Positions 1 to 29,948 of a stretch of 29,948 nt of DNA are shown piece by piece. The first letter of the stretch is position 1; every line of letters begins with the position of its first letter. The DNA is from a virus (taxonomy: Duplodnaviria > Caudoviricetes): positions 1-29,948 of the IMG/VR virus record IMGVR_UViG_3300020528_000009; one strand, given 5' to 3'. The translations under genes and the position numbers were made by a program. The notes beneath the pieces were generated by a model that saw only the letters and a program-made list of their open reading frames with translations, was not told where the DNA came from and searched no databases.

Positions 1-318
1 CTACAAGCTCTTGCTACCGGCATGCCAGTTATTTCAACAGGTTTGTGGTGCTCATATAAAGATCTCTTGGGTAGAAATATCATAGATGCTAAATTGGGAA
101 AGACACAGAACACTGGCTATACATGTGGAGATGTTGTCCTTCCCGAAATTGATTCTTTAATTTATTTAATGAGAAGAGTAGTGGATAATTTTGATGACGA
201 AATAAATTATTACTTTAATCAAGCACCATCTGTTTATGCAAGGTACAATTGGCAAACAAGGTGCGATGAGTTCCTCAAGTCTGTAGTGAAAAGACTTGGC
301 ACAAAAACTTTTCACTAA
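1..318 (+). CDS. GT-B (GT4-like) glycosyltransferase, C-terminal part (5' truncated by window)
   Basis: Frame open from base 1: LQALATGMPVIST matches the GT4 'LEA.A.G.PVI.T' motif; ends with the typical 'Y.W' C-terminal helix. Confidence 0.75.
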   Translation, partial: LQALATGMPVISTGLWCSYKDLLGRNIIDAKLGKTQNTGYTCGDVVLPEIDSLIYLMRRVVDNFDDEINYYFNQAPSVYARYNWQTRCDEFLKSVVKRLGTKTFH

Positions 319-339
319 AAATATTCAATAAGGAGAAAA

Positions 340-1254
340 ATGTTAATAGTAGATAAAAGAAAAGGCGACAAGATGCCGGTGCATGATGTCATTCCTACGC
401 CAAGTGTAGGTTTGAACAGAGCTCTCGGTGGAGGTCTTAATACAGGTGCTACTCATCTGTTCTGGGGAAACCCATCGGTAGGTAAATCAACAATATGTTT
501 TAGAATTCTAGCAGAGGCGCAGAGTCGAGGATTCAGACCAGTAATTATCGATTCGGAATATTCTTTCAATGAAGAGTATGCCGCTAAGTGCGGGATTGAT
601 ATAAATGACATTGTTGTTATTCAATCAACAGTAGTGGAGGATATTCTTAGACACCTCCATCCTTACTTAAATCATGATGAAGAGAAGCATGTATTTCTAT
701 TTGACTCTCTCTCAAACATCATTAGACAAGAAGCATACGATAAACCAGAAGGTTCAAAAGCAATTGGATTGCTTGCAAGATCGCAAGGAGCTCTCCTACA
801 GCAGTTAGTTAACTATTTGCACAAAGAGAGGAATCTGATGATTTTTATTGCTCATCAAACTATGGACCTGAGTGGAATGTATGCAATCACAAAAGCCAAG
901 ATTGGCAACTCTGTGTATCACAATATGCACAACATAGTTAAACTTTTCCTTTCTCAATCGTCAAAGGAAATGGAGAGGGATGATCGTAACATGATTGTTT
1001 CTCAAAAGGTTGCTTGGACAATAGATAAGACTAAGCAGAGGGCTAGTATTGGAACCAAGGGGGACTACTATGTAATTCCTCAAGAAGCCAAGATTGACGA
1101 GTACAGAGAATTGCTAGACATAGCGATAGAAATGAATATCATTGAGCGCCGAGGTGCTTGGTACTTTTATGGCGAAGAGAAGTGGAATGGGATATCCAAG
1201 ATTGTCTTAACAGACAAGCAATTGGAAGAAATAAATGCTAAAATATTGGTGTGA
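340..1254 (+). CDS. recA: RecA/UvsX-like recombinase
   Basis: IPTPSVGLNRALGGG, Walker A GNPSVGKS, IDSE, Walker B FLFDS, C-terminal IIERRGAWYFY; AGGAG SD upstream. Confidence 0.92.
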   Translation: MLIVDKRKGDKMPVHDVIPTPSVGLNRALGGGLNTGATHLFWGNPSVGKSTICFRILAEAQSRGFRPVIIDSEYSFNEEYAAKCGIDINDIVVIQSTVVEDILRHLHPYLNHDEEKHVFLFDSLSNIIRQEAYDKPEGSKAIGLLARSQGALLQQLVNYLHKERNLMIFIAHQTMDLSGMYAITKAKIGNSVYHNMHNIVKLFLSQSSKEMERDDRNMIVSQKVAWTIDKTKQRASIGTKGDYYVIPQEAKIDEYRELLDIAIEMNIIERRGAWYFYGEEKWNGISKIVLTDKQLEEINAKILV

Positions 1255-1379
1255 TTAAGAAAATACCAATTATTGGGCTTGCAGTAGTGTCAGCTATTAT
1301 GGGTCTGGGTGCTATTGCATTCATATCTATTGTAAAAGCAATTGATGAAGCACATGATCACGATTATTTCTGGGAGTGA
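1251..1379 (+). CDS. small membrane protein (42 aa), not in ORF track
   Basis: GTG..TGA, MIKKIPIIGLAVVSAIMGLGAIAFISIVKAIDEAHDHDYFWE; one hydrophobic span; exactly fills the recA-nuclease gap. Confidence 0.7.
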   Translation: MIKKIPIIGLAVVSAIMGLGAIAFISIVKAIDEAHDHDYFWE

Positions 1380-1381
1380 AT

Positions 1382-1780
1382 ATGTACGAGTATAGAGTAA
1401 AAAAAGTTTTAAAGGTTGTTGATGGAGACACCATTGATGTTGATCTTGATTTAGGGTTTGACATTTCTTTCACACAAAGAGTTCGTTTGGCAGGTATTGA
1501 TACGCCAGAGTCTCGCACAACTGACAAATATGAAAAAACTTTAGGTCTTGAGGTCAAAGATAAACTTAAGAAAGCTGTTGAGGCAGCCAATGTCATTGTT
1601 ATCAGAACAGAAAAGCCTGACAGCACAGAGAAGTATGGTCGAATACTTGGTTGGGTATTCCTAGACGGAAATCCAATATCTATTAACCAAGCATTGATTG
1701 ATGAAGGTTTCGCATGGCCTTACATGGGTGAGACTAAAGTGAAAGATTTTGAAGCACTTTTAGCAAAAAGGAAAAAATAA
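1382..1780 (+). CDS. thermonuclease (SNase-like) family protein
   Basis: VVDGDTIDV, VRLAGIDTPE, KYGRILG, INQALIDEGFA motifs. Confidence 0.92.
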   Translation: MYEYRVKKVLKVVDGDTIDVDLDLGFDISFTQRVRLAGIDTPESRTTDKYEKTLGLEVKDKLKKAVEAANVIVIRTEKPDSTEKYGRILGWVFLDGNPISINQALIDEGFAWPYMGETKVKDFEALLAKRKK

Positions 1781-1782
1781 AA

Positions 1783-2043
1783 ATGAAGGTGTGGATTGAT
1801 CAAGACCTTTGCACAGGGGATGGTCTTTGTGCAGAGATTGCGCCCGCAGTCTTTTTTCCCCAAGATGACGGTTTGTTTTATGTCAAAGAGTCAGCAGAGT
1901 ATTATGGGAATGAAAAACTTTTTGATGGTAAAACTAATCCGGCAATGGGGGAAGGTGTTGCCAGAGTACCTGATAGTCTTGTTGATGATGTAATTGAGGC
2001 AGCAGAAGAATGCCCTGGCGAATGCATTTTTATTGAGTTATAA
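1783..2043 (+). CDS. single-cluster ferredoxin (actinobacterial type)
   Basis: MKVWIDQDLCTGDGLCAEIAP...AAEECPGECI: CxxDxxC...CP cluster motif. Confidence 0.9.
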   Translation: MKVWIDQDLCTGDGLCAEIAPAVFFPQDDGLFYVKESAEYYGNEKLFDGKTNPAMGEGVARVPDSLVDDVIEAAEECPGECIFIEL

Positions 2044-2071
2044 ATAGAAAAATAATATAGAAAGTTGAAAT

Positions 2072-2371
2072 ATGAAAAGAACAGAAAAAGATGAAATCAA
2101 AAGAGATCATGCCAAGCCTGTTAAGAATTCAGGCAGGGGTTTTCGTAAAGGAGATGCTGAGTTCCATGAATTCCTTTTAGATTACAAACATAACGGCTCA
2201 TCGTTTACGCTAACTCGTCTTGCATGGATGAAGATGCGAAAAGACGCTTGGAAAGCAAACCATAAGTATCCTTGTATATCAGTAGTTCTGGGTGAAGATT
2301 CCGATGTTAAAGTCGCCATTATTGAATGGCATGTGTTTCAAGAACTAATTATTGATAGTAATTATGAGTAA
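2072..2371 (+). CDS. PD-(D/E)XK nuclease, Holliday-junction-resolvase-like
   Basis: NSGRG..KGD...FLLDYK pattern typical of small phage resolvases. Confidence 0.65.
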   Translation: MKRTEKDEIKRDHAKPVKNSGRGFRKGDAEFHEFLLDYKHNGSSFTLTRLAWMKMRKDAWKANHKYPCISVVLGEDSDVKVAIIEWHVFQELIIDSNYE

Positions 2372-2552
2372 CAACACTACTGGTGAAATGCCAGACCTCC
2401 CTATTGAACAAAAGTCTTTAGAGCAGCGTAGAGTAATAAAATTTTGGATTGATTACTGTCATAGCCTTGAAGAAAAAAACAGAGAGCTGAGAGAAGAACT
2501 TGCCGAATTCCGTAAACTTCTGCCAGATTATAAGCAAAAGAAAGTTATATAA
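2364..2552 (+). CDS. hypothetical protein (coiled-coil C-terminus)
   Basis: Overlapping operon-like packing. Confidence 0.55.
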   Translation: MSNNTTGEMPDLPIEQKSLEQRRVIKFWIDYCHSLEEKNRELREELAEFRKLLPDYKQKKVI

Positions 2553-2557
2553 AACAA

Positions 2558-3184
2558 ATGCCAGAGCTTAACGCCAATGTTCCTATGATTGAATGCTATG
2601 TCAGAGGAAACTTTTTGAGAGATCAATTGGACTCTCACGATAAATATTTCCCTTGTATGATTTTTGGAGTCACAAGTATTCAGGGGAGAAGCCCCCTATT
2701 TCATTTTCTAATGGAGGATGGTGGTATTTGGTGGAGAATGCCTATAAACGCTTTCTGTGAAAGACCGGGTGTCCCTGAAGTCGACATCCACGAACTTGTC
2801 CTATGGAATTCTTTCAGCCCTCATGTAGCGGTTACTGAATTCCAAGCAATGAGGAATATGAGAATGACTTATGTTGCTCGCTCTGGAGAGTTTGTCAACA
2901 CAAAATATTTATTTACGCTTGATTGGCATGCTCCAGATGACAACACTATAAATCTTGGGTTTAGTACAAATCCTGGTCAACACAAATGTGGTCATGTAAT
3001 GCTTAGAGATGATGGCAACTATGCCATACAGCCGAATAATAGAGTTAGACTATTTGATCCATCTTTTACAACCAAAACAGGAACTCTAATTGAAAGATTT
3101 GTCAATACTAGAAAATGGGATGTTGAAGACGCTAACAAATGGAAAACATCTGATGACAACAGATACCACTATGACATCGAGTGA
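2558..3184 (+). CDS. conserved phage hypothetical protein
   Basis: NAN.P...CYVR, YLFTLDW, HKCGH, GNYAIQPNNR motifs recalled from a widespread uncharacterised phage family. Confidence 0.75.
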   Translation: MPELNANVPMIECYVRGNFLRDQLDSHDKYFPCMIFGVTSIQGRSPLFHFLMEDGGIWWRMPINAFCERPGVPEVDIHELVLWNSFSPHVAVTEFQAMRNMRMTYVARSGEFVNTKYLFTLDWHAPDDNTINLGFSTNPGQHKCGHVMLRDDGNYAIQPNNRVRLFDPSFTTKTGTLIERFVNTRKWDVEDANKWKTSDDNRYHYDIE

Positions 3185-3338
3185 TGGAAGAAAAAAACTT
3201 GAGCAACGCTACGGAATGGAAATCGTGGTGGTATGCTGTCGTGAGTGGAAGACGCACTACGGAAATGGACATTTCGGTAAATGCGGAATCTGTCATCAAC
3301 AACCAAAACTAATGTCAGGAAAAAAATGGGACAATTAA
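3171..3338 (+). CDS. small Cys/His-rich hypothetical protein
   Basis: CCREW..H...H..CGIC; fills the gap before the methyltransferase. Confidence 0.55.
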   Translation: MTSSDGRKKLEQRYGMEIVVVCCREWKTHYGNGHFGKCGICHQQPKLMSGKKWDN

Positions 3339-4627
3339 CTTACGGAAGTCTATTTGCAGGAGTCGGCGGATTCGATTTAGGATTTGATTCAGCAGGTTGG
3401 GATTGTAAGTTCCAAGTTGAATGGGATAAGCATTGCCAAAGTGTATTGAAGAAGCACTGGCCTAGTGTGCCTAAGTTTGAAGATGTAAGAGATGTCAATG
3501 GCGCAGTCTTACCACCAGTTGATTTAATATCATTTGGTTCACCATGCCAAGACTTATCCGTAGCGGGTAAGCGTTCAGGACTTGAGGGAAATCGTTCAGG
3601 TCTATTTTTTGAAGCAATTAGAATAATAAAGGAGATGCGTAATGCAACCAATAATCAATATCCAAAATGGGCAATCTGGGAAAATGTACCCGGTGCCCTC
3701 ACAAGTAATAATGGAAAAGACTTCGGAGAAGTCCTTGACCAAATGGCAAACATCGGGGCATTGGGAATTGAATGGCACATCTTGGATGCACAGTGGTTCG
3801 GAGTCCCCCAGCGTAGAAGACGAGTATTCGTCATCGCTAGTTGGGATTCTTCAGCCCTTGAGCGAAGTGGTGGAAAAATTCTACCTGTCCCCGAAGACAG
3901 CAGGGGGGATATTAAGAAGAGCCGAAAGAAAAGGAAACAGGCTTCCAGAGCCGTTGAGACAAGCGTTAGTGAACCTATCTGGTACGGAAAAACTGGATTC
4001 AGTAAGTACGAAGAAGGCGGAGTAAGCCTCTCAGCATCTGATTATAAAAGACCAGATATGAACTTCATACTGGAGCCTTATGTTAAATCCAAGAGAGCAC
4101 AAAGCACAGAGGATGACGAGTCTTGGATTACGAATGCCGTAGCGCCAACTTTAAATGCTTTTGATAATACAGGAGATAGCCGCTCAACTGTAATAATAGT
4201 TGATGGAACAAGAGTTAATGATGTTCGTATATACGAAGATGGAATTATGCCAACATTGAAGCACAGAATGGGCACAGGTGGTGGACAAGTCCCTCTTATT
4301 GGTGAGCAGGTTGCTATCCCCATTCAGGGCACAATTATTGGAAGAGCAGATACCTCTGGTCCACAAGGCAAGGGCTTTGGCGAGGTTGGCGATCCTTCCT
4401 ATACCCTTGATACAATTTCACAACACGGTGTCTGCACACCGGAGTTGGTTTTAAGAAGATTGACACCGTTAGAGTGCGAAAGGTTGATGGGGTTCCCTGA
4501 TGACCATACAAGGCTCACCGCAGATGATAAGATAATTGCTGACACAAATCGCTACAAGATGTGTGGTAACGCCATTGCATCACCAGTAGCAGAGTGGATA
4601 GGGAAGGAAATTAAAAAATGGATATAA
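3326..4627 (+). CDS. dcm: DNA (cytosine-5)-methyltransferase
   Basis: Motif I SLFAGVGG, IV GSPCQDLS, VI WENVPG, VIII QRRRRVF, IX RRLTPLECERLMGFP, X YKMCGNA. Confidence 0.95.
   Translation: MGQLTYGSLFAGVGGFDLGFDSAGWDCKFQVEWDKHCQSVLKKHWPSVPKFEDVRDVNGAVLPPVDLISFGSPCQDLSVAGKRSGLEGNRSGLFFEAIRIIKEMRNATNNQYPKWAIWENVPGALTSNNGKDFGEVLDQMANIGALGIEWHILDAQWFGVPQRRRRVFVIASWDSSALERSGGKILPVPEDSRGDIKKSRKKRKQASRAVETSVSEPIWYGKTGFSKYEEGGVSLSASDYKRPDMNFILEPYVKSKRAQSTEDDESWITNAVAPTLNAFDNTGDSRSTVIIVDGTRVNDVRIYEDGIMPTLKHRMGTGGGQVPLIGEQVAIPIQGTIIGRADTSGPQGKGFGEVGDPSYTLDTISQHGVCTPELVLRRLTPLECERLMGFPDDHTRLTADDKIIADTNRYKMCGNAIASPVAEWIGKEIKKWI
3642..4025 (+). CDS. alternative-frame gene nested in dcm, M.EcoHK31I beta-polypeptide-like
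   Basis: Own SD AAGGAG (3629-3634) 7 nt before ATG; LVGILQ..KFYLSPK..GILRRAERKG..LPEPL.QAL motif recalled from nested MTase ORFs. Confidence 0.65.
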   Translation: MQPIINIQNGQSGKMYPVPSQVIMEKTSEKSLTKWQTSGHWELNGTSWMHSGSESPSVEDEYSSSLVGILQPLSEVVEKFYLSPKTAGGILRRAERKGNRLPEPLRQALVNLSGTEKLDSVSTKKAE

Positions 4628-4935
4628 TTGTTAATGAAGAATGGCTTGCGTCACAGATGGGTGATAAAGCAAAGGAATTCATTGAGTGCATGAGGATTGT
4701 TCAGGATATTATTGATAATCCGGATCATTATGTTGGAATGCAAGCAATTAAGTATGCTAATGTTTTAGCTGCTTATAGGACACAAATGATTATTAAATCT
4801 CAAGCATTCAAGAGAAAATCAAGTATTATGAATGAACAAGATAAACTTGTTAACGATATTTGGAAGACGATGTATGAAGCATTGTCAGAAAACATAAATG
4901 CACTAAAAATTTCAGGTAAAGGAACTTATAATTGA
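4618..4935 (+). CDS. hypothetical helical protein
   Basis: SD AAGGA; overlaps both neighbours. Confidence 0.7.
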   Translation: MDIIVNEEWLASQMGDKAKEFIECMRIVQDIIDNPDHYVGMQAIKYANVLAAYRTQMIIKSQAFKRKSSIMNEQDKLVNDIWKTMYEALSENINALKISGKGTYN

Positions 4936-5651
4936 AATCACTAAACAAACTTAAAGCACCCAAAGTAGAGAAGGTGCTCAAGTCTCATGAGCAAGTAACG
5001 GCAGAGTTGCTACTTGCTATTGACGACAATTTGGAAAAGAGAAATGCGCCGGCAATGAAGAAAGTCGGTGGTTTCCACCCTAGCTATACAAACCAGTGTG
5101 CAAGATATTGGCACTATCTGTTTCAGGGTCAAGAGGTAACTACTTCTTTTAGACCACAAACTTATAGAATATTTGACAATGGACATGCTGTCCATGAAAG
5201 GCTTTATAGTTATCTGAGAGAGATGGGTATCCTTGTTGCAGAGGAAATCCCTGTTAATTATTCAAATCCCCCAATTGAGGGCACAGCTGATGGTATAATT
5301 GACTGGTATGGTCATAAACTTATTGAGCTGAAGTCAATCAGCGCAGAAGGTTTTAACTATAGACAGATTTATAACAAGCCCAAAGACGATCACTATAGGC
5401 AGGCGCAAATCTATATGAGATGCCTAGACTTGCCAAGTGGTTATGTAATTTACGAAAATAAAAACAATCAAGAAATTTTGCCTATCTTTATAGAGCGAGA
5501 TGACGAGTTTATCGACAAACTCTTTAAAAAATATAATGGTATATATACCGACTTCTTAGAAGGTAATATGCCAAAGCAGCCTTACAAGCGCACATCTGCA
5601 AAATGTGCTCAATGTGATTTGGCTGATAAATGCTGGTCGGGGGATGTTTAG
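4932..5651 (+). CDS. Cas4-like / RecB-family PD-(D/E)XK exonuclease
   Basis: HPS..QCAR, G.AVH, GTADG, IELKS, QAQIYM and C-terminal CxxC-x5-C. Confidence 0.88.
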   Translation: MKSLNKLKAPKVEKVLKSHEQVTAELLLAIDDNLEKRNAPAMKKVGGFHPSYTNQCARYWHYLFQGQEVTTSFRPQTYRIFDNGHAVHERLYSYLREMGILVAEEIPVNYSNPPIEGTADGIIDWYGHKLIELKSISAEGFNYRQIYNKPKDDHYRQAQIYMRCLDLPSGYVIYENKNNQEILPIFIERDDEFIDKLFKKYNGIYTDFLEGNMPKQPYKRTSAKCAQCDLADKCWSGDV

Positions 5652-5952
5652 AGAAGAACCAAGAATATGCGGGAATGACAAGTGCAATAATGTATTTGTT
5701 GCAAAAGTCTATAATGCTTTATATTGCAGTGTTGAATGTAGAAGATTAGTTACTAATAAAAAATTATTAGAAAAGTATTATGAAACTAAAGAAAACAAGC
5801 ACAAAAAAAGAGTTTGCAAGACTAAATTGTGCACAACCATTTTATCTTCTTATAACAAAGAATCAATTTGTGAACAATGCAAAAAAGAAAGATATATAAA
5901 AAGACTTGTTTCTTGGGGATATGACGAAGAAAAACTTAGAAAAGAGGTATAA
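5644..5952 (+). CDS. Cys-rich putative zinc-binding protein
   Basis: C..C, YCS.EC, C....C, C..C clusters. Confidence 0.7.
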   Translation: MFREEPRICGNDKCNNVFVAKVYNALYCSVECRRLVTNKKLLEKYYETKENKHKKRVCKTKLCTTILSSYNKESICEQCKKERYIKRLVSWGYDEEKLRKEV

Positions 5953-5959
5953 TATCTAA

Positions 5960-6535
5960 GTGAGTCTTAGAGATATTGTACAAAAAGAAAAATGGGAAAA
6001 AGTCTTGGCTATTGACCCGGCATCTCATTCCTTAGCTTGGGCAATCTTGTCTTGGGATAAAGAACTGATTGCAACTGGTAAAATTGATTTATCAAAAGAA
6101 AAACAGCAATCAGAGAAATTTAATAAGATTAAGAAAGAATTGATTGAAGTTGTTGATCAATATTCTCCAGATGTTGCTGTAATTGAGCAATCTGTTTATA
6201 TCCAAAACTTTCAAACAAGTAGAATTATTTCGTATATAATAGGTTTTACTTGGGGAATTATCTCCGATAGGTGCAGAAAAATTGAAGATGTAAGCCCTCT
6301 TTCGTGGAAGCCAGCTATTGGCTATAAAAATGTTACAAAGAAAGATGGACTTGATTTGGATAAGAATGGTGCAAAAGGTTCAATGCAAATTAAAATGAAA
6401 AACGAAAGAAAAAATAGAGTAAGAGAAATTGTTAGTGTTGCTTTTGGCAAAGACACTGATGGAATTGATGATGACGACATTGTTGACGCAATTGGGATTT
6501 CTCTATGGTACTGGAAGGTGAAGAAGAATGGCTGA
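5960..6535 (+). CDS. RuvC-like Holliday junction resolvase
   Basis: LAIDP, VIEQ, P.SWK, DD.VDAIGI catalytic motifs. Confidence 0.88.
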   Translation: MSLRDIVQKEKWEKVLAIDPASHSLAWAILSWDKELIATGKIDLSKEKQQSEKFNKIKKELIEVVDQYSPDVAVIEQSVYIQNFQTSRIISYIIGFTWGIISDRCRKIEDVSPLSWKPAIGYKNVTKKDGLDLDKNGAKGSMQIKMKNERKNRVREIVSVAFGKDTDGIDDDDIVDAIGISLWYWKVKKNG

Positions 6536-6824
6536 TGAACCGTACAAGGATCAGACATGGCTTTATGAGCATTATGTGAAGAAGCGCATGAACCTCACCG
6601 ATATTGTAAAGGTTCTTCAGCAAAGTTATGGCATCAGTGTGTCCCCGCAGGCTATTTATAACTGGTGTAAAAAATATGATCTTTTAAAGTTTAGAGGTAA
6701 GGGAAGAAACTTATCAGCAACAGCTTTAAGAAGGCCCAAATCCCCTATGCAACTTGAAGTAGAAAAGCGTAGGCGTGATCAGGCAAAACAAACAAGAGCA
6801 AGAAAAAAAGGAATGGGAAGATGA
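6528..6824 (+). CDS. helix-turn-helix DNA-binding protein
   Basis: WLYEHY...LTDIV......VSPQAIYNWCKK HTH pattern, basic tail. Confidence 0.7.
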   Translation: MADEPYKDQTWLYEHYVKKRMNLTDIVKVLQQSYGISVSPQAIYNWCKKYDLLKFRGKGRNLSATALRRPKSPMQLEVEKRRRDQAKQTRARKKGMGR

Positions 6825-7576
6825 AAAGAAGTGTTGTCGCAAAAGATATTATAACTTTTGCAAAACTAGATATGTTATATAACCAAGTGCGTGTTATCGA
6901 GGCAAAGCAGAATGCTACTAAGTACAAATGCCTTGGCTCCGGGGAATGTTGCAAGATTGGTCTTGTAATACCAATGACTGAATGTGCAAATATCGCATTT
7001 AGAATTACTCAAGAGTATTATTTGAAAATGGAAAGCACTGGCCAAGAAAGTGCTGATGCGTGGATTCTAGAAGTAATTGAATCACTTAAAGAAGCCATGT
7101 ACGATGAAACTTGGAAAGACGGTGGAGAAACGAAGAGACATTGTGCTTTTTATAAAAACGGTTGCACCGTTTATGGATATCGACCATTGGTGTGCCGGAC
7201 ATTTGGAACAATCACAAGTGTTGATGAGTTCTGTCCACGAATTAGGAATGCAAATGGCGAGATTGATCACTTTGTAGGAGAACCTGTTCAGAAAGTTATT
7301 AAGCAGTACCAAGACTTGCTTGATGAATATGCAAAAGATAAGCATGAAAACTATGATATGAGTTTGTATATGCCATTAGGTGTCCTCAGTTTCCTACTTG
7401 AAACAGAAGAATTGCAGAAACTCGCAGAGGTTACTGATGAGAAATTTTGGATTGGGACATCTGGCTGGTACAACTATCGTGTTCAGTACACAAAACTTCA
7501 TGGCTATTCTGTTGTTGAGCTTAGAAAAGCTGCAAAAGACAGAGGCAAAGAATTAGCTTTTGAAACAGAAGAGTGA
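6821..7576 (+). CDS. YkgJ/CxxCxxCC-family Cys-cluster protein
   Basis: CLGSGECC...CAFY..GCTVY..RPLVCRTFG...CP. Confidence 0.8.
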   Translation: MKRSVVAKDIITFAKLDMLYNQVRVIEAKQNATKYKCLGSGECCKIGLVIPMTECANIAFRITQEYYLKMESTGQESADAWILEVIESLKEAMYDETWKDGGETKRHCAFYKNGCTVYGYRPLVCRTFGTITSVDEFCPRIRNANGEIDHFVGEPVQKVIKQYQDLLDEYAKDKHENYDMSLYMPLGVLSFLLETEELQKLAEVTDEKFWIGTSGWYNYRVQYTKLHGYSVVELRKAAKDRGKELAFETEE

Positions 7577-7579
7577 TTC

Positions 7580-8653
7580 GTGAAAATCATTTGGAATGGC
7601 ACTAGCGTTTCTCAAGAGCGCAATGAGGGCTACAAGGTAGCCGAAGATGAGATTCATAGTCGTCTTGTAGGGAAGGGAATGGACATTGAAAGAACATGTC
7701 TTATACCATCCGACATTCAAGACTTGTCACTACTCGGTATTGAATATCAATCTAGTGCATCAATCAACATTGAAGCAGATGTATTCATAAATAATAGATT
7801 ACCTCTTGACTATACTGTATCGAATAAGTACAACATTGGTTTTTCATATTGGGAAACAAGTAAACTACCAAGTGATTGGGTTTCTCGAATGAATCAAATG
7901 GATGAGATATGGACAACATCTCTTTGGGCAAAGAATGTTTTTGAAGAATCCGGAGTAACAGTTCCTGTTTTCAATTTCAGACTTGGAGTTAATAAACTGT
8001 TCAGTCCCAAGAGAAGGTTTGCTTCCTTTGTAGATAATAAATTCACTTTCCTTTGTATTGGATCACCATCGACTCGCAAGAACACTCAGATGACTGTGGA
8101 TGCTTTTATAAAGATATTTTCAGGCGATGAGAGTATAAGACTTCTTTATAAGAGCATAGACGCTCCTGATGCCCGATGGTATAAATCTGGAGAGATGCTC
8201 GCTATCGAAAAACATCCTCAAATAGATGTGATTGATAAAGATGTCTCAATGGAAGAATTGAGCAATATTTATGACTTATGTGATTGTGTTGTCTATCCAA
8301 CAAGCGGAGAAGGTTGGGGGATGCTTCCTTATCAGGGTATAGCAAAAGGTATCCCAACAATTTGCACCAATGCAACTGCTTGTACAGAGTATGCAGAGTT
8401 ATCAGTCCCATTAGAGTTTGAAGATAGTTCTATCAATATGAATGGCATTTATAGTGACTGTGGTACTTGGGCAAAGCCAAAATTTGATGATTTATGTGCT
8501 AAAATGTTATATGTATACAATAACTACGATGTAGTTTCTGATTATACATTTAACAATGCCGTACTAAATGAACAGACTATGAGCTGGGATTCTGCTGCAG
8601 AAGGGTACTACGAAAGATTATGTCAGATATCGAAAGAACTGAAAAGACCTTAA
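7580..8653 (+). CDS. GT-B (GT4-like) glycosyltransferase
   Basis: WETSKLP, DEIWT.S, RKN, YPTSGEGWGMLPYQGIAKGIPTI. Confidence 0.88.
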   Translation: MKIIWNGTSVSQERNEGYKVAEDEIHSRLVGKGMDIERTCLIPSDIQDLSLLGIEYQSSASINIEADVFINNRLPLDYTVSNKYNIGFSYWETSKLPSDWVSRMNQMDEIWTTSLWAKNVFEESGVTVPVFNFRLGVNKLFSPKRRFASFVDNKFTFLCIGSPSTRKNTQMTVDAFIKIFSGDESIRLLYKSIDAPDARWYKSGEMLAIEKHPQIDVIDKDVSMEELSNIYDLCDCVVYPTSGEGWGMLPYQGIAKGIPTICTNATACTEYAELSVPLEFEDSSINMNGIYSDCGTWAKPKFDDLCAKMLYVYNNYDVVSDYTFNNAVLNEQTMSWDSAAEGYYERLCQISKELKRP

Positions 8654-9216
8654 TTGAAAAATTGAAAGATGTTGAAGAAGTTGGACTTCTTCACATAAAA
8701 GGCTATTCAATGCATGAAATTGCTTCATTGATGGCATTAAAGACTAATGATGTAAAATCCTACATTGATGAGTATAAGAAGATACTTAATCGTCAAGCCG
8801 AGGAAGACCCCTATTTTCTTGAAAGAGTGCAATTCAATACTGTAAAGGCACTTCAAGAGTTTGACCAGTTGAGCAAAGAGGCTTGGGAAACAATCAACAT
8901 TGCGACAGATCATGGAATGGTTCCGGCAAGAATTTCTGCAATTAAACTTGCTGGTGAACTGGCAACAAAGAAAGCCCAGTTGCATAAACTTTTGGGTATT
9001 AACACATCTGATGGTGAATACATTGCACGAATGCAGAAGGCAGAGAATGTTAACCAAATACTTTCAAGAGTCTTGCGAGATGTTATCTCTAAGTACCCAG
9101 AGATTGCTGATGCTGTGAGAAGAGAACTGGCAATAGCTTTTGAAATCATGGCTGAGGTTGAGGTCGTTGATGCCGATAGTGAGGAAATTAGCGATGCAGA
9201 AATTATTGAGTCATAA
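8620..9216 (+). CDS. HTH-containing helical protein, probable terminase small subunit
   Basis: N-terminal KGYSMHEIASLM HTH, helical body, position directly upstream of TerL. Confidence 0.6.
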   Translation: MSDIERTEKTLIEKLKDVEEVGLLHIKGYSMHEIASLMALKTNDVKSYIDEYKKILNRQAEEDPYFLERVQFNTVKALQEFDQLSKEAWETINIATDHGMVPARISAIKLAGELATKKAQLHKLLGINTSDGEYIARMQKAENVNQILSRVLRDVISKYPEIADAVRRELAIAFEIMAEVEVVDADSEEISDAEIIES

Positions 9217-9324
9217 GAAGAGACGAAAAAATAAGGCCTATCCCTCATATAAAGAGACTCTTTTTTCAAGCCTTACCCATCATGTAAAGAGACTGTTTTT
9301 AGCGGCCTTACCCCTTAAAGGAGA
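9211..9324. repeat. degenerate 34-35 bp tandem repeats
   Basis: TCATnnnAAGAGAC at 9211, 9245, 9280; GCCT(A/T) at 9236, 9270, 9305. Confidence 0.85.
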
Positions 9325-9331
9325 TAAATAA

Positions 9332-11074
9332 ATGAGTGATTATCTTGGAATGAATCTTCGATATGAAGATTTCGATAAGTTATTAAATCAAGATGAACTT
9401 GAAGAAGTCCCGGTGTCTATTGAAGAGTTTGTAACTGATAAAAGATTTTTGGGTTTACCAAACCTAAGCCCCATTCAATTAGAAATTGTAAGGCACAGTA
9501 CCCAAATCTTGAAAGAGCATACCCTACAAAAGATGATGGGGGAGGAAAAAGGGTCAGAATATTATAAAAAATATACCGACAACGAAGTGATCTGCATGTT
9601 AGGCAAAGGTTCTGGAAAAGACCATTGTGCAAGAATATCAATGGCTTATACCGTTTACATTCTCCATTGTCTAAAAGACCCATTAGGTTATTACGGAAAA
9701 GCAAAAGGTGTGTATATTGACCTTCTTAACTTGGCCGTAAACGCTCAACAGGCTCAAAGAGTTTTCTTTGAACCTTTAAAGAACTTATTATTAAGTTCAC
9801 CTTACTTTAACTCCGTAGGATTTGAACCAAGAGTATCTGAAATATTTTTCTTTAGCAGACCAGTACGATGCTTCTCAGGTCACTCTGAAAGTGAAGGTTG
9901 GGAAGGTTATGAAGTTATGACTGTAATTTTGGATGAGATTTCAGCTTTTAAAACAGACGCGGAAACAAGAGGAGAATTAAGATCAAAAGGTTCTGCCTCT
10001 GCAATTTATAACATGAGTAAGTTATCTGTTATGTCTCGTTTCCCGGAAGTCGGTAAGGTTATTCTTTTGTCTTTCCCTAGATATAAAGGAGATTTTATTC
10101 AACAGAGATATTTCGGTTCTGCTGAAAGAGAAGAGCCAAAAACTTGGAGAATTAAAGCTGCTACATGGGAATGTAATCCTACGATTGAAAGACATCAATT
10201 AGAATCAGAATATATTAGAAATCCAATTGAGGCTAGGGCAAGATTTGAATGTGAACCTCCGGCAATGGAAGACGCATACTTTAGAGATCCTGATCTGGTA
10301 AGGAAATCTTTTATGCATGCAGAAAGTCCTGTTGATGAAGATGGTATTTATAAACCTTGGTTTAACAATACAGATGGGCACAGAAGGTTTATTCATATTG
10401 ACTTAGGACTTAAAAGAGACAGGTCAGCTTTATGTATGAGTCATTGTGCTGGCTTTAAAGAAATTAAAACATCTATGGGAGTGGAAAACCTTCCAGTTAT
10501 TAATATTGATTTAATTCATTCTTGGGAAGCAGCTCCCGGAGCTGAAATTAATTTTGCTTCAGTTAGGCAAATGATTATTGAATTATGTAGGAAATTTGAT
10601 GTAGCAAAAGTAACTTTTGACCGTTGGCAATCCATTGAGATGATTCAAAGTCTTAAAGCTCAGGGGATCAATGCTGATTTCCATAGCGTTAAGAAAACTG
10701 ATTACGATACTTTAATGACAACAATATATGATACAAGATTGCGTGGTTATTGGAATGAGCTATTGGTTGAGGAAGAGTTGTTGAAATTAAGATTGTTTGC
10801 TAATAACAAAATTGATCACCCAAACTCTGGATCAAAAGATTTGGCTGACGCATTAGCCGGTTCAGTTTTCACATGTGTTGAGAATATGTCAATGGAAATG
10901 GAAGTTGATATTGAAATTCTTGGCTCTGACTTCAAGCAATATGAAGAGCTTGACGATATGGAAGAATTTGGTACGGTTAGGGTGTATAATAATGATATTG
11001 GCCAGTTTGTTCCTGGCTATGACAAACAAACCTTATCTACAGAAAGTGGTGAAAAATGGCTCGAAAGTCTATAA
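9332..11074 (+). CDS. terL: terminase large subunit
   Basis: Walker A GKGSGKD, Walker B VILDE, LLSFPR coupling motif, nuclease HIDLG...TFDRW...KIDHP..GSKDLADA. Confidence 0.93.
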   Translation: MSDYLGMNLRYEDFDKLLNQDELEEVPVSIEEFVTDKRFLGLPNLSPIQLEIVRHSTQILKEHTLQKMMGEEKGSEYYKKYTDNEVICMLGKGSGKDHCARISMAYTVYILHCLKDPLGYYGKAKGVYIDLLNLAVNAQQAQRVFFEPLKNLLLSSPYFNSVGFEPRVSEIFFFSRPVRCFSGHSESEGWEGYEVMTVILDEISAFKTDAETRGELRSKGSASAIYNMSKLSVMSRFPEVGKVILLSFPRYKGDFIQQRYFGSAEREEPKTWRIKAATWECNPTIERHQLESEYIRNPIEARARFECEPPAMEDAYFRDPDLVRKSFMHAESPVDEDGIYKPWFNNTDGHRRFIHIDLGLKRDRSALCMSHCAGFKEIKTSMGVENLPVINIDLIHSWEAAPGAEINFASVRQMIIELCRKFDVAKVTFDRWQSIEMIQSLKAQGINADFHSVKKTDYDTLMTTIYDTRLRGYWNELLVEEELLKLRLFANNKIDHPNSGSKDLADALAGSVFTCVENMSMEMEVDIEILGSDFKQYEELDDMEEFGTVRVYNNDIGQFVPGYDKQTLSTESGEKWLESL

Positions 11075-11241
11075 CAAGAGAAGATGTAAATCCTTCTTAC
11101 GATGAAATCGTCAAGGAATTGACCGGAACAATCTCCAACCTTATTATGGAGAATACGGTTATGAAAATAATGATACAAAAACTTGAATCAATTGTTCATG
11201 AACTTGATCACGAACATGGCGAAGTAAATAAAGAATTTTAA
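11056..11241 (+). CDS. hypothetical coiled-coil protein
   Basis: Overlaps terL end; GGTG SD-like. Confidence 0.6.
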   Translation: MARKSITREDVNPSYDEIVKELTGTISNLIMENTVMKIMIQKLESIVHELDHEHGEVNKEF

Positions 11242-11256
11242 AAAAGTTTGCTTTGG

Positions 11257-11288
11257 GTGTTGTGCTATCTAAGTAATGCCGATAGTGT
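11257..11288 (+). promoter_or_regulatory. putative sigmaA-type promoter
   Basis: TTGTGC-17nt-TAGTGT; shares GTGT...TGCCGATAG with 12926-12957. Confidence 0.5.
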
Positions 11289-11340
11289 GTCTATCACAAG
11301 GGCAAAAGCCCTCAAAACAAGAAAAACAAGGAATAGCAAA

Positions 11341-11688
11341 ATGACACTCAATATCAAAACAGTTGATAGTTTCCCTCAAATTACTCGCTCAGGTCGTACA
11401 TCGGCTGAGCTTCAGGAAATCATTAATTCTTTAATTGAATCAAGTAAGACAGGAAAGACATACATGATTGAAAATGTTGAAGAAGGAAAGAAATTCAATT
11501 CTCTTCAGCAAAGAATTCGTGCTCAAGCAAAGAAATTGGAACTTAGTGTCAAGATTCATTTTGACAAGAATACAAGTAGCCTTTACTACATGTCTCCAAT
11601 GATTGAAGCAGTAACCGAAACAGTAAATACTTCTGTTAAGGCTAAGGATGTAAAATCAGTAAAGTCTCCATCAAAGACCAACGCTTAA
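11341..11688 (+). CDS. hypothetical basic protein, possible DNA-binding
   Basis: AAGGA SD, own promoter and terminator, Lys-rich tail. Confidence 0.75.
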   Translation: MTLNIKTVDSFPQITRSGRTSAELQEIINSLIESSKTGKTYMIENVEEGKKFNSLQQRIRAQAKKLELSVKIHFDKNTSSLYYMSPMIEAVTETVNTSVKAKDVKSVKSPSKTNA

Positions 11689-11709
11689 TTAGCAAAAAAA
11701 TTAAATAAG

Positions 11710-11742
11710 AAAGGGGCATGATGCAAATCATGCCCCTTTTTT
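11710..11742 (+). terminator. intrinsic terminator
   Basis: AAAGGGGCATGAT-GCAA-ATCATGCCCCTTT then TTT. Confidence 0.85.
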
Positions 11743-11757
11743 GTGTATAATTATCAT

Positions 11758-12576
11758 ATGACAATTTTCCAAGAACAAACAATAGAAATAGACCAAGAAG
11801 AAATTAATTCATGGTACCCAATGATTGCTTTACCGTGTTACGATCAGTTAATTTCTGAACCTACGGTTATGTCTTTAATTAGAACAGTAATGCAGTTTAA
11901 AGAAATCGGATTGAAATTTTCAATTTGCACAATGAGTGATTCACTAATCTCAAGAGCAAGGAATCAAATAGCCGCTAAGTTTCTGGCTAATAAAGAATTT
12001 ACACATTTGATGTTTATTGACTGTGACCTTGGGTTTAAGGGTGATGATATTATTAAGATGCTATGGCATAACAAGGAAATCATGACAGCTGCTTATCCTA
12101 TTAAAAATATTAATTGGGAACAAGTAGGGGAAAATGCTAGATCCGGAATGGATAATGAAAAACTTCTTGAGAATTCTTTACGATTTGTTGTCAATACCGT
12201 TAAGGATAAGGATAGCAACAATGTGGAAGTTAATAATGGGGCTATAAGTGTTTATGATGCCGGCACTGGTTTTATGCTTATAAAAAGAGAAGTGTTTGAG
12301 AAGCTTATCGAATCTTATCCCGAATTGAAATATATTGACGATACAGGTGGATTACAAGAAGAGGAATTAGATTGGACATACGCATTCTTTAATTCTTATG
12401 TTGACCCGGAGAAACATAGATTCTTATCTGAAGATTATGGTTTCTGTAGATACTGGCAAGAAATTGGTGGAAAAATTTGGACTGACCCTTCAATTGAAAT
12501 GCTGCATTTAGGAAGGCTTAAATATCAGGCTACCATGTTGAATTGGCTTGAAAGAAACGCTATCGCAAAAGATTGA
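11758..12576 (+). CDS. GT-A (GT2-like) glycosyltransferase
   Basis: SLISRARN, LMFIDCD (DxD), GTGFMLIKR, LSEDYGFC, HLG. Confidence 0.85.
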   Translation: MTIFQEQTIEIDQEEINSWYPMIALPCYDQLISEPTVMSLIRTVMQFKEIGLKFSICTMSDSLISRARNQIAAKFLANKEFTHLMFIDCDLGFKGDDIIKMLWHNKEIMTAAYPIKNINWEQVGENARSGMDNEKLLENSLRFVVNTVKDKDSNNVEVNNGAISVYDAGTGFMLIKREVFEKLIESYPELKYIDDTGGLQEEELDWTYAFFNSYVDPEKHRFLSEDYGFCRYWQEIGGKIWTDPSIEMLHLGRLKYQATMLNWLERNAIAKD

Positions 12577-12635
12577 AAGTGAGTTGGAAACTCAACTTAT
12601 CCCTACTGAGTCCAGGGTGCAAAAAATATATACTA

Positions 12636-12816
12636 AAATTTCGTGTATGTTTAAATAAAATAGCGCGGCGTTAATAATTTATTAATTGATTTTGCTAATG
12701 ATTTAACAAAGAAATTTCCGATTAAGTTTAATGGGACTTTGATCAAGCCTGGTCAAATGCTTCTGCGAAAGATTTCCAAAGTCTTAGCAGCTGTATTTGG
12801 TCAGGCTTCTTCGATC
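12636..12816 (+). ncRNA. candidate structured RNA: two consecutive long irregular hairpins
   Basis: Manual pairing of 12636-12717 and 12741-12816; the latter has 16+4+7 bp stems with 4 G-U pairs. Confidence 0.45.
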
Positions 12817-12896
12817 TCTGATCAGAACTCTGCATATAATACTGATCTTAAGTTTTATAATAACTCTCGACAATTTTCTGGCCAGTTTACTGATCA

Positions 12897-12943
12897 ATAT
12901 CATATCCATATCATATCCGTTTCCTGTGTAGCATATCCGTTTT
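12897..12943. repeat. short CATATC(C) repeats
   Basis: CATATC at 12901, 12907, 12912, 12932; CATATCCGTTT twice. Confidence 0.65.
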
Positions 12944-12957
12944 CTTGCCGATAGACT
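12926..12957 (+). promoter_or_regulatory. putative promoter of the early-gene array
   Basis: TAGCAT-17nt-TAGACT; same GTGT..TGCCGATAG spacing as 11257. Confidence 0.5.
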
Positions 12958-13036
12958 GAAAGCAATCCTTAGTAATAAATTTTCTAAGGTAATAAATAAG
13001 TTCAGGATAAGTTTAATGAAAGGCTTAGGGCAATTT

Positions 13037-13480
13037 ATGACATCAGAAATAGAAAAAAGCAAATCTGAACTCATTGACGAAAAGTTAATGGGTTTAGAAA
13101 TAAATGATGGAGATAAGGATTACGGTATTATTTGCCGTATTACTCAGACAAATGATTACTTCACGGTTTACACAAATCTTGGTTATTCTTTTAACGCAGG
13201 TCTTATTCTAAATCTTGTCGCACTGGCAAATCTTTACGAAAAGGCTGCCGAAAAGGCTGAGAATGAGGTTAATGAAAATGTTACTCATTTAGCTCCTGCT
13301 TATTTTGAAAATGCTGTAATTTCGAATAAAGTTATGTCAAGACCTAAACCTATGGCGCACTCTAAACAATTGCGTTCTAATGGTTCTATAAATACAAAAG
13401 CAGTTATTGGTGAAGAAACAGTAAACATTACTTCTTATGTTTCACCTAGAACAAATTTTGCCGAAGAAAACAAGGAATAA
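13037..13480 (+). CDS. hypothetical protein
   Basis: First ORF after the non-coding gap; start could be 13016. Confidence 0.7.
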   Translation: MTSEIEKSKSELIDEKLMGLEINDGDKDYGIICRITQTNDYFTVYTNLGYSFNAGLILNLVALANLYEKAAEKAENEVNENVTHLAPAYFENAVISNKVMSRPKPMAHSKQLRSNGSINTKAVIGEETVNITSYVSPRTNFAEENKE

Positions 13481-13489
13481 GGAAGAGAA

Positions 13490-13780
13490 ATGGAAAGAAA
13501 AAAAGAAGTAGAAAGACTCTTGAATCATAAAATTGAGTCTTTAAAAAACATAAGAGATGCGTATATGAGAATGGATATTGGAGAAGAAATGAATGAAACA
13601 ATAGAAACAGAGAATGAAAAACCTAGTCTATTTGATACAGCAATGAATCATCTTGATAAAATTGCTAATCAACTAGAAAGAGGAATGATTAGCAAAAATG
13701 ATTACGATGGGCAAAGATTAATTATTCTTATTGATCTTGTTATTAACCAATCAAAAATACACAAAGATAAGGACAGGTAA
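13490..13780 (+). CDS. hypothetical protein
   Basis: AAGGA SD, tight packing. Confidence 0.65.
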   Translation: MERKKEVERLLNHKIESLKNIRDAYMRMDIGEEMNETIETENEKPSLFDTAMNHLDKIANQLERGMISKNDYDGQRLIILIDLVINQSKIHKDKDR

Positions 13781-13785
13781 ATACA

Positions 13786-14211
13786 ATGAGTGAAGAAATA
13801 GAAACAGAAACAAAACCAAAAGTGCGTAAGATTTCAGCTGCAGAAATGTCAAAGTTGAATTTTCGTAAAAATCGTACTGCTAAGAAAACCCCTAGCCTAT
13901 ACGATTCAGATTTGCTTGACCGTAATTATTGGGGTAATGATGCTGGAACTGATTTAGAAATGGCTTTGACAAGAATTGAGATTAGCCGTTCTCTTAATAA
14001 AGGGCTTATGCTTGACATTAAGTATTGCCGTACAGCAAGTCATTTGAGTAAGGATAGTATTTCAGAATTGATGAAGTATCAGCTTCATCTTATGACATTG
14101 ATTGCTGATGAGAATGATTGTAATGTTTTTACAAATGTCAACGGTGACGGAAGTGTTATGGTTGATTTTAATAGTGAAACTAATCAATACGAATTTGTAT
14201 TCATAAAATAA
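13786..14211 (+). CDS. hypothetical protein
   Basis: AGGT SD, followed by terminator. Confidence 0.75.
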   Translation: MSEEIETETKPKVRKISAAEMSKLNFRKNRTAKKTPSLYDSDLLDRNYWGNDAGTDLEMALTRIEISRSLNKGLMLDIKYCRTASHLSKDSISELMKYQLHLMTLIADENDCNVFTNVNGDGSVMVDFNSETNQYEFVFIK

Positions 14212-14234
14212 AACAAGCAAAATAAAGTAAAGGT

Positions 14235-14262
14235 AAAGCCGGGGCAAATGCCCCGGCTTTTT
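14235..14262 (+). terminator. intrinsic terminator
   Basis: AAAGCCGGGGC-AAAT-GCCCCGGCTTT then TT. Confidence 0.85.
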
Positions 14263-14278
14263 ATATAAGGAAAAAAAC

Positions 14279-14542
14279 ATGCAAGTATTAAACAAAATTG
14301 GTCATTATTCTTTTCAAAAAGAAAAAATCAAATTTGAAACAGATTTAGATAAGATGTTTCATAAGATTATTTCAAACATTAGATATGGAGAACAAATTAA
14401 AATTCCAGTTACTATTCAAAATAATCGAGAAAAAGAAGCTGTTATTAAAGCAATTAACAAATCAGCTTTGTATAACAATATTGACATCACTAAACGATGG
14501 TCAAAAGATAAATCAGTAATTACAATTTCAGTAGAGGTATAA
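14279..14542 (+). CDS. hypothetical protein
   Basis: AAGGA SD. Confidence 0.7.
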   Translation: MQVLNKIGHYSFQKEKIKFETDLDKMFHKIISNIRYGEQIKIPVTIQNNREKEAVIKAINKSALYNNIDITKRWSKDKSVITISVEV

Positions 14543-14543
14543 G

Positions 14544-14774
14544 ATGAGTAGAAATCCAAATGGTGATGATGTCATTTATGAAATGATGATCATTAGTCTT
14601 GAGAAGAAAATAAAAGAACAAGAGTTGATTATCAAGAAGCAATCAGATTTGATTAGTGGTTTAGGTAATGTAATTGACACAGCAAAGAAAAGACAAGAGA
14701 TTGCTGATAACTACATCAAAACTCAAAAGCTGCTTATTGACCTATTAGAAAAGAAAGCAAACCACAATGGCTAA
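14544..14774 (+). CDS. hypothetical coiled-coil protein
   Basis: GAGGT SD. Confidence 0.65.
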   Translation: MSRNPNGDDVIYEMMIISLEKKIKEQELIIKKQSDLISGLGNVIDTAKKRQEIADNYIKTQKLLIDLLEKKANHNG

Positions 14775-14997
14775 ATGCATTTATTGTTCTTTAGAATTTA
14801 TAGATGAAAGATTTGAGGCTGGTTACGATTATTGCTTAGATGAAAAGTGTAATCGGATTGGCTTAGATAAAAGAGAAAGAGAATTCCGAAAGATTTACAC
14901 TCCGGCATTATTGCACAAATGTAATTACTTTTGGATTAAGAAAAGCGAACTGCGAGACTTAAATGTTAGAGCAGATATGTTAGAAACAGGAGATTAG
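14767..14997 (+). CDS. small zinc-finger-like protein
   Basis: CIYC...ER...GYDYC....C...HK.NY pattern. Confidence 0.7.
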   Translation: MAKCIYCSLEFIDERFEAGYDYCLDEKCNRIGLDKREREFRKIYTPALLHKCNYFWIKKSELRDLNVRADMLETGD

Positions 14998-15000
14998 ATA

Positions 15001-15369
15001 ATGGATCATGAAAAATTTACAAATTATCAATTGTCAATACACCCAGATTTTGTTTCATATCAATTGAAGGAAGACGAAATTAAAGTTTTCCTTTCTGCTG
15101 ATTATGGAGTTGATTCAAAATCTGGAAACAAAACAATTGGAAAAGAAATTGTTAAAACAATTAATTCTTTTCATATCAAAAAAGATAGAGAATGTTTTTA
15201 TGCACAAAGAGTTAAAGACTCTGCAATCAAAAACCTTAGTCAAAACAAAAGACTAGGTAGTGCTGTAAAACTAGGTCTTGCTTCTAACTATGTACATCAA
15301 ATGATGTTATATCAGATTAGAACATTTTTGTTTTATAAAAAATTCCCTGAATATTTGGAGGTCAAATAA
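15001..15369 (+). CDS. hypothetical protein
   Basis: AGGAG SD, tight packing. Confidence 0.7.
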   Translation: MDHEKFTNYQLSIHPDFVSYQLKEDEIKVFLSADYGVDSKSGNKTIGKEIVKTINSFHIKKDRECFYAQRVKDSAIKNLSQNKRLGSAVKLGLASNYVHQMMLYQIRTFLFYKKFPEYLEVK

Positions 15370-15626
15370 TGGAAATGGTTACAGTATGCCCTTGTTTTTC
15401 TTGTGGAAAACAAATTACTTATTTAACATTTGGAAAGAGTTCTTTAATGGAGATAAATGACGCAATTGAAGTTTTGGTTGAAGGTGGTTATGGTTCTAAA
15501 TTTGATCTTTCTCAAATGCTTATTTGGATTTGTGATGAATGTATTGAACAAAAAATGAAAGAAAGAGTCTTTATGATCAATGAAGATATAACAAACGATT
15601 ACACAATGGAGAATGAAAATGATTGA
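15369..15626 (+). CDS. zinc-finger-like protein
   Basis: CFSC...GGYGSKFD...ICDEC; GGAGG SD. Confidence 0.75.
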   Translation: MEMVTVCPCFSCGKQITYLTFGKSSLMEINDAIEVLVEGGYGSKFDLSQMLIWICDECIEQKMKERVFMINEDITNDYTMENEND

Positions 15627-15912
15627 CGGAATCCCAGAGGAATATCTTATGAAAGATACTCCATACGCAACAAGAAATCAAAATGGTGTAGTTACATTTT
15701 TTGATACAGTAGAAGAAGCTATGGCTGATTTTATTGGTTACGAAGGGTATCGATTAGATATTGAAGTTAATGGTGCAACTGTCTATATTTATAGAGATGA
15801 GCTACCAGTTATGTCTAAGGCAGAACCTGGCTCATTAGCTTACGATAATCCTTCAAAAAGAGTTAGATATGAAGCTAGAGTTATAGTAGAAAGAAAGGTA
15901 GAAGCAAAATGA
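15613..15912 (+). CDS. hypothetical protein
   Basis: Overlap packing; start may be 15619. Confidence 0.7.
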   Translation: MKMIDGIPEEYLMKDTPYATRNQNGVVTFFDTVEEAMADFIGYEGYRLDIEVNGATVYIYRDELPVMSKAEPGSLAYDNPSKRVRYEARVIVERKVEAK

Positions 15913-16202
15913 GAGGTAATGTTTATATGATTACTAATGAGATTTATGGTTTTAAAAGAACATGTCATCATTGTGGAGAAGAAAGTCAATTTGGTATTAA
16001 TTATGAAGAATATCAAAGATTGTTTATTAAACAAGAACATGTTCAAGATGTCTTTCCTAATATGCCAAAAGAAGACAGAGAACTTATGATTTCAGGTATA
16101 CACCCAAAATGCTGGATTGAAATGTTTGAAGACTTTGATAAAGATGAAGAAGAAGACAATGGAGATAGCGAAACACAAGGAGAAGAGTATGGAGAACAGT
16201 AG
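15909..16202 (+). CDS. zinc-binding hypothetical protein with acidic tail
   Basis: CHHC...VQDVFP.....RELMISGIHPKCW motif. Confidence 0.75.
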   Translation: MRGNVYMITNEIYGFKRTCHHCGEESQFGINYEEYQRLFIKQEHVQDVFPNMPKEDRELMISGIHPKCWIEMFEDFDKDEEEDNGDSETQGEEYGEQ

Positions 16203-16470
16203 GAATAAAGAAAACAATATAAACGAAGTTTTTTGTTTATGTGAAAGCGAAAGCTGCACTAAACGAGATGAAGTGAATTTGTTTTTAAAAATCAAAAAAG
16301 CATCTCAAGTTGATGAGGCTTCATTTGAGTCTATTACTGATAGTTGGGCTAACTTTGATGTAGATGACTTTATGCCAGAAAGAGAATTAGTTGAAGACTA
16401 TACTTGCGATCTAGATTTAGAATTTAATCCAGACTGGCTTTTATGGGAAACTGAAATAATGTATGTATAA
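16189..16470 (+). CDS. acidic hypothetical protein
   Basis: AAGGAG SD before ATG 16189. Confidence 0.6.
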   Translation: MENSRNKENNINEVFCLCESESCTKRDEVNLFLKIKKASQVDEASFESITDSWANFDVDDFMPERELVEDYTCDLDLEFNPDWLLWETEIMYV

Positions 16471-16576
16471 ATGTTACAACTGTGAAGAAATGTATGAAGA
16501 AGAACCAGAAGACAATATTTGTATTGTCTGTTATGAACAAAAAGTATTTAAAGATAGAAATGGAAGAATAAACTAA
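16463..16576 (+). CDS. 37-aa CxxC...CxxC peptide, not in ORF track
   Basis: MYKCYNCEEMYEEEPEDNICIVCYEQKVFKDRNGRIN; stop overlaps next ATG. Confidence 0.6.
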   Translation: MYKCYNCEEMYEEEPEDNICIVCYEQKVFKDRNGRIN

Positions 16577-16899
16577 TGCAAGAATATATTGAAATTGGCC
16601 CATCACCTTTTGAAGAAGATTGTGCTCAAGTTGGTAATGAAAATTATCGCAAAGATGCATTGAAGGAAATGGATGCTTATATTAATCAACTAAGCCGTAC
16701 ATTTGCTGATGCAGAAAGCAAAGGTATTACATTTAAGCAAAAATGGTTTAACCACGATTTTGGAGCTTATGGTGAAGTTTGTATGTATTGGAATACAGAC
16801 AATGAAGAAGCCAATAGTTATGTTTATGAGATTGAAAAAAGATTACCAGCAAGCTGGGATGAACTAGCAATGAAAGAGTTAGGAATAGTAAATGATTAA
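16576..16899 (+). CDS. conserved phage hypothetical protein
   Basis: IG..P.EE.CAQVG and HDFG.Y.EV motifs. Confidence 0.8.
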   Translation: MQEYIEIGPSPFEEDCAQVGNENYRKDALKEMDAYINQLSRTFADAESKGITFKQKWFNHDFGAYGEVCMYWNTDNEEANSYVYEIEKRLPASWDELAMKELGIVND

Positions 16900-17002
16900 G
16901 ATATTTAGTTTTGCAATTGTATTTTTAATTTTTATACCAATTATATTTATTAGTTTAGCAATGATGTTTAGTGAATCAAAAGACAATAGGAGAATGAAAT
17001 GA
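16892..17002 (+). CDS. 36-aa membrane peptide, not in ORF track
   Basis: MIKIFSFAIVFLIFIPIIFISLAMMFSESKDNRRMK; AGGA SD; ATGA overlap with next gene. Confidence 0.6.
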   Translation: MIKIFSFAIVFLIFIPIIFISLAMMFSESKDNRRMK

Positions 17003-17556
17003 ACAAAGTAAGAATGTTAAAGCTGGCTGATTTTATTGAAAATCTTCCAGAACACAAATTTGAAATGCAATATTGGCTTTCTACAAAAATAGAACAAGGT
17101 ATGTGGAATGGTAAACCTTATTGGTCAACTGATTCTTATCCTATTATTCATAATAGCCAACAGAATACTAAAACACTAGAACCTTTAGATTGTGGAACTG
17201 CTTGTTGTATTGCTGGATGGGCAACTGCAATGAAAGATAATTTTAAACCTATTGCCCTTATTCAAGATGGGAAAACAATTGAAGATAGAGCATTGCAATG
17301 GTTAGACTTAACCGAAGATGAAGGAAGAAATTTGTTTTTAACAAATATTGATACTGTTTGGACAGAATATTTTGAGAAATTTGGTTTTGAGCTTGATGAA
17401 TACGATGATTGTTATAGAAATATAACAAATAAAGCTGCGGCATATGTTATTAGAGATATTGCTAATGGAGTTATTGATATTGATAGAGGATTTGGTTTTG
17501 ATGATGCAAAAGAATTTCTTAAAGAGTTAGGTCATTATGAAGAGGATGAGTATTAA
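16999..17556 (+). CDS. conserved phage hypothetical protein
   Basis: F.M..W...CGTACCIAGWA motif. Confidence 0.8.
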   Translation: MNKVRMLKLADFIENLPEHKFEMQYWLSTKIEQGMWNGKPYWSTDSYPIIHNSQQNTKTLEPLDCGTACCIAGWATAMKDNFKPIALIQDGKTIEDRALQWLDLTEDEGRNLFLTNIDTVWTEYFEKFGFELDEYDDCYRNITNKAAAYVIRDIANGVIDIDRGFGFDDAKEFLKELGHYEEDEY

Positions 17557-17557
17557 A

Positions 17558-18247
17558 ATGATAGATACAGAAAATATTGTAAATCTTGCATTGCAAGCAT
17601 TAACAAGACCTGAAGACTTTGGTTATTGGGGTGAAGAAGATATGTTTATAACTTGGGGTTTTACTGGAATTGATAAACAAAGAGATTCTAGCATTATGCA
17701 AAGATCAAACTTTAAAACAATCACTGATGATTTAATAAACAGATACCCTAATGATTTTAGAATTGAAACATTTTCTCATTGGGCTTGTGGTTCAATTGAT
17801 CGTTTAATTTGCCAAATTCTTAAAGAGCCAGGAAATTACAATGAAAACAATATTACTGAATCTTTCAAAGCAGTATTGAAATGGCATGACGAATTAAATG
17901 AATATCCAATAGCTGATGAGAATGATTATCTAAATAATCTACACGATGAGTGTGTTGATTATATTGAAAATATGGCAGATTATTTACTTCTTGTGACAAA
18001 TACAGAAGAAAAAGGATGGGCTGAAAAAATTCTACATACATTAGACATTGACTTAAACTTTGAATTCAACCCGGATTATGATCAATTTCCAAATGATAAT
18101 AAAATATTGGAAGCAATATTAAAATCAGGATTATGCAACCCCGAAAGATGGGGTGAATGGTATGAATGGTGCGATGAACAAGGTTTTGATAGACCAATAT
18201 TTCCAGAAAAAGAAAACCCTAACCAACTAAAGTTATTTGAGGATTAA
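17558..18247 (+). CDS. conserved phage hypothetical protein (acidic)
   Basis: RDS....SNF, HWACG, YPIADE motifs. Confidence 0.8.
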   Translation: MIDTENIVNLALQALTRPEDFGYWGEEDMFITWGFTGIDKQRDSSIMQRSNFKTITDDLINRYPNDFRIETFSHWACGSIDRLICQILKEPGNYNENNITESFKAVLKWHDELNEYPIADENDYLNNLHDECVDYIENMADYLLLVTNTEEKGWAEKILHTLDIDLNFEFNPDYDQFPNDNKILEAILKSGLCNPERWGEWYEWCDEQGFDRPIFPEKENPNQLKLFED

Positions 18248-18248
18248 A

Positions 18249-18509
18249 ATGAACAAATGTCCAAATTGTAAAACAGAAAATATTAATTTAATTGACACTA
18301 GCGAAAACATTATATACCCTTCTGAAGAAGTTAAAGCAGAATGTGCAAAATGGGAACAATGGGAATGTGAAGAGTGTGAGTCAATATTAGATGTTGAAGA
18401 AGGAATAATTACAGTATTACAGCCAGTAGGAATAAACGAAAATAGAATCAAGTTCCGTGTAACAACGGATTGGGAAAGAAAAATAGAGGAATCATACAAT
18501 TATGACTAA
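18249..18509 (+). CDS. zinc-ribbon protein
   Basis: CPNC...CEEC; GAGGA SD. Confidence 0.7.
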   Translation: MNKCPNCKTENINLIDTSENIIYPSEEVKAECAKWEQWECEECESILDVEEGIITVLQPVGINENRIKFRVTTDWERKIEESYNYD

Positions 18510-18813
18510 GTTAACACAAGAGCAAACAGAAATGGAAGCAGATGCTGCATTAGATATTGAATATCAAGCTTATCTTAAAAGCGTCTCAGTTCAAAGGTAT
18601 GTAGAATTAATGACACTAAGCGTCAATGAAAGGATTGAAGTTATGGGTGATGATTATGAAATAGGTGATGAATATGATTGGGACAGGAATGATAAAAGTC
18701 AATACTGTGAACACGGAACTTTTATAGGTTCTTGGTGGGGCCCAGATATTCTTTGTGGTAAATGTGAAATGGGAGATGGTCCTATGGATATAGATGAGGA
18801 TGACGAGTTTTAA
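18502..18813 (+). CDS. acidic hypothetical protein
   Basis: CEHG...CGKCE; GAGGA SD. Confidence 0.7.
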   Translation: MTKLTQEQTEMEADAALDIEYQAYLKSVSVQRYVELMTLSVNERIEVMGDDYEIGDEYDWDRNDKSQYCEHGTFIGSWWGPDILCGKCEMGDGPMDIDEDDEF

Positions 18814-18814
18814 T

Positions 18815-19000
18815 ATGGAAAAGAAAATAATTTATTTCCTAGTTGGGGTAGATATTAATAATGGAATTAAGTTTATTGATGATGAGCAATATACAATGAT
18901 TTGTCAATTGCTTAATCGAACAGATGAATTAGAAGAAACACAAGAAGATTACGATAAAGCACTCGTAATTCTTAATAACTCAGAATGGGAAAAAGAATAA
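18815..19000 (+). CDS. hypothetical protein
   Basis: Tight packing. Confidence 0.55.
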   Translation: MEKKIIYFLVGVDINNGIKFIDDEQYTMICQLLNRTDELEETQEDYDKALVILNNSEWEKE

Positions 19001-19200
19001 TGGAAAATGAAGAAATATATTTTATGGATTTACCAGATGAAGAGTACTTTGAAAGAATAGGTGATGCTATTGATGAATTAGTAAAACAAGGAATAATTAG
19101 TCCATTAGTCTTAATTGACACAGATGAGCTAGACAAACATATAAATACGGCTATTGAATTAGCCGCTGAAACATACAACAAAGAAAAAGGATACAACTAA
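19000..19200 (+). CDS. acidic hypothetical protein
   Basis: TAATG overlap. Confidence 0.6.
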   Translation: MENEEIYFMDLPDEEYFERIGDAIDELVKQGIISPLVLIDTDELDKHINTAIELAAETYNKEKGYN

Positions 19201-19201
19201 A

Positions 19202-19744
19202 ATGCCAAATTGGTGCAGCAATAACTTGTCAATTTATGGCAAGCAAGAAGACATGAAAAAGTTAATAGAAGTGATTACCGTCAGTAAAGATGAGTATTCA
19301 TTACTAGAAAAACTTTATCCAACCCCTGAAGAATTAAACATTGGAAATGTTTCAATGACTCCCGATGAGCAACAAATTGCAAACTTTGAAAAGTTTGGAT
19401 ACAAAAGTTGGTATGACTGGAGAATTGATAAATGGGGAACTAAATGGCCAGAATCTGATTTAGATATAGGTCAAGACTATACAGAAAATAATGATGGAAC
19501 ATCCGTAATTGCTTTTAATTTTGAATCAGCTTGGTCGCCTCCAATAGAGGCTTTTAATAAAATCTGCAAAGATTATTCAAATCTAGTATTCTGCCTTTAT
19601 TATGAAGAGTCAGGAATGGGATTTTGTGGTTCAAATATTTGGGCAAATGGAGAATGTCAAGAAGAGTATCAAGCAGAGTTAGTTTCAAGGTATTTTGATG
19701 AATCTTACTACTACGAAACCTATATCGAAAACAAAGAAAAATAA
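19202..19744 (+). CDS. DUF1281/YubB ferredoxin-like (Api92-like) protein
   Basis: MPNWCSN, WYDWR...WGTKW, F.SAWSPP, YEE.GMGFCG. Confidence 0.85.
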   Translation: MPNWCSNNLSIYGKQEDMKKLIEVITVSKDEYSLLEKLYPTPEELNIGNVSMTPDEQQIANFEKFGYKSWYDWRIDKWGTKWPESDLDIGQDYTENNDGTSVIAFNFESAWSPPIEAFNKICKDYSNLVFCLYYEESGMGFCGSNIWANGECQEEYQAELVSRYFDESYYYETYIENKEK

Positions 19745-19761
19745 AAAAAAGGAAAAGAAAA

Positions 19762-20190
19762 ATGAATGAAAATGTAATGACAAAAGCTTTGGAAGATGTT
19801 TATAACATTGTTTCAAAAAACAATAATAATGGTACAGCAAAGGCATTTGGTGTTGATCTTAATGCTTTTACTACAGCAACAATGATTGGAGAAGGAGAAG
19901 ATATTTATGACCTTCTTGAAGAGATTAATCTTGACAAAAAGCAATCAATGTACGATTTTGTTGCCGTTATGACAACAGGTTGGGCTGCCCCATTGGATGA
20001 AAATGGAGAAATTGAAGGAGCTCCGAGTAAGCATAAAGATCGCCGTAGAGTTACTTTATTGTCAATTGTTGACATTAAACAAAGTGAATTGGCAAGTCTT
20101 CTTAAATTTGATGATGAAGAGGAAATGATTTATGACTTTGGAAGCGCAACAGGTTCATTAAATATTGCAATGCTAAGTTTGGCAGAATAA
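19762..20190 (+). CDS. conserved hypothetical protein
   Basis: TTGWAAP...PSKH.DRRRV.L motif. Confidence 0.75.
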   Translation: MNENVMTKALEDVYNIVSKNNNNGTAKAFGVDLNAFTTATMIGEGEDIYDLLEEINLDKKQSMYDFVAVMTTGWAAPLDENGEIEGAPSKHKDRRRVTLLSIVDIKQSELASLLKFDDEEEMIYDFGSATGSLNIAMLSLAE

Positions 20191-20199
20191 GAGGGAATA

Positions 20200-20691
20200 A
20201 TGGGATTAGATAATATACCAAAAAATTATCCTTGCGAAAGCAAGGCTATAAGGAATACCGATAATCAAATTGATTGCAAAGCTACTCAAGAATGTGGAAA
20301 TTGTCCATATATGAATGAGTATCAAAGTGATCCATTGCTAAAAGATACATCTCCAGTTTACGGAATGTTTGGCACTGATTGTTGGTATAGGGGTAAATAT
20401 GGAAATTCAATGTTGGCTGACATGAAAAAATACAATAGTGATTTTGATAATGAAATGCCTTCTGATTTCTACGGCAATACAAAAGAAGGAATTGATGCAG
20501 ATACATGTATAGAAATGTCTGATGTTATGTTTCAGTATATGGAAGCATGGTCTTTTGTTGTTAACAAAATGGTAAAGACTGGTGAATTGCCTGAGCAAAA
20601 TAAAGAGAGTTATATTAAAGATTGGATTTACGCTGCGTGGTGGCTTAAGTTTGTTGGAAATACAAGCGATGGTTCGGTGGTGTGGTACTAA
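20200..20691 (+). CDS. hypothetical protein (MGLD-start family)
   Basis: MGLD...CWYRGK; GAGGG SD. Confidence 0.75.
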   Translation: MGLDNIPKNYPCESKAIRNTDNQIDCKATQECGNCPYMNEYQSDPLLKDTSPVYGMFGTDCWYRGKYGNSMLADMKKYNSDFDNEMPSDFYGNTKEGIDADTCIEMSDVMFQYMEAWSFVVNKMVKTGELPEQNKESYIKDWIYAAWWLKFVGNTSDGSVVWY

Positions 20692-21035
20692 TGTTTAGTT
20701 TTGATGATTTTAATAAAAGCCCGGAATTCTATTCCAACATTAATCCAGACCCAAATGATTTAGCTGATTTTACAAGTTCATTAATGATAGTAACTAACAT
20801 GCTGAAAAACATTGATCATAAAGATGGTATTCGAGGTGGTCATGAAGTAATGATGAAACTTTTCAATATGACTGGACTTACCGGAACAAAAGAAGAAGAA
20901 GGTGCATTAAATGTTATTATGTGCTTATTGTCTCATGTAGTAGCAATGTTAGCTGTTAATGAAGAGAGAGATAAGTATTTTGAGTATTTTGATAATGTAG
21001 TGATTTACCCATTGATTGAGGAAGGAAACAAATAA
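20691..21035 (+). CDS. hypothetical protein
   Basis: TAATG overlap. Confidence 0.7.
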   Translation: MFSFDDFNKSPEFYSNINPDPNDLADFTSSLMIVTNMLKNIDHKDGIRGGHEVMMKLFNMTGLTGTKEEEGALNVIMCLLSHVVAMLAVNEERDKYFEYFDNVVIYPLIEEGNK

Positions 21036-21036
21036 T

Positions 21037-21363
21037 TTGGATTGGACAGAAAAAGCAGCTTGTAAGAGTGAAAATTCTCAAATGTTTTATTGTGATAGCA
21101 CAGACAACAAAATTAATGCAAATAGAGAGAGCTATGCAAAAGCTGTTTGTAGAAAATGTGAAGTTGCTGCGGAATGCTTAATGTTTGCAATAAGCAATAA
21201 TGAAGTTTTTGGCATTTGGGGTTCATTTGCTCCAAAAGAAAGAAATACATTGAAGAATATATTTCCCGAAAATGGAATAGATATTGACCTATGCAAAATG
21301 ATTGTTAACAAAGAAATTAAAACAATTAAAGCAAATGTTATTAAAAGTGAGTTTGGAATTTAA
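21037..21363 (+). CDS. whiB: WhiB-family Fe-S transcription factor
   Basis: W...AAC...F...AKAVCRKCEVAAECL..A......GIWG: four Cys plus G(I/V)WG turn. Confidence 0.9.
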   Translation: MDWTEKAACKSENSQMFYCDSTDNKINANRESYAKAVCRKCEVAAECLMFAISNNEVFGIWGSFAPKERNTLKNIFPENGIDIDLCKMIVNKEIKTIKANVIKSEFGI

Positions 21364-21364
21364 T

Positions 21365-21499
21365 ATGGAAGAAGATATGGGGCTATCTTTTGATGCAACT
21401 ATTACAGCAAAAGAAGCCAAAAAGAAATTACATATTCCAATTATGATAAAGAAAGATATTGAAAGAAATGAGGATGAAAATGAAATGGATGTTGAATAA
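21365..21499 (+). CDS. small hypothetical protein
   Basis: Packing only. Confidence 0.45.
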   Translation: MEEDMGLSFDATITAKEAKKKLHIPIMIKKDIERNEDENEMDVE

Positions 21500-21538
21500 T
21501 GAAAAAGTATTGGTATGCCGCTGGATTGAGGTTACTAA

Positions 21539-21985
21539 ATGAATGCGCCTAGCCTAGCATTTATATCTATATCAAATTATAAGAATCCGCATAGATTAAT
21601 GGTTCATGAAAGAAGTTATGCATTTAATGCAAAACATCCTTATGCTTATATTAGTAGTATGCCAGAAGAAGATTTTGAAATAGCATATGATGAAGCAATA
21701 TTAGATTTCCGCAGTAAAATGATGGATGTATGTAATCTTTATGGGTTTGACACTTATAGTATGGAAGGAAGATCTGAAGGTTGGCTTAAGCCTCACTATA
21801 AAGGTAAGCCAATGCCAGCAGTATTTGATGACTATATGACATTTGAAGAATATATATTAGAAGACAGGATGGCTTCATTGTTTGTTCAAATTGAAAATAT
21901 ATTTACAAGCATGAAGCGAATCTTAAGGCACTCAGTAACAATAAATGAGTTCAGGACAAATATGGAAAGGTATATGTCACTATGA
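21539..21985 (+). CDS. hypothetical protein
   Basis: GAGGT SD; EGRS.GWL motif. Confidence 0.7.
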   Translation: MNAPSLAFISISNYKNPHRLMVHERSYAFNAKHPYAYISSMPEEDFEIAYDEAILDFRSKMMDVCNLYGFDTYSMEGRSEGWLKPHYKGKPMPAVFDDYMTFEEYILEDRMASLFVQIENIFTSMKRILRHSVTINEFRTNMERYMSL

Positions 21986-22341
21986 AAACAGAAAATAAAA
22001 ATTGTGAACAATTAATTGATTCACAAATGCAAGACCGGAATGCTTATTTAGAAGAACTAAATGACATTATTGGAGATAATGAATCTGAAACCGAAAAGGT
22101 AGAAGAAGCATTGAGAGAGCTTGGAGATTTCCCTGCTGGTATTGAAACTTTTAAAGTAACTAAAATTATTTTATCAGGTGGAGGTCCAGCAGATTGGATT
22201 GAAATTAAGACTGATGAAACAGGTCATGTTCTAGGAATGGAATATCACTATGCAGATTGGTTTGACCACGCAGAAAGAAAAATCTCAGAGAATTCATATC
22301 TTTGGGATTTCGCAATACAATTTACAGATACAGAAGGATAG
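21982..22341 (+). CDS. conserved acidic phage protein
   Basis: LSGGGPADW...YHYADWFD motif. Confidence 0.75.
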   Translation: MKTENKNCEQLIDSQMQDRNAYLEELNDIIGDNESETEKVEEALRELGDFPAGIETFKVTKIILSGGGPADWIEIKTDETGHVLGMEYHYADWFDHAERKISENSYLWDFAIQFTDTEG

Positions 22342-22345
22342 TAAA

Positions 22346-22948
22346 ATGGAAAAATTAGAAGTAACAATGGACATTAGCGAAGCAAGTTTGGAAACTCTTG
22401 CAGCAGCTATTATGGAAGACTTTCAAGAAAAAGTTCAGAGTGCAGTTGATGATTGCGATTTGGATGACAAAATTGAATCAGCAATTGAAAGTTATGACCT
22501 TGATGATAAGATTCAAAGCTGGATGGATTACAACTTAGATGTTGAAAGTGACATCAAGGAAGTAATTAGACATATGGATTTGGCTGATTATATAGATACA
22601 GACAGCATTGATATTGAGAATAGTGTTCGCAATTTAATGGAAAGTTTTAGTCCGATTAATGCTTGTAGTACAGGTAAAGCTGCTATGGATATTATCCAAT
22701 CGACTATTCGTTATCTTTTGCTCAAGGATGAAGACTTTGTTAATGACATTTCTAAAGCAATTAAGAAGCATGAATTGATTCAAATTCTTGATGAAGAGAA
22801 AAACAGAGCAATTGATGCAGCTAAGCCATACATCATTGAAGACTTCAAGAGAGAATTGAAAGAATACTCTGATGAAATTGCAAGGCAAAAAACTTTGGAG
22901 AATAATCCTTCAATCAATAACCTCACATACAATGCTTGGCAGCAATAA
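22346..22948 (+). CDS. acidic protein with DLDDKI repeats
   Basis: AAGGA SD; 13-residue repeats. Confidence 0.75.
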   Translation: MEKLEVTMDISEASLETLAAAIMEDFQEKVQSAVDDCDLDDKIESAIESYDLDDKIQSWMDYNLDVESDIKEVIRHMDLADYIDTDSIDIENSVRNLMESFSPINACSTGKAAMDIIQSTIRYLLLKDEDFVNDISKAIKKHELIQILDEEKNRAIDAAKPYIIEDFKRELKEYSDEIARQKTLENNPSINNLTYNAWQQ

Positions 22949-22966
22949 CTAAAAGTTAATTCAGAA

Positions 22967-22999
22967 TTGGGGAGTGTCTATAAACTAGACACTCCCCAA
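22967..22999. terminator. perfect 14-bp inverted repeat (terminator or processing stem)
   Basis: TTGGGGAGTGTCTA-TAAAC-TAGACACTCCCCAA; no U-tract. Confidence 0.65.
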
Positions 23000-23073
23000 G
23001 AATTACACACTAAACATTCTGTAAAGAATAAGGATAAATCATGCGGCGTAAGCCAAAAACAAAAGGAAAACAA

Positions 23074-24537
23074 ATGAAATATATTAAAGTAACAAACAAA
23101 GCCGATCAGGTAAACAGGCTTAAATTAGAAAAGCTTGGCTTTTCAACTAAGCGTGACGATACACAAACAATTGGTCAATTCGGCTCCGGAATTAAATTTG
23201 CACCAATTTCAGCAATTAGAAAAGGTATTGACTTCATCTTCGCAGGAAATGATTCAAAAGGTTCATACACATTGGAATACATTATTCAAGACGATGAAGG
23301 TGTACCTTCTGTTTTTTATAAATACCAAGATTATGAGAAAGCTTCATCTTTTACAGCAGATGCTGGAACTCTTTCTTGGGAAAGTGAATTCCAAATTTAT
23401 CGTGAAGTTGTTGCCAATGCAATGGATGAAGCAAAAATGTCAGAAACAGAATGGAATATTAGTGTAGTTCATACTGATGAAATTGTTGCAGTTGAAGGTG
23501 AATTTTCAGTTTATCTTGGTGCTACTGATGAGATGATCAAAATTCATGAGAATTTTGATAAGTACTTTTCAGTAAATAGAGAACCTATTTTTGAAACAAG
23601 TTATGGAAAGATTTACAAATCATATGATGGTTCATTGCGAGTTTACTGTAAAGGTGTACTTGTGTATTCATCTGAGATGAGAGTTAACCGTAGTGGCGGC
23701 CCAGAACTTATGGCATTGTATGACTATGAACTCAACGATGTTAATCTTAATGAAGAACGAACTGTATCTTCAGAATGGGAAATGAATCGTTTAATTATCT
23801 CATTGCTTGCCAAGATTGACGATAAAGATATGGTTAATGATGTTCTAGATTTTGCTTTTAACAAATCAGAGAACTTCAATGAATACTACGAAACAACTAC
23901 TATTCCAAGTTATTTGTTTAGTCCTGTAGTTAACATTTCAGAAACTTGGAAAGAATGTTTTGAAGATATTTATCCAAAAGGTATTTTAGTAAATGCAAAA
24001 CAATTTAATTTCAATATGCAAGAGACTATCAATTCAAGAGGATTTAAGCCTGTTGTTATTAAACACGAAGGCTTTGAGACATTCTTTGGTGTTGCGCAAT
24101 TTCCAAAACTTTTGGATGTACTTGGTAATGATTTTCAATATGAATATACATTTGATATTACTCAATCTCGAAAGCTTGTCAAAGCAATTAACATTATTGA
24201 AGATGTTCATCCTGACTTTGTTGGTATGCGTAATGATATTGGAATATTTAATGCAAAAGCCGGGGAAGATGAAAGTTTAGCTTCCGGTATTACATTGGTT
24301 ATCAGAAACAGTGGTCAAGAAGATAGGAAAGCTATTCTTTTAGAAAGAAGCCATTGTGAGGGTTCAAGCATTCAGAGTATTGTTTCAACACTAATTCATG
24401 AATGGGATCATTTCAGGACAGGTATTAGTGATGGGGACAGCGAAGGAAGAAGTTTTAGAAGCCTTGCTGATGAAAGAATAGGTGAACTTGTTTGCAGGTT
24501 ATGGGAAGAGTTAACAGGAGAATCTATCGCAAAATAA
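23074..24537 (+). CDS. GHKL-like ATPase (permuted motif order) fused to HEXXH metallopeptidase-like domain
   Basis: STK.....IGQFGSG, REVVANAMDE, C-terminal TLIHEWDH. Confidence 0.7.
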   Translation: MKYIKVTNKADQVNRLKLEKLGFSTKRDDTQTIGQFGSGIKFAPISAIRKGIDFIFAGNDSKGSYTLEYIIQDDEGVPSVFYKYQDYEKASSFTADAGTLSWESEFQIYREVVANAMDEAKMSETEWNISVVHTDEIVAVEGEFSVYLGATDEMIKIHENFDKYFSVNREPIFETSYGKIYKSYDGSLRVYCKGVLVYSSEMRVNRSGGPELMALYDYELNDVNLNEERTVSSEWEMNRLIISLLAKIDDKDMVNDVLDFAFNKSENFNEYYETTTIPSYLFSPVVNISETWKECFEDIYPKGILVNAKQFNFNMQETINSRGFKPVVIKHEGFETFFGVAQFPKLLDVLGNDFQYEYTFDITQSRKLVKAINIIEDVHPDFVGMRNDIGIFNAKAGEDESLASGITLVIRNSGQEDRKAILLERSHCEGSSIQSIVSTLIHEWDHFRTGISDGDSEGRSFRSLADERIGELVCRLWEELTGESIAK

Positions 24538-24617
24538 TTCAGAAATTATAGCAATCAGAGGCGTGGATTGGAAAACATCACGGTAAGATGTAGGCAACTA
24601 CTACCGAAAGATATTTC

Positions 24618-24731
24618 ATGAACTACGGTTATCTCAAATGGACAGCAATTATTTCATTCCTAATAGTATTCCCAGCGCTTGCGTTGGTTGTACTTATAGG
24701 AATGATTATGGTGGCAGCTGGAGGTAAATAA
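24618..24731 (+). CDS. 37-aa membrane peptide, not in ORF track
   Basis: MNYGYLKWTAIISFLIVFPALALVVLIGMIMVAAGGK; stop abuts next ATG. Confidence 0.6.
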   Translation: MNYGYLKWTAIISFLIVFPALALVVLIGMIMVAAGGK

Positions 24732-25109
24732 ATGCCAAGATACGAAAACTATTTTATTGTTGAGTTTAGATTTCCAGTAATGATTGAGGATACCTCAACC
24801 GTTGCAGAAGCAATTTCTAAAGCCAACAGGATATGCGAAAGAGTACATGGTTTTAAACCTACAAATTGGTTTGCAAGAATATTTGAGTATTCGACTAGGG
24901 ATAAAAGTCCCGGCATGTCGAAGGAATACTTTTACAATCCAAATTCATCAACATACAGAGAAGTAAGTAAGAACATTAAGTTTTTTAAAGAGCTTGATGA
25001 TAAGAACATTTCTGTTGATGATGTATTTGACTATGAATCGTATATAAGCAAGATTGCTATTGATGATGAAATCAAAGTAATTATAAAAAAAGATGAGCAA
25101 CAATCGTAA
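24732..25109 (+). CDS. hypothetical protein
   Basis: GGAGGT SD. Confidence 0.7.
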   Translation: MPRYENYFIVEFRFPVMIEDTSTVAEAISKANRICERVHGFKPTNWFARIFEYSTRDKSPGMSKEYFYNPNSSTYREVSKNIKFFKELDDKNISVDDVFDYESYISKIAIDDEIKVIIKKDEQQS

Positions 25110-25521
25110 AGTTATTTGTGCAGGTTGCCAAAGACAATATCCAGAGAATTTAGCTAAGAAATACCGTAAAAAAACTTTTTGCGGAAGTCAAAGCTGCATT
25201 GATATTATTGATAAAAAGGTAACACACTTTAACTACAAAAAACAGCAAAAGAAAATAGCAAATGGAACTTATAGACACGGAGTTCCAATTGCAATTAAAC
25301 AATTGATTATTGATCGTGATAATCAAATATGTAAACTATGCAATATAGTTTGCGAAGAACATAAAAAACAGGTTCATCATATTGTTCCTGTTTCAAAAAA
25401 CGGCAATGATGAGCATGCAAATTTAATTTTGTTATGCTCATCTTGTCATACTACTGTTCACCAAAATGGTTGGCAAAAGTATACAAAACAATTTAGCAAT
25501 TACACAAAAGGAATAAAATAA
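25093..25521 (+). CDS. HNH endonuclease
   Basis: RDNQICKLC...VHHIVP..KNG.D...NLILLCSSCH...H plus N-terminal Zn finger. Confidence 0.9.
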   Translation: MSNNRKVICAGCQRQYPENLAKKYRKKTFCGSQSCIDIIDKKVTHFNYKKQQKKIANGTYRHGVPIAIKQLIIDRDNQICKLCNIVCEEHKKQVHHIVPVSKNGNDEHANLILLCSSCHTTVHQNGWQKYTKQFSNYTKGIK

Positions 25522-25522
25522 A

Positions 25523-26092
25523 ATGGGATATTATGTAAACATAGAGGATTCAAACATCTTTCTCGATAAGAAGCACTTTGAGGCTGTTTATGAGAAAATG
25601 TGTGAGTTAAATAATCACGATGAGCTAAAGCGTGGAGGTTCATTTGGAGCAAATGAAGATCCAGTAGATGGAGAGAAGTGGAATAGGAATAAATGGTTCT
25701 CTTGGATGGAATATAACTATCCAGAAATTTATCCCGATATGCATTCAATTCTTGAGACAATGGGTTTTGATACCAATTACGATGAAGATGGTAATTTAAT
25801 TAATCTTTACTACGGAGATAAGACAGGATCTGAAGATTATTTCCTATCTTGCTTTGCCGGATTAATTAAAGACGGAAGTTTTATTCAATGGAAAGGTGAA
25901 GAGAATGACGATTACTATAGGTATTATTTTAAAGATGGAAAGATGTTGGTTCAAAAAGCAACAGTAAGTTTTTCCTACTCAGATGAATATACTGAAGTAT
26001 ATGAATTCTGTAAACCAAGCCAAAGCGATATTTCTACACAAAAATGGCTTGAAGAACTTAGAAATAAAAAAGAATTGGAAAAACAATCGTGA
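25523..26092 (+). CDS. hypothetical protein
   Basis: AAGGA SD; MGY...W.GE motif. Confidence 0.75.
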   Translation: MGYYVNIEDSNIFLDKKHFEAVYEKMCELNNHDELKRGGSFGANEDPVDGEKWNRNKWFSWMEYNYPEIYPDMHSILETMGFDTNYDEDGNLINLYYGDKTGSEDYFLSCFAGLIKDGSFIQWKGEENDDYYRYYFKDGKMLVQKATVSFSYSDEYTEVYEFCKPSQSDISTQKWLEELRNKKELEKQS

Positions 26093-26169
26093 TTGATGTT
26101 TTCTTTAAGATTTATGTGTTTGCCAGTTTAGCTATGATTCTTTTTACTTCAAAGAGGAATTGGAAATAG
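26089..26169 (+). CDS. 26-aa hydrophobic peptide, not in ORF track
   Basis: GTGA overlap; VIDVFFKIYVFASLAMILFTSKRNWK. Confidence 0.4.
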   Translation: MIDVFFKIYVFASLAMILFTSKRNWK

Positions 26170-26193
26170 TGTATAATGTATAGAGGCAATACT

Positions 26194-26556
26194 ATGAGAA
26201 TTAAACCTTTTGAAGAGCATAAAGATCAGTTATTTACTGACTATGCGCTGCAATTATTTAATGCTCATTGCTCAGACAATAGCCAAGAGATGATTAAATA
26301 TCTAATCAATTCTCTTGAAGAAGAGGCTTCAACTAATGAAGCGTTTATGCCAGGTCTTATATTTGGCTGTATGGTTCATATGTTAATGATGTCACAAATA
26401 ATTTCTCTTGAAAAGGAAATTCCAATGGAACAATCAGTTGCATCTTATATTAAGATGTACCAAGCGAATAGGGTTAATTTATCAAAAATGTTAGGGAACA
26501 GGCCGGATTATGCAAAAGACATAATCAGCAACTTCCCCATAGATGAAGACTTTTAG
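26194..26556 (+). CDS. hypothetical protein
   Basis: GTGTATAAT promoter-like element and GAGG SD upstream. Confidence 0.7.
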   Translation: MRIKPFEEHKDQLFTDYALQLFNAHCSDNSQEMIKYLINSLEEEASTNEAFMPGLIFGCMVHMLMMSQIISLEKEIPMEQSVASYIKMYQANRVNLSKMLGNRPDYAKDIISNFPIDEDF

Positions 26557-26568
26557 TAAATAAAGTTT

Positions 26569-26642
26569 ACCGAATGGTCCGAACGGTTTGACGGAAGAAA
26601 TCTTATAAGTTTCCTGAACAGGTTCAATTCCTGTATTCGGTA
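26569..26642 (+). tRNA. tRNA-Ile(UAU)
   Basis: Acceptor ACCGAAT/ATTCGGT+A, D stem TCCG/CGGA, anticodon arm GAAAT-CTTATAA-GTTTC, T arm ACAGG-TTCAATT-CCTGT; G at position 8; no encoded CCA. Confidence 0.82.
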
Positions 26643-26677
26643 CAAATCCTTTTAGATAAAGGATAAGAACTATCATT

Positions 26678-26686
26678 TGATACAAT
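26678..26686 (+). promoter_or_regulatory. putative extended -10 promoter
   Basis: TGaTACAAT upstream of the Rpf-like gene leader. Confidence 0.5.
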
Positions 26687-26865
26687 GGTAAGACTATATA
26701 TTTCACTTAGGAGGTGATGCTTATTGATATAACTTTGTAAAACAAGTAGCATTAAAAATGATGCAGTTAATCTTGTTTTGCAACCTTAGCGTATGCTAAA
26801 ACAATTAATCAAGATGTTTGTAGACATTATTGGTTTGTTGAAAACAAAAGTTTTAAGGAGCAAAA

Positions 26866-27528
26866 ATGAAAACTAATCATAAAATAAAAAACATGCTGTT
26901 ATGTACAGCATTATTAATTGGAATTACGGCAACGAATGCCTCAGCAAAACAGAATAAAACTGAAGTAATTCCAACACTCGCTTTTAGCGAAAATGGAAAA
27001 CCAAGAGCATTAGATTTATATTGGCATAGAATGGCACAATGTGAAACTGGTGGTGATTGGAAAGATAAGGGAACTTGGTCAGGTGGTTTAGGAATATATA
27101 AACAAACCTGGTCAGGTTATGGTGGAAAAGAATTTGCACCAAAACCAGAACTTGCAACAATAGATGAACAAATTATTATTGCAAATAGGATCTCAACTCA
27201 GGGATATCAAACAAAAAATGAATTCCGGACATTTGAGGACAGACAAAAGAATAAACCATTCTTTAGAGAACCAGTAGGCTTTGGCGGCTGGGGTTGTAAA
27301 AAAAATGTTGGAAATCCAGTTTTGTTTAAAAAATTCCCTGCAAAAACACTTCTTCGTGAATATCATCTTGGCGAAAGAAGTAAGTATGTATTTGGTATAC
27401 AGAAAATTATTGGCGTTAAGTTTGTAGATGGTTATTTCGGACCATATACAGATTCCGTTTACAATAAGTTTATGAGCAAATACAGAAAATATCTAATTGC
27501 TGAATACGAGAAGTATAAAACTCAGTAG
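26866..27528 (+). CDS. secreted Rpf-like lytic transglycosylase with PG-binding-like C-terminus
   Basis: Signal peptide ending NASA; WHRMAQCETGGDW, GGLGI...TW..YGG..FA..P..AT..EQI.IA.R; C-terminal IQKIIG...DGYFGP.T. Confidence 0.85.
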   Translation: MKTNHKIKNMLLCTALLIGITATNASAKQNKTEVIPTLAFSENGKPRALDLYWHRMAQCETGGDWKDKGTWSGGLGIYKQTWSGYGGKEFAPKPELATIDEQIIIANRISTQGYQTKNEFRTFEDRQKNKPFFREPVGFGGWGCKKNVGNPVLFKKFPAKTLLREYHLGERSKYVFGIQKIIGVKFVDGYFGPYTDSVYNKFMSKYRKYLIAEYEKYKTQ

Positions 27529-27540
27529 TAAGCAAAAAGA

Positions 27541-27609
27541 ACGGTTGATTGTTACCGTAAAACCTCATGCCTGACATATGTGTGAATAAAAACAATCAAT
27601 ATGTCAACC
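27541..27609 (+). ncRNA. candidate double-pseudoknot RNA
   Basis: Two hairpins whose loops each pair perfectly (8 bp) with adjacent segments of the 3' tail. Confidence 0.6.
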
Positions 27610-27610
27610 C

Positions 27611-27682
27611 GCTTCTATAGTTAAAGGGATATAACTACGGACTTCTAATCCGTTATTTTAGGTTCGAATCCTAATGGAAGCA
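27611..27682 (+). tRNA. tRNA-Arg(UCU)
   Basis: Acceptor GCTTCTA/TGGAAGC+A, D stem GTTA/TAAC, ACGGA-CTTCTAA-TCCGT, TTAGG-TTCGAAT-CCTAA. Confidence 0.9.
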
Positions 27683-27684
27683 CT

Positions 27685-27740
27685 GAGAGATTAAGTATAG
27701 GTTTGTAACTGGATATTCCTACCTATGCTTAATCTCTTTT
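27685..27740 (+). terminator. long hairpin with short U-tract after tRNA-Arg
   Basis: GAGAGATTAAGTATAGGT / ACCTATGCTTAATCTCTT then TT. Confidence 0.65.
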
Positions 27741-27845
27741 CGTATCCCCAAAAACAAATAAGGAAAGGTTAACCGATTTGAGCGCATACTCAATTTACCT
27801 AAATAGTAACAATAAACAAGATGGCGTAAGCCAAAAGGAAAGAAA

Positions 27846-28262
27846 ATGACAAGTAATTATATTATAAGAAAAAACTTTATAGAAGCTGCCCGAAATCTTT
27901 GGAAGCCATTTGTAGAATTAACTACTGCTTGGCATGAATTATCATTTGAAGATAATACAGAGACATCAATTGGTTATCCGTTTAGCGGATCTTTTGATGA
28001 ATGGATTTATTCCTATAGTGAATGGCTCAATAGATTAGATGAAAAGTTTTCTTTACAGACAGAAGGTTTCCACCCAACAATTATGGTTAAAGACTTGAAA
28101 GCTATTCTCGATAAGTTAGACGATGACACTCACATAGTTATTAGAGATGAAAAAAGTGATTGGTGGTTAAACATTGATTCACTAGATTTACCAGATGAAG
28201 ATAATGGAAACATTACACTTACATTTAATCCAAAAAATAATTTTGATAACAGACAGTTCTAA
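27846..28262 (+). CDS. hypothetical protein
   Basis: AAGGA SD; C-terminal 'VKDL...L..LDDD..IVI' small phage domain. Confidence 0.7.
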   Translation: MTSNYIIRKNFIEAARNLWKPFVELTTAWHELSFEDNTETSIGYPFSGSFDEWIYSYSEWLNRLDEKFSLQTEGFHPTIMVKDLKAILDKLDDDTHIVIRDEKSDWWLNIDSLDLPDEDNGNITLTFNPKNNFDNRQF

Positions 28263-28277
28263 AGAAAAGGAAATAAC

Positions 28278-28535
28278 ATGAGAACAAATATGAGTTGGTC
28301 AATTGATGATATTGAAGTACAAGATCAATATATTGAAACAGAAAATTATGAAGCATTAGCTATCTTTCACGCAGATTGTGCAAGTCAGTTAATGCTTTCA
28401 ATGAAACCAGAACAGGGAGTGTTCTATAATACAACTCCTTTCCCTTTTATTGAAGCACAAATTCACGCTCAGCTTTCAATAGCATTTGCAAATCTAGCAA
28501 CATCTAGAAAATTGGAGAACAATGAGAAAAAGTAA
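28278..28535 (+). CDS. hypothetical protein
   Basis: AAGGA SD. Confidence 0.65.
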   Translation: MRTNMSWSIDDIEVQDQYIETENYEALAIFHADCASQLMLSMKPEQGVFYNTTPFPFIEAQIHAQLSIAFANLATSRKLENNEKK

Positions 28536-28728
28536 AATGGTAAAGCTAATCATTGAAGCAATACAAAGACCAGGAGAAGATTATACAGATGGAGAATGTA
28601 TGGATGAAGTAGTTCGTATTATTGAGAAAGCTGGCTATGACTTTAAATGGGAAGAATGGCACAAGACATTGGATAAAAATACTGGTCATAGATTACTGCC
28701 TGTATCTGAGTATAGGAAAGAACAATGA
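28522..28728 (+). CDS. hypothetical protein
   Basis: GGAG SD; TDGEC.D motif. Confidence 0.65.
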   Translation: MRKSKMVKLIIEAIQRPGEDYTDGECMDEVVRIIEKAGYDFKWEEWHKTLDKNTGHRLLPVSEYRKEQ

Positions 28729-28907
28729 AGAAGCAATTCATAGTAACTAAGTTTTATCATTATGCAGAAATGTATGATGTTGAAGCTGAAACAGAAAAAG
28801 AAGCAATTGAAAAATTAGATGAAGGACTTTTGAGTGGTGAATTTGGTGAGCCAGATGATATCTATCAAGAGTTTGATTTTTATGAAGCACAGGAGATGAA
28901 AAAATGA
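28725..28907 (+). CDS. small acidic hypothetical protein
   Basis: VEAETEKEAIE motif; ATGA overlap. Confidence 0.65.
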   Translation: MKKQFIVTKFYHYAEMYDVEAETEKEAIEKLDEGLLSGEFGEPDDIYQEFDFYEAQEMKK

Positions 28908-29191
28908 ATTCAATAGAAGCACAAGAGATTATAGGAAAGATTAGAAAAGTAGATTGGTATTACAATTACTCAGATGATTATTCAGTATGGAAAAGAGGCG
29001 AAGCATCAATGAGTGAAATAAAACATTTTGCTAAAAGCAGAGAATGGTCTGCTGATGATATTGCTACTCTAAAACTTGAAGTAAATAATCTAGCCAATCT
29101 TCAAATGTTCAAAACCGAAGAAAGAAAGCAAGAGTTTACTGCAGCTTGGATTGAAAAAATAGATTATCTATTCAAAGTAAAGGAGTCATAA
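28904..29191 (+). CDS. conserved phage hypothetical protein
   Basis: DWYY.YSDD.SVW.RG motif. Confidence 0.75.
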   Translation: MNSIEAQEIIGKIRKVDWYYNYSDDYSVWKRGEASMSEIKHFAKSREWSADDIATLKLEVNNLANLQMFKTEERKQEFTAAWIEKIDYLFKVKES

Positions 29192-29442
29192 TGACCAAAG
29201 AATTTGATGAGGAATGGCCTACAAGAATCAATGTAATTAAAACAATTACATATGAGACAGAACATATTTACAATCAGATACTAGAAGACAATAGGTCTAC
29301 TGGTAATGATATTGAAGTCGGCTTAGACGACATTATTGAAATGATTCATCATTATGCAAATGATGATTTTAGTTGTGGCTGGGGTCACAAAGCAGATATG
29401 AATGATCTTATCTTTATGGATGAAAATGGAGAAGAATACTAA
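29191..29442 (+). CDS. acidic hypothetical protein
   Basis: AAGGAG SD. Confidence 0.7.
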   Translation: MTKEFDEEWPTRINVIKTITYETEHIYNQILEDNRSTGNDIEVGLDDIIEMIHHYANDDFSCGWGHKADMNDLIFMDENGEEY

Positions 29443-29645
29443 TGCAAAGAAAAATGCAAATGTTTACAGTTACAGCAACAGGTACATATTTTGTTGAAGC
29501 AATGAGTCACGGAGAAGCTCAAGATATGGTTTATGAAGCATTGTTAGGTAGAAATAGTGAATCTGTTTTAGGTAGTGGAGAAGTTCACTATGGAATTAGA
29601 TCTGTAGAAGGATACCATACAACTATAGAAGAGGATAAAAAGTGA
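29442..29645 (+). CDS. small hypothetical protein
   Basis: TAATG overlap; VEA....EA motif. Confidence 0.6.
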   Translation: MQRKMQMFTVTATGTYFVEAMSHGEAQDMVYEALLGRNSESVLGSGEVHYGIRSVEGYHTTIEEDKK

Positions 29646-29650
29646 GAATT

Positions 29651-29948
29651 ATGTCAACGAATATTAATGAAGAAGAAATAATTGGATTTCCATTTGAATT
29701 AACAAACGAATGTATTTGTCAAGATTATAATGAAGAAACTGAATCATTTACTTCTTCATCAGATTGTTATGGAGATTGCTTTAATGATCAGTTGGACTAT
29801 TTTACTATGGCTACAAAAGAACTATTTGACAATAGTGAAACATCTTGGTGGAAAGTATCAAACTTAAAACTATGGGATGGTAATCATAGTGGTTTATTTT
29901 ATGCCGAAAGTATTGAACAATTGGTTGAAGGTATGACTGTTCGCAGTG
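29651..29948 (+). CDS. hypothetical protein, 3' truncated by window
   Basis: Open frame MSTNINEEEIIGFPFELTNECIC... to the window end. Confidence 0.65.
   Translation, partial: MSTNINEEEIIGFPFELTNECICQDYNEETESFTSSSDCYGDCFNDQLDYFTMATKELFDNSETSWWKVSNLKLWDGNHSGLFYAESIEQLVEGMTVRS

Follow-up and report, generated by a model that had tools for sequence, protein, structure and literature searches.

Two conserved structured RNA elements flank the gene for a predicted secreted peptidoglycan-cutting enzyme in a phage cassette

The window analyzed here is the whole stretch of 29,948 nt, in which the source record, IMGVR_UViG_3300020528_000009, is contained completely. The DNA is that of an AT-rich phage, with a GC content of 30–43% per kb, and encodes a terminase large subunit and WhiB. 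WhiB serves as a marker for freshwater actinophages in the available text of PMC6802176, and on the basis of this marker an actinobacterial host is predicted for the lake phages that harbor the cassette. Nearest cellular homologues share 30–43% identity and are mostly proteobacterial judging by their titles. Related records are 26–96% complete, which suggests a full genome of ~105 kb.

The locus consists of a gene for an Rpf-type lytic transglycosylase with a structured leader on its 5′ side and a compact double pseudoknot on its 3′ side, followed by tRNA-Arg(UCU) and a terminator-like hairpin, with tRNA-Ile(UAU) upstream (Table 1). A first-pass annotation of this DNA had listed two tRNAs, an extended −10, a Shine-Dalgarno (SD) site, a TTG-ATA-TAA minigene, a leader, an Rpf-like open reading frame, a pseudoknot element and a terminator, and all of these were found where it had placed them. 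The multi-hairpin leader is indeed structured (z −2.45).

Table 1. Features of the cassette in the window
Feature	Position	Strand	Basis or remark
tRNA-Ile(UAU)	26569-26643	+	Rfam 47.7 bits; G at position 8, CCA not encoded; optional neighbor
Extended −10-like promoter TG-n-TACAAT	26678-26686	+	Predicted +1 at ~26693
Upstream SD-like site AGGAGGTGAT	26709-26718	+	Sole AGGAGGT of the window
ATT frame ATT-GAT-ATA-ACT-TTG-TAA	26723-26740	+	ATT 8 nt past GGAGG
TTG-ATA-TAA minigene	26724-26732	+	Overlaps the ATT frame
Possible −35 box TTGATA, 17 nt before TAGCAT (26747-26752)		+	−35/−10 match
Leader helix P1	26736-26746 with 26772-26782	+	Predicted ON state; RNAalifold
Anti-SD strand TTTTGC-AA-CCTTA	26776-26788	+	Predicted OFF state with SD region
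Leader hairpins P2 (26786-26799) and P3, AAACC-like linker, SD	26786-26865	+	
SD region of the enzyme gene, TAAGG-A-GCAAAA	26854-26865	+	Partner for the anti-SD strand
Rpf-type lytic transglycosylase ORF, 220 aa	26866-27528	+	PF06737; putative signal peptide
Double pseudoknot, 66 nt	27541-27606	+	Covariation; descriptor searches with shuffle controls
Spacer, 4 nt, up to predicted RNase P site	27607-27610	+	
tRNA-Arg(UCU)	27611-27683	+	Rfam 64.9 bits; tRNA-like element instead in L014, L097, L099
Intrinsic-terminator-like hairpin and U run	27685-27740	+	z −6.75

In order to establish which of these parts belong together, loci were gathered via protein, leader and tRNA searches, and a synteny table was drawn up from 28 loci picked for this leader type with duplicates removed, which are related rather than independent. 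The −10 hexamer, the upstream SD-like site, the leader and the transglycosylase gene occur together in all 28 of these leader-selected loci, the hexamer being TAyAAT or TATACT preceded by TG or GG in every case, and tRNA-Arg(UCU) lies no more than 320 nt downstream in 23 of them. The linkage that the first-pass annotation had offered as hypothetical is thereby borne out to the extent that the parts are not mere neighbors. By contrast with tRNA-Arg, tRNA-Ile(UAU) is adjacent in 18/28 loci as judged by ARAGORN; six of the ten loci without it apparently represent one lineage, and in one of the ten (L099) a non-canonical UAU gene occupies that slot. Hairpins comparable to the terminator are present in relatives. 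The parts and their order are established by this comparison, as is an exchange of the gene itself: the enzyme slot holds an Rpf-type gene in 20 loci (in L105 assigned from a homology search) and an SLT-type gene in eight; three of these eight were tested and gave SLT/SLT_3 matches under the cut-off. The locus is best explained as a conserved phage unit for expressing a peptidoglycan-cutting enzyme that is predicted to be secreted.

The enzyme in the window is, by sequence, an ordinary PF06737 member and an Rpf-type lytic transglycosylase. It matched PF06737 with an E value of 1.4e-14 and 54.9 bits, compared to a curated cut-off of 27, and the domain was found in 41/41 aligned members. The catalytic Cys-Glu motif, C59-E60, is invariant in these 41 sequences and aligns with RpfB (E 7.5e-08). 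The protein also matches phrog_29757, and its N-terminus, judged by eye, has a basic-hydrophobic-ASA organization. The earlier description of an Rpf-like gene fits this phage, with secretion and a dormancy-breaking role as putative traits, but it does not extend to the cassette as a whole, considering the SLT-type genes noted above. PF06737 domains were found in 99 cultured-phage records, among the matches listed mostly within tape-measure proteins, and in two cultured Rhodococcus phages that were checked the Rpf gene sits inside an operon without room for such a leader.

The leader was searched for with a core pattern, which gave 18 viral matches, and a model of the leader added six, two of them weak. 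All 18 viral pattern matches directly precede a transglycosylase-like ORF. An early scan had returned at least 120 stretches, 13 real ones among them, and the two cellular pattern matches were both due to chance. The leader model gave no hit in 151 sampled genomes from the phylum of an Acidimicrobiia MAG, in a narrow search run without a positive control. No Rfam covariance model for ydaO or other riboswitches matched the leader, and an RT-17 identity was rejected, with 30.9 bits in the window compared to a cut-off of 40.4 and no match in 11 relatives. In conservation and covariation analyses, the leader ranks above chance.

The strand at 26772-26788 has two mutually exclusive partners, the 5′ strand of P1 or the SD region of the enzyme gene itself. 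P1 forms with 11/11 pairs in 26 of 35 leaders and with 10/11 pairs in the other 9, covaries between the 100-kb and 200-kb phage groups, and conceals most of the anti-SD strand. A three-way covariation links P1, anti-SD and SD, the position being G-C-G in 20, A-T-G in 4 and A-T-A in 4 of the 28 loci, with the A-T-A state found in two lineages (the window and L090; L440 and L443). The other pairs of the OFF helix are mostly invariant or fixed by the search pattern, so that this helix is represented by one covarying position. When the two folds were computed under constraint, ON and OFF lay at most 6.1 kcal/mol apart in 35/35 leaders. Two mutually exclusive helices, one of them over the SD and with one covarying OFF position, are what is looked for in a translational switch, and on the basis of these folds and covariations the leader is probably a two-state element that hides or frees the ribosome-binding site, ON when the strand pairs in P1 and OFF when it pairs with the SD.

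Several events could throw such a switch. The upstream SD-like site is followed by AT(T/A/G) at +8 in 28/28 loci and by TTG at +9 in 22/28, and it opens a frame of 3–15 codons whose peptide is not conserved. This site ends ~13 nt before P1, close enough for a ribosome bound at it to open the helix, an argument that draws on the size of the ribosome footprint and on the discrimination of AUU starts by IF3. Ribosome loading at the upstream SD/AUU would then melt P1, free the anti-SD strand and turn the enzyme off. We tentatively favor this as the trigger in this clade; a ligand or a protein is nearly as likely, folding kinetics are a less likely cause and an internal promoter an improbable one. 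The 200-kb phage group is devoid of the upstream SD-like site, and the upstream SD/AUU bases can alternatively pair with ACC inside the leader.

A different account of the leader gives it a single stable fold in which the SD complementarity is incidental, and takes TTGA(C/T/A)A-17-TAGCAT for a second promoter rather than a minigene. Consistent with this, TTGANA lies 16–18 nt upstream of TAGCAY in 12/19 distinct leaders, L105 retains TAGCA though its inner hairpin is lost, and the OFF pairs are, as stated, mostly invariant or pattern-fixed. However, the three-way covariation in two lineages speaks against it, 7/19 leaders miss one of the two boxes, and RNA contigs cross the entire leader, and we consider this account unlikely. 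The contigs come from five runs in five studies and match parts of the leader or coding region at low depth, but none covers the pseudoknot; transcription, strand and ends cannot be read from them. Contigs from two of the five runs cover scattered other genes as well. Three contigs start at 26652, 26665 and 26671, which is 22–41 nt upstream of the predicted +1, so read-through or DNA are also possible as their source.

The first-pass annotation had also proposed that the TTG-ATA-TAA minigene and an early ATA codon tie expression of the enzyme to AUA decoding by the phage tRNA-Ile(UAU). Every part that this model needs is in the window, the two-codon shape TTG-ANA-stop recurs in 15/28 loci, and codon 3 of the ATT frame is ATA in 11/19 distinct leaders. 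Additionally, among Ile codons at positions 2–10, ATA accounts for 26/38 in enzyme genes compared to 37/142 in control genes, these being related sequences. The enzyme gene does contain the four ATA codons (7, 77, 99 and 178) and six AGA codons counted earlier, but these numbers are ordinary: ATA makes up 4/14 Ile codons compared to 143/627 in the other 49 ORFs (p = 0.54; rank 22 of 50) and AGA 6/9 Arg codons compared to 206/356 (p = 0.74; rank 20 of 50). An ATA within codons 2–10 occurs in 13/50 window ORFs. The exact TTG-ATA-TAA is present in only 3 of the 28 loci, the others having TTG-ACA-stop (8), TTG-AAA-TAA (4) or another arrangement (13). The ATA share of enzyme-gene Ile codons is unaffected by an adjacent tRNA-Ile (91/263 with, 47/137 without; p = 1.0), and so is the early ATA, found in 14/18 loci with the tRNA and 8/10 without. 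Codon 7 is ATT in L003, L092 and L096 despite the presence of the tRNA and ATA in L002, L004 and L005, which lack it.

A record that is 96% complete (G004) keeps the cassette intact with only tRNA-Arg and tRNA-Asn found and no tRNA-Ile in bases 1–99200 of 100001, an absence that rests on ARAGORN because a DNA search missed a divergent tRNA-Ile copy in another record (G006). The early-ATA excess may reflect A-rich gene starts, which would leave the initiation region unfolded. The premise that AUA and AGA are rare in GC-rich actinobacteria concerns a predicted host, and the window itself has 30–43% GC per kb. The tRNA sets of six records carry mostly U34 anticodons, which fits the ordinary view of phage tRNAs, and these most likely serve A-ending codons across the whole phage genome. 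The lambda bar minigene has the sequence AUG-AUA-UAA. The window resembles the bar minigenes (cited in PMC2490762) in placing a start-AUA-stop unit behind a strong SD; unlike bar, the start is TTG, and relatives have ACA, AAA or ATA as middle codon or no minigene at all, so that a bar-type element, with start-AUA-stop kept in 3/28 loci, was rejected. Rare-codon sensing at the locus is not supported, we regard it as very unlikely, and the rare-codon reading of the locus is retired.

The second RNA element has a different anatomy. Its first hairpin, P1, pairs 27541-45 with 27554-58, and its second, P2, pairs 27565-70 with 27580-85. These are followed by a continuous 16-nt tail, the first half of which (27591-98) pairs into loop 1 (27546-53) and the second half (27599-606) into loop 2 (27572-79). 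Covariation of this structure is established in 16 distinct sequences: 94.9% of cells are paired, and 17/27 pairs show two-sided changes, distributed over all four helices. None of 500 shuffles paired as highly, and slid partners pair at 24–45%; a measure of further pair types did not exceed shuffles (160/500). The alignment (A5) leaves out three rows of A2 misaligned at P1 and includes four other copies. Paired bases and A-rich linkers account for most of the invariant columns, with almost no invariant unpaired bases, and the second linker is wholly different in the 200-kb group. The element measures 65–73 nt in 20/23 copies. A hairpin is inserted in its middle in four loci (L014, L098, L099, L430), and one locus (L438) has lost the 5′ hairpin and kept only the 3′-most pseudoknot. 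No Rfam family, ribozymes included, matched it.

To identify further copies, we used descriptors of the fold. A strict, sequence-free descriptor was run on both strands of 202 sequences (1.83 Mb) and matched 44 times, in each case directly before a tRNA-Arg or a tRNA-like element; shuffled window sequence gave 4 matches in 23.3 Mb. Inspection by eye or a model recovered what this descriptor had missed, namely variants in L098, L430, L438 and L446 as well as the first of the tandem copies. Once the descriptor was relaxed, 23 distinct copies emerged, compared to 7 matches in 232 Mb of shuffles. Fifteen of the 23 lie before tRNA-Arg, 4 before tRNA-like elements, 1 before another copy and 3 before neither, and the share of 19/23 is biased upward, as the enzyme or tRNA-Arg had served to retrieve many of the loci. 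The distance to the tRNA or tRNA-like element is established for these 19 as 3 nt in 2, 4 nt in 13 and 5 nt in 4, with the spacers of L181 and L446 read by eye. In six whole records a script found 6 copies, of which 4 precede a tRNA or mimic and 2 have neither behind them; in G011, which has the leader, it found no pseudoknot copy. An early pattern scan had returned at least 119 stretches, 1 real one among them, and a narrow search with one pseudoknot subtype in cellular genomes gave 0 matches. Weak model matches in L287 and L308 fell within coding sequence, as did G011:18893 and G010:104348, while a match in L454 was a GC-rich chance hit and plastid ycf2 matches were antisense to tRNA.

The element is a portable module on the 3′ side of genes and of non-coding stretches. 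The three copies without a tRNA terminate other non-coding stretches, and one more copy without a downstream tRNA is in G009. In WhiB-bearing phages of 206–268 kb, the pseudoknot stands behind unrelated genes in non-coding clusters, also in tandem, and in 200–270 kb phages it lies in RNA clusters 3.5–8.5 kb from the leader and enzyme gene. Such distant and tRNA-less copies indicate that it is neither specific to the enzyme nor always placed at an RNase P site. Tandem copies 4–5 nt apart occur in L405, L410, L423 and G012. Near-identical pseudoknots precede tRNA-Arg behind an Rpf-type gene in L017 and an SLT-type gene in L423. The tRNA-like elements are of two kinds, one of 110–114 nt (L014, L099) and one of 79 nt (L481, L489), and both keep an acceptor-like stem and a T arm at the same distance as the tRNA. 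A tmRNA identity for the longer kind was rejected, the third pair being A-U or G-C rather than G3-U70 and RF00023 scoring 25.8 bits compared to a cut-off of 47. A stop-codon read-through signal was also rejected, since the stop lies 60–146 nt from the tRNA where tRNA-Arg directly follows the pseudoknot, and the window has tandem stops. No pseudoknot was found before the tRNA-Ile, -Lys, -Leu, -Asn, -Gly, -Met or -Ser genes of the same records. In one locus (L105), where no tRNA follows the gene, a plain terminator takes that place.

In bacteria, a terminator hairpin normally protects the 3′ end of an mRNA. Considering its position, the double pseudoknot may cap the new 3′ end that would arise on the message when host RNase P excises the downstream tRNA, a proposal that builds on RNase P processing in actinobacteria and that we hold with belief and doubt in even balance. 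A single transcript would run from the −10, or from farther upstream, to the terminator; RNase P would cut at the tRNA or tRNA-like element, so that the terminator hairpin is removed from the mRNA; and the final 16 paired nucleotides, threading two hairpin loops and leaving 3–5 bases free, would slow 3′-to-5′ decay. The covariation in all four helices, the specificity of both descriptors relative to shuffles and the 3–5 nt spacer in 19/19 copies with a tRNA or tRNA-like neighbor argue for such a cap. So do the two unlike tRNA-like elements that replace the tRNA at equal distance, the retention in L438 of the 3′-most knot only, and the plain terminator of the tRNA-less L105. Against it stand the 3/23 copies and the one in G009 without a downstream tRNA, and other genes that precede phage tRNAs without such an element. 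In addition, a hairpin end in E. coli becomes subject to decay once five A residues are added to it (available text of PMC3997798), so a short tail need not protect.

A less probable alternative, though not a negligible one, is that the pseudoknot is itself a small RNA module, protein-binding or blocking 5′-to-3′ decay, which RNase P merely releases from the tRNA. The tandem arrangement, the copies within non-coding clusters and without tRNA, and the near-constant length are in keeping with this. However, the module would not be expected to drop its 5′ hairpin and retain the 3′ knot, as in L438, to accept a hairpin at its middle in four loci or to have almost no invariant unpaired bases. An improbable third reading makes the element an aid to or a gate on tRNA maturation, either sequestering the RNA upstream to let the pre-tRNA fold and be cut, or slowing RNase P. 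The fixed spacing and the near-identical pseudoknots before tRNA-Arg behind unlike enzymes would suit it, but the element was not found before the other tRNAs named above in the same records, is retained before tRNA-like elements that have no anticodon, and exists in copies with no tRNA at all. Finally, a self-cleaving ribozyme that separates transcript units, as a 5′-side counterpart of theta ribozymes (a 3′-side precedent in the available text of PMC10879173), is highly improbable, since the tRNA-adjacent, compact, doubly pseudoknotted and arrayed form is countered by the lack of a match to any Rfam ribozyme family, by invariant columns that are mainly paired bases and A-rich linkers, by a second linker that differs in the 200-kb group, and by a fold of two hairpins with a threaded tail, unlike the nested HDV fold.

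Returning to the cap reading, the anatomy of the pseudoknot resembles the MALAT1/mascRNA end and the tobamovirus end, although it is a member of neither family. The MALAT1 triple helix is of the U-A-U type; the phage element has covarying Watson-Crick helices and no U-rich loop or A tract. In both, a tRNA-like element follows directly on a compact structure, in which the 3′ end that RNase P would make is predicted to be buried. In MALAT1, RNase P cuts at mascRNA next to a 3′ triple helix (available text of PMC4604432), and in the phages a tRNA or tRNA-like RNase P substrate directly follows the structure, at 3–5 nt, in 19/23 copies, with 3 lacking one. MALAT1 is a eukaryotic nuclear lncRNA, whereas here the RNA is a phage mRNA or ncRNA, the neighbor is a real tRNA or an anticodon-less mimic, and cleavage and protection are predictions. 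At the 3′ ends of tobamovirus mRNAs, a row of pseudoknots leads directly into a tRNA-like fold, and the phage element shares this arrangement. Unlike tobamovirus, it belongs to a DNA phage, a single continuous tail pairs with both of its loops and the tRNA would be removed by cleavage, whereas the tobamovirus tRNA-like part stays attached to the genome of an RNA virus. Theta (HDV-like) ribozymes are likewise small double-pseudoknot RNAs beside phage tRNA genes, but they are self-cleaving 3′ trailers with a nested HDV fold (available text of PMC10879173), while the present element lies 5′ of the tRNA and has a threaded-tail topology. GOLLD and ROOL are phage non-coding RNAs near tRNAs that contain pseudoknots and have no known function (available text of PMC5737381 and bioRxiv 2024.12.08.627333); they measure ~580 to over 800 nt, unlike the 66-nt element here, which matches no Rfam model.

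For the leader, the closest parallel lies in cells. The c-di-AMP/ydaO riboswitch precedes actinobacterial rpf genes, and the phage leader is similarly a structured, predicted translation-controlling element on a cell-wall hydrolase with a Cys-Glu motif and a lysozyme-like Rpf domain; unlike ydaO-rpf, it matches no ydaO model and its enzyme gene is exchangeable with an SLT type. The leader and the pseudoknot are two structured RNAs without Rfam match that are conserved in the cassette. Neither is described in the literature surveyed, largely at abstract level, and the supplements of PMC10690425 and PMC5737381 might list either motif.

We tentatively suggest that lake actinophages independently evolved a MALAT1-like way of finishing an RNA, in which a portable pseudoknot would cap the end that host RNase P leaves beside a tRNA, or beside a reduced tRNA mimic retained solely for cleavage, and a new class of switch on the same message would time translation of the hydrolase. 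If this is true, a 66-nt knot and an RNase P site would form a phage counterpart of a eukaryotic lncRNA mechanism, some phage tRNAs and their anticodon-less mimics would gain a role as processing signals, and the pseudoknot would be a small portable stabilizer. The leader is a candidate for a phage-restricted, hydrolase-specific switch, and its trigger would tell when these phages remodel the host wall.

In four loci (L483, L484, L489 and L490, from virus records G009 and G012 and two further records), a conserved non-coding stretch that contains a covarying stem runs directly into a double pseudoknot. This stretch sits inside a cluster of tandem pseudoknots with the 79-nt tRNA-like element, located behind a gene of ~335 aa for which no match was obtained in Pfam or PHROG. 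In another record (G010), a mostly non-coding region of ~1.1 kb that ends with a double pseudoknot is possibly a large non-coding RNA and showed no Rfam match at an E-value of 0.1. An additional structured stretch of ~110 nt, also lacking an Rfam match, separates the stop codon from the pseudoknot in L097.

The longer tRNA-like element (110-114 nt) is composed of an acceptor stem and a T arm, with the anticodon arm replaced by a long stem. The L099 copy scored an E-value of 1.1e-06 against the tmRNA model, and despite this score the G3-U70 pair is absent from it. The tRNA-Ile slot of the same locus is occupied by a tRNA-like gene of non-canonical build: its anticodon loop carries UAU, it has no D arm at the usual position, and a D-loop-like stretch precedes the T arm. 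This gene scored 31.7 bits against the Rfam tRNA model and was not called by ARAGORN. Immediately 3' of tRNA-Ile in the window lies a short hairpin, which among relatives has a counterpart only in the closest ones.

The C-terminal part of the enzyme resembles a peptidoglycan-binding helix pair, and none of the 41 enzyme members matched the Pfam families of such helix pairs. Following the SLT-type gene in L440, L443 and L447, a three-way-junction RNA precedes tRNA-Lys, and a second, different element, possibly pseudoknotted, stops ~4 nt short of tRNA-Arg. In four loci from unrelated phages (L425, L435, L441 and L445), a nested two-hairpin structure stops ~5 nt short of tRNA-Arg(UCU).

Coordinates of the structured elements and the enzyme C-terminal part
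Feature	Locus	Positions
Hairpin	window	26646-26664
Enzyme C-terminal part	window	27343-27480
tRNA-like gene in tRNA-Ile slot	L099	1283-1359
tRNA-like element, 110-114 nt	L014	3306-3420
tRNA-like element, 110-114 nt	L099	2325-2437
tRNA-like element, 110-114 nt	L097	end of locus
Structured stretch	L097	1393-1510
Mostly non-coding region	L486	1460-2546
RNA elements 3' of SLT-type gene	L440	1104-1250 and 1390-1500
RNA elements 3' of SLT-type gene	L443, L447

Follow-up and report, generated by a model that had tools for sequence, protein, structure and literature searches.

The window, that is, the whole stretch of 29,948 nucleotides of viral DNA analysed here, carries near its 3' end a series of features that are all read on the + strand. 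An Rpf-like transglycosylase gene (26866..27528; PF06737, E 1.4e-14) ends 12 nt before a compact RNA element, called the knot in the following. Behind the knot lie a gene for tRNA-Arg(UCU) (27611..27683) with no encoded CCA and a long hairpin followed by a U-rich run (27685..27738; z -6.05), which occurs in variant versions in relatives and is likely the terminator of the unit. No terminator-like site was found on the + strand of the window in the interval from the gene to the tRNA.

The knot is 65 nt long. It has two hairpins, and successive stretches of its 3' tail pair with the loops of these. In hairpin P1 (27541..27558) the stem is formed by 27541-27545 (ACGGT) and 27554-27558 (ACCGT), and its loop (27546-27553) is the 5' strand of a pseudoknot helix, PK1. 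An A-rich linker (27559..27564) leads to hairpin P2 (27565..27585), in which 27565-27570 (TCATGC) pairs with 27580-27585 (GTGTGA); the loop of P2 starts with an invariant CU (27571-27572) and continues with the 5' strand of a second pseudoknot helix, PK2 (27573-27579). The 3' strand of PK1 (27591..27598), the partner of loop 1, is directly followed by that of PK2 (27599..27605), a helix of 7 bp with four invariant A-U or U-A pairs and three covarying ones. The remaining spacer (27606..27610) is variable, measures 3-5 nt among relatives and is the predicted 3' overhang after a cut by RNase P at tRNA +1. A first-pass annotation, made from the sequence alone, had placed both hairpins, the tail and a tRNA 4 nt after the 8-nt tail end, and all of these coordinates check out. 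It had also described two loop-tail helices of 8 bp each, which holds in the window and for PK1; across the family the second helix has 7 bp.

The strands of the helices follow one another in the order a b a' c d c' b' d'. P1 with PK1 and P2 with PK2 form two H-type pseudoknots that interlock, each lending part of the other's long loop. By the usual H-type geometry, the CU would lie in the major groove of PK2 and pass the four invariant A-U pairs there, and the minor groove of P1 would take up the A-rich linker. No other base is left in the window for crossing PK1, and therefore one of two pairs is likely open, either the U-A pair that closes P1 or the first pair of PK1. ViennaRNA does not model pseudoknots; it folds P1 and PK2 with a modest z of -2.1.

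With a descriptor for two hairpins with loops complementary to adjoining tail segments, the knot was the sole 8+8 or 7+7 loop-tail match on both strands of the window. The same search of 150 dinucleotide shuffles, again on both strands, gave no match even at 7+7 bp, in line with the initial view that such an arrangement is unlikely by chance. A looser descriptor run over 732 kb of collected loci returned background matches of at most 7+7, and a direct-repeat search of the window revealed nothing relevant.

Relatives of the knot and their covariation

Several approaches were used to collect relatives, and together they yielded 23 sequence types with pairwise identities as low as 47%: 22 that make up alignment A2 and one degenerate member (L225). 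A search led by the upstream neighbour protein gave eight and then nine loci, and the element with compensatory changes was present in all nine. The generic descriptor uncovered a second, diverged copy in one of the phages (G001/L135). A consensus pattern matched 20 viral contigs, all of which are members. Of the 104 loci picked up by a tRNA-anchored pattern, 19 are members, with a model check on the 86 loci not already recognised. Scanning metagenomes added at least 16 members among 117 of ~220 stretches, some of them duplicating viral records, and the remaining 101 metagenome loci were checked against the model. The last viral scan identified 23 members among 59 loci, namely 22 in contigs already known, which the model check left out, plus one other (L410). 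A first viral pattern had been too loose, its 119 loci containing no member by descriptor, and served as background only.

Six weak model matches of 18-29 bits (L339, L338, L344, L278, L471 and L229) were dropped; they had been selected by the same pattern and their helices are not intact. L225 (28 bits) was retained, as it shares synteny and tRNA with other members. Its P1/PK1 half is weakened and its P2/PK2 half is kept and lengthened. Among bacterial and archaeal genomes none of 24 pattern matches is a member, and for the element blastn against GenBank phages produced nothing beyond short matches at chance level. A match upstream of tRNA-Arg in Vibrio phage JA-1 is attributed to chance, with a coding gene ending 8 nt before that tRNA. 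In the collections searched, the distribution is phage-only.

The evidence for a conserved RNA structure comes from A2, which was aligned with MAFFT on sequence only. Over PK1, P2 and PK2, 94% of the 484 cells are paired and 15 of the 22 pairs show two-sided changes. These are found at seven of eight pairs in PK1 (96% of cells paired) and at five of six pairs in P2 (93%, many of them G-U). None of 500 shuffles reached the observed values on four of five measures, and 76 of 500 did so on the measure of further pair types; such comparisons are to be read knowing that related sequences can beat shuffles and that the tested structure was derived from one of the aligned sequences. Controls in which the pairing was slid along the alignment reach only 32-41% pairing, and given this and the two-sided changes in every helix an artefact is implausible.

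As its loop is one base shorter in the window group, P1 was re-registered by script across the 22 members. The inner G-C pair of P1 is present in all 22, its outer pairs switch among C-G, A-U and G-C, and one member (L184) has only three pairs. The eighth PK2 pair forms in only 10 of 22 sequences; PK2 is therefore taken as 7 bp and the invariant CU as unpaired. Altogether 15 columns are invariant, most of them in the P2/PK2 half and the unpaired CU among them. Many members were found by patterns that force CU, AUAUG and AAUAU, and the invariance of CU and AUAU is partly circular because later search patterns forced those letters. Independent support is provided only by the protein-led set and the descriptor-found second copy and, for CU, by the tRNA-anchored scan.

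G-U cells are common in P2 and P1. These wobbles fix the reading as + strand RNA and rule out a DNA-level or minus-strand reading. An alternative closure between GGTTGA and TCAACC, suggested at the outset, is complete in one of 22 sequences and is not conserved; in the members with short spacers, which this count leaves unscored, the spacers cannot supply it. The structured RNA family itself is confirmed, and the covariation, the wobbles and the lack of an Rfam family support the early description of a novel structured non-coding RNA.

Comparison with known RNAs

At gathering or E-value thresholds, Rfam 15 contains no match over the element. The fold is highly compact, covaries strongly, has an invariant core and belongs to no Rfam family, and it is small enough to synthesise and test directly. 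The motif freshwater-2 (RF02980), from freshwater metagenomes, is of similar size (84 model positions), but its model does not match. In five member genomes searched with E up to 10 and without a positive control genome, none of the 30 weak matches listed falls at the element, and membership is rejected on this lack of a model match.

Among the ribozymes the comparison starts with theta, a minimal HDV-like type. According to PMC10879173 these RNAs are tRNA-associated in phages; their proposed task is the trimming of 3' trailers from tRNAs, for which a catalytic C in J4/2 is required. Like the knot they are small double-pseudoknot RNAs beside phage tRNA genes, and the strand order of the knot is, by our derivation from the HDV fold, a circular permutation of the HDV order. 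Together with a size, a double pseudoknot and an invariant core that are generally like those of small ribozymes, this makes a self-cleaving ribozyme of a new class a candidate, cutting within or 5' of the knot and splitting the mRNA from the pre-tRNA. If self-cleaving, the knot would add a ribozyme class.

There are several differences. HDV-like and theta ribozymes have the nested double-pseudoknot order P1-P2-P3-P1.1 with a P1.1 of 1-2 bp, whereas the strands of the knot run in the order given above and its equivalent helix has 7 bp. Their catalytic C starts J4/2, whereas no positionally fixed C was present at the permuted location in the 14 5' flanks examined; a loose search for C[AG]A matches 22 of 22 members, anywhere in the sequence, and carries no information. 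Theta lies at the tRNA 3' end, whereas 20 of the 23 knot types lie 5' of a tRNA and only one, in a genome designated G024, is 3' of a tRNA-like gene, 44 nt off. The phages concerned also differ, being those of gut Bacteroidota and Bacillota for theta (PMC10879173) and WhiB-bearing ones for the knot.

Other known cores are lacking as well, as the first-pass annotation had stated for hammerhead, pistol, twister and HDV/theta. Hammerheads, including the pseudoknotted permutations covered by PMC10085705, need CUGAnGA, which occurs in none of the 22 members, and the hammerhead GAAA and an HDV L3-like motif occur in one each. Pistol and twister gave no Rfam match, and loose versions of their motifs appear in only six and seven of 22. 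The invariant bases of the knot are mostly paired and could be structural. A ribozyme that processes the tRNA 5' end, one of the roles put forward initially, is disfavoured because the spacer varies in length (3-5 nt) and sequence and so cannot set that end; moreover, two members have no tRNA downstream. A new self-cleaving ribozyme with another task we rate as improbable, the size and the core of the knot being the points in its favour.

Another likeness is to two stable RNAs of phage T4, species 1 and 2 (rnaC and rnaD), which reportedly lie beside a tRNA-Arg and are processed from tRNA transcripts. By description they resemble the knot in being small, encoded among phage tRNA genes and without an assigned task. 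We found no description of the motif in the literature searched. It may sit among the 8,495 unnamed candidates of Fremin 2023 (PMC10690425). We place the element among the structured small RNAs of phage tRNA regions, as an RNA family not catalogued before whose interlocked fold is unusual.

Setting in phage genomes and the neighbouring tRNA

The 20 types linked to a tRNA all sit 3-5 nt before tRNA-Arg(UCU), with a spacer that differs in length and sequence. They occur in WhiB-bearing phages of ~105 kb, usually with one copy per genome; a model search, in which members match by construction, returned a single copy in 23 of the 24 virus records, the remaining one, G001, having two. WhiB was found in all five complete genomes tested. 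Together with the Rpf-like gene it points to actinobacterial hosts, and so far the RNA family is confined to actinophages. One complete genome stands apart, G024, which belongs to an unrelated phage of 210 kb whose RecA is 24% identical to that of the window; the others measure 100-109 kb and have RecA proteins 72-89% identical to it.

AGA is the main Arg codon of the phage, accounting for 146 of 263 Arg codons in 27 ORFs of the window, and tRNA-Arg(UCU) plausibly matters to it. One reading of the knot is a gate on tRNA-Arg maturation. RNase P protein contacts the single-stranded leader at N-8 to N-3, as given in PMC11143913, and PK2 would cover this stretch from N-4 or N-6 outwards. By occupying it, the knot might tune or time the supply of the AGA-reading tRNA, which would suit the codon usage and the specific link to tRNA-Arg(UCU). 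However, a conserved alternative fold is absent (1/22), and complementarity to the tRNA is not above shuffles in 14 of 14 members tested, the longest complement being 4-7 nt, which also speaks against the pairing to a cognate tRNA that T-box-like leaders show. The full fold is retained where no tRNA follows. We hold such a gate to be decidedly improbable.

In five near-complete genomes only five of 15 tRNA matches carry a knot. The second copy in G001/L135 precedes a tRNA-like minihelix (L135:1306-1352) with an acceptor stem and T arm and without a D or anticodon arm, behind which ~145 nt of further hairpins and then the tRNA-Arg-linked copy follow. In two types, L294 and G024, there is no tRNA behind the knot. 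The knot of L294 is followed by a ribosome-binding site and start codon, and that of G024 comes 44 nt after a tRNA-like gene with a weak score (22.6 bits).

Some further observations concern the tRNAs and these two loci. Related phages carry tRNAs for Leu(UAA), Lys(UUU), Ile(UAU) and Arg(UCU), all reading A/U-rich codons. In the window ARAGORN finds a tRNA-Ile(UAU) at 26569-26643 that is not listed at the Rfam gathering score. The tRNA-like gene of G024 (C1:109187-109279, minus strand) is degenerate and ~15 kb away from the main tRNA cluster, and in L294 a long multibranched fold (minus strand, ~120-270; -44 kcal/mol) is located directly upstream of the knot.

Possible roles at RNA ends and the upstream region

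The function that we infer for the knot starts from what would happen at its 3' end. In our preferred reading, to which we assign a probability of about 40%, host RNase P would free the knot, which would then persist as a nuclease-resistant small RNA with a protected 3' end and act in trans via its fold. Release by RNase P and a nuclease-resistant knot, both put forward in the first-pass annotation, would fit the anatomy; a decoy for defence proteins was a further suggestion made there. The knot would be co-transcribed with tRNA-Arg(UCU) and released when RNase P cuts at the first base of the tRNA. Its 3' tail would then be buried in PK1 and PK2. Bacterial 3'-5' exonucleases need an overhang longer than 3-5 nt, and a cut at +1 would leave 3-5 nt; on this model a stable product is therefore likely. 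The upstream mRNA would be trimmed from the 5' side back to P1, and trans action would most plausibly proceed via a putative protein partner bound at the invariant CU/AUAU core.

The acceptor stem and T arm are the part of a tRNA that RNase P reads, and the minihelix behind the second G001 copy, which consists of these parts, would support release by this enzyme. RNase P is the usual maker of tRNA 5' ends, and the T4 tRNA-Pro/tRNA-Ser dimer (PMC11143913) is a precedent for processed RNAs that are set only 3 nt apart. As a general route, such release is countered by G024 and L294, whose 3' ends would not be RNase P-made.

For action in trans speak the covariation in P1, P2, PK1 and PK2 and the invariant columns, which exceed the needs of a plain end-cap. 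The knot also behaves like a gene: it is single copy, its upstream partner is exchangeable and it is present in an unrelated 210-kb phage. Furthermore, there are sister tRNAs without a knot and full knot copies without a downstream tRNA (G024, L294). On the other side stand the partial circularity of the invariance, the weakened P1/PK1 half of L225 and the closeness to stop codons, which suits a cap in cis. Should the knot act in trans, it would open a practical way into the long-standing problem of what the stable small RNAs encoded among phage tRNAs do.

A cap in cis is an analogy with MALAT1 and MEN-beta, in which a triple helix protects the 3' end after removal of mascRNA. In both settings a 3' tail is buried in a compact structure, directly followed by a tRNA or a tRNA-like element with its RNase P site; the eukaryotic structure is a U-rich/A-rich triple helix with no homology to the knot, and the analogy is functional only. 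Once RNase P has removed the tRNA, the knot might shield the new 3' end of the upstream mRNA. The overhang is short in all 20 tRNA-linked types, and the minihelix copy resembles a bare RNase P site. The distance from the stop codon of a lytic-enzyme-like gene to the start of the knot is at most ~15 nt in many members. Cases with a stop codon shortly before the knot are the window group, the second G001 copy, L168, L184 and L225, the last of which keeps and lengthens precisely the P2/PK2 half that buries the tail. The lack of a + strand terminator-like site between gene and tRNA in the window fits as well.

Yet a plain hairpin would suffice as a cap, and tRNA-Ile, -Leu and -Lys of the same phages lie ~10-20 nt past stop codons without a knot. 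The upstream gene is exchangeable too, being Rpf-like, another lytic-enzyme-like gene (family F11, read as a lytic transglycosylase by eye) or a third protein family accompanied by a separate structured domain, and the copies in G024 and L294 lack a downstream tRNA. We see the cap as possible but unlikely; a knot that did cap RNase P products would mean that phages have a mechanism parallel to the one at the MALAT1 3' end, and it could serve as a portable module for stabilising RNA. A wider proposition joins two of these ideas: the interlocked H-type pseudoknots in permuted-HDV order might be a new small self-cleaving ribozyme class or a bacterial counterpart of the MALAT1 3' end, with actinophages using a tRNA or minihelix as an RNase P handle to define and protect RNA ends. 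This, too, we judge unlikely. Stop-codon readthrough is ruled out, the distance from stop to knot ranging from overlap to >200 nt.

Lake and river RNA libraries (eight of 12 runs) contain contigs that match parts of the upstream gene and its leader with up to 100% identity. The element is covered by no RNA contig of these runs, and as short RNAs assemble poorly this gap is not proof of absence. The leader of the Rpf-like gene (26680-26865) is conserved and structured and lies behind a promoter-like -10 word. Of its 44 predicted pairs, eight covary among six relatives. Against Rfam RT-17 (cut-off 40.4) the 3' half of the leader reaches 30.9 bits, a match not reproduced at the equivalent place in four related records. 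A related leader precedes the lytic-enzyme-like gene in L135 and L225, and a cis-regulatory RNA is possible.

A different structure is found directly upstream of the knot in L150 (895-978) and its relatives, a separate domain of ~85 nt with three helices and an invariant U-rich loop, in which three of 25 pairs covary over 12 sequences. An own promoter for the knot in these members was considered and rejected, since the words TATAAT and TATACT are arms of a conserved hairpin in this domain. Finally, a short conserved motif at 27778-27797 of the window, past the terminator-like hairpin, is possibly a phage promoter element; in L391 it lies ~260 nt upstream of the knot.
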